This document shows positions 1-35,482 of a DNA stretch of 35,482 bases, in pieces. Both the position numbers and the translations under genes were made by a program. The notes under the pieces were generated by a model. The model made no database searches. It was not told where the DNA came from and saw only the letters and a list, made by a program, of their open reading frames with translations. Numbering within the stretch: position 1 is the stretch's first letter; each line of letters starts with the position of its first letter. The stretch spans positions 1 through 35,482 of the forward strand of contig JAPLYF010000030.1 in assembly GCA_026395675.1 (NCBI GenBank), given 5' to 3'. Source of the stretch: Candidatus Parcubacteria bacterium. Lineage in GTDB: Bacteria; Patescibacteriota; Patescibacteriia; CAIXNZ01.

Positions 1-1
1 T

Positions 2-874
2 TAGATCCTGGCCAGATGATTCCTGATGCCGGCTCAGGTCATAGTCAGTGCGGTAAGCAATGGCCCATAATTCATCCTGGCCAAAAGGAAATTCATATTC
101 CATATCAATTGTCCTTTTGGAATAAAAGGCCCGTTCTTTTTCCGGAATTTCATGGTCATGCATTTTCTTCCGATTCAGGCCTAGCAAGTCCATAAAGCCA
201 TGCATATAATCAACCCAGTCCTCGAAAATCTTTTCCCACTTAGCATGCGGCGCAATAAAATATTCAATTTCCATTTGTTCAAATTCAATGGTTCTGAAAA
301 TAAAATTGCCCGTGGTAATTTCATTTCTAAAGGCCTTGCCAATCTGGCCAATGCCAAACGGAATTTTATTATTAGAGGAATTTAAAACATTTTTAAAATT
401 AATAAATATGGCCTGGGCTGTTTCAGGCCTCAAATAAGTGACAACGCCTTCTTTTTCTACCGGGCCAATCACTGTTTGAAACATGCCGGAAAATAATTTT
501 TCTTCAGTTAATTTCCCCCCGCATTCAGGACATTTGCTGGCATCCTCTATTTTATCTGGCCTATATCTTTTATGGCATTTTTTGCATTCCACCAAAGGAT
601 CTTTGAAATTCTTCACATGACCTGAGGCCTCCCAGACCTTGGGGCTTAAAATAATATTGCCGTCTATGCCAACCATATCTTCCCTAGCTTCAATAAAATA
701 TTTCCACCAGAGATGTTTAATATTGTTTTTAAATTCAACTCCTAAAGGACCATAATCATAGGTTGAAGCCAAACCCCCATAAATTTCTGAACCAGGAAAA
801 ACAAAGCCGCGCCTTTTGCAAAGCGAAACGATTTTTTCCATTTTATTCTCATCTTGTTTTTTCACTTTTTTCAT
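2..874 (-). CDS. glyQS: Glycine--tRNA ligase, single-subunit class II type; runs off the window's left edge
   Basis: Not in the ORF track. Manual translation from ATG 874 gives [45 protein letters not shown] and [12 protein letters not shown], typical GlyRS motifs. Confidence 0.95.
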
Positions 875-917
875 ACTTAAAATTCTAATTTTTATTTAAG
901 ATTTCAACTTTCATAAT

Positions 918-961
918 TCAGCCTTCGCTGACCGAAGTCAGCTACGGCTGACGAAGGTCAG
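918..961. repeat. Family A palindromic micro-element inside a TTCAKAW heptamer tract (~901-980)
   Basis: TCAG CCTTCG CTGA CCGAAG TCAG CTACGG CTGA CGAAGG TCAG; related copies at 3765, 8943, 10589 and 14810. Confidence 0.85.
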
Positions 962-979
962 ATTTCAGAATTCAGAATT

Positions 980-1543
980 CTACACTGTCATTATTTCCTT
1001 TTCTTTATCTTTGGTTAATGTCTCCAGCTTACTGTTCAAATCACTGATATAATTATCCAAATCAGCCAGAAATTGGAATTTATCATCTTGAGTAACTGAC
1101 TTTCCTTTTTCCGCCTCGATAATGGCTTCTTTTACCTTATCGCGAATCTGGCGCAAGCTAATTTTCGCTGTTTCACTTTTTTGGCCTAATAATTTTGTCA
1201 GTTCCTTTCGATTTTCTTCGGTCATGGCCGGTAGTTTGGCAATAATTTTTTCTCCAGTATTAATTATAGATAAACCCAAATTTGAATAATTTAAAGATTT
1301 TTCCACGTCTTTCAAAATATTTTTATCCCAGGGTTCAATGCTAATACTTTTGGCCTCAGGGATGCTGATAGCCGCTAATTGCTTAAGCGGCGTGTGAGCG
1401 CCATAGGATTCGACCATCACGCTTTCAACCAGTGCTGTCTGCGCCCGGCCTGTCCTCAGCGAGCTAATTTCTTTTTTAAAATGCTCAATTGCTTCCTCAA
1501 AATCTTTTTTCTTTTGCTCTATAAATTGATTAGTTTTAATCAT
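980..1543 (-). CDS. frr: Ribosome recycling factor
   Basis: LRTGRA, VESYG, IEPWDK, MTEENRKEL motifs; 187 aa. Confidence 0.97.
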   Translation of the reverse strand: MIKTNQFIEQKKKDFEEAIEHFKKEISSLRTGRAQTALVESVMVESYGAHTPLKQLAAISIPEAKSISIEPWDKNILKDVEKSLNYSNLGLSIINTGEKIIAKLPAMTEENRKELTKLLGQKSETAKISLRQIRDKVKEAIIEAEKGKSVTQDDKFQFLADLDNYISDLNSKLETLTKDKEKEIMTV

Positions 1544-1557
1544 AGAAAAAAATTTTA

Positions 1558-2664
1558 TTATTTTGATTTAACTCCTAGGTAGATTATCTTTGGATTCTGC
1601 TGATCAATCAGCAGTATATTAACCAGACCGCTCGAAGGTGATTTTTGAGTAGCCCAATTTTTACCACCATCGCCAGAAACATAGATTGTTGTGTCAGTCC
1701 CGTAGTAAATAAGTTTATCATTTTTGGGATCAACTGCTATACCATAAATATTGGCACCTCTTTCCGGCGTTATTAATTCTATGTTTTGCCAGGTCAGACC
1801 GCCATCGGTTGTTTTTAAGAGTCCATATTTTGAAGCCATAACCAAAGTGTTTTTTTGCGTCAAATCCTGGACTAAGTTATGAAACTGTTTAGAATCATAA
1901 AAACCGTCCAGACCTTTATTGAGATCTGTTTCTGGTTTTTCATCGCTCCAGGTCTTGCCGCCATCAATGGTTTTAAAAATGCCGGCTGAGTCTGTGGCAA
2001 AATAAATAATGCGCGTATCATCTTTATCAACCAAAATCTGCTTAATCGGATTATTGATGCGTTTTATTGTCTGCCAGGTTTTGCCAAAATCCATACTTTT
2101 TAAAATCTCACCAAAATTATTGGCCGCGTAAACAATATTCTTATTGTAATCTTCTGTGGCCACGGTGCTAAACTGCAATTCCGGACGACTTTTGTCAAAA
2201 TATAGTTCCTGCCAGGTGCGCAGACAATCACTACTTTTATAAATTGACTGGCCTGCTGCGACAAAGACATTGCATTTATTAAAATAATCTACTGCCACGC
2301 TGTTTATGGGTGAAGTGCCAAAAAGCGCTGCCTGCTGCCAGCTCTCTGCTCCAGTCAGAGAATAATATAATCCCTTATCAGTCGCGGCATAAAGGGTGTT
2401 GTGATCAGCAGGATCAAAAATTAACTGATAGATAGAAGTGTCAGAGATAGCCAGTAATTTGCCAGTAACATTGGCTAAAAGTGACTTTGTCTTCCAGCTG
2501 GCGCTGGCATCATCTGATCTAAAAATGCCCAAGGGCAAAGCCAATGCCTGGGGCGAAGACGGCGTATTGGTTATGGAAAAAATGCAGCCAGATATTGTTA
2601 AAGACAAAAAAATAAGGGCCAAAAAAAAGATTGCTTTTTTAATTTTATAATTTATTTTTAGCAT
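1558..2664 (-). CDS. Predicted lipoprotein with BNR/Asp-box beta-propeller (YCF48/sortilin-like)
   Basis: Lipobox ISGC; repeated S/T-x-D-x-G-x-T/S-W Asp-boxes. Confidence 0.8.
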   Translation of the reverse strand: MLKINYKIKKAIFFLALIFLSLTISGCIFSITNTPSSPQALALPLGIFRSDDASASWKTKSLLANVTGKLLAISDTSIYQLIFDPADHNTLYAATDKGLYYSLTGAESWQQAALFGTSPINSVAVDYFNKCNVFVAAGQSIYKSSDCLRTWQELYFDKSRPELQFSTVATEDYNKNIVYAANNFGEILKSMDFGKTWQTIKRINNPIKQILVDKDDTRIIYFATDSAGIFKTIDGGKTWSDEKPETDLNKGLDGFYDSKQFHNLVQDLTQKNTLVMASKYGLLKTTDGGLTWQNIELITPERGANIYGIAVDPKNDKLIYYGTDTTIYVSGDGGKNWATQKSPSSGLVNILLIDQQNPKIIYLGVKSK

Positions 2665-2666
2665 AA

Positions 2667-3689
2667 CTATAAATTTATGACTAAATTTTCCACGGCTAAG
2701 CGCGGATTTATATTATAATTTAAAAATTTCTTTACCTGATTAATATTTTTTTGCAGTTCAATAATTTTGACTGCTTTAATTTCTTTGGCTAAATTCTCTG
2801 TCTCCTTCTGAAAATGTATATTTGAGATCAAATGTCCCAGATTATTTTGGACCAATAAAATATCTCTCAAAAAAAGCTGCCAGTTTTCCAAATTCTGATT
2901 TATGACTACTTGCTTTTCTAAATTAGTAGAACTCTCTGTCAATAAATAGTCAACAATTTTAAATCGGGCTGACAAATTATCACCAAAAAGCTGGATAAAT
3001 TGTTTGGTTCGCTCTAAATAAATTTGATAAAAATCTGGGTTATTATAAAAATTTATAGCTAAGCCAATCTGGCCAAAAACTAAGGCGCTTAAAAGCCGGG
3101 CCTGCTCGCGACTGGCGCCTAAGCCGAGCAAATGATGAAAAATTTTTTCACTGGCAACCGGCTGAAATTTAATCACCCGGCAGCGCGAAATAATGGTCGG
3201 TAAGAGCGAACCCAAATTATTAGCTATTAAAATCAAGCTTGACTTAGGTCTGGGCTCTTCCAGAATTTTCAAAAGAGCATTCTGCGCGCTTTCGCTAAGC
3301 TCCTCAGCTTTTTCAATTAAGGCAATTTTATAGGAATTTAAAAAAGAAGACAAATATAAAATTTTTTGCATTTCTCTCACCTGCTCAACGCTAATATTTT
3401 TCTTGTCCTCTTCTTTTTTTAAAAAATAAACATCCGGGTGAATCCCTTTGTCAAATTGGCTGCAAAAAACACAGTGATTGCAGGGAAAAGATTCGGTGCT
3501 ATTTTGGTTTTGCTCATGATAATCCTGGCACAAAATTGTTTTACTGAATTCCCGAGCCAAAAAATTTTTACCAATATGTTCTTTACCCACAAATAAATAA
3601 GCGTGGGCTAATTTGTTATTAGTCAGATTTTTTTGCAGAAATTGGCTGATTTTTTCCTGACCAACTGTCTGCCAGTTGTATTTTTGCAT
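2667..3689 (-). CDS. holB: DNA polymerase III subunit delta'
   Basis: HAYLFVG, Zn-binding Cys cluster, HPDV, NALLKILEEP, TIISRC. Confidence 0.93.
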   Translation of the reverse strand: MQKYNWQTVGQEKISQFLQKNLTNNKLAHAYLFVGKEHIGKNFLAREFSKTILCQDYHEQNQNSTESFPCNHCVFCSQFDKGIHPDVYFLKKEEDKKNISVEQVREMQKILYLSSFLNSYKIALIEKAEELSESAQNALLKILEEPRPKSSLILIANNLGSLLPTIISRCRVIKFQPVASEKIFHHLLGLGASREQARLLSALVFGQIGLAINFYNNPDFYQIYLERTKQFIQLFGDNLSARFKIVDYLLTESSTNLEKQVVINQNLENWQLFLRDILLVQNNLGHLISNIHFQKETENLAKEIKAVKIIELQKNINQVKKFLNYNINPRLAVENLVINL

Positions 3690-3748
3690 GCTTTAATTAT
3701 AGCTGAAAAATTTGACCAAGTAAAGGTTAAAAAAAACCTGGCTTAAAC

Positions 3749-3877
3749 AAAAGGCTCTGTCATTCCGACCTACGTCGGCCGAAGCCGACTACGGTCGGCG
3801 AAGGCCGAAAGAAAGTGAGGAATCTAATACATCAGTGTAATAGATCCTTCGTTTCTCTCAGGATGACAGAGCCTTTT
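3749..3877. repeat. Nested REP-like composite in the mreB 3' hairpin
   Basis: 15-bp perfect IR AAAAGGCTCTGTCAT (3749-3763) / ATGACAGAGCCTTTT (3863-3877); inner GTCATTCCGA..GAGGAATCT / AGATCCTTCG..TCAGGATGAC pair; family A element at 3765-3808. Confidence 0.8.
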
Positions 3878-4883
3878 ACTTCTGCCCCAAAATTGAGCGT
3901 TTATAAAATTCCAGATTCTCCAAAGCAATGCCAGTGCCTTTGGCCACGCAAAAGAGAGCATCATCAACAACATAAGCCGGAACGCCAGTGGCTTTGGATA
4001 TTAATTGATCAATGTTGCGTAAGAGTGAAGTACCTCCGCTCATGATTATGCCTTTATCAATCACATCAGCAGCTAATTCCGGCGGTGTATGCTGCAGTAC
4101 TTCTTTTACGGTTTCAATAATGCCTTCCAATTGGGATTCGATTGCTTCCACCACATCATTGGTCGTCATGGTAATTATTCTTGGTAAGCCAGTAATCATG
4201 TCCCGACCCCTGACTTCCATGGTTAATGGCTCTTCCAAAGGCAAAGCTGAACCAATATTAATTTTTATGTCCTCAGCTGTTCTCTCGCCAATGGCTAAAT
4301 TATGATTTCTCCTGGTGTATTCCAAGATGGCCTGGTCTAATTTATTACCGCCAATTCTGACTGAAGCGCTAGCGACAATGCCGCCCAATGATATAACAGC
4401 CACTTCGGTTGTTCCTCCGCCACTATCAATAATCATATTGCCCGAAGGACTGCCTATCGGAATATTCGCGCCAATCGCTGCCACAATAGGTTCTTTAATA
4501 ATATAAGCTGCTTTGGCGCCAGCTGCCATGGTCGCATCAATTACCGCTCTTCTTTCAGTTGAGGTAATGCCAGCGGGTACGGCAACCATCACTTCCGGTC
4601 TTAAAAATCTTAAACCGCCTAAGGCCTTATTAATAAAATATCTTAACATTGCCTCGGTTGTTTTATAATCAGCGATCACTCCGTCTTTCAAAGGCCTGGA
4701 GGCAATGATTGTATCCGGTGTTTTGCCGAGCATTTCTTTGGCTTCCAAACCAACGGCCAGGATTTTTTTATCAGTCGTAGAAATAGCCACAACCGATGGT
4801 TCATTAATAACCACCCCTTTTTTGGGTAAATAAACTAAGATATTGGTTGTGCCTAGGTCAATGCCTATTTTTTTTCTAAACAT
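3876..4883 (-). CDS. mreB: Rod shape-determining actin-like protein MreB/Mbl
   Basis: GIDLGTTN, EPSVVA, DSGGGTTEVAVISLGG, GERTAE. Confidence 0.96.
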   Translation of the reverse strand: MFRKKIGIDLGTTNILVYLPKKGVVINEPSVVAISTTDKKILAVGLEAKEMLGKTPDTIIASRPLKDGVIADYKTTEAMLRYFINKALGGLRFLRPEVMVAVPAGITSTERRAVIDATMAAGAKAAYIIKEPIVAAIGANIPIGSPSGNMIIDSGGGTTEVAVISLGGIVASASVRIGGNKLDQAILEYTRRNHNLAIGERTAEDIKINIGSALPLEEPLTMEVRGRDMITGLPRIITMTTNDVVEAIESQLEGIIETVKEVLQHTPPELAADVIDKGIIMSGGTSLLRNIDQLISKATGVPAYVVDDALFCVAKGTGIALENLEFYKRSILGQK

Positions 4884-4892
4884 AGAATTTTC

Positions 4893-4997
4893 CTACGAAA
4901 TTACGAATAAGGTACGAATATACTAATAATCAAAATCTTTACAATTCGTATATTTGCCTGCCTGCCGGCAGGCAGGTAAAAAATTCGTATTTCGTAG
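4893..4997. repeat. TACRAAT/ATTYGTA junction scaffold carrying the 20-bp palindrome CCTGCCTGCCGGCAGGCAGG (4957-4976)
   Basis: Left half has repeated TACGAA(T), right half repeated (A)TTCGTA; the palindrome recurs at 14075 and 16648. Confidence 0.8.
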
Positions 4998-5003
4998 AGC
5001 TAT

Positions 5004-7061
5004 TTAAAAGCTAACCACAAAACTTTTATCCGTATCCAACGCTGCCGAGTATTTATACGAGTTATTAAACCATTCTTTTTGCTCTTCAGCTGGCGTTGCT
5101 GATTTAATATTCTTATCAAATTTTAAGTCCAAAGTCAAATTGGGAATAACGCCTGGCTGTTTCTGAATTAAAAGATTATAAGTCCCCAGGTTTATTTGTT
5201 CTACTATCTTTTTAGGCAGTTTATATTCAAAACTCAAAACGCCTGTTTCATGCGGCTCAATTGAAATAAAAGCGCCAAAGTATGTTTTGTCAAATTCTTG
5301 GCCTTTTTCAATTTGTCCTGGCTGATGCGAGGGATCTTTGATTTTGTCATTTTCCATGGCACCTTGCGAACTGATTAATTCACTGCCCAGGGGGACATAA
5401 ACTCTAGCGTAGGTTCTTAAACGCGTTGACTTCCAGGTAAAATCAGCATTGTTCTTATAGATTATTGTTACCTTGGCAATCAAATCTCCGTTTTTATTCG
5501 CAAATGAATAATTAATAGTTCGGTCCACATATTGATCTGTTTTTAAGCTGGCCATATTACTATCAACCACCATTAAATAATCATTATCAGTCTTCTGGAT
5601 CTCGCCGCCCCAATTTTTCGCCAGAATTAGTTTTTCCAAATCAGGGTCAACACTATAAAACATGACTTGTTTCTGGTCCAGCGCCTTATAAGCTATATCT
5701 AAAAGATCCGGGACTTTACTTAACGGCAAAGTAAAAAGTTTAATTTTAATCTGGTCAGACAACTTTTTAATTATCCCCTTCCTTTCAGCGATCGGTACAT
5801 TTAATTCCTGATAAAGCTTGCCCACCATCAATTCCAGCTGATCCTGATAATTGGTGTCAGTAAAAATCATGTCTTGGGCTACAATCGGACCTGTTAATTT
5901 TAAAAGGCCGCCTAATATTTCCGGCGTTATGGCGATAACACCATACAAATTTTCTTCATACGGTATAACATCGGTAATAATCACGCCTTTTTCTCCGAGA
6001 ATTTTTTGGCCTGACTTTTTAAGATCAATTAAGGCCAGATTTTCTTTCTTATATATATCCAAAGATTTTTGGGCAGTAGTGGGGAAATCAGGCTCCCAGT
6101 TAATATCCCGCAAAGACCAATTTTTCTGCTCCAAATATTTGGCAATTGGCCAGGGCGTCGGCTCCTTGACAATAGGCTGGGCTGAACGGTCCAAATTATA
6201 AACATTATCAGTATCAAATTCTTTAATCTCACCGTCTTGTAATTTCAAAATACCATAAGTGCCAATAAAGCCGCCTGTAGGACGAAGCTCTGAATTATTC
6301 TGCAGTAAAAACAAGTAGGTTTTTGCTTGATCAAAACCAACAACTTTAGGAATAACATCAAGCAGGGGCAAAACATGATCAATTAATTTCTTTACCTTTG
6401 GTAAATTCTCTTTCAAGGGGCTGATGCCGTCTTTTAAAGGTTTAACCAGCCCATTGGCTGGGATTGACTCAATGGCAACGTCAGCTTCGTCAATTTCCTT
6501 CTGGACTTCATTAAGCATGCTTTCTGACTGGACTATTTTATTCAATATTTCTTTCTTCTGCTCAGTAGTGATTGTGGCATAAGTAATTGATTCATTTTTC
6601 AAGGGCGCAGTAATATCATCAATTAATAAAACAACCTTCTGGCCGCTGTCAGTCAATTTAATACCGGCAATCAAAACCTGATCAACTGCCTTGAGTTGCG
6701 TGCCAATATACGGCACAGAGCGCACTAATTTTATCTTGTCCAACAGTTTTTGGGCCAGGTTAAAATCATCATTGGACAATTTGATGGAAGCAGCTGCCTC
6801 TTTAAATTCACGGTTAGTGAGCTGATGCATGGCCAGATCTAAATTGCCTTTGGCTGATAATGAAAATGAATATGCCGCTTGCAAATCTTTATAATATAAA
6901 GCGCCTAAAACAGCCAAAAAAATTATGGCCAAAACCAAAACAGCCAAAAAAATCTTGATTATTAAAACTAAAGATTTTTTCCAATAGGATTTTCTCGGTC
7001 TCTCCGTAATCTGCGAAAAATCAGGTTTAGGAAACTCTAAGTTTTGATTGATTTCTGACAT
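5004..7061 (-). CDS. DUF4012-domain membrane-anchored protein
   Basis: N-terminal TM; YLFLLQNNSELRPTGGFIG, LRDINWEPDFP and QKQPG motifs. Confidence 0.85.
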   Translation of the reverse strand: MSEINQNLEFPKPDFSQITERPRKSYWKKSLVLIIKIFLAVLVLAIIFLAVLGALYYKDLQAAYSFSLSAKGNLDLAMHQLTNREFKEAAASIKLSNDDFNLAQKLLDKIKLVRSVPYIGTQLKAVDQVLIAGIKLTDSGQKVVLLIDDITAPLKNESITYATITTEQKKEILNKIVQSESMLNEVQKEIDEADVAIESIPANGLVKPLKDGISPLKENLPKVKKLIDHVLPLLDVIPKVVGFDQAKTYLFLLQNNSELRPTGGFIGTYGILKLQDGEIKEFDTDNVYNLDRSAQPIVKEPTPWPIAKYLEQKNWSLRDINWEPDFPTTAQKSLDIYKKENLALIDLKKSGQKILGEKGVIITDVIPYEENLYGVIAITPEILGGLLKLTGPIVAQDMIFTDTNYQDQLELMVGKLYQELNVPIAERKGIIKKLSDQIKIKLFTLPLSKVPDLLDIAYKALDQKQVMFYSVDPDLEKLILAKNWGGEIQKTDNDYLMVVDSNMASLKTDQYVDRTINYSFANKNGDLIAKVTIIYKNNADFTWKSTRLRTYARVYVPLGSELISSQGAMENDKIKDPSHQPGQIEKGQEFDKTYFGAFISIEPHETGVLSFEYKLPKKIVEQINLGTYNLLIQKQPGVIPNLTLDLKFDKNIKSATPAEEQKEWFNNSYKYSAALDTDKSFVVSF

Positions 7062-7750
7062 GTTTATTTAAACCAAAATATTTAACAAAATATTTAATAA
7101 AAGAAGCAATGTGCCACCTGGTCATTTTATTAAAAGACCAGTGACTCAAATTTTCCAAAGCCGAAGCCCTCTCATACAAGTGTACCATTTCTGCCTCGGC
7201 CAGATAATAGACCTGATAGTTGCTTTGCCAAAAACGCCGGCACCAATCCATGTCCTCAACATAGAAAAAAAATCTTTCATCCAATAAGCCGACTTTTGTC
7301 AGAGCTTCTTTTCTGACCAGCATGCAAGCGCCCATCACCCAGTCAACTTCCAAATTAGTGGCATGATCAAATTCCAGCATCAAATGCTCATCTAATTCTT
7401 TTTTGGCAAAAGGCAAGCGCCCCAAAGGCGTGCGGCGGTATAAGATTAATCTTGGTGTCTGAAAGGTTCGGCAAGAAATCTGGTATTGGCCGTCTGGACT
7501 GATTAACTTTGGACCAGCTAAACCTACTTCAGGGTTACTTGCCAGCCGCAAACCCCAAATTTTTACCTGTCTGGATAAACTTAAGGCCGGGAAAATTTTC
7601 TTTTATCATTTTTTCACAGCCATCATTAGAACCATTATCAATCACTATTAATTCATAATCAAGATTTTTTACCGTGGCCATAACATTTTTCAAGCACTGC
7701 TTAACCAACCCCTTAGTTTTATAATTTAAGATAATGATTGATAAATTCAT
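7027..7750 (-). pseudogene. Family 2 glycosyltransferase split by an internal deletion/frameshift near 7540
   Basis: N-terminal part (7750-7535: LSIIILNY, VIDNGSND, NLGFAAG) and C-terminal part (7551-7027: VDWVMGAC, DERFFFYVEDMDWC) are in different frames, with about 33 codons missing. Confidence 0.85.
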
Positions 7751-7752
7751 AT

Positions 7753-7844
7753 GGTTACAAATACACTAATCAGTTACTAATAATACTAATTGGAAGTGAG
7801 ATAAATATTAGTATAATTAGTATAAAATTCGTAGATTAGTATCC
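7753..7844. repeat. TACRAAT/ATTYGTA junction scaffold
   Basis: GGTTACAAAT...GATTAGTATCC with internal TACTAAT/ATTAGTA units; fills the intergenic gap. Confidence 0.75.
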
Positions 7845-8875
7845 TAATTAAACCATTTTCTCATTTCCTCATCTTTTATGAGACGGTTTTTCATAATAAA
7901 TTTTCGTTTAACCCTAATGTTTTTTAATCTAGAAAAAAATTCTTTCAAACTGCCTAAGGTCGACCATTCAAAAAATAAAATGTAAAAAAACTTTTTAAAT
8001 TCGTAAAACTTAATTGACAAAAGATAGCGGCCATAAATTCTTAAACTTAAATTTTTTACTAAAACAAATAAATGGTTTTTATATGAATGGTAATTAATGA
8101 ATCTGGCCTTATTTTTTCTTAATTTTAAAGAAGTGAAAAATGAAATCTTTTCCTGGCTTCTTGCGCTGCGCTTGTGGTAAGCCACAGCCCCTGGCACATA
8201 AAAACTCTTCCAACCCCGCCAGCGCAAACGATAAGCCAAGTCCACGTCTTCCTTGTAGCTAAAAAAATCATTGTCAAAAAATTCATCCTGATAGCGGATA
8301 TCATTTAAGGCCTTACGATTATAAAGTGCGCAGGTAGCCGAGACCCCAAAAATTTCCTTGCTTTCCTTAAATTCGCCTGTGTCTTTAAGGCCTGAACCGC
8401 TATCTATTACTCTTTGGCTTTTAAAAATCTTTAAGCCAAGTGAGTCAATTATATCAGTTTTTTGGCTGCTTTTCAAGTCATCAGAGGACTCAAAATCCCA
8501 GCGTAAAATTTTACCTGTCACCGAACCCACATTTTTCTGCTGATCACAAAATTTTATTAATTCTTCCAAAAAATCTTTTTCTAATATCACATCCTGATTT
8601 AAAACTAGCACATACTCTGAATTAGTCCACAAAATCGCCTGGTTATGCGCGCGGCTAAAGCCCAAATTTTCCTTATTTTTGATCAAACGTATTTTTTCAT
8701 TAAAGAGAGGAAAAAAATTTTGTTCAATTATCTGCAGAGTTTTATCAACCGAACCATTATCAATAATAATCAAAAGATAATCCTTAAGGGTTTGTTCTAA
8801 GATTGAATTCAGGCACTCTGCCAAATATTTTTCCCCGTTCCATGTAACCAAATGAATAGAAACCTTCTCCATCAC
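7844..8875 (-). CDS. Family 2 glycosyltransferase
   Basis: IIDNGSVD, NLGFSRAHN, LNQD, FFSYKEDVDLAYR. Confidence 0.92.
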   Translation of the reverse strand: MMEKVSIHLVTWNGEKYLAECLNSILEQTLKDYLLIIIDNGSVDKTLQIIEQNFFPLFNEKIRLIKNKENLGFSRAHNQAILWTNSEYVLVLNQDVILEKDFLEELIKFCDQQKNVGSVTGKILRWDFESSDDLKSSQKTDIIDSLGLKIFKSQRVIDSGSGLKDTGEFKESKEIFGVSATCALYNRKALNDIRYQDEFFDNDFFSYKEDVDLAYRLRWRGWKSFYVPGAVAYHKRSARSQEKISFFTSLKLRKNKARFINYHSYKNHLFVLVKNLSLRIYGRYLLSIKFYEFKKFFYILFFEWSTLGSLKEFFSRLKNIRVKRKFIMKNRLIKDEEMRKWFN

Positions 8876-8942
8876 AAAATTTAAATTAATAATTAATCCC
8901 AGAATGATCCCTTGGCTAGATTTAAGTTTAAAATATCATAAT

Positions 8943-8987
8943 TCAGCCTACGCTCCGCGGTGCGGAGCTTCGGCTGACGAAGGTCAG
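8943..8987. repeat. Family A palindromic micro-element in a TTCAKAW tract
   Basis: TCAG CCTACG [CTCCGCGGTGCGGAG] CTTCGG CTGA CGAAGG TCAG. Confidence 0.8.
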
Positions 8988-9008
8988 ATTTTAGAATTCA
9001 GATTTAAT

Positions 9009-10514
9009 TTATTTTCTCGCTTTAGGCGTGACAAAAAAACCCAAATATTTGCCAATCATCAGGCGCGTCTGGGCCTCAAAAGCTGGCAGGGCTCCAAAAA
9101 TAACTATATTGATTGGCAGCAAAATCCATTGCGCCAGCATAATCAGCCATTTGTATTTAGGGTGCTGTTCTGGCCTAGGCGGTAATAATTTTAAGCTTAA
9201 AATAGCAGAAACAATTATACCTATCATGCCAATACGCATTAAATTCTGTAAAACAAAAGGTGCATTTTGCGCAATGACAGTTGCTTTGATCGCTGGCCCA
9301 GCCACATAAAGTGGTAAACGGCCTAAGACAAAAAGGATCAGTGGCGCAGTTGCCCAGGAATACATGCCTTCACCCAGATTCCAAATATATTTAACTCGAG
9401 TTTTAAAAGGGATCAAATCTTTCTTTTTGTGGAAATGATATAACATATAAGGAAAATGTTCCACACCCCAGCCCCACCTTCTCTGTTGTTTATATAAATT
9501 TTTAAATCCGTCCCAGATTGAAGTCTCAGAAATTACTGTATCCATTGAAACAGGAATATAAATTGGAGTTACCTCATAATCGCCATTATAATTGATAAAG
9601 CACTGCAGAAAAATCCTGGAATCATCAGTCACAATATCTTTTTCCCAAAAACCAACATCAACCAGCGCTTTGAAACTCATGGCATGGGAAGAAAAAGTGT
9701 AAAGCCGATCAGGTCTCATTAATTCAGCCAAAAGCCAGAAGACCGTGGAAAAAGCTGTTATTCTCATGGGCGCCGGAGCATCCCAAATATTATTATTGTA
9801 TAAAACCGCTGGCTGGAAAGATGATCTGGTTGGATTGGGGTGAGTCGCGTAAGCATACGTCAGATAATCAAGATATTTTTGATGTGCTGAAGTATCGCAG
9901 TCAAAATAAGAAACAATAATTTTTTCATAAGGCAAACCCAAGCTGTCAATCATTTCTTTGCTTTTCCAGCCCACCCAATTGGCATTAGCGCCCTTGGCTT
10001 TAATCTCCCCTTCCAAACCATCTGGATGCAAAGTTGTTAAAAGTTTAAAAAATTTATGGCCAAAATTTTCCTTAATTTTTGGTTCAACTGCTTCATAGAC
10101 CTCTTTTTTTCTTTCCTCCCAGGAAATGGCAATCATAATTTTATCAGTCGGATAGCCACAAGCCAAAATTCCATTTAAAGTGGTTTCTAAAACTTCATAG
10201 GGTTCAGAATAAGTCGGCAGAATAAATAAATGATAATATTCCTGCCAATTTGGCAAGGACTCTCTTTTTGCCCGCCAATCAATTTTAATTTGCTTAGCAA
10301 AAGTGCGGGCTGACAAAATTGAATAAAAAACAAAATAAAAAAGACGCAAAACCCAATATAATGAATAAACAATAACAAAATATATAACCCAAAGCGGTTT
10401 AATAAAAGAGAAAACAACTGAACCAATAATAGTACCCCAGACCATTAAACCCGGGATATATTCGCGTCTTCTGTATTTTTTTCTTTCCGCTGGCGTAAAT
10501 TTATCTAAATGCAT
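9009..10514 (-). CDS. Membrane-integrated processive GT2 (cellulose-synthase-like) glycosyltransferase
   Basis: KAKGANAN, DCD, TDD and QQRRW (D,D,D,QxxRW pattern) flanked by TM helices. Confidence 0.85.
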   Translation of the reverse strand: MHLDKFTPAERKKYRRREYIPGLMVWGTIIGSVVFSFIKPLWVIYFVIVYSLYWVLRLFYFVFYSILSARTFAKQIKIDWRAKRESLPNWQEYYHLFILPTYSEPYEVLETTLNGILACGYPTDKIMIAISWEERKKEVYEAVEPKIKENFGHKFFKLLTTLHPDGLEGEIKAKGANANWVGWKSKEMIDSLGLPYEKIIVSYFDCDTSAHQKYLDYLTYAYATHPNPTRSSFQPAVLYNNNIWDAPAPMRITAFSTVFWLLAELMRPDRLYTFSSHAMSFKALVDVGFWEKDIVTDDSRIFLQCFINYNGDYEVTPIYIPVSMDTVISETSIWDGFKNLYKQQRRWGWGVEHFPYMLYHFHKKKDLIPFKTRVKYIWNLGEGMYSWATAPLILFVLGRLPLYVAGPAIKATVIAQNAPFVLQNLMRIGMIGIIVSAILSLKLLPPRPEQHPKYKWLIMLAQWILLPINIVIFGALPAFEAQTRLMIGKYLGFFVTPKARK

Positions 10515-10519
10515 AACTC

Positions 10520-10614
10520 CTACGAATTACGAATAATTTACGAATTTACAAATTTTTAATTTAAATCCCTCCTTACCCTTCTTATTCATCATCCGAAGCT
10601 TTAGCGTAGGATGA
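10520..10614. repeat. Half scaffold (TACGAAT repeats) plus a family A variant at 10589-10614
   Basis: CTACGAATTACGAATAATTTACGAATTTACAAAT; minus strand reads TCAT CCTACG CTAAAG CTTCGG ATGA. Confidence 0.7.
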
Positions 10615-10630
10615 CCCTTCTTTCCTTTTT

Positions 10631-10909
10631 TTATTTTATTTTAAATCCCTCAAGCCCACCAACATAAGGCAACCATTTAATTTCCACTTTTTCAACCAAA
10701 GCCGAATCTGGTCCCGATCTGCACCATTCAGCTAATTTCTCGAGATTAATCTTGTCGCCTTCAGCCAGACATTCAACTGTCCCCAGATCATTATTTTTGA
10801 CCCAGCCAGTTAAACCGAGCTTTTTAGCCATTTTCTGGGTTTCAAAACGAAAAAAGACGCCCTGAACTCGGCCGTGAATTACTAATAGAACTTGGGCTTT
10901 ATCAGCCAT
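10631..10909 (-). CDS. acyP: Acylphosphatase
   Basis: GRVQGVFFR and LTGWVKN signatures. Confidence 0.95.
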   Translation of the reverse strand: MADKAQVLLVIHGRVQGVFFRFETQKMAKKLGLTGWVKNNDLGTVECLAEGDKINLEKLAEWCRSGPDSALVEKVEIKWLPYVGGLEGFKIK

Positions 10910-11048
10910 AAATATTACTTTTAAAATAACATTTTAAGCAAAAAAAATCAAGAAAAAATATTTTGAAAAACCTTGCCTACTTGACTAAATTTAGCTAAAA
11001 TTAAATTAGATAAAGATTAGAATTAGCTTAATAATTTAAAAACGACTT

Positions 11049-11975
11049 ATGTCCATAATCAGCGTACTTGTAGTTGTTTTTGGCTTATCTTTATTTGAAG
11101 CAATCTCCAGCATTGATAATGCTGTAATAAATGCAGATGTCTTGGCTACCATGCAGCCAAAAGCCAGGCAATGGTTCTTATCATGGGGTTTACTTTTTGC
11201 AGTTTTTGTAATTAGAGGATTTCTACCCTGGCTGATTGTCTGGCTGACTAATCCGACTCTTGGCTTTATCGGCTCTTTCACAGCTACCTTTAGCAGCGAT
11301 CCGAAAATATTGAAAGCCATTGAATTCTCCTCGCCAATTTTGCTTATCGGGGGCGGCACATTTTTAGTTTTTATCTTTTTTAATTGGTTGTTTTTAGAAG
11401 AAAAAAAATTTGGGTTAATCGGTGAGAAATTTATCTATGCCCAGGGCATCTGGTTTTATGCCGTTATTTCTATTTTATTGGCTATCATTGTCTGGTATGG
11501 CCTGAAAATAAATCCGCTGATTGCTTTTGGTTCGGTTGTGGGCTCAACCGCTTTTTTTATCACTCATGGTTTTAAACAAAACGCTGAAAAAGCTGAAAAA
11601 GAACTCATGCAAAAAAAAGATTTAACTGATCTAAGCAAAATACTTTATCTGGAAGTAATAGATGCGACATTTTCTATTGACGGCGTTTTGGGTGCTTTTG
11701 CCTTTACTCTGGCCGTGCCTCTGATCATAATTGGCAATGGCTTTGGCGCCTTGATAGTCAGACAATTAACTGTCCATAACGTAGAGAAAATAAAAAAATA
11801 TGTTTATTTAAAAAATGGCGCTATGTATTCAATCTTATTTTTAGGGAGTATAATGATTCTGAGCAGCTTAGGCCTTAAAACACCAGAATGGCTCTCGCCT
11901 CTAATTACTTTCCTAACAGTCGGCTATTTTTTCTGGAAATCAAAAATTTATTTAAAAAATAATTCTAATACTTAA
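11049..11975 (+). CDS. DUF475/TerC-like integral membrane protein
   Basis: EAISSIDNAVINA and LYLEVIDATFSIDGV motifs; multiple TMs. Confidence 0.88.
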   Translation: MSIISVLVVVFGLSLFEAISSIDNAVINADVLATMQPKARQWFLSWGLLFAVFVIRGFLPWLIVWLTNPTLGFIGSFTATFSSDPKILKAIEFSSPILLIGGGTFLVFIFFNWLFLEEKKFGLIGEKFIYAQGIWFYAVISILLAIIVWYGLKINPLIAFGSVVGSTAFFITHGFKQNAEKAEKELMQKKDLTDLSKILYLEVIDATFSIDGVLGAFAFTLAVPLIIIGNGFGALIVRQLTVHNVEKIKKYVYLKNGAMYSILFLGSIMILSSLGLKTPEWLSPLITFLTVGYFFWKSKIYLKNNSNT

Positions 11976-11976
11976 T

Positions 11977-12588
11977 ATGGCAAAAATTACAATTATCGCT
12001 ATCAATGGCTCACCGCGTAAAAACGGTAAAACCGCAGAACTATTAAAAAAATTTCTGGTTCTGCTCAAAAGAAAAGGCGCCAAAACAACTTTTTTAAATT
12101 TAAGTGATTACAAAATTAATCACTGCCTCGGCTGCTACAGCAAAAGTCCGAGCGCTTGTAAGTTTCCCTGCGTGCAAAAAGATGATATGCAAAAAATTTA
12201 TCCGCTTTTGCTGGCTAGCGATGTCATAATTTTAGGCAGCCCGATTTATTGGTTTAATATGAGCGGTCTGATGAAGAATTTTATTGACCGCTTAACCTGC
12301 CTGGCTACAAGCGGGTATTTATTGGAAAATAAAGTTGGTCTTTCCTTAGCAGTTTCCAGCGAGAATGAAGGCGGACGGGTCAGCGCCAGCTTGAGCATGG
12401 CTAGCGCTTTAAACCATCTGGGCTTATTAATCCCGCCTTATGGAATTTTATATTTTCCAGGCCGAGAAAAGCTTAATCAAAAAGGCAAAGTGATCTGGGA
12501 CAATTGGCTAACCAACGAAATGCCCAAAATCAGCAACAACCTGATCAAGCTCTGCCAATTTTTGAAAAAAGCCAAATTTCAGTGGTAA
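11977..12588 (+). CDS. Flavodoxin family / iron-sulfur flavoprotein (NADPH-dependent FMN reductase fold)
   Basis: INGSPRKNGKT, CLGC...C...C, GSPIYW, MKNFIDR. Confidence 0.88.
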   Translation: MAKITIIAINGSPRKNGKTAELLKKFLVLLKRKGAKTTFLNLSDYKINHCLGCYSKSPSACKFPCVQKDDMQKIYPLLLASDVIILGSPIYWFNMSGLMKNFIDRLTCLATSGYLLENKVGLSLAVSSENEGGRVSASLSMASALNHLGLLIPPYGILYFPGREKLNQKGKVIWDNWLTNEMPKISNNLIKLCQFLKKAKFQW

Positions 12589-12612
12589 TTAATTATAAAA
12601 TTTAATAATTTT

Positions 12613-12642
12613 AAAAGGCGTGAAAAAATTTCACGCCTTTTT
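12613..12642. terminator. Bidirectional intrinsic terminator
   Basis: AAAAGGCGTGAAA-AAA-TTTCACGCCTTTT between convergent genes. Confidence 0.85.
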
Positions 12643-12648
12643 AGGACC

Positions 12649-13428
12649 TTAAAGTCCCAAAACATTATTCATGGTATAAAGACCGGGTTTTGCCACATGC
12701 ACAATCCATTTGACTGCCTTGATCGCACCCAGGGCAAAAATCTTGCGGGAAAGCGCCCGGTGATGAATTTCAATCATCTCATCAGGCCCGAGAAAATAAA
12801 TCGTGTGTTCGCCTGGCACTGTTCCACCGCGAATGGCATGCACAACCACTTCGTTAATGGGACGATTGTCACTTTTGCCTTTTGCCCGGCCAAAGACAAT
12901 TTCTCCGCCCTTGGCCTTAACCAGTGTCTGCGCAAAGCGTAAAGCTGTGCCCGAAGGAAAATCTTTTTTCTGGTCATGATGGATTTCCACCATTTCAATG
13001 GCAAAGCCAGTTAACGTGGCAGCAATTTTCGGCAACAAGGCGTCAATCAAATTGACACCCAAGCTCATGTTAGAGTCAAAGACAATAGGAATTCTACTCT
13101 TGGCCAAACGCGCCAGTTCTTTTTTCTGATATTCGTTTAAGCCAGTTGTACCCGTCACTAAAGGAATTGAATGTTCCGCACACCAGATGGCCGATAACAA
13201 GGTGGCTTCGGGATTAGTGAAATTAATCACTACGTCTATGGCTGCTACATGCTCATGATCCAAATCATTTATTGCTCTTTTTATTTTTAGATCAACATCC
13301 CCTTGGTCAAAATCAGGATCAACAGCGACCTCTAATTCCAGATCCTTATCATCTTTAATAATTTCATTTATTTCACCTGCCATGCGACCTAAAGCGCCGA
13401 CCAAACAGACACAGACAGGATTTCCCAT
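12649..13428 (-). CDS. dapB: 4-hydroxy-tetrahydrodipicolinate reductase
   Basis: GALGRM, GTTG, NMSLGVN, EIHHDQKKDFPSGTA; start moved to ATG 13428, behind AAGGAG. Confidence 0.93.
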   Translation of the reverse strand: MGNPVCVCLVGALGRMAGEINEIIKDDKDLELEVAVDPDFDQGDVDLKIKRAINDLDHEHVAAIDVVINFTNPEATLLSAIWCAEHSIPLVTGTTGLNEYQKKELARLAKSRIPIVFDSNMSLGVNLIDALLPKIAATLTGFAIEMVEIHHDQKKDFPSGTALRFAQTLVKAKGGEIVFGRAKGKSDNRPINEVVVHAIRGGTVPGEHTIYFLGPDEMIEIHHRALSRKIFALGAIKAVKWIVHVAKPGLYTMNNVLGL

Positions 13429-13447
13429 TTTTCTTACTCCTTTCTCT

Positions 13448-13942
13448 TTAGATTTCAAAATGCATTTTAACTTCTGCAAATGAGAAGAAAAATATTCCGC
13501 CGCTAGCGCGGATAAAATATTCTAATTGCAAGCTCATAATGCAGGCTGAATTTTCACCGCTGGGCCGAAAATCATTGCGATAAGCATCACATCTTTTGCC
13601 CAAAGCATAGCCAAAACCACATTCAGCAGCAGCGCCTGCATCCTGATCAGGACCATCAGCAATTGCCAGAATGCGATCACAGGCTCTGATATGCTCTACA
13701 TTGCCAAAGCCAATCTGAAAATTTATGGCCTGCATTTCTTTAAGTATTTGGGCTGGTGAAACACTTGGCTTGTCAGATCGCAATTCCTGTTCTAATTCTG
13801 CCAATCTCAGGCCTTTATCCTTGGCTTTTTCAAAAGGCAAAATTAATTCAAATTTTTTGGCCAAAATGTCAATTAATGGCTGAATACCATTCCTATCAAT
13901 TTCTTTGAATCCATAACTACCGGCTAAATATAATTTTTCCAC
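13448..13942 (-). CDS. Nucleoside 2-deoxyribosyltransferase family protein
   Basis: LYLAG, DGPDQDAGAAAECGFGYALGK, DFR; likely GTG start at 13942, behind AGGAGG. Confidence 0.8.
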   Translation of the reverse strand: MEKLYLAGSYGFKEIDRNGIQPLIDILAKKFELILPFEKAKDKGLRLAELEQELRSDKPSVSPAQILKEMQAINFQIGFGNVEHIRACDRILAIADGPDQDAGAAAECGFGYALGKRCDAYRNDFRPSGENSACIMSLQLEYFIRASGGIFFFSFAEVKMHFEI

Positions 13943-14006
13943 TTCAAACCTCCTTGCCATCCGAATCTTCATGCGAAAGATGGCCTTAATTTTCAAAGAT
14001 TAATTT

Positions 14007-14035
14007 AACTTAGCAGAAGTTTAATTATTTGTCAA
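14007..14035 (-). promoter_or_regulatory. Sigma70-type promoter with extended -10 for the NDT-dapB pair
   Basis: TTGACA-17 bp-TAAGTT preceded by TGC. Confidence 0.7.
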
Positions 14036-14050
14036 TGATTTTGGTTATGA

Positions 14051-14170
14051 GGTTACAAATCTACAGATTAGCTACCTGCCTGCCGGCAGGCAGGCTAATC
14101 TACGAATATATCATGAATTAATTCGTATTATTCGTAATGATTTGTATATTCGTATCCCAAAATTCGTATT
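14051..14170. repeat. Junction scaffold with CCTGCCTGCCGGCAGGCAGG (14075-14094)
   Basis: GGTTACAAATCTAC...ATTCGTATCC with repeated ATTCGTA units. Confidence 0.8.
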
Positions 14171-14174
14171 AATT

Positions 14175-14205
14175 AAAAAAGGGCAAGGATTTCTCCTCGC
14201 CCTTT
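14175..14205 (-). terminator. Intrinsic terminator of the beta-barrel-like gene
   Basis: AAAGGGC..GCCCTTT stem with a minus-strand U tract. Confidence 0.7.
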
Positions 14206-14211
14206 GATTGT

Positions 14212-14796
14212 TTAAAATTTTAAGGACAATTTAACGCGGAAAAGATTTGCATCTCTGCCGCCTTGTTCAAAGGAATAGAAGTAGATCAAGGCCAATGAGG
14301 CATGTTCGGAAAACGGGATCCGGAAGCTGGGACCGACTTGGTAAATCTGGTCCTGCTTCTGATAGAAATAATTCCTGTTGTCTATACCGATTCGGCCAAT
14401 CCACAAGGGATAAGTCAAATCCGTGTAGAAAAAATGGCAATTAAGGCCCTGCCAGTATTCGTAGTCGCTCTCCCAGTTAAACTTACCGAGTTTAACCAAA
14501 GGCGCGATACCATAGACAAATCCTTGTTTTGCTGTTTCTTTTTCAAACCCATAGCCAAGCAAAATCTCCGCATTAAAATTTTTGTTCAGCTTAAGGTTTG
14601 CGCCCAGATAGCCGTACGGATAAGACACCATCAGGTTGTTAATGTTCAGATGGAACATCAAATCCACTTTTGGGTTTAGAGTACGGCTGCCATTTAGGCC
14701 AAGGGCCAGTTCCTGCTTGTTTTCCACTGCCTTTGCCTCGGTAAAAGCCAGGGCTATCACCAAAATGGCAACAGCCACAAACAAATTCCTTCTCAT
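14212..14796 (-). CDS. Secreted protein with outer-membrane beta-barrel-like pattern
   Basis: Signal peptide ending AKA; alternating aromatic/Gly strands; C-terminus RVKLSLKF. Confidence 0.6.
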   Translation of the reverse strand: MRRNLFVAVAILVIALAFTEAKAVENKQELALGLNGSRTLNPKVDLMFHLNINNLMVSYPYGYLGANLKLNKNFNAEILLGYGFEKETAKQGFVYGIAPLVKLGKFNWESDYEYWQGLNCHFFYTDLTYPLWIGRIGIDNRNYFYQKQDQIYQVGPSFRIPFSEHASLALIYFYSFEQGGRDANLFRVKLSLKF

Positions 14797-14809
14797 TTTT
14801 GTTCTCCCT

Positions 14810-14850
14810 GCCCTCCGTAGCTCCGAGTAAGACGAGGAGCGAAGGAGGGC
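14810..14850. repeat. Family A variant
   Basis: Minus strand: GCCCT CCTTCG CTCC...GGAG CTACGG AGGGC. Confidence 0.7.
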
Positions 14851-14881
14851 CTTTTACCGGAAGAACTTTTTCTCCCGGTTG

Positions 14882-16228
14882 TTAAACGGTTAGCGGTTGA
14901 AAAACTTTTGCCGCGCCGAGAAACAACCGAGAAATCGGAATATGCTCAATCTTTTTAGCAAACCCCTTAAACTTTAAAGTAATCTTTAACAGCACCAGGT
15001 AAAGTACTGTTAAAAAATTACTCAAAATGGGTTCGTACACAGGCAGAGCCCAGGTCGGATTCTGATTTTCATCATTATCCGGCGGGCCAATACTTTGATG
15101 ATCAAAATTTTGCATAGCCACTATCTGAACCTGTGAGTAAAAATGAGCATTGATTTTTTCAGAATGTTTGGCTGCCAAAACAATGGCTGGTTGAAGCAAG
15201 ATCCCCAGAAATAAACTCAAGTAAGCAGCGGCCAAAGATTTACGGACAATTAAAGGAGTAATTTCAAATTCTTTTATTCCCTTAATCGCTTTTTCAAAAT
15301 CTTTGACCGGCGCTTTGGCTTTGGACCGCAAAATCTCTTCTTCCATATCTGACAGCTGATAACCGATTAGCTGATAACGCAGATATTCTGCTTTTAACCG
15401 ATTATACCTGACCATTTCAGCTGTAGTTTCATAGAGAGGATATTTCAAACAGTAAAATGGCCATAATATCACTCGGAGCAAAAATCTTTCTGGGCAAAGC
15501 AGTAATTCTTCTTTGAATGAAAGATTACCAGGAAATGGCTCTTCAACATCAATAAACCTACCGAGTTCATGATGATGTCGCTGGAATTTCCTGATTGACT
15601 GCTTGTGTTCCTCAAAACGAATCATGTAAATCAGTAACCAAAAGAACATCAAAAGCAGATATTTGGGCCATAACCATTTCAGGAGATCTTTAAGAGTTTG
15701 CCAGCCAGAACACAAATCTCTATGTGGCGGTGCTTCACCATGACGAATGGCAATTCGCGTTTGTACCTCATCAATGAACTTTATTTGTTCGGCTGTGAGC
15801 TTTATGTTTAAACGCCCATTACTTTTAAAATCCCTAATTTTTACAAGTTCGGATAAGGCCGGGTAATTTAACGTGGTAAGGAAAAAATTGTATTTATCCT
15901 CCAGATCCATCAGTTGGTTGTAATTTTTGAAATAATCATAAGTGCTATAGCTCTCGCCTTTTGACTTGGCTTCTGCCCAAATTACTTCGATTTCTTTTTT
16001 GGCCGCTTCTTTACGAGCTTTCCATTGCTCAAACTCTGGCCCTTCATAAGTCGAAGGTCTGGTCCAATCGCCCAGTTTGCTGTCATGGTTTGGCAAATTA
16101 GTTAAGGCAGAGATTTCTCTGCAGGAATTAATCAGGTTTAATCCGCCAAGACTAACTCCAAAAAGTAAAACTAAAAAAATCTTAACCCAGATGCCATAAT
16201 TTTTCAGCCATTCTGACCGTTTAGCCAT
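14882..16228 (-). CDS. Hypothetical membrane protein, 448 aa
   Basis: Long ORF, AAGGAGGTG SD, own promoter (TTGACA 16317-16312, TGT-TAGAAT), several hydrophobic segments. Confidence 0.8.
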   Translation of the reverse strand: MAKRSEWLKNYGIWVKIFLVLLFGVSLGGLNLINSCREISALTNLPNHDSKLGDWTRPSTYEGPEFEQWKARKEAAKKEIEVIWAEAKSKGESYSTYDYFKNYNQLMDLEDKYNFFLTTLNYPALSELVKIRDFKSNGRLNIKLTAEQIKFIDEVQTRIAIRHGEAPPHRDLCSGWQTLKDLLKWLWPKYLLLMFFWLLIYMIRFEEHKQSIRKFQRHHHELGRFIDVEEPFPGNLSFKEELLLCPERFLLRVILWPFYCLKYPLYETTAEMVRYNRLKAEYLRYQLIGYQLSDMEEEILRSKAKAPVKDFEKAIKGIKEFEITPLIVRKSLAAAYLSLFLGILLQPAIVLAAKHSEKINAHFYSQVQIVAMQNFDHQSIGPPDNDENQNPTWALPVYEPILSNFLTVLYLVLLKITLKFKGFAKKIEHIPISRLFLGAAKVFQPLTV

Positions 16229-16319
16229 TTTTTCATCACCTCCTTTGTTTTGATTTAGACCTTTTTATTGTCAAAGTCCGAATGTTTAATTCTAACAAAA
16301 ACTGGAGAATCTGTCAATA

Positions 16320-16555
16320 TTAAAACAAAAACCCTCCGAATCCAATTTCGGAGGGTAGCAGCTTTAATTATCAAACTTAATTTCGTTCCGGTGTTTCGTC
16401 GCCCAGTTTTTAGGGCTTCCACTGTATCCGCTGATGGCTTTGTTTTACTTGGCAAATAGCCATTCAATAATCAAGGAAAAAGCTGCCATAAATACCTTAT
16501 TTACCTCCTGAGCTACCGCCTTTTAAACCAGTTTCAAAAGCTTCCGCAGTATTGT
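16320..16555 (-). ncRNA. Candidate small transcript (unit 2)
   Basis: TTGACA(16588-16583)-17-TAAGTT promoter; terminator ACCCTCCGAA..TTCGGAGGGT TTTT; no convincing long ORF. Confidence 0.55.
16445..16489 (-). CDS. Putative 14-aa hydrophobic peptide MAAFSLIIEWLFAK
   Basis: ATG 16489, TAA 16447-16445; AGGAGG at 16509-16504 separated from the ATG by a TAAATA/TATTTA hairpin. Confidence 0.35.
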   Translation of the reverse strand: MAAFSLIIEWLFAK

Positions 16556-16622
16556 TTCCAACTTAGCATATTTTTAAAAATTTGTCAAGAATCATATTTT
16601 AGGTTATTGATAAATGAAAATT

Positions 16623-16692
16623 ATTTGTATATTAGCGTTTGCATTCGCCTGCCTGCCGGCAGGCGGGTAAATTCGTATCCCAAAATTCGTAT
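16623..16692. repeat. Half scaffold with CCTGCCTGCCGGCAGGCGGG (16648-16667)
   Basis: Ends ATTCGTATCCCAAAATTCGTAT, identical to the end of the 14051-14170 copy. Confidence 0.75.
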
Positions 16693-16858
16693 AAAATAAA
16701 ATCCCTCTGAAAAATTCAGAGGGGGTTGGCAGCTTGTCAATAATTTTATCTATATAATCAGTTATTTTTTTATTTCTAAAGTAAATCAATAAGTTTATTA
16801 ACGCCGCTAAGCGCCGCCTGACTTTTTGGCTCTAATAAACTGCTTTCAGAGGGGATTA
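16693..16858 (-). ncRNA. Candidate small transcript (unit 1)
   Basis: TTGACA(16893-16888)-17-TAAGCT promoter; terminator CCCTCTGAA-TTT-TTCAGAGGG ATTTTATTTT; no ATG inside. Confidence 0.5.
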
Positions 16859-16927
16859 ATTCTTAGCTTAGCAAATTTTTATTAATCTGTCAACCCAGCC
16901 CTTCGCGAAGAGCTGGGTCAAGAATTT

Positions 16928-16952
16928 AAAAAACACCCCGCGTCGCGGGGTG
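16928..16952 (-). terminator. Intrinsic terminator closing the rseP-pheST run
   Basis: CACCCCGC-GAC-GCGGGGTG followed by TTTTTT. Confidence 0.8.
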
Positions 16953-16976
16953 CCAGCAATAAAATTTTTTATAAAA

Positions 16977-17270
16977 TTATTTTTTCTTTTTTGGCTTTTT
17001 CTCTTCGTGCCTTTCTTTTATATACTCTGCCACATTGGCAACAGTATCCACTAATAATTTCATATGACTAGAGGTATGCTCTAATTTTTCTTTCAATGCT
17101 ACAATCAAACTCTCCACCAGCTCAATTTTTTTTCTCACATCAGCAATAATCTTTTTAAACTCGCGTAAAATCATGGCCAGATAATAAATCGCCCAGCTCA
17201 TAAAAATCGTCAGCCAGAGTATACAGAAAGCAATGACCAAATATAAAATGTCGCTTGAATTATTAATCAT
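16977..17270 (-). CDS. Small membrane-anchored coiled-coil protein (DUF948-like architecture)
   Basis: N-terminal TM, helical body, basic tail. Confidence 0.75.
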   Translation of the reverse strand: MINNSSDILYLVIAFCILWLTIFMSWAIYYLAMILREFKKIIADVRKKIELVESLIVALKEKLEHTSSHMKLLVDTVANVAEYIKERHEEKKPKKKK

Positions 17271-17288
17271 ATGTTTAAATGTTTAAAT

Positions 17289-17350
17289 ATTTGTCATTTG
17301 TCCGGCTTCGGCGAGGCGAAGCCGAGACGAGTTATTTGTCATTTGATATT
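17289..17350. repeat. ATTTGTC heptamer tract interrupted by a GC hairpin
   Basis: ATTTGTCATTTG on both sides of CGGCTTCG-GCGAGG-CGAAGCCG (17303-17324). Confidence 0.65.
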
Positions 17351-17363
17351 CATAAATATTATA

Positions 17364-18761
17364 TCATCTTTTCTTCTTTTTTGACATCCTGACCAAAATA
17401 TAAATGAGAATAATCAAAATAATAGCAATTCCTATGGCAATGAAATTGGCAGGACTGATTTGGGGGCTGCCAGTTTCTTTTATTTTTCCGATTGGGAAAT
17501 ATTGAATTATTTTTGTAATTGGCTGCAAATCGCTATAACTGCTTGTGGCTTCGACTTTTATTAAATTCGGGCCGTCGTTCAGATTAGCTGCAAAGGAAAA
17601 CTGACCGGTTTTGGGATCGAGCTGGATCTGATCTGCTTTTATTTCTAAATCATTTAAATTAATTTTAAACCCTGCCTGGCCATCTGAAATCCTACCCTCC
17701 AGGGTGACGGGGTTGGCTTTATTTTTAATTTCTTGATTATCAGTTAAATAAAGCTCAAAATGCGGAATTAATTTATAATCACCGGCTTCCTTAATCAGAA
17801 AAGTAACCTGATTTTCTTCATCAATACTTGCAAAGTTATAATTTTCAATTTTATCTTTTGTCAAAACAATATTATCTTTTAAAATATCCGGATCCCAGAC
17901 ATAAGGTACTTGATAAAAAGTCAAACGGAGAGGCACCTTAAAATAATCCATTAATTCTTTTTTTACAACAAAATGTAGATTGTCAAAAACCATGTAATCG
18001 CCCAGTTTATCAATGAAAGAAACAGCTTCTGGTTTTGATAAATCAACTGGCCCGGTAAAATTCACCTCAACTTTTCCCAATAAATCAAAAGTTAAATCTT
18101 CAACTTTGCTCGCATCTTTAATCTCGCTTAGCTTGGTTGTTTTAGCGCCTGCTTTAAAAAAAAGCTGATTAATCTGGACTTTTTGGATTGGCAAAAGGGT
18201 CTCAGTGCCTGCCTCTGAAGTAGCTGTCTGCGGAATCAAATTTTCCTCAGGCAAATTTTGAGCGTTCTCCAAAGTGATTAATTTTTCACCAGAGCTGAAA
18301 GCCAAAACAAGCTGCGGATACTGGGAACTAAAAACATCGATAAAATTCAGGCCTGTCTGGACAGCTAATTCTGGATTTTTAACTTTATTCAAAGTAAAAA
18401 TGATTTTAGTATTTTGAGCAATGTCAATTGGCTTATTGAAGAAATAACGGATGTCATCACAATTAGAAACGCAGTTTATATTACTTTTACCTACCTGGGG
18501 ATTGCCCTGGGGTAAGCCAGTTACAAAAAGTTCAGCCGAACTCAGATCTGGCTGGTAACCGCCTAGGGAAATTAAAATGTGGCCGATTTTTGTATTTGCA
18601 GGAATTACAAAACTAATTTTCCAACTCGACAAACTGCCTGCATTTTGAGGCGTTATTTCTAAGGAGACATTATTTAAACTGGTTACGGCCTGACTGGGCT
18701 TGGGTAAAAACAAAAACGTAACTAAACTTAAACAAAATAATAGTTGTAAAATCTTTTTCAT
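17364..18761 (-). CDS. Hypothetical surface protein with Ig-like beta domains and a C-terminal membrane anchor
   Basis: Signal peptide; GPNLIKVEA Ig-like strand; C-terminal TM followed by KKKKR. Confidence 0.8.
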   Translation of the reverse strand: MKKILQLLFCLSLVTFLFLPKPSQAVTSLNNVSLEITPQNAGSLSSWKISFVIPANTKIGHILISLGGYQPDLSSAELFVTGLPQGNPQVGKSNINCVSNCDDIRYFFNKPIDIAQNTKIIFTLNKVKNPELAVQTGLNFIDVFSSQYPQLVLAFSSGEKLITLENAQNLPEENLIPQTATSEAGTETLLPIQKVQINQLFFKAGAKTTKLSEIKDASKVEDLTFDLLGKVEVNFTGPVDLSKPEAVSFIDKLGDYMVFDNLHFVVKKELMDYFKVPLRLTFYQVPYVWDPDILKDNIVLTKDKIENYNFASIDEENQVTFLIKEAGDYKLIPHFELYLTDNQEIKNKANPVTLEGRISDGQAGFKINLNDLEIKADQIQLDPKTGQFSFAANLNDGPNLIKVEATSSYSDLQPITKIIQYFPIGKIKETGSPQISPANFIAIGIAIILIILIYILVRMSKKKKR

Positions 18762-18774
18762 TGAAAATTTAAAA

Positions 18775-21210
18775 TTATTTTCTTATTTGCGCTCCCAGCT
18801 TATCTTCCAGAATTTTTAAAACCCCTTTATGAATCACTTGAACTTCTGCCATGGTTAAAGTTTTATCATCAGAGCGATATTCTATGCTAAAAGCAATTGA
18901 TTTTTTACCCTCTGGAATGCCTTTACCTTCAAAGACATCAAAAATTTTTACCTTTCTAATTAATTCTTTTTCTACTTCCTTGACAGCTTGTTTAACTTCT
19001 TCCCACAGAATCTTTTTAGCCACGATCATAGAAATATCCAGTTCAATGCTAGGAAATTCAGGGATTGGCTGATAAGCCATTTCATCAGTATAAACTTTGT
19101 CTAATTCAGTCAAACTAAATTCAAAAATCCCGACTTTGTTATTGATGTCTAATTTGCCATATAATTTAGGATTCAATTCTGTTACTAGTCCAATTGACTT
19201 GCCATTTAATAAAATAGCCGCTGTTTTGCCAGCACTACCCCAAACCGGCGCTGTTTTTGCTGCTTTTATCTGATAAACCAAATGTAATTTTTCAAATAAG
19301 GATTCAACAATATTTTTTGCGTTATAAAATGGCGACTGATCTTCTTTTTGGACCACCACGCCAGCAAAATGCTTTTCCTGATATGGTAAAAATCCTGGTT
19401 TTTTATCAGAGAGGCGTTCTCCTGGCTTATCTTTTAAATAAACAGAGCCGACCTCAAAGAGTTTAATTTCATTGAAAAACCTTTCATTGGCAATAATATT
19501 ATTTAGCAGATTGGGCAGTAAGGATATTCTCAAGCGCGTGGTTTCGCTGGAAAGCGGATTAGCTATTTTTATATGGCTATCAATATGCAAACCTATTTTA
19601 TGTAATTGTTCCTCGCTATTGAAAGAATAATTATAAACTTCTGACATGGCCAAGCCATAAGCTAGAATATTTTTAATTTTGCGTTCCAGTTCCCTTTCTT
19701 TATTTAATTCAGGTCTGGCCATTTTAATTTCTGGCAAATCAATTTTTAAATTGTCATAGCCATAAATGCGGGCCACTTCTTCAACTATATCCTCAGGCAG
19801 AGTAATATCCTTGGTTGCTCGCCAGCTTGGCACAAAAACTTCCAAACCTTCTCTGTTTTTTTTGACTTCAAAGCCCAAGCTTTCTAAAATTCTGATAATT
19901 TTATCCTCGGCAATTTCCTGGCCGATTTTTTTATTTATAAAATCAAAACTAATCGCGATCGGCCCTTGATTTAATTTAAATTTCTTAACATCTTCCAGAT
20001 GGGAAACAATTTTGGCGCCTGGGCAAAGCTTTAAAATTAATTCTATGGCTTTTTTAATGCCCAGTTCAGTAATATTGGGGTCCAATGATTTTTCAAATCT
20101 GATTGAGGCCTCTGATCTCAATCCTAATATTGATTCGGTCTGCCTGATTGAAATATGATTAAAATTCGCTGATTCAATAATGACTTTTTGGGTCTGGCCA
20201 TCGATTTCAGTATTAGCGCCGCCCATCACACCGGCAATGGCCACTGGTTTTTTAGCATCAGCAATCACCAGCATTTCTTCATCTAATTTCCTTTCTTGTT
20301 CATCTATGGTTTTAATTTTTTCTCCAGGATTTGCTTTTCTGACAATAATTCGATGTCCTTCTAATTTATCGTAATCAAAGGCGTGCAAGGGCTGGCCTAT
20401 CTCCATCATCACATAATTGGTAATGTCCACAATATTATTGATCGGCCGCATGCCCACTGCTTCAATCCGCTTTTTTAACCAAACCGGCGAATCTTCTGTC
20501 TTAATGCCCTCAATCACCACTCCCATGTATCTTGGGCACAAGGCAAAATCTTCAATTTTAATATCCAATTTTTCCTTGCCATCTTTAAAACTTTCAACTT
20601 TATAGACTTTTCCGCCTGAGGCGGATCCGCCTTTGGCGGACAACTTTTCGCTTAATATGGCTACCACTTCCCTGGCTACTCCATAATGCGACCACAAATC
20701 AGGGCGGTGGGTTAATGATTTATTATCAATTTCATAAATAATATCATCTAGGCCCAAGGCCTTGGCCAAAGAAGTGCCGGGCATTAATTTTTTATCTAAA
20801 ATTACAATCCCTGAATGATCTTTACCTAACCCCAATTCATCTTCAGCGCACAACATGCCCTCGGATTCCTCACCCCTCACTTTTACTTTTTCTATTTTCA
20901 TGCCATTTGGTAAAACAACACCCAAAGTTGCCACTGGAACCTTTTGCCCTTTCTCAATATTTGGCGCACCGCAAACAATACTCAATTTCTTTGCCCCAAT
21001 ATCAACAATAGCCAACTTTAATTTATCAGCATTGGGGTGCTTTTTCACTTCCAAAATTTCACCGACCACAATTCCTTTTAAACTTTCTTTTTGATCAACA
21101 AAACCCTCAACTTCAGCCATGGCCATAGTCAATTTTAAACCCAGCTCTTTAGCTGATAAAGAGTCGGGAATTTTTACAAAATCTTTTAACCAATTGCGAG
21201 AAATTAACAT
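18775..21210 (-). CDS. pheT: Phenylalanine--tRNA ligase beta subunit
   Basis: MLISRNWL, HPNADKL, IVCGAPN, RPINNIVDITNY, C-terminal FDX-ACB domain; ATG at 21210 preferred. Confidence 0.97.
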   Translation of the reverse strand: MLISRNWLKDFVKIPDSLSAKELGLKLTMAMAEVEGFVDQKESLKGIVVGEILEVKKHPNADKLKLAIVDIGAKKLSIVCGAPNIEKGQKVPVATLGVVLPNGMKIEKVKVRGEESEGMLCAEDELGLGKDHSGIVILDKKLMPGTSLAKALGLDDIIYEIDNKSLTHRPDLWSHYGVAREVVAILSEKLSAKGGSASGGKVYKVESFKDGKEKLDIKIEDFALCPRYMGVVIEGIKTEDSPVWLKKRIEAVGMRPINNIVDITNYVMMEIGQPLHAFDYDKLEGHRIIVRKANPGEKIKTIDEQERKLDEEMLVIADAKKPVAIAGVMGGANTEIDGQTQKVIIESANFNHISIRQTESILGLRSEASIRFEKSLDPNITELGIKKAIELILKLCPGAKIVSHLEDVKKFKLNQGPIAISFDFINKKIGQEIAEDKIIRILESLGFEVKKNREGLEVFVPSWRATKDITLPEDIVEEVARIYGYDNLKIDLPEIKMARPELNKERELERKIKNILAYGLAMSEVYNYSFNSEEQLHKIGLHIDSHIKIANPLSSETTRLRISLLPNLLNNIIANERFFNEIKLFEVGSVYLKDKPGERLSDKKPGFLPYQEKHFAGVVVQKEDQSPFYNAKNIVESLFEKLHLVYQIKAAKTAPVWGSAGKTAAILLNGKSIGLVTELNPKLYGKLDINNKVGIFEFSLTELDKVYTDEMAYQPIPEFPSIELDISMIVAKKILWEEVKQAVKEVEKELIRKVKIFDVFEGKGIPEGKKSIAFSIEYRSDDKTLTMAEVQVIHKGVLKILEDKLGAQIRK
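20607..20640. repeat. Family C double-hairpin palindrome inside pheT
   Basis: TCCGCC TGA GGCGGA TCCGCC TTT GGCGGA; 32 bp identical to 24294-24325. Confidence 0.9.
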
Positions 21211-21211
21211 A

Positions 21212-21304
21212 GGATACAAATTTACAAATCTTCTACAAATTTACAAATTCAATTTTGCCCTGAAATTATTCGTAATATTCGTAGCAAATTCGTAGATTCG
21301 TATC
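21212..21304. repeat. Junction scaffold between pheS and pheT
   Basis: GATACAAAT...ATTCGTATC terminal IR; four TACAAAT and four ATTCGTA units. Confidence 0.85.
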
Positions 21305-21307
21305 AAT

Positions 21308-22333
21308 TTAAAATTGATTTAAAAATCTCAAATCCCCGCTTTGTAATAATCGGACATCATCAATCCGGTATTTCATCATCACCAAACGCGTTAACCCAAG
21401 ACCAAACGCGAACCCAGACCATTTTTTTGGATCAATACCACCATACTTCAAAACATTGGGATGAACCAAACCAGAACCAACAAATTCTATCCAGCCGCTT
21501 TGTTTGCAAATTGGACAACCTTTGCCCTGGCAAATTAAACAGCCAAAATCCAATTCAAAACCCGGCTCCACAAAAGGAAAATAACCCGGGCGCAACCTAA
21601 CTTTGACTTCTTTTTTAAATATGGCTGACAGCATTTCTTTCATTATTGCCACCAAATGAGTGATAGCAATATCTTTATCAATCATTAAACCTTCCAGCTG
21701 ATAAAAAGTGTGATCGTGTGAAGCATCAGTAGCTTCATTTCTAAAAACCCTGCCTGGAACTACACAGCGAAGCGGTGCGCCATATTTTTGCATGGCTCTA
21801 ATTTGAACTGGTGAAGTGTGAGTACGCAAAACTAATTTATCTTTAGATTCAATGTAAAAAGTATCCTGCGAATCACGCGCCGGATGCCAAGCTGGAATAT
21901 TCAAGGCCTCAAAATTATAATAATCTGACTCCAATTCTGGCCCATCCAAAATCATAAAGCCCATAGATTTAAAAATATCCTCAAGTTCATTTTGCACCTG
22001 AGTTAAAGGATGCAAGTGCCCTAATTTAAATTTTTCAATTTCCAAAGTCACATCAATGAAATCTCTTTCTAGGTCAGTTTCTTTTTTACTGGAAATTTCT
22101 CCTTCTTTTTGCTCCAGTGCCTTAGCAATCTCTGTTTTAAGCTGGTTGGCTAAAGTGCCTAATTTGGGCTTCAAGTCCTCAGATACTTCCTTTATATCCT
22201 TTAATAACTTGGCTAATTCCCCGTTTTTACGGGAAAAATATTTATCCCTGATTTTCTGCCAATCATCTGAATTCTTAATGGCTTTAATTTCTTTAAGCGC
22301 CTCTTCTTTTATTTTTTTAAATTTTGTTTCCAT
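21308..22333 (-). CDS. pheS: Phenylalanine--tRNA ligase alpha subunit
   Basis: HPARDSQDTFY, LRTHTSPVQ, YFPFVEP, GFAFGLG. Confidence 0.97.
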   Translation of the reverse strand: METKFKKIKEEALKEIKAIKNSDDWQKIRDKYFSRKNGELAKLLKDIKEVSEDLKPKLGTLANQLKTEIAKALEQKEGEISSKKETDLERDFIDVTLEIEKFKLGHLHPLTQVQNELEDIFKSMGFMILDGPELESDYYNFEALNIPAWHPARDSQDTFYIESKDKLVLRTHTSPVQIRAMQKYGAPLRCVVPGRVFRNEATDASHDHTFYQLEGLMIDKDIAITHLVAIMKEMLSAIFKKEVKVRLRPGYFPFVEPGFELDFGCLICQGKGCPICKQSGWIEFVGSGLVHPNVLKYGGIDPKKWSGFAFGLGLTRLVMMKYRIDDVRLLQSGDLRFLNQF

Positions 22334-22342
22334 TTTGAAGAA

Positions 22343-23452
22343 TTAGATTAAATTTGAAAAAAAGTTAGAAAATACTTTGCTGTAGCGCAAAAGATCCTGA
22401 AAGGTAATTACAATGATCAAAAGCATAAGCAGAGAAAAACCAATGGTATTAATTAAAGATTCTATTTTTTGGGTCATTGGCTTGCGTCTAATTTTTTCAA
22501 TAAATAGAAATAATAGTCGTCCGCCATCCAGGGCCGGGAAAGGTAAAATATTAATAATTGCCAAATTTAAAGAAAGCAGAGCTGTAAATTGCAAGAGATA
22601 AATAAATCCCAATTTAGCAACCTGGCCAGTTAAAACTGCTATACCAACCGGCCCGGAAACTTGCACCCCAAGTGGTTTGCCAATTACTAAATTTTTAATA
22701 ATATTGGCAAAAGCCAAGACAAATTCCTTGGTTAAAATGCCGGTTAATTTAAAGCCGTGCCAGATGGCTTGTGGTATGCCATAAGAAACAGTGCCGGTCT
22801 CAACCAAGCTCATTCCAATTCCTCCCTTGCCCTGGCCAATATCAGCAATTTCGATTTCTTTAGTTAAAATCTGGCCTTCACGGCTAAACTGATAAGTGAT
22901 TTTCTGGCCAATTTTACCTGATGTATAATCAATCAAATTTTGAACACTGGTTATTGGCTGGCCGTCAACTGACAAAACAACATCGCCAATTTGCACATCA
23001 GCTGCTTGGGCCGGTTTATCATCCAAAATAGCCACAACCTGAATTTTATAATTTTTAACTAAACCCTTAGCCAGGGCTTGCTGATCTACTGCTTGCGGCA
23101 AACCCACCATATAACCAAAAGAAAGCAATATTGCGCAAAGCAAAAAGTTCATGATTACCCCTGCTACTAAAACAATGGCTCGTCGCCAAGGTTTTTTACT
23201 GCCAAAACTATCAGGCACATTTTTCTCTTCACCATCCTCGCCTTTTATCTTGCAAAAGCCGCCCAAAGGTATTGAATTTATTGAATAAATCACGCCATCT
23301 TTGCCTTTCTTGCCCCAAATTCTTGGTGGGAAACCAAAGCCAAATTCCTCGACTTTCATGCCCATTTTCTTAGCCGTAATAAAATGGCCAAATTCATGGA
23401 CAAAAACCAAAAGACCTAAAACAATTAAAAAAATAGCTACTGTAATTAACAT
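22343..23452 (-). CDS. rseP: RIP metalloprotease RseP (M50, PDZ)
   Basis: HEFGH, FGFGFPP, PLGGFC, NILPFPALDGG. Confidence 0.95.
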   Translation of the reverse strand: MLITVAIFLIVLGLLVFVHEFGHFITAKKMGMKVEEFGFGFPPRIWGKKGKDGVIYSINSIPLGGFCKIKGEDGEEKNVPDSFGSKKPWRRAIVLVAGVIMNFLLCAILLSFGYMVGLPQAVDQQALAKGLVKNYKIQVVAILDDKPAQAADVQIGDVVLSVDGQPITSVQNLIDYTSGKIGQKITYQFSREGQILTKEIEIADIGQGKGGIGMSLVETGTVSYGIPQAIWHGFKLTGILTKEFVLAFANIIKNLVIGKPLGVQVSGPVGIAVLTGQVAKLGFIYLLQFTALLSLNLAIINILPFPALDGGRLLFLFIEKIRRKPMTQKIESLINTIGFSLLMLLIIVITFQDLLRYSKVFSNFFSNLI

Positions 23453-23518
23453 GTATTTGCTAAAGATTATTAATTAACTTACTTTAATTTTAGCTTAATT
23501 AAAAATAAATATCAAATC

Positions 23519-23547
23519 TTGACAGATTTCTTAAACTATGCTAACAT
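23519..23547 (+). promoter_or_regulatory. Sigma70-type promoter with extended -10
   Basis: TTGACA-17 bp-TAACAT preceded by TGC. Confidence 0.7.
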
Positions 23548-23550
23548 ATT

Positions 23551-23848
23551 ATTACAAAATTGTTGATCTAGGCTGGCCGCATAAGCGGTTGGCTAAGTGG
23601 GGCTAAGCATTCTTGCACGGTTCCCGGATCAACGTCGGGTTTTAGGCGGCTGGATAAAACTCCGAAATAAGGAGTGGGGCCCAAACCAGCCAAGAGTTTT
23701 GGGCGTAACAACGGAGTTTGATGCGCTACCTGATGGAGGGCTAAAAACGGTAAAATCGCGCGATCCAAATTTAGCAACCTCCCGGCCAAGCAATTGGCAA
23801 AAAACTCTCTATTCGTAATCAAAGCGGAAGTTTAACTTCCGCTTTTTT
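23551..23848 (+). ncRNA. Candidate structured ncRNA of unknown family
   Basis: GC-richer than flanks, own promoter and terminator, at least six helices with G-U pairs and a GCAA tetraloop. Confidence 0.6.
23821..23848. terminator. Intrinsic terminator, probably shared with murI
   Basis: AAAGCGGAAG-TTTAA-CTTCCGCTTT TTT. Confidence 0.85.
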
Positions 23849-24731
23849 ATTTTAATTCAATTTTTTCAAACTCAATCCCCTTGCCAAACCATTTTTCCCC
23901 CAATTCCTGATAAAGTTCTGATAAATCTGTGACAAAAAATTTAATATTGGGAACCGCCGAGGTTGTCATGGTGAGCATAGTCGAACCATCAACCGAGGCG
24001 GCTTTATCCAATTTACTTTCAATCTCATTATGTCTGGCTAAGTAATCAGCCAAGGACTCAGCCACAATTTCCCCTGAATTTAAAACTTTTGTTTGAATAC
24101 CCATAATCCCCTTAACTTCTTTTAACAAAATCGGATAATGGGTACAGCCCAAAATTAAAGTATCAACTTTAGCCAATTTCAATGGCCGCAAATAATATCG
24201 TAAAATCTTTTTGGTTTCCGGCCTATTTTCCCAGCCCTCTTCAATCAAAGGGATGAGCAAAGGACATGCTTGCTGTAAAACTTCCAATTGCGGCTTTTCC
24301 GCCTGAGGCGGATCCGCCTTTGGCGTAAACTTTTCAATTTCCCGAATATAGGCCTGGGAATTAATAGTGCCTTTGGTCCCGATTACTCCAATTTTATTTT
24401 TCGCAACCAAAACAGCTTTTTCAACTACAGGCCTAATTACTCCCAAAACTCGCCTGTCAGGATAATTTTGCAGTAACCATTCCTGCTGAATTTTCCTTAA
24501 AGCTTTAGCCGAAGCAGTATTGCAGGCAATAATTATTAACTCGCAATCCTGCTTAAATAAAAAATTAACTGCCTGCTCTGTAAATTTATAGATTACATCT
24601 TGCGAACGGTTGCCATATGGCGTCCTTGCATTGTCACCCAAGTAAATGTAATCGTATTGAGGCAGTTTTTTTACAATTTCTTTTAAAATAATCAGGCCAC
24701 CCAGGCCTGAATCAAAAATTCCTATTCTCAT
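23847..24731 (-). CDS. murI: Glutamate racemase with two palindromic insertions
   Basis: IGIFDSGLGG, PYG, IACNTAS, LGCTHYP. Confidence 0.96.
   Translation of the reverse strand: MRIGIFDSGLGGLIILKEIVKKLPQYDYIYLGDNARTPYGNRSQDVIYKFTEQAVNFLFKQDCELIIIACNTASAKALRKIQQEWLLQNYPDRRVLGVIRPVVEKAVLVAKNKIGVIGTKGTINSQAYIREIEKFTPKADPPQAEKPQLEVLQQACPLLIPLIEEGWENRPETKKILRYYLRPLKLAKVDTLILGCTHYPILLKEVKGIMGIQTKVLNSGEIVAESLADYLARHNEIESKLDKAASVDGSTMLTMTTSAVPNIKFFVTDLSELYQELGEKWFGKGIEFEKIELK
24294..24325. repeat. Family C palindrome inside murI
   Basis: CTTTTCCGCCTGAGGCGGATCCGCCTTTGGCG, identical to 20607-20638. Confidence 0.9.
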
Positions 24732-24740
24732 ATTTTTATT

Positions 24741-24831
24741 GGGCGAAAATATTTTGGCCAGTCGGTTAGTGTAGGGAACGGTCTAGACCGTTCCCTACGG
24801 AAGCCGGTGTTGTGCCAAAATATTTTCGCCC
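24741..24831. repeat. REPIN-like nested inverted repeat
   Basis: 18-bp perfect IR GGGCGAAAATATTTTGGC / GCCAAAATATTTTCGCCC around the 28-bp palindrome GTAGGGAACGGTCTAGACCGTTCCCTAC. Confidence 0.85.
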
Positions 24832-24860
24832 CACCAAATTTCATAATTCAGATCTCATAA

Positions 24861-26204
24861 TTATTTTATCAATTTCAACAATTCCTTAACTTTTTCATCA
24901 ATCAAATCCTGCGACTTTGCCTCCACATTTAACCGAATCAAGGGTTCAGTATTTGATTTGCGCAAATTAAAGCGCCAATCCTTAAATTCCACGGAAACTC
25001 CATCAATATGTTCGATCTTACCCTTAGAATATTTTTTCTCAACATTAGTTAAAATTATATCAGGATCAGTGACCGTCTGATTAATTTCGCCGGAAATAAA
25101 ATATCTCTCGCGATATGGCTTGGCTAAATCAGACATTTTAATCCCCTCTTTACTTAATCTTTCTAAAATCAGAAGCAAAGGGATCATGCCATTGTCAGCG
25201 TAAAAATTGTCACGGAAATAATAATGGCCTGACATTTCACCGGCAAAAAAAGCTTTTTCTTTTCTCATGCGATCTTTAAAAAAAGCATGCCCAGGTCTAT
25301 TTAATAAAAGTTTACCTCCCATTTTTTTAACTGCGTCCTCAACAGCCCAAGTTAAACGCGGCCCAGAAATAACTTTTTCTTTTGGCTTTTTCTTTAATAA
25401 ATATTCTGCCAAAATTGCAGTTAAAAAATAGCCTTCAACGAAATCACCATTTTCATCGAAAATAAAACATCTATCTGCATCACCATCCCAGGCCACGCCC
25501 AAATTTGCTTTCTCGCTTTTTACCAAATCTGAAATTTCTTTTCTTCTTTCAGGGATCAAAGGGTCAGGCTTTCCTTTTGGAAAATGGCCATCAGGATGAA
25601 AATTCAAAGGCACAATTTCGACTGGTAAAAATTCCAAAATTTTATTCAGAGCCACTCCAGCCATGCCAAAATTCGCGTCTGCTACGATTTTCATTGGCTT
25701 AATCGCTTTGGCATCAATGAAAGACAAGCAATGTTTGGCATAATCAGCCAAAATTTCTTTGGTACTAATTTCTCCTTTTTCTGGCTCCATTATTTCTCCT
25801 TCTTTAAGCGCCTGTTTTTTGATATCCAAAAGCCCGCTATCCTCCGAAACGGCTATGGCGCTTTCCCTAACAAATTTCAGACCATTATATTCTTTGGGAT
25901 TATGAGAAGCCGAAATAGTTATGCCGCCGCCATAATCATAAAAAGCCACGGCAAAATAAAGCATGTCAGTGGAAATAGTGCCAATATCAATTACATCAAA
26001 ACCAGCATTGGTAATGCCTTTGGCTGCGGCCTGCCATAAACTGGGTGAAGACAAACGCACATCTTTACCTAAAACAACTGAACCCTTGGGCTTAAAAACT
26101 TTAACATATGCCTGAGCGATTTTGTAAACAGCTTCTTCATTAATTTCGTCCGGGTAAATGCCCCTCACATCATAGGCCTTAAAAATATTTTGATTTAATG
26201 CCAT
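24861..26204 (-). CDS. manB: Phosphomannomutase/phosphoglucomutase
   Basis: FKAYDVRG, SASHNP, DGDADR, GEMSGH, SNTEP. Confidence 0.92.
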   Translation of the reverse strand: MALNQNIFKAYDVRGIYPDEINEEAVYKIAQAYVKVFKPKGSVVLGKDVRLSSPSLWQAAAKGITNAGFDVIDIGTISTDMLYFAVAFYDYGGGITISASHNPKEYNGLKFVRESAIAVSEDSGLLDIKKQALKEGEIMEPEKGEISTKEILADYAKHCLSFIDAKAIKPMKIVADANFGMAGVALNKILEFLPVEIVPLNFHPDGHFPKGKPDPLIPERRKEISDLVKSEKANLGVAWDGDADRCFIFDENGDFVEGYFLTAILAEYLLKKKPKEKVISGPRLTWAVEDAVKKMGGKLLLNRPGHAFFKDRMRKEKAFFAGEMSGHYYFRDNFYADNGMIPLLLILERLSKEGIKMSDLAKPYRERYFISGEINQTVTDPDIILTNVEKKYSKGKIEHIDGVSVEFKDWRFNLRKSNTEPLIRLNVEAKSQDLIDEKVKELLKLIK

Positions 26205-26217
26205 AAAATTTTAATTC

Positions 26218-27384
26218 TTAGATATTTTCCAGTTTTAAATCTTTCTTAATTATATTAAGTAAAACACCAATCCCCCACAAAGTTACTCCTAACCTAATAA
26301 ACCACCCAAAATAAGGGATTAAACATAATAAACAAATAATCAGTAAGCCCAAGATCATTTTCCAGACCAAAGGAACCTCTATTTTCTTATTAAAAATAGC
26401 AATAACTCTTTCACCTAAATAAATACTGACAAAAATCTTGCTTAAATAAATAGCAATCAGAAATAATGCTCCTAAAATCAGGGCTAAGGGCAAGCCAATG
26501 ATTGTCACTGCTAAAATGATCAAAGCAATTGGCATTACAATTAAATAAACTAAACCTTTTAAAATTGTGATTATAATATTTTTATCCAACTCCTTCTGTA
26601 CTTTTACCGTGAAATTTTTAAAAACAAAAATCAAAAGAAGTCCTACTGCCAAAGACCCTAAAAGTCCAGCCAGCCAGCAGGTCAAAAAGAAAAGATTAAA
26701 TTTTTCTTTAAGGGGCTCCTTCGGTTCTATTTTCCATTGAGTAAATTTTTCTTCATTACCGACCTTGGCGCCACTTTTGATTTCTGCCAATTGCTGAGCT
26801 GTGTATTCTAGATTACCATGGATATTCGTTCCCGAATTTAAAATCATATTGCCTTTAGGCTCGATCGTGGCATAAGTACTACCTAGAATTTCGCCATTTA
26901 ATATTAAATTTCGAGCTGCAGCATATAAATTTTTATTAATTTTGCCATCAATTTCTACATTGCTACCAGCCACAAGCAAATTCTTGCCCACCTCTGACTC
27001 ACTGGCTAAGGTAACTATTCCGCCTGCTACACTGACATTTTGGGCAATTTTGCCTTTAATAATGACTGTACCGCCTAGAACTCGCAGATTACCTTTTATT
27101 TCTGAATTGATTATTACATTTGAACCCACAATGATTACATCACCCTCAACCGGACCGCTTACTTCAACATTTACTCCGACCAAATATAAATCATCTTTAA
27201 TTTGCGCTTTTAAATTAATATTTTCGCCTGCTGCCCAAAAAATATTTTCAAAAACAAGGCCTTCGGGAAGATTAATATTTGCCGCTTGAGCCGAGCTTTT
27301 TACAGGAAAAAATAAGGTTATTATAAAAGCTATAATCAAACATTTAAATAAAGGGGTTTTAGCTAATTTTGGCCACAAAATCAT
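26218..27384 (-). CDS. Membrane protein with bactofilin-like beta-helical repeats and a C-terminal TM bundle
   Basis: Repeated G-x-(V/I)-x-x-(D/N) units; 4-5 C-terminal TMs. Confidence 0.75.
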   Translation of the reverse strand: MILWPKLAKTPLFKCLIIAFIITLFFPVKSSAQAANINLPEGLVFENIFWAAGENINLKAQIKDDLYLVGVNVEVSGPVEGDVIIVGSNVIINSEIKGNLRVLGGTVIIKGKIAQNVSVAGGIVTLASESEVGKNLLVAGSNVEIDGKINKNLYAAARNLILNGEILGSTYATIEPKGNMILNSGTNIHGNLEYTAQQLAEIKSGAKVGNEEKFTQWKIEPKEPLKEKFNLFFLTCWLAGLLGSLAVGLLLIFVFKNFTVKVQKELDKNIIITILKGLVYLIVMPIALIILAVTIIGLPLALILGALFLIAIYLSKIFVSIYLGERVIAIFNKKIEVPLVWKMILGLLIICLLCLIPYFGWFIRLGVTLWGIGVLLNIIKKDLKLENI

Positions 27385-27432
27385 ATTTTTAACTAATTAA
27401 TTTATAAATTGTATTTGAATAATTAATTCACT

Positions 27433-27462
27433 TTGACAGCGAGGCAGTTTTTATATTATAAT
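27433..27462 (+). promoter_or_regulatory. Sigma70-type promoter of lemA-htpX
   Basis: TTGACA-18 bp-TATAAT. Confidence 0.7.
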
Positions 27463-27573
27463 TAATCTAGAAATGCTGCGCTCAAGTTAGCAATAATTTG
27501 AGCTTATAAATGAATGGAAAGTCCTAAATCTAATTTAAGTATATAAAATTTAACTAATTAACGCAAAAAAATT

Positions 27574-28128
27574 ATGCCCATTTGGGGAATTATTCTTATT
27601 ATCGTTATAGCTATTTTGGGCTGGTTAATCGCAGTTTATAATGGTTTAATTAGGAGCAAAAATCGTGTTGATGAGGCCTGGTCAGATATCGATGTCCAGC
27701 TCAAAAGACGCTATGATTTGATTCCTAATTTAGTGGAAACTGTCAAAGCTTATGCCGGCCATGAAAAAGAAGTTTTTCAAAAAGTGACTGAAGCTCGTTC
27801 CCAAGCCATGCAAGCTAAAAGTTTAGATGATAAAGGCAAGGCAGAAAACATGCTCGGTCAAACATTAAAATCACTTTTTGCCGTGGCTGAAAATTATCCA
27901 GATTTGAAAGCCAGTACTAATTTCCTGCAATTGCAAGATGAATTATCTGATACTGAAAATAAAATTCAGGCTGCCAGACGCTTTTATAATGGCAATGTCA
28001 GAGATTTCAATATCAAAATCCAGGTTTTTCCCAATACTCTTGTTGCCGGGCTCTTGGGTTTTAAAGCGCGTGAATTCTTCCAGGTAGAAGAAGAACAAGA
28101 AAGAGAAGCGCCCCAAGTCAAATTCTAA
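27574..28128 (+). CDS. lemA: LemA family protein
   Basis: YNGL, AWSDIDVQLKRRYDLIPNLV, ENYPDLKAS, ARRFYN. Confidence 0.96.
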   Translation: MPIWGIILIIVIAILGWLIAVYNGLIRSKNRVDEAWSDIDVQLKRRYDLIPNLVETVKAYAGHEKEVFQKVTEARSQAMQAKSLDDKGKAENMLGQTLKSLFAVAENYPDLKASTNFLQLQDELSDTENKIQAARRFYNGNVRDFNIKIQVFPNTLVAGLLGFKAREFFQVEEEQEREAPQVKF

Positions 28129-28130
28129 TT

Positions 28131-28277
28131 GGTTACAAATCTACGAATTAGCTCCGAAGGTGCCCCTTGGGGGCTACGAATACTACTAATATCTAAAATT
28201 CAATTTAGTTAGTGGATTATTTGTAGATTCGTAGAATATCTGTCCCGAAGGGATCCCTTAGGGATAGATTCGTATCC
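28131..28277. repeat. Junction scaffold with two nested small palindromes (28153-28173, 28243-28264)
   Basis: GGTTACAAATC...GATTCGTATCC terminal IR; TCCC GAA GGGA TCCC TTA GGGA. Confidence 0.8.
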
Positions 28278-28278
28278 T

Positions 28279-29166
28279 ATGTACAATCAAATTGATTCCA
28301 ATAAAAGAAAGACGGTCATTTTAATGACTCTATTTATAGTATTTGTCTTATTTATTGGCTGGCTGTACGGACAAATAACAAATACCGGCTATAGTGGCCT
28401 AACTCTTGCTCTTATAATTTCTTTGGTCATGACTTTTTTCAGTTATTTTGCCGGTGATAAAGCCGCTTTAGCAACTAGCGGAGCACGGCCAATCGCCAAG
28501 GAAGACAATCCCTATGTTTATCGCTTGGTGGAAAATCTCTGTATCACTGCTGGACTACCCCTGCCTAAAATCTATTTAATCAATGATCCGACCATAAATG
28601 CTTTTGCCACCGGACGCGACCCCTCTCATGCTTCTTTAGCCATAACCCAGGGCGCTATCGATAACCTGGAAAATGAAGAATTAGAAGGTGTGATAGCCCA
28701 TGAACTTTCACATGTAAAAAATTACGATATTCGCCTGATGATGGTTGTCATAATTTTGGTCGGCATTATTGCTCTGGTTTCCGATTGGCTCATGAGGGGC
28801 TTTTTTTGGGGCAAAAGGAGTGAACGCGAACGAAACCAATTAAGCGCCATTTTGATGATTATTGGTATTGTCTTGGCGATTTTATCGCCTTTAATCGCTC
28901 AGCTGATTCAATTAGCCATTTCCAGGAAAAGAGAATTTTTAGCCGATGCTGATGGAGCTTTACTAACGCGCTATCCAGCAGGCCTAGCCAATGCTCTAAA
29001 AAAAATTGGCTTGGCCAATAAATTGCCTTTAAAAACTGCCAATAATGCCACAGCACATTTATATATTGCCAATCCTTTTGGCCAAAGCCAAAAATTTTTA
29101 AGCAATCTCTTTTCTACTCATCCGCCCTTGGAAGAAAGAATTGCTAAATTAACACAAATGGCCTAA
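28279..29166 (+). CDS. htpX: M48 zinc metalloprotease HtpX
   Basis: NAFATG, HELSH, SRKREFLAD, STHPP. Confidence 0.95.
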   Translation: MYNQIDSNKRKTVILMTLFIVFVLFIGWLYGQITNTGYSGLTLALIISLVMTFFSYFAGDKAALATSGARPIAKEDNPYVYRLVENLCITAGLPLPKIYLINDPTINAFATGRDPSHASLAITQGAIDNLENEELEGVIAHELSHVKNYDIRLMMVVIILVGIIALVSDWLMRGFFWGKRSERERNQLSAILMIIGIVLAILSPLIAQLIQLAISRKREFLADADGALLTRYPAGLANALKKIGLANKLPLKTANNATAHLYIANPFGQSQKFLSNLFSTHPPLEERIAKLTQMA

Positions 29167-29259
29167 AACTGTAAATCCCTACATTTTACTATAGCAGAGG
29201 AGTAAAAATTAAAATTCAAAATATTTTTTGAAGAATTTTTAAAAACTAAATTTAAAAAA

Positions 29260-30045
29260 ATGCCTGAACAAATTTTGCAAAAACCCCTTTCTCCCTGGCA
29301 AATTTTTCGTAAAACCTGGGAAATAATACGAACTGACTGGTTTAATTTAATTGCTATTATTTTTTTGGCTCTGATTATTCTTAGCCTTGTTATTTTGATT
29401 ATAACTTCGGCCTGGTCGCCTCTCTGGGTTATCGGTGTGATAAAAACCGATTACATCTTTACTTTTAGATTAATCTGGCAAGCCATAACCCTGATTATTC
29501 TTTATCTTATTTCTGCCCTGATCCAAATCTTGATGATTAACAGTTTATTAAATCCGCAATTAAATCTAAAGGGAAACCTCCGATCTATAAAAAACTATTT
29601 CTGGCAATTTTTGTTATTAATGATTATCCTCAATATTCTTTTGCTCTTGGCCGCCCTTCCTATTTATGTCGGGGTATTTTTTCTTCTTTTGCAAAGCTAC
29701 TTTTTAGGAATATTGTCTTTATTAATTAGTTTTATTTTAATAATCTTTCTGTGCGTCTATCTTATTTTTAGCCCTTTTATCTTAATTGAAAATAAACTTA
29801 GTTGGCATGAAGCCATGCTCAAATCTTTAGCCCTGAGCCAGGGCTATTTTGGCAATTTATTTTTAAAGATAGCGATTCTGATCTTAATTTTAGTGGGTCT
29901 AAATTATCTTTCTATCTTTCTTTTGACCCTGGGACTTATTGGTTTGATTTTAAGCGGTTTATTTACAATTGCTATGATTATCTTCGCCTTCCCTTATTTA
30001 CTGGCTCTTTACCAGGAAATAAAATCATTAAAACAGGTAACATAA
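29260..30045 (+). CDS. Hypothetical polytopic membrane protein
   Basis: About six TMs; PFILIEN..AMLKSLALSQG pattern. Confidence 0.8.
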   Translation: MPEQILQKPLSPWQIFRKTWEIIRTDWFNLIAIIFLALIILSLVILIITSAWSPLWVIGVIKTDYIFTFRLIWQAITLIILYLISALIQILMINSLLNPQLNLKGNLRSIKNYFWQFLLLMIILNILLLLAALPIYVGVFFLLLQSYFLGILSLLISFILIIFLCVYLIFSPFILIENKLSWHEAMLKSLALSQGYFGNLFLKIAILILILVGLNYLSIFLLTLGLIGLILSGLFTIAMIIFAFPYLLALYQEIKSLKQVT

Positions 30046-30219
30046 AAAATTTCAAAGTCCAAATAATTAATAATAAATTAGAAATTTGCCATGGCTGATT
30101 TAAATAATAAAACTATTACTCCAGGACAAGAGCCGCAAGCAAAAAGGGACTTAAGGCAGGCACAAAAATCTCAGAATTTGCCCTCTGGCAATTAATCGCT
30201 TGCTCAAGAGAAGAATAAA

Positions 30220-30732
30220 ATGGAACAAACCCAGACCAAACAAATGGCTGCCCTAAAAGGTTATCGACCTGGAGAAAAAGAATACAAGCAACAATTGGAA
30301 TCAAGACGAAAGAAATCTAAACAGGGAGCGACTGGTAAAGGCGTGCAAGCCGCTGGCAAAGGCGCTCAAGCTGCTTCTCAAGTCGTTAGCGGTCTTGGCA
30401 AAAAAATTACAGCCGAGCTTTTAAAAAATTCCTGGCTTTATCTAATTGAAACTTTTGGTGCCACGATTTTATATATCAACTTCCATTTTTTCGGCAAATA
30501 TATTGCTGGTTCAGATGCCTTTTGTGAGTTTGGCGAGGAAGTGATCCCGGAAATTCCTGGTATGGAATCAGCCACGAAAGAAGTTAGTTCATTCGCAAAA
30601 TGGGTTGAAATTATTGCACTATTTTTGCTTGATTTCCTTATAATTCTGCTGGTTTTTTTCCTTGTTATTGTTTTAGTTTCACCGGTTTTACTAGCCATTG
30701 GCGTTATTCAATGGATACAAAATATTATTTAG
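30220..30732 (+). CDS. Hypothetical membrane protein; possibly the 3' part of a gene starting at 30091 with an in-frame TAA
   Basis: Charged N-terminus and C-terminal TM; upstream in-frame ATG 30091 with stop at 30193-30195. Confidence 0.7.
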   Translation: MEQTQTKQMAALKGYRPGEKEYKQQLESRRKKSKQGATGKGVQAAGKGAQAASQVVSGLGKKITAELLKNSWLYLIETFGATILYINFHFFGKYIAGSDAFCEFGEEVIPEIPGMESATKEVSSFAKWVEIIALFLLDFLIILLVFFLVIVLVSPVLLAIGVIQWIQNII

Positions 30733-30761
30733 ATATTTAAAAAAATAATAATCATAATTCT

Positions 30762-32024
30762 ATGACTGAAAGAACAAAAAAAATTTTAATTATAATTGGT
30801 TTTATCATTTTAACTTTGCTCATTGCGTTTGCTATTTATTATTTATTTTTTCGACAGCTTATCGCACCTACGGTGCCCGTAGTGCCTGTTAACCTGCCCC
30901 CAACTGCCGGACTGCCAACTTTACCGCCGGCTTTAAATCTAGTGCCTTATGTACCGCCTCTGAACTTACCTCCTGGCATCAGACCAGAAATACCTTCCGC
31001 ACCAATTGCTCCTGCACCGGCTTTTAAGCCTTTTATTTCTAATACAGCTGCTGGCGGTTTAACTAATTTTCAAACCCTGGTTGACTTGCCTAGTCATGAT
31101 CTTTTTCTGAATACCAATGGAAAAGATCTGATCTATTATGACCCTGCCACTGGCTTCTTTTACACTCTCACGCCTGATGGCCAAAAAAATCTCTTATCCA
31201 ATATTCCTTTTAGGAATGTATCGAAATCAACATTTTCACCGAACCGGCAAAAAGCAATCTTGGAATATCCCAATGGCTCCAAAATAATTTATGACTTTAA
31301 TCAGAAACAATCAGTCACCTTGCCCTCACAATGGAAAGATTTTGTTTTTTCTAATGACAGCCAAAAGATCGCCTTTAAAGACATGAAAATAGATGCAGAA
31401 AACCGTTACCTTGCCGTGGCCGATACCAAGGGCGGAAATTATAATGAAATAGAGATGCTGGGCGATAAAGATGGCGATGTTTATATGACCTGGTCGCCCA
31501 ATAATCAATTTGTGGCTTTGTCGCGGGATCCCCTTGATGGCGACCGCTCCATAGTTTATCCGATTGGTTTCAATGGTGAAAATTTCCGCTCGCTCACGGT
31601 AGAGGGACGTGACATGCGCTTTGATTGGTCGCCGAGCGGCAATAAATTGGTTTACAGCGTTTATAATTCGGTTTCGAATTATAATCCAGAATTATGGGTA
31701 GTCAATAGCTCGCCAGATCTTTTGGGCACTGGACGTTATGACCTGGGCATCAAAACCTGGGCTGATAAATGCGCCTTTGCTTCTGAAGATACCCTTTATT
31801 GCGCTGTGCCCCGCACTTTGGATAAAGGCACTGGTTTCAGGCCGGATCTGGCAGATAATACCCCGGATGATTATTATAAAATAAATATTGCCAAAGGCAC
31901 GGCTGAATTAGCTGCCCAGCCCCTCTTTGATACTACTGTTGCTAAAATGATTATTAGTTCAGATGGTAAAACTCTTTATTGGTTAGAAAAAAATACCGGC
32001 CTAATTAAAAAAATGGATTTATAA
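30762..32024 (+). CDS. Membrane-anchored TolB-like beta-propeller protein with Pro-rich linker
   Basis: N-terminal TM, Pro-rich stalk, repeated (F/W)SP-x-x blades. Confidence 0.8.
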   Translation: MTERTKKILIIIGFIILTLLIAFAIYYLFFRQLIAPTVPVVPVNLPPTAGLPTLPPALNLVPYVPPLNLPPGIRPEIPSAPIAPAPAFKPFISNTAAGGLTNFQTLVDLPSHDLFLNTNGKDLIYYDPATGFFYTLTPDGQKNLLSNIPFRNVSKSTFSPNRQKAILEYPNGSKIIYDFNQKQSVTLPSQWKDFVFSNDSQKIAFKDMKIDAENRYLAVADTKGGNYNEIEMLGDKDGDVYMTWSPNNQFVALSRDPLDGDRSIVYPIGFNGENFRSLTVEGRDMRFDWSPSGNKLVYSVYNSVSNYNPELWVVNSSPDLLGTGRYDLGIKTWADKCAFASEDTLYCAVPRTLDKGTGFRPDLADNTPDDYYKINIAKGTAELAAQPLFDTTVAKMIISSDGKTLYWLEKNTGLIKKMDL

Positions 32025-32028
32025 AAAT

Positions 32029-32724
32029 ATGCCAAACCCAGACCAAAAAATTTCTTATAAATCGCCAAAATTCTATTTTGTTTACTTTATTATTTTTTCC
32101 ATTATTATTCTTTTAATCTTTTCTTTTAAAATTGTGGGCTATTATTGGGATTACTGGTCAATCATCAGAAATATGGATAAATATTACAAAGGCAGACAAA
32201 CAGAGCTTGTGCAGGTCTATCCCCAAATTAATCAAGGAGACCCAGTCAAGGGCGCTCCTGATGCCAAAGTAATCATTTATGAATATAGTGATTTTTTCTG
32301 TTCTGCTTGCAAAGACAGACAAGCCGATCTGACTGCTTTGGAAAAATATTTCGGCAATAAAATTAGTTTTGTCTTTAAGGGCCTGCCACTTGATCATCCG
32401 GAAAGCAATAACGCCATGCTGGCTGCCTACTGCGCGGCTGATCAAAATAAATTCTGGGAATATAAGGATCTTTTATTTAATAATCAAGCGCTCTTGAATG
32501 AACAAATGTACCGCGAATTAGCCACCCAATTGGGTCTAAATCTTGATCAATTCAACCAATGTTATAGCCAGAAAAAATACCAGCCAATAATTACTAATAA
32601 CCTGGCTGATGCCCTGGGCTTACAAATTAATTCCACGCCCACGCTCTATATCAATAGGCAAAAAATAGAGGGCTTCTTTGATTTTACTTCTATAAAGGGC
32701 ACTGTGGAACAAGGATTAAGATAA
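32029..32724 (+). CDS. DsbA-family thiol:disulfide oxidoreductase
   Basis: EYSDFFCSAC (CxxC), AAYCAADQNKFWEY, STPT cis-Pro loop. Confidence 0.9.
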   Translation: MPNPDQKISYKSPKFYFVYFIIFSIIILLIFSFKIVGYYWDYWSIIRNMDKYYKGRQTELVQVYPQINQGDPVKGAPDAKVIIYEYSDFFCSACKDRQADLTALEKYFGNKISFVFKGLPLDHPESNNAMLAAYCAADQNKFWEYKDLLFNNQALLNEQMYRELATQLGLNLDQFNQCYSQKKYQPIITNNLADALGLQINSTPTLYINRQKIEGFFDFTSIKGTVEQGLR

Positions 32725-32729
32725 AATAA

Positions 32730-34157
32730 ATGAAAAGAAAAAAATTATTTTCTATTTTAATTTATAGTTACTTCTTACTATTTTTATTTTTTTCTTCTTT
32801 TGTTTTTGTAAAAAATGTTTGGGCAACAACCTGTTATGTTGATAGTAAACCTGGTACTTGTAAGGCAACTTGCGATATAACTGAAGACCAGAAAAATGAT
32901 TTTATAAATTGTACTGATTTGTTCAATGTTTACTGTTGCGTTCCTAAAACCGCGGGTGCTACTTGCGTCTCACCCAGCTCCTGTGCCACAACTTGTCCAG
33001 CAGACAGGCAAGGAAGCTTTGCGGAAAACAGTTGGTGCGCAAATAATCAAACTCCTAAAATTTATTGCTGCAAACCAGCTCCTGCCGCCACTCAACCACC
33101 ACCAACAACAACAGCTGGTACTACTGGGGGCACTGCTGGCCCTTTACAACTGCAATTGCAGATTCCCATTGGTAATTTGAGCTTAATGACTATTTCTGGC
33201 TCTTCTATTGGCCAGTATATCAAAGCCGTCTTTGTTTTTGGTTCAGCCACTACTGTGGCCCTGGCCATTATCATGGTCATGGCTGGCGGCGTCAAATGGA
33301 TCTTATCTGGCGGCGAACCTAATAAAATAGGCGAGGCCAAAGATACAATTTTAAAAGCCCTCTTGGGCATGTTTATCGCCCTCTTTGCTGTTTTTATGCT
33401 GCAAACAATCAGCCCGGGCACAGTGACTTTTCAACCCATAACTCCTGAGTTTATTGCCGGCATGGCAAACCCCACCGGCGGAGGTGCGCCCAACCCCCAA
33501 GATATTGTGGCCAATGAATGCAACCTTAAAAATCCTCGCGCCTCATGTTTTGCCGAGGCCTGTGACCAACTCACTCCTGCAAGAGTAGTGAGCACTGCTG
33601 GTGGAACTTGCGAAACAGCCAAGCCAAATTGCTGCGCAGAAACAGGTCCAGTTATAACCTGCCAAGACAAATCGGGTTGTGCTTCAAATCAATATTGCGC
33701 TTCAGCGGGAACGGGCCAGCCGGGCAGATGTTTTGATAAAAGAGACCTTGGCGCGAATTGTAAAGAAAATATAGTTGGCGGCACACATTTTGAAACTTGG
33801 CTAGGTGGCGGAGCAAATGATGTTTGTATAAGTGGAAGTTGCGTGGGTTGGACTTCTGCCGGAATTAATATATGCGTTCCAAAAAGTGGTACTGGAATAG
33901 TAAACAACCCTTGTACAGATTCAAACCAATGCTCACCACATTTTTTTTGCGCTAGCGAAAACTTTAAGATTGGAAATAAAACAGATTCTGGCAAAAAACC
34001 TAAACCTGACAAAGGCACATGCCAGAAAAAAATACCTAAAGGAGATACAACTACAGTGTGCCAGGATTGGGAAGTTAATAGCAGTACTGATAATGGAGCT
34101 TGTGATAGTGGCGCCTGCCCTTTTTACTTTTTAGGAAAGGCTACTTGTCAAGAATAA
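32730..34157 (+). CDS. TrbC/VirB2-like pilin with Cys-rich extensions
   Basis: Core TM-GGVKWILSGGEPNKIGEAKDTI-TM; 34 Cys in flanking modules. Confidence 0.8.
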   Translation: MKRKKLFSILIYSYFLLFLFFSSFVFVKNVWATTCYVDSKPGTCKATCDITEDQKNDFINCTDLFNVYCCVPKTAGATCVSPSSCATTCPADRQGSFAENSWCANNQTPKIYCCKPAPAATQPPPTTTAGTTGGTAGPLQLQLQIPIGNLSLMTISGSSIGQYIKAVFVFGSATTVALAIIMVMAGGVKWILSGGEPNKIGEAKDTILKALLGMFIALFAVFMLQTISPGTVTFQPITPEFIAGMANPTGGGAPNPQDIVANECNLKNPRASCFAEACDQLTPARVVSTAGGTCETAKPNCCAETGPVITCQDKSGCASNQYCASAGTGQPGRCFDKRDLGANCKENIVGGTHFETWLGGGANDVCISGSCVGWTSAGINICVPKSGTGIVNNPCTDSNQCSPHFFCASENFKIGNKTDSGKKPKPDKGTCQKKIPKGDTTTVCQDWEVNSSTDNGACDSGACPFYFLGKATCQE

Positions 34158-34322
34158 ATAGAATCTAATTAATTAAAATTGTTTCTTTTTCTAAGCAATA
34201 ATTATTTAAAATTAATTATTGCTTTTTATTTTAACAGGCATTTCTTTTTCTTGAATTATTTGCTAAGATGATGATATGAAATAAGTTTAAAATTCAAAGT
34301 ACAAAATAAAAAATTACAATTT

Positions 34323-34354
34323 TTCATAATTCAGATTTCAGAGTTCATAATTCT
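34323..34354. repeat. Uninterrupted TTCAKAW heptamer tract (empty-site equivalent)
   Basis: TTCATAA TTCAGAT TTCAGAG TTCATAA; a shorter tract occurs at 24840-24862. Confidence 0.65.
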
Positions 34355-34361
34355 AAAACCT

Positions 34362-35482
34362 ATGCCCAAACAACCTCAAACCATATTCACCTGCTCTAAA
34401 TGCGGCGCGCAATTCCCTAAATGGATTGGTCGCTGTGCTTCTTGCGGCGCTTGGGGAACTGTCACTGAAGAAATCCAATCCCCAATCTCTAATCTCCAAT
34501 CTCCAATCCCAAAAATTGATAAGGATCAGCTGATTGATTTCCAAAAAACGCCGCCGCCGAGCCACGCCAGATTGCAAACCCAGATCTCGGAATTTGACCG
34601 AGTACTAGGCGGCGGAATTGTCATCGGTAGCTTGATTTTACTGGGTGGCGAGCCAGGCATTGGCAAATCAACCCTAGTTTTGCAAATCTGTGACCAGATC
34701 AAATCCCCTATTTTATATGTTTCAGGTGAAGAATCAGCTTCCCAGATTAAAATGAGAATTGACAGATTAAATCTGGATTTTGCCAATTTAAAATTCCTTG
34801 GCGAGAATAACATGGAAAGAATCGTGGCCTTTGCCATTGAAGAAAAACCTAGTTTACTAATAATTGACTCAATTCAAACCTTATACTCCTCTGAATTGCC
34901 TTCTGAAGCTGGCTCAATTAACCAAGTGCGAATCTGCACGGTTAAACTTTTAGAAATTGCTAAAAAATTTAATATCCCGATTTTAATTATCGGCCATATA
35001 ACCAAAGACGGCCTGGTGGCCGGCCCCAAATCATTGGAACATTTAGTTGACGCTGTCCTCTACCTTGAAAGTTCAAGCAAAGATGATTTCCGCCTTTTGC
35101 GCTGCACCAAAAACCGTTTTGGCTCTACCAATGAATTGGGAGTATTCAATATGACCAGCCAGGGCTTGCTGGAAGTTAAAAATCCTTCTGAACTTTTTCT
35201 GCCGCAAAACCAGGAGCCGATTTCCGGCTCTGCTCTCACCTGCATAATGGAAGGCAGCCGGCCGTTTTTAATTGAAGTCCAGGCCCTAGCCAGTAAAACT
35301 CTATTTGGCTATCCCCAAAGAAAAACCGCTGGCTTTGATTTAAATAGATTGCAGATGTTAATCGCGGTCTTAATTAAAAGAGCTAATATTCCTTTAGTTA
35401 ACCAGGATGTGCATCTTAATGTCACTGGCGGTTTGAAAATCACGGAAACCGGCGCTGATTTGGCTGTTTGCCTGGCTATTAT
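34362..35482 (+). CDS. radA: DNA repair protein RadA/Sms; runs off the window's right edge
   Basis: Not in the ORF track. ATG 34362; CSKCG..WIGRCASCGAW Zn finger, GGEPGIGKST, YVSGEES, KNRFG. Confidence 0.96.
   Translation, partial: MPKQPQTIFTCSKCGAQFPKWIGRCASCGAWGTVTEEIQSPISNLQSPIPKIDKDQLIDFQKTPPPSHARLQTQISEFDRVLGGGIVIGSLILLGGEPGIGKSTLVLQICDQIKSPILYVSGEESASQIKMRIDRLNLDFANLKFLGENNMERIVAFAIEEKPSLLIIDSIQTLYSSELPSEAGSINQVRICTVKLLEIAKKFNIPILIIGHITKDGLVAGPKSLEHLVDAVLYLESSSKDDFRLLRCTKNRFGSTNELGVFNMTSQGLLEVKNPSELFLPQNQEPISGSALTCIMEGSRPFLIEVQALASKTLFGYPQRKTAGFDLNRLQMLIAVLIKRANIPLVNQDVHLNVTGGLKITETGADLAVCLAI

Follow-up and report, generated by a model that had tools for sequence, protein, structure and literature searches.

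A 40-base hairpin element in a Parcubacteria genome that stands beside a host word matching its own arms

Why should a 44-base stretch in a bacterial intergenic spacer repeat the 4-base word that flanks it, or the complement of that word, at 5 regularly spaced positions? The question is raised by positions 918-961 of the window (the whole stretch of 35,482 nucleotides analyzed, from a Candidatus Parcubacteria contig), which, together with positions 3765-3808, match exactly the pattern X-CCTWCG-X'-CCGWAG-X-CTWCGG-X'-CGWAGG-X, where X' is the reverse complement of X. At 918-961 (X = TCAG), the arms TCAG/CTGA/TCAG/CTGA/TCAG are separated by the hexamers CCTTCG, CCGAAG, CTACGG, and CGAAGG; at 3765-3808 (X = CCGA), the arms CCGA/TCGG/CCGA/TCGG/CCGA are separated by CCTACG, CCGAAG, CTACGG, and CGAAGG. 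The 36-base core, CCTWCG-N4-CCGWAG-N4-CTWCGG-N4-CGWAGG, occurs with zero mismatches at these 2 plus-strand loci and nowhere else in the window, and its expected number by chance, estimated from 100 dinucleotide-preserving shuffles of the window, is 0.00. The minus strand also matches the core at 918-961 and 3765-3808, with 2 and 3 mismatches, respectively.

In the first element, arm 1 (918-921) is the copy of TCAG that was already in the host tract: paralogous tracts free of the insert, at 34331-34334 and on another contig (C35, 9741-9798), keep one TCAG. The inserted unit, delimited by its sequence, the pattern match, and the folds, comprises the 40 bases 922-961, in which hexamers 1 to 4 occupy 922-927, 932-937, 942-947, and 952-957, and arm 2 (X'), arm 3 (X), arm 4 (X'), and arm 5 (X) occupy 928-931, 938-941, 948-951, and 958-961. 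The tract that received the insert is AT-rich, carries TCAG every 7 bases, and spans 905-980 (905-917 and 962-980). The second five-arm element, supported by pattern and folds, is hosted by a larger palindromic repeat (3749-3877) with 15-base inverted ends (3749-3763 and 3863-3877).

An asymmetric relative of 45 bases (X = CTGA) lies on the minus strand at 8943-8987, in the same host tract as 918-961, and reads X-CCTTCG-X'-CCGAAG-[15-base hairpin]-CGTAGG-X. The first-pass annotation had described it as keeping the outer design around a different core, and that core is the 15-base hairpin. Two further places, earlier taken for partial copies near 10589 (X = TCAT) and 14810 (X = CCCT), are simpler plus-strand units of the form X-CCGWAG-inner-CGWAGG-X': a 26-base unit at 10589-10614, recognized by sequence and folds (X-CCGAAG-CTTTAG-CGTAGG-X'), and a unit with a 19-base inner hairpin at 14811-14849. 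The 4 window copies all lie in spacers of co-directional minus-strand genes, between frr and a class II aminoacyl-tRNA synthetase gene, between mreB and the gene for a DNA polymerase III delta-type subunit, between 2 glycosyltransferase genes, and between an acylphosphatase and a glycosyltransferase gene. Copies of a twin-hairpin cassette, of CCGAAGG and CCTTGGG types, are present at 28150-28175 and 28241-28266.

The uninterrupted paralogue of the 918 host tract, on the plus strand at 34325-34352, had also been singled out for its single TCAG, which we place at 34331-34334; it ends approximately 10 bases before an ATG at 34363. Insert-free tracts with a 7-base period are found just upstream of start codons in the window (34316-34352) and on contigs C89 (12295-12323) and C61 (1121-1149), and similar AT-rich tracts (TTCATAA- or TTCAGAA-like) at C35 4733-4763 and C32 10915-10945 end approximately 10 to 15 bases before start codons. 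Judged by their sequence, such tracts with CATAAT words may be candidate promoters of short-leader transcripts; they are also favored landing sites of the elements. The idea that the flanking X words are scars of former elements was rejected, as identical 7-base tracts exist without any insert.

The 3' 34 bases of the five-arm element fold into the same hairpin on both strands, with the first 10 bases free; for 918-961, this stable hairpin comprises 928-961 of the top strand and 918-951 of the bottom strand. It consists of an outer stem of 6 pairs, in which an arm and CC face GG and an arm, followed by a symmetric G-W-A/G-W-A internal loop, an inner stem of 6 pairs, and a TWCG loop. The 44 bases can thus be read as 2 opposite-strand hairpin units of 34 bases, offset by 10 bases, and hexamers 1 and 4 (CCTWCG and CGWAGG) form perfect inverted repeats. 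The predicted RNA fold of 918-961 has a free energy of −21.7 kcal/mol, compared with a shuffle mean of −10.8, and the DNA fold −11.3, compared with −5.3. A search with Rfam 15 gave no match in the window at the gathering threshold and only tRNA and tmRNA in 4 related loci.

Filled and empty versions of the same site reveal what was inserted. In a sister genome (G001, contig C1 near 168129; locus L024), a RAYT-like gene is interrupted by a TTGG element after the Trp of the DWDY motif, and the intact homologue in the host genome (contig C79, 1559-2083) has a single TTGG at the corresponding site; the flanks of the interrupted gene continue in frame once the 40 bases are ignored, and the 40 bases break the frame. 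On contig C53 (approximately 1985-2112; L205), a second tRNA-Leu(CAG) is split in its D-loop by a five-arm element with X = TTGG, and ARAGORN calls this tRNA only after in silico removal of 40 bases, with TTGG left in the D-loop. The split copy has a weak acceptor stem and adjoins an intact tRNA-Leu(CAG) (C53 2123-2207), and it may be a dying duplicate.

For a broader view, in silico empty sites were built for 154 elements and searched for look-alikes. Empty-like matches were obtained for 20 of the 154 elements, in 31 rows, of which 2 are the element's own flank and several are similar low-complexity tracts; in 14 rows, representing 9 elements, the 12-base junction is identical and ungapped. 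The clearest orthologous filled/empty pair, L160 and contig C6, is drawn from contigs that are 85% identical overall and 100% identical over the 64 bases around the site, and the pairs L120/C31 and L190/C35 also look orthologous from their sequences because the aligned blocks bracket the site. A filled copy with 92% identity over 119 bases to window 3754-3872 (L161) has empty counterparts at C65 11526, C29 3897, C21 9940, and C54 1602, each with one CCGA. No footprints were seen at the empty sites, where one X is kept. At the level of sequence comparison, these pairs establish that each five-arm stretch is an exact 40-base insertion next to a host X already present. The first-pass annotation had recognized X as host sequence, which the single X of the empty counterparts bears out, and had reasoned that a plain target duplication cannot account for X inside the element; we agree, and the element instead carries the complement of its own target.

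Some comparisons were set aside. The corresponding spacer in the sister genome (L007) and those in other relatives lack the element, and at approximately 70% identity they are too diverged to serve as empty sites. Contigs of 4 public runs covering window 1-11000 showed no 40-base presence/absence difference among the joints listed, rare alleles being beyond what contigs can show. Contigs of runs X1, X2, and X3 stop near 3765-3808, and those of X3 also near 918-961; in a related strain in run X3, the spacer 8857-9009 is replaced by 133 other letters.

The host genome (1,043,565 bases, 36.8% GC, 89 contigs, 92% complete) contains 9 five-arm loci, 8 asymmetric loci with a fixed hairpin in place of arms 3 and 4, and, among matches listed on both strands with one arm mismatch allowed, 137 units of the form X-CCGWAG-inner-CGWAGG-X', the inner part being CTTTAG in 24 of them and a 15-base hairpin or X'-CTWCGG-X in the rest. 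Chains of hexamers in this genome comprise either the full 4 or 2 plus the hairpin plus 1, are never longer, and include no 20-base half products; a reading as open-ended chains of period 10 was rejected, since only these 2 forms occur. At least 4 X classes coexist (TCAG, TCGG, TTGG, and TTTG), and a degenerate copy on contig C17 adds CAGG. The outer arms are complementary to the element's own arms 2 and 4 at 9/9 five-arm loci. The asymmetric loci, which were detected without using the arms and span TCAG, TCGG, TTGG, and TTTG, have arm 1 equal to arm 5 in 8/8 cases and arm 2 as their complement in 7/8, and their core hairpin is unrelated to X.

Orientation in the host genome is uneven. Single X-CCGWAG...CGWAGG-X' units have their purine-rich form on the C-rich strand in 65 of 84 cases (19 on the G-rich strand; p = 5e-7), a bias that is confounded with transcription direction, and they are antisense to the flanking genes in 31 of 41 cases (10 sense) and to crude ORF calls in 11 of the 12 cases inside them. 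The asymmetric form is oriented on the G-rich strand 3 times and on the C-rich strand 7 times. Several copies lie close to RNA genes: a tRNA-Val and tRNA-Ile pair is bracketed by 2 TCGG-armed elements on contig C89 (1831-2360; L208), and others lie approximately 30 to 350 bases from tmRNA (C68) and tRNA-Gln (C73). On contig C28 (6162-6243), a five-arm element is itself split in its central arm by approximately 38 bases of AT-rich sequence.

Among 40 relatives of the host, the five-arm core is present in 7 of the 13 genomes of its own family and in none of the 27 genomes from other families of the class. A scan of one genome per species yielded 58 stretches with the core, from records whose titles represent at least 8 phylum-level groups, including Patescibacteria, Planctomycetota, Verrucomicrobia, Nitrospirae, Binatia, delta- and alphaproteobacterial groups, Bacteroidales, and others; metagenomes added at least 118 further stretches. 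After removal of duplicates, genomes and metagenomes together gave a set of at least 161 distinct elements, in which many of the Binatia and delta-type copies are nonindependent, belonging to one larger repeat with a shared arm mismatch. The 151 elements scored occupy approximately 73 distinct flank contexts with boundaries alike in all, and the scaffold is near-identical across copies whose flanks range in GC content from 0.15 to 0.81. Such near-identity from 15% to 81% GC flanks suggests either that the element has spread widely by horizontal transfer or that its enzyme is very widespread.

The larger repeat just mentioned is approximately 250 bases long and encloses the five-arm element, with CCGT for CCGA as the shared arm mismatch, at L032, L040, L062, L063, L067, and many metagenome loci (Binatia, delta-proteobacterial, and Syntrophobacter records); none of the Rfam families matched it. 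One locus in a record labeled "uncultured Gammaproteobacteria" (L083) has the same element and 30-base flanks as L014, from genome G004 of the host's family, and the label or the binning of that record may be wrong. In 4 relatives (L008, L009, L010, and L012), the class II aminoacyl-tRNA synthetase gene orthologous to that at window 2-874 contains, a few codons from its start, an in-frame simple unit of 26 bases that reads roughly Ser-Ala-Ser-Ala-Lys-Ala-Thr-Ala-Asp; the window's gene is without the unit.

How the arms come to match the flank is the central issue. The earlier proposal was that the element is built at its site from the flanking 4-mer, by repeated fold-back copying and addition of fixed linker hexamers. 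The accompanying observation, that the hexamers are fixed and the arms vary together, is upheld by the collection: among the 161 copies listed, both outer arms equal the central arm in 120, and all 5 arms match in 85, and this agreement of 5 arms with the flank word, like the presence of X in the host beforehand, would suit in-place building. The origin proposed from it fares otherwise. Only 8 X words are in use among the 85 copies listed with 5 matching arms, and 6 central-arm classes, each a word with its complement (CCGA 91, CCCG 24, CCAA 17, CAAA 8, CTGA 8, and CTAA 4), take in 152 of the 161 copies listed, with few singles besides. A small set of fixed X variants, which the first-pass annotation itself had named as a pattern that would tell against its proposal, is what was found. 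Identical cores also recur: in sister genome G001, the same 36-base core is present at 4/5 TTGG loci and at 3/3 TTTG loci, and the choices at W differ between the classes, a T/A choice that goes with X and again speaks against construction in place; the TTGG core recurs in 3 genera, and 919-961 of the window, 43 of the 44 bases, is 100% identical to a stretch in the genome of another genus (G007).

The mismatched copies are equally informative. In 12 elements both outer arms are deviant, and in 8 of the 12 the outer arms are identical to each other and one transition away from donor-type inner arms, as they are at C73 229. Because identical outer arms persist beside differing, donor-type inner arms, the arms were not copied from the flank. 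Imperfect arms include G-T pairs, and in one copy (L054) arm 1 pairs with arm 4 and arm 2 with arm 5, yet arm 1 differs from arm 5. Also counted against building in place are the core hairpin of the asymmetric form, which has no relation to X, and the addition of specific hexamers without a template, an activity of which we know no example. We therefore give this origin almost no chance. The observations fit arms that would be inherited with a preformed 40-base cassette, in a few subfamilies differing in X.

One genome accommodates at least 4 X classes, and every class stands next to its own X; the address therefore travels with the element. A target preference set by a protein cannot vary with the element within one cell, so the target would be read by the element's nucleic acid, through pairing in a transposition complex or through microhomology. 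Our main reading, to which we assign a probability of roughly 45% on the basis of sequence and of analogy with known systems, is single-strand transposition guided by pairing. The 40-base nonautonomous element would land only beside a host word matching its own arms, its address being read by base pairing of X' against the target X, and it would move as single-stranded DNA by means of a Y1 transposase (tyrosine HUH) of RAYT or IS200/IS605 type acting in trans. The guide would be arm 2 (X'), located where the hairpin has its 5' foot; arm 1, in the flank, would serve as the target and be cleaved on the left, with cleavage on the right at arm 5, and the excised 40 bases would leave a single X behind. 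The inner hairpin would be made by arms 3 and 4, through which the bottom strand acquires an identical layout, and either strand could then be mobilized.

Several observations bear on guide pairing. Arm 2 does lie directly 5' of the folded hairpin, the guide position at the sequence level, and the targets include hairpin loops, namely, a tRNA D-loop and the flanks of L200 and L153, which are inverted repeats. Single-strand transfer would suit the bias of single units to the C-rich strand, confounded though it is with transcription direction, and targets that are hairpin loops and slippage-prone tracts. Against it, the asymmetric form trends the other way from what simple lagging-strand activity of the strand with the hairpin would produce; the identical deviant outer arms (8/12 and C73 229) resemble a true duplication, which IS200/IS605 elements do not make; and the arm pairing of L054 is more easily reconciled with a rule of structure alone than with a guide. 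A broader claim, which we hold a little more tentatively still, is that this would be the smallest known self-addressed transposon: a symmetric 40-base substrate with a single hairpin and 4-base guide arms, present in at least 8 phylum-level groups, moved by an HUH or another enzyme, and retargeted by concerted, mostly transition-type changes (TCGG, TCAG, TTGG, and TTAG, with TTTG and CGGG also seen).

The candidate enzymes were sought by protein family. Y1_Tnp (PF01797) has 9 matches in the host genome, 6 of which individually reach the family cut-off, and is found in 8/8 related genomes with the element and in 5/5 distant carriers tested, compared with a background of 6/14 control genomes, although kinship confounds this co-occurrence, as 13/13 genomes of the family have Y1 with or without the element. 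One relative with a complete genome (G019) contains 3 simple units but gave no match to Y1. The host genome, at 92% completeness, has 1 rve match and none to DDE_Tnp_1, DDE_3, IS110, or TnpB; Y2_Tnp (PF04986) has no match there, and the control genomes gave none either. At the level of enzyme availability, the Y1 genes and the scarcity of other transposases favor the single-strand reading. No element units were found near the Y1 genes at 20 loci in 5 carrier genomes, with flanks of approximately 2 kb. In the other direction, 176 element loci (1.0 Mb) were compared by tblastn with the 8 RAYT-like proteins of the host genome, and only 2 of the loci contain a homologue, at distances of 3 and 11 kb. 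Clustering of 2434 ORFs within 3 kb of elements produced no real recurring protein family, the 2 large clusters being repeat translations; the lack of linkage to Y1 genes or other proteins weighs against the single-strand reading. A long element with the same ends carrying a transposase was not found in the host genome, where the sole pair of such ends spans 2 tRNA genes. The RAYT-like genes of the host genome, located on contigs C88, C6, C87, C79/C4, C41, C71, and C44, are flanked by other hairpins at the 8 loci inspected. At C88 (approximately 23950-24100 and 24750-24830) and C87 (approximately 3800-3900), simple units followed by CAGG or CAAG are present in the loops of hairpins flanking 2 RAYT-like genes, and the CTTTAG loop is common to these hairpins and the simple units; a TTTA loop is described for a Marinomonas REP (PMC8266576).

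The probability that guide pairing leaves over goes mostly to an enzyme that makes duplications, to template switching, or to an enzyme so far unrecognized. A miniature element of the double-strand cut-and-paste type would have 6-base terminal inverted repeats and generate a true 4-base target duplication by a staggered cut, with the arms alike since only insertions that complete the hairpin stay mobile or are kept. The perfect inverted repeats of hexamers 1 and 4, the deviant outer arms that are identical to each other, and the one rve-type integrase gene of the host genome are all in keeping with such an element. A preference set by a protein, however, cannot yield at least 4 X classes that each match their own inner arms (9/9 and 7/8), when the chance match of a 4-base word is 1/256, and neither a long element with these ends nor the DDE_Tnp_1, DDE_3, and IS110 families could be found in a genome that is 92% complete; the empty sites, moreover, are without footprints. 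We consider cut-and-paste unlikely. Less probable again is template switching during replication, with no dedicated enzyme, in which a nascent strand would leave at X, anneal to X' of a fork-stalling donor copy, copy to the next X, and return. It would explain why the insert is bounded by a 4-base identity, why the targets are slippage-prone 7-base tracts and hairpin loops, and why no linked enzyme was found, but with an X in mid-element it predicts that 20-base returns should be common, and the host genome has no half products. Boundaries that stay constant in approximately 73 flank contexts (151 elements), and hexamers that are invariant across phyla while the arms drift, suggest sequence-specific recognition instead, and 4 bases are very little identity for repeated jumps between loci.

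The pattern might, alternatively, represent a conserved RNA or DNA structure, such as a terminator, a transcript stabilizer, or a protein-binding site, that is selected in place with arms covarying to keep the pairing. Its very stable folds on both strands, the position of all window copies between co-directional genes, and the G-T pairs in imperfect arms are what such a structure might display, and published REPs are thought to act partly as RNA, according to the account in PMC3733652. The presence/absence at matching sites nevertheless denotes insertion, disruptive in a tRNA gene and a protein gene; no Rfam family matched, and transcription of the single units would mostly yield their weaker-folding strand (31 antisense versus 10 sense). 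We judge selection in place to be very improbable as the origin of the element, which may still have a secondary use for the host.

The guide-pairing reading takes its closest precedent from the IS200/IS605 elements. In IS608, as described in PMC3201880, each hairpin foot is preceded on its 5' side by 4 bases that pair with the tetranucleotide used for cleavage and as target; insertion is redirected by altering the left guide, and the target remains intact after excision. The IS200/IS605 elements and PATEs share with the 40-base element a tetranucleotide at the 5' foot of a hairpin that is complementary to the word at the insertion point, and PATEs are likewise short, end-only derivatives that can be moved in trans (PMC3201880, PMC7290912). 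Excision in the proposed model would also leave the target word intact, and Y1 genes are present in every carrier genome tested, which speaks of availability, not of linkage. The differences are substantial. IS608 has 2 different ends with different hairpins, 19 and 10 bases from the cleavage sites (PMC3201880), whereas the 40-base element has one hairpin per strand, and only its left side has a linker, of 6 bases. Its left and right words are identical and give the appearance of a target duplication, its architecture is the same on both strands, and, unlike IS200/IS605 elements, it has no linked tnpA or tnpB.

REPs, BIMEs, and their RAYTs offer the second comparison. The 5' GTAG of REPs acts as a guide (PMC8266576), and the GTAG REP families include alternative complementary stems, G-T pairs, dimers, and copies in genes and in other palindromes (PMC3733652). 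Like these small, GC-rich, high-copy palindromes between co-directional genes (PMC3733652), the 40-base element has subfamilies with alternative complementary stem residues, tolerates G-T pairs, and occurs within genes and other palindromes. On each of its strands, G[AT]AG stands just 5' of the 14-base inner hairpin; degenerate variants of the tag are allowed in published families, GAAG not being among those listed in the part of PMC3733652 drawn on here. REP dimers likewise place inverted partners on the 2 strands, but side by side, whereas the partners in the 40-base element overlap by 24 bases, and its outer stem encloses the tag. Flanking host words that equal the arms, and filled/empty pairs that define a 40-base unit, do not feature in the sections of the REP accounts considered here (PMC3733652, PMC8266576). 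Nor is there a REPtron for the five-arm family, the RAYT-like genes being flanked by other hairpins.

Other small repeats resemble the element in part. In-frame palindromic elements of the Rickettsia type differ from it in that 40 bases are not a multiple of 3 and break the frame, although its simpler relatives of 26 to 30 bases do occur in frame. Classical miniature inverted-repeat elements and the mobile GC clusters or double-hairpin elements of fungal mitochondria are similar in having short terminal inverted repeats, short direct repeats at their ends, no coding capacity, and GC-rich hairpins in AT-rich DNA, but in them the enzyme determines which word is duplicated, and that word does not follow changes in the internal sequence. 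Miniature elements of DDE type differ further, in that the 40-base element has no autonomous partner that could be found and at least 4 of its target words coexist in the host genome. In summary, the element would work like an end-only derivative of IS200/IS605 and looks like an overlapping REP dimer, and it belongs to neither, having one hairpin and no REPtron; its novelty lies in arms that match the target and in a defined unit of 40 bases. No published description was found in the literature searched, in line with the first-pass annotation, which had not recognized the element as a described one; the figures and family tables of PMC3733652, which that search did not cover, may hold a related family.

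If the arms are the address, the element constitutes a natural retargeting experiment, in which one invariant scaffold of hexamers is combined with at least 6 different 4-base guides, each at its own target, and the rules of guide-target pairing could be tested with 40-base oligonucleotides. For the organisms that carry them, the five-arm elements explain the nested hairpin mosaics in the spacers of these very small genomes, as well as assembly breaks, since contigs of 3 runs end at an element. The cassettes can also knock out genes, as exemplified by the tRNA-Leu copy and the RAYT-like gene.

Follow-up and report, generated by a model that had tools for sequence, protein, structure and literature searches.

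What occupies the gap between an RseP-like site-2 protease gene and a MurI-like gene in this Parcubacteria contig and, if it is an RNA gene, what kind of RNA does it specify? The window, by which we mean the whole 35,482-nt stretch of DNA that was analyzed, belongs to a genome (G000) of 1.04 Mb in 89 contigs that is 92% complete. The 5′ neighbor of the gap (22343–23452, minus strand) is divergent from it and the 3′ neighbor (23847–24731, minus strand) is convergent, both genes being named from their translations. Over the gap, the GC content is 0.50–0.54 vs. approximately 0.2–0.45 in the flanks, and a structured non-coding RNA is encoded at positions 23553–23852 of the + strand as a promoter-to-terminator unit. 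Its signals are:

23519–23547, + strand: sigma-70-type promoter, with the −35 element TTGACA at 23519–23524, a 17-nt spacer, and the TG-extended −10 element TAACAT at 23542–23547.
23821–23852, + strand: intrinsic terminator, an 11-bp stem (23821–23845) and then a U-run, abutting the stop codon of the murI-like gene at 23847.

The original prediction, made from the sequence of the window, had given this RNA a promoter and a terminator of its own. Both were found (TTGACA-17-TAACAT and the stem at 23821–23845), and a TTGACA-17-TAnnnT promoter together with a terminator accompanies 11/11 sequences of the family described below. The position of the promoter puts the predicted transcription start at approximately 23553–23555, and the RNA would be approximately 290–300 nt long by its predicted ends; in its relatives the length ranges from 215 to approximately 470 nt. 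The + strand folds at −105 kcal/mol (z = −3.36 vs. shuffles), and since the minus strand reaches z = −3.70, folding energy alone cannot choose the strand. A G-U pair in helix P2 and many others elsewhere in the fold presented below fit the + strand only. The contigs of runs X2 and X3 contain the RNA region without differences, and ARAGORN called no tRNA or tmRNA in the window.

A BLASTN search of the RNA against 60 relatives gave terminator-level matches only, one of which, in genome G005, revealed a syntenic look-alike. Homologs were found by synteny: the rseP locus was fetched from all 14 genomes of the family (f1), and the upstream regions were read. This yielded nine rseP-adjacent sequences from 8/14 genomes (G000, G003, G004, G005, G010, G011, G012, and G013), the window’s own included. 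G011 has two tandem, divergent copies (G011a and G011b), and all other carrier genomes are single-copy. The RNA was not at the rseP site in G001, which is of the same genus, or in G002, G006, G007, G008, and G009, and searches with a loose pattern and with covariance model R3 did not find it anywhere in 6/14 family genomes. Loose-pattern matches in the family were mostly discarded as chance, being as many as in the reversed control. An RseP-guided metagenome scan returned 41 loci, 33 of which were checked; three had the RNA, one of them (L077) a new sequence and the two others identical to G004. The closest metagenome relative, L069, with an RseP 94% identical, has a small membrane-protein gene at the site and no RNA.

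Model R3, which spans P2 to the start of P5 and was built from eight seeds, recovered known loci only within the family (42–79 bits, 7/14 genomes; no extra copies at E ≤ 1). It misses G012, a sequence without P4, and it gives the window sequence, itself one of the seeds, 42 bits (E = 6.5e-7 within G000). Another model, R1, had two near-identical seeds and was too specific. In 151 sampled genomes of the class, R3 gave one further match (29.9 bits), in genome G086 of family f72, where the RNA is present in 1/2 genomes. No element is missing from the G086 sequence, which has an additional domain of approximately 100 nt on the 5′ side and lies between a glycosyltransferase-like ORF and a priA-like ORF (named from translations), not beside rseP. 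Eight weak R3 matches among 40 relatives of G086 (E = 0.009–0.8) were rejected by eye, all of them being in coding-like DNA. A strict three-block pattern, run over 401 class genomes from 113 families, had true matches only in f1 and G086; four extra matches in the class were rejected, that in G028 on reading and three from the matched text only. An exact-pattern scan of genome contigs gave 29 matches vs. approximately 30 expected by chance (a rough estimate), L057 and L062 being true, and the strict pattern used there would miss at least 6/9 family sequences on sequence or spacing grounds. These searches, including those outside the family, are of limited sensitivity.

The family therefore stands at 11 sequences, the window’s RNA and 10 further homologs. 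Flanking genes differ between the two carrier families, and there is no conserved gene neighbor. The distribution is narrow and patchy, the RNA being found in two Patescibacteria families among those searched; because of this, and because it is missing from close relatives, the RNA looks accessory and dispensable, not housekeeping.

For the structural analysis, the 11 sequences were cut at shared short conserved blocks and each piece was folded separately. In this per-sequence folding, corresponding pieces gave the same hairpins throughout the 11 sequences, G012 being without P4. In the consensus order, an AAAAUU tail is followed by P1, the 5′ strand of P2, a UUA linker, P3, the 5′ strand of a pseudoknot, P4, the 3′ strand of P2, and P5, and then by a UA linker, P6, an A-run, the 3′ strand of the pseudoknot, a spacer, and the terminator. 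In the window, the predicted elements are:

23556–23561, + strand: 5′ tail AAAAUU, conserved, single-stranded, directly before P1.
23562–23633, + strand: P1, a branched hairpin domain closed by G23562-C23633 (GUUGAUC/GAUCAAC).
23634–23639, + strand: P2 5′ strand GUCGGG, pairing with 23729–23734.
23645–23692, + strand: P3 hairpin, with the stem GGCUGG (23648–23653)/CCAGCC (23686–23691).
23693–23698, + strand: pseudoknot 5′ strand AGAGUU, pairing with 23803–23808.
23699–23728, + strand: P4 hairpin, variable and optional, absent in G012.
23729–23734, + strand: P2 3′ strand CCUGAU, which is CCCGAU in most homologs.
23735–23782, + strand: P5, a long hairpin (GGAGG.../...CCUCC) with the palindrome UCGCGCGA at its tip (23756–23763; core GCGC at 23758–23761).
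23785–23798, + strand: P6 hairpin, GCCAA-GCAA-UUGGC.
23799–23808, + strand: A-run and pseudoknot 3′ strand (AACUCU at 23803–23808).

P2 encloses P3, P4, and the 5′ strand of the pseudoknot, whose partner strand comes after P5 and P6. P1 and P5 abut P2 directly, P5 beginning at the G right after CCCGAU. The core, consisting of P2 (GUCGGG/CCCGAU) and the pseudoknot helix (AGAGUU/AACUCU), is almost invariant in sequence and is surrounded by five variable hairpins (P1, P3, P4, P5, and P6); near-invariant core positions amount to approximately 40 nt (GUCGGGUU, AGAGUU, CCCGAUGGAG, UCCUA, and AAAACUCU). P1 ranges from 18 to 72 nt among the homologs, and a hairpin is present at the P6 position in 11/11 sequences, with a different sequence in each. 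The 5′ tail is AAAAUU, AAAUUU-like, or AAAAUC in 10/11 sequences and was read by eye as GAAUU in G004. In G013 and G011a, extra domains replace the spacer between the 3′ strand of the pseudoknot and the terminator. The window sequence has all features of the proposed family: the tail, P1, P2, the pseudoknot, the placement of P5, the promoter, and the terminator.

Covariation in our alignments supports the predicted helices P1, P2, P3, and P5 and the pseudoknot; the backing for the predicted P4 and P6 is limited to per-sequence folding. In alignment A12 (8 sequences), which favors pairing because it was fitted to the model, 99% of the P2 and P3 cells are paired, 8/13 pairs changed on both sides, 0/500 shuffles reach the covariation score, slid controls score 0.025–0.124 vs. 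0.582, and changes on both sides are seen at 7/7 stem pairs of P3. P2 itself is invariant except for a G-U to U-G change in G004, a G-C to G-U change in G000, and a U-U in G012; its first pair is a wobble throughout (G-U in 10 sequences and U-G in one). In the plain MAFFT alignment A13 (11 sequences), the pseudoknot and the base of P5 are 92% paired, with 4/10 pairs changed on both sides (0/500 shuffles). The third pair of the pseudoknot is A-U in eight of the 11 sequences, U-A in two, and G-C in one, and the base pairs of P5 covary as well (G-C 9/A-U 2 and A-U 10/G-C 1). Closing pairs 2–7 of P1 show 2–4 standard pair types each and are paired in 9–11/11 sequences; these were counted by script, with G004 mis-registered, because the P1 alignment (A14) was not end-anchored. 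In A2 and A8, the MAFFT alignments over the full length, the variable hairpins were poorly aligned. Since the family is small and several members are closely related (G010/G003/L077 and G013/G011a), the covariation rests on few independent events. That of the predicted pseudoknot comes from two lineages, G013/G011a and G012, and may be called good but not overwhelming. We consider it very probable that these sequences constitute a real new family of structured non-coding RNA.

Several pairings first proposed for the window reappear in this fold. The helix GTTGATC (23562)/GATCAAC (23627) forms the covarying base of P1, GGAGG-GCTAAA/TTTAGC-AA-CCTCC is P5, and GCCAA/TTGGC is P6, while GCTGGCCGC/GCGGTTGGC survives as a sub-hairpin of P1 that is common only to homologs with a long P1. 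The pairing AGAGTTTT/AAAACTCT is real, conserved, and covarying; however, it had been offered as an alternative and is the constitutive pseudoknot, and the structural switching suggested on its account gains no support. The supposed kissing loop between GGCTGG (23648) and CCAGCC (23686) turned out to be the ordinary nested stem of P3, with no loop-loop contact. Three further pairings were not confirmed: the bases of GGGTTTTA/TAAAACTC belong to P2, P3, and the pseudoknot, and the pairing is not kept in homologs; GCCCAAA/TTTGGGC competes with the same three elements and is not conserved; and AAACTCCG/CGGAGTTT is specific to the window sequence or lies in A/U-rich, uninformative sequence. The same holds for the proposed closure ATTAC/GTAAT, where all homologs have A/U-rich flanking leaders.

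A scan of the whole 35-kb window with all 4227 families of Rfam 15 produced no gathering-score match. At E ≤ 10, the region 23400–23950 had weak matches only, none of which came near the threshold and nearly all of which fell on the terminator, and on nine homolog loci the only match was isrL, at 20.4 bits vs. a gathering score of 35. The models of OLE, ROOL, GOLLD, raiA, and HEARO had no gathering-score match in the window and none at E ≤ 10. A search of the literature on Patescibacteria/CPR non-coding RNA, structured RNA, RNA motifs, and covariation found no description of such an RNA. The RNA belongs to a structured family that is not in Rfam 15, and its first description as an unclassified structured RNA holds: neither the window nor the homologs match Rfam, and the homologs covary.

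In our opinion, the locus is likely a stand-alone gene whose product is a stable, structured RNA that acts in trans and has a conserved H-type pseudoknot core. The alternative that survives best, although unlikely, is a ligand-sensing (riboswitch-like) small RNA or a catalytic RNA, in which the core would be the pocket or active site and the hairpins would be scaffolding. A near-invariant core with freely varying or optional hairpins is the pattern of aptamers and ribozymes, the first pair of P2 is kept as a wobble, and the helix order is similar to that of the P3/P7 pseudoknot in group I introns. However, no riboswitch, ribozyme, or group I intron model (Intron_gpI, RF00028) matches at E ≤ 10, and there is no Rfam aptamer match. 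Nothing is regulated in cis in the window, since the terminator is followed by a gene that is convergent, not same-strand. Furthermore, the RNA has its own promoter and terminator, with no flanking exons and no tRNA in the window, and no association with a metabolic gene is conserved across the two families.

The RNA component of a mobile or defense-type system (a guide, template, or antitoxin RNA) would explain patchiness in an intergenic hot spot, and we regard this reading as highly improbable. In its favor, the rseP–murI spacer is highly variable among relatives, which have promoter-terminator mini-units, small membrane-protein genes, and GC-rich palindromic repeats there; the RNA is confined to 8/14 genomes of f1 and one of the two of f72; and it is tandemly duplicated in G011. 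However, none of the 11 copies has a reverse transcriptase, nuclease, transposase, or Cas-like gene beside it, the flanks are housekeeping genes (as read from ORF translations), a non-systematic look found no end repeats or target-site duplications, and, with the exception of G011, there is one copy per genome.

The RNA is not RNase P RNA, tmRNA, SRP RNA, 6S RNA, or a small protein gene. A very divergent housekeeping RNA, be it SRP (4.5S or large), 6S, RNase P, or tmRNA, is extremely improbable, and this reading has been largely refuted. As had been proposed, hallmarks of RNase P, tmRNA, and SRP RNA are absent: the models of RNase P RNA (RF00010) and tmRNA (RF00023) have no match in the window, and both RNAs were found on other contigs of G000 (C31:3383–3775, 99.2 bits, and C68:4906–5298, 158 bits, respectively). 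The slots for SRP RNA and 6S RNA do look empty, because the SRP models (RF00169 and RF01854, E ≤ 10) match neither in the window nor anywhere in G000, with no match in 14/14 family genomes, and the 6S model (RF00013) has no match in the window or elsewhere in G000. However, the SRP protein partner was likewise not found in G000: there was no PF02978 (SRP_SPB) or PF00448 (SRP54) domain and no ORF of at least 150 aa with DT[AS]GR, and tblastn with E. coli Ffh gave a best E-value of 4.3, the controls L19 (2e-14) and S16 (2e-11) having worked. With no model match and no Ffh, the identity as SRP RNA was therefore rejected. So was that as 6S RNA, for which there was no model match either: 6S RNA is built as one long hairpin interrupted by a central bubble, and the covariation-supported fold is a branched pseudoknot. 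The RNA was also not found in 6/14 family genomes.

A small protein gene has next to no probability: the 73-codon GTG ORF named in the original prediction (23597–23818, +) and an 84-codon minus-strand ORF both exist, but no ORF is conserved in the 10 homologs, block spacings among them differ by non-multiples of 3, their longest ORFs (32–87 aa) vary in strand, the three longest ORFs of G000 reach a best tblastn E-value of 0.13 against them, there is no Pfam match, and stem substitutions are compensatory, so that the opposite of codon-type conservation without covariation is seen, namely covariation without codon-type conservation.

Returning to the stand-alone, trans-acting RNA, its mode of action may be outlined from the fold. 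The RNA would be made at a high level, as the near-consensus promoter in 11/11 sequences suggests. P1, P2, and P5 may stack end to end into a compact core, with the A-rich linkers docking on the G-C-rich helices of P2 or the pseudoknot. H-type pseudoknots usually stack their helices and form A-minor or triple contacts; by analogy, the invariant core and the A-rich linkers could form a compact tertiary center through such contacts. The partner that recognizes this center would be a protein or a small molecule, and the RNA would act in trans via the partner, possibly as a dimer through P5. The gene neighborhood indicates no partner protein or ligand.

The suggestion of a dimer comes from the tip of P5. 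Its GCGC is invariant or at least 90% conserved in A13, as conserved there as the core, and the surrounding stems differ. By eye, it was found in 9/11 sequences; the version in G005 is self-complementary only via G-U pairs, and the paralog G011b has no palindrome. The loop containing GCGC is 4 nt long in G000, G013, and G011a, in which the palindrome extends to 8–10 nt, and 7 nt long in the G010 group; in G012, G004, and G086, the loop reaches approximately 11–19 nt and includes A-runs on the flanks. In G000 and G013, the 4-nt loop is closed by a short A/U-rich stem, which kissing would require to open. Because a GC-only self-complementary loop is conserved at this position, intermolecular pairing may be proposed: the palindrome suggests that P5 could pair two RNA molecules (by loop-loop contact or as an extended duplex) or could bind a symmetric partner. 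Retroviral dimerization sites pair two copies via palindromic loops. An RNA or RNP scaffold with P5-mediated self-association is a tentative possibility. A bolder form, in which this would be a self-assembling or catalytic RNA class of ultra-small Patescibacteria, with the group-I-like core as active site or binding pocket and copies joined at the GC palindrome of P5 into an RNA-only particle, seems to us quite unlikely.

The Patescibacteria (CPR) make up a large share of bacterial diversity, and their non-coding RNAs are almost uncharted. The present family is a well-supported addition that has no Rfam model: 11 members in two families are known, and five of the helices, one of them the pseudoknot, show covariation. 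The size of 215–300 nt suits direct biochemistry and cryo-EM, and the near-invariant core and the palindromic loop give hypotheses that are testable by mutation. Should the RNA prove to be a ribozyme or a ligand sensor, or to assemble itself into a particle, a novel functional class would be at hand; a small RNA that does no more than bind protein would be an ordinary addition to the catalog.

Three known systems invite comparison. The site of HIV-1 dimerization initiation has, like the tip of P5 in G004, G086, G012, and the G010 group, a GC-only self-complementary 4–6-mer, often A-flanked, at the tip of a hairpin. In contrast to the viral genome, the RNA described here is a bacterial non-coding RNA whose dimer is a prediction, and in G000 and G013 the palindrome runs into a short stem, leaving a 4-nt loop. 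Group I introns share the order of a 5′ hairpin, the 5′ strand of a first helix (A), a hairpin domain, the 5′ strand of a second helix (B), the 3′ strand of A, a hairpin, and the 3′ strand of B, and small bacterial group I introns are of a similar size to the 215–300 nt seen here. However, RF00028 does not match at E ≤ 10, there are no exons around the RNA, whose promoter and terminator are its own, and the P8-like hairpin is separated from the 3′ strand of the pseudoknot by an additional hairpin, P6.

The raiA motif RNA, OLE, ROOL, GOLLD, and HEARO are orphan “ornate” bacterial non-coding RNAs, all of which have Rfam models, and some ornate RNAs self-assemble via loop contacts, as seen by cryo-EM. 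Like the RNA described here, they are stand-alone or loosely associated structured RNAs of a few hundred nucleotides with pseudoknots, covariation, and a patchy distribution, and they were likewise without known function when discovered. In contrast, there is no sequence or structure match between them and our RNA, which is smaller than OLE, ROOL, and GOLLD, was found only in two families of Patescibacteria, and combines five peripheral hairpins with a different core, made up of a helix and a pseudoknot of 6 bp each. Overall, the group I core is alike in helix order only, and the nearest known kind, without homology, is that of the orphan ornate RNAs.

Among the genomes carrying the structured non-coding RNA, several copies depart from the form of about 290–300 nt found in the window. 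In G013 (locus L026) and in the first of two copies in G011 (locus L030), both members of the same family as the window's own genome, extra hairpins of about 140 nt extend the RNA ahead of its terminator. The two G011 copies are arranged in tandem and are divergent in sequence; each has its own promoter, and the second is without the conserved GCGC palindrome at the tip of the long hairpin P5. An additional structured 5' domain is peculiar to G086, the homolog belonging to the second family. These features are located as follows:

L030 590-929, first tandem copy of the RNA in G011
L030 1071-1402, second tandem copy of the RNA in G011
L148 1374-1477, additional 5' domain in G086, structured and about 100 nt long, lying 5' of the conserved AAAAUAUUG tail

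The intergenic spacer between rseP and murI, in which the RNA of the window resides, is a variable hot spot.

In G004 (L019 2950-3400), three more small promoter-plus-terminator units were observed 3' of the RNA, and the identical arrangement occurs in loci L082 and L083. At the equivalent spacer position, G001 (L017) carries an unrelated structured-looking sequence. GC-rich palindromic repeat elements are present upstream of rseP in L070, L073, L079, L084 and L085, and the spacers with these repeats belong to metagenome relatives that do not have the RNA. Just 3' of the RNA terminator, the group made up of G010, G003, the metagenome contig L077 and G012 (loci L020, L023, L077 and L018) carries small genes predicted to encode membrane proteins, and every one of these genes has a promoter of its own. 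A small membrane protein beginning with MSYL occupies the position of the RNA in L069, a metagenome relative without the RNA at this site, and in L086; in G013 (L026) it is located after the RNA.

Ffh and FtsY would be expected to be encoded in CPR genomes. The window's own genome (G000) and its relatives, however, seem to lack the SRP pathway: searches of the whole G000 genome, beyond the window, revealed neither Ffh, FtsY nor SRP RNA, and the SRP RNA model RF00169 had no match in the 14 genomes of the family or in five other genomes of the class. Across 151 Patescibacteria genomes that were at least 90% complete, PF00448 was matched in only two. Our literature searches found no paper on the absence of the SRP pathway in these bacteria.

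A tblastn search of G000 at 1e-3 with TrmD of E. coli as the query was without a match. The RNase P RNA was located in the same genome:

C31:3383-3775 of G000, RNase P RNA, 99.2 bits

This score is slightly below the Rfam gathering score of 100, and standard annotation would therefore miss this RNA.
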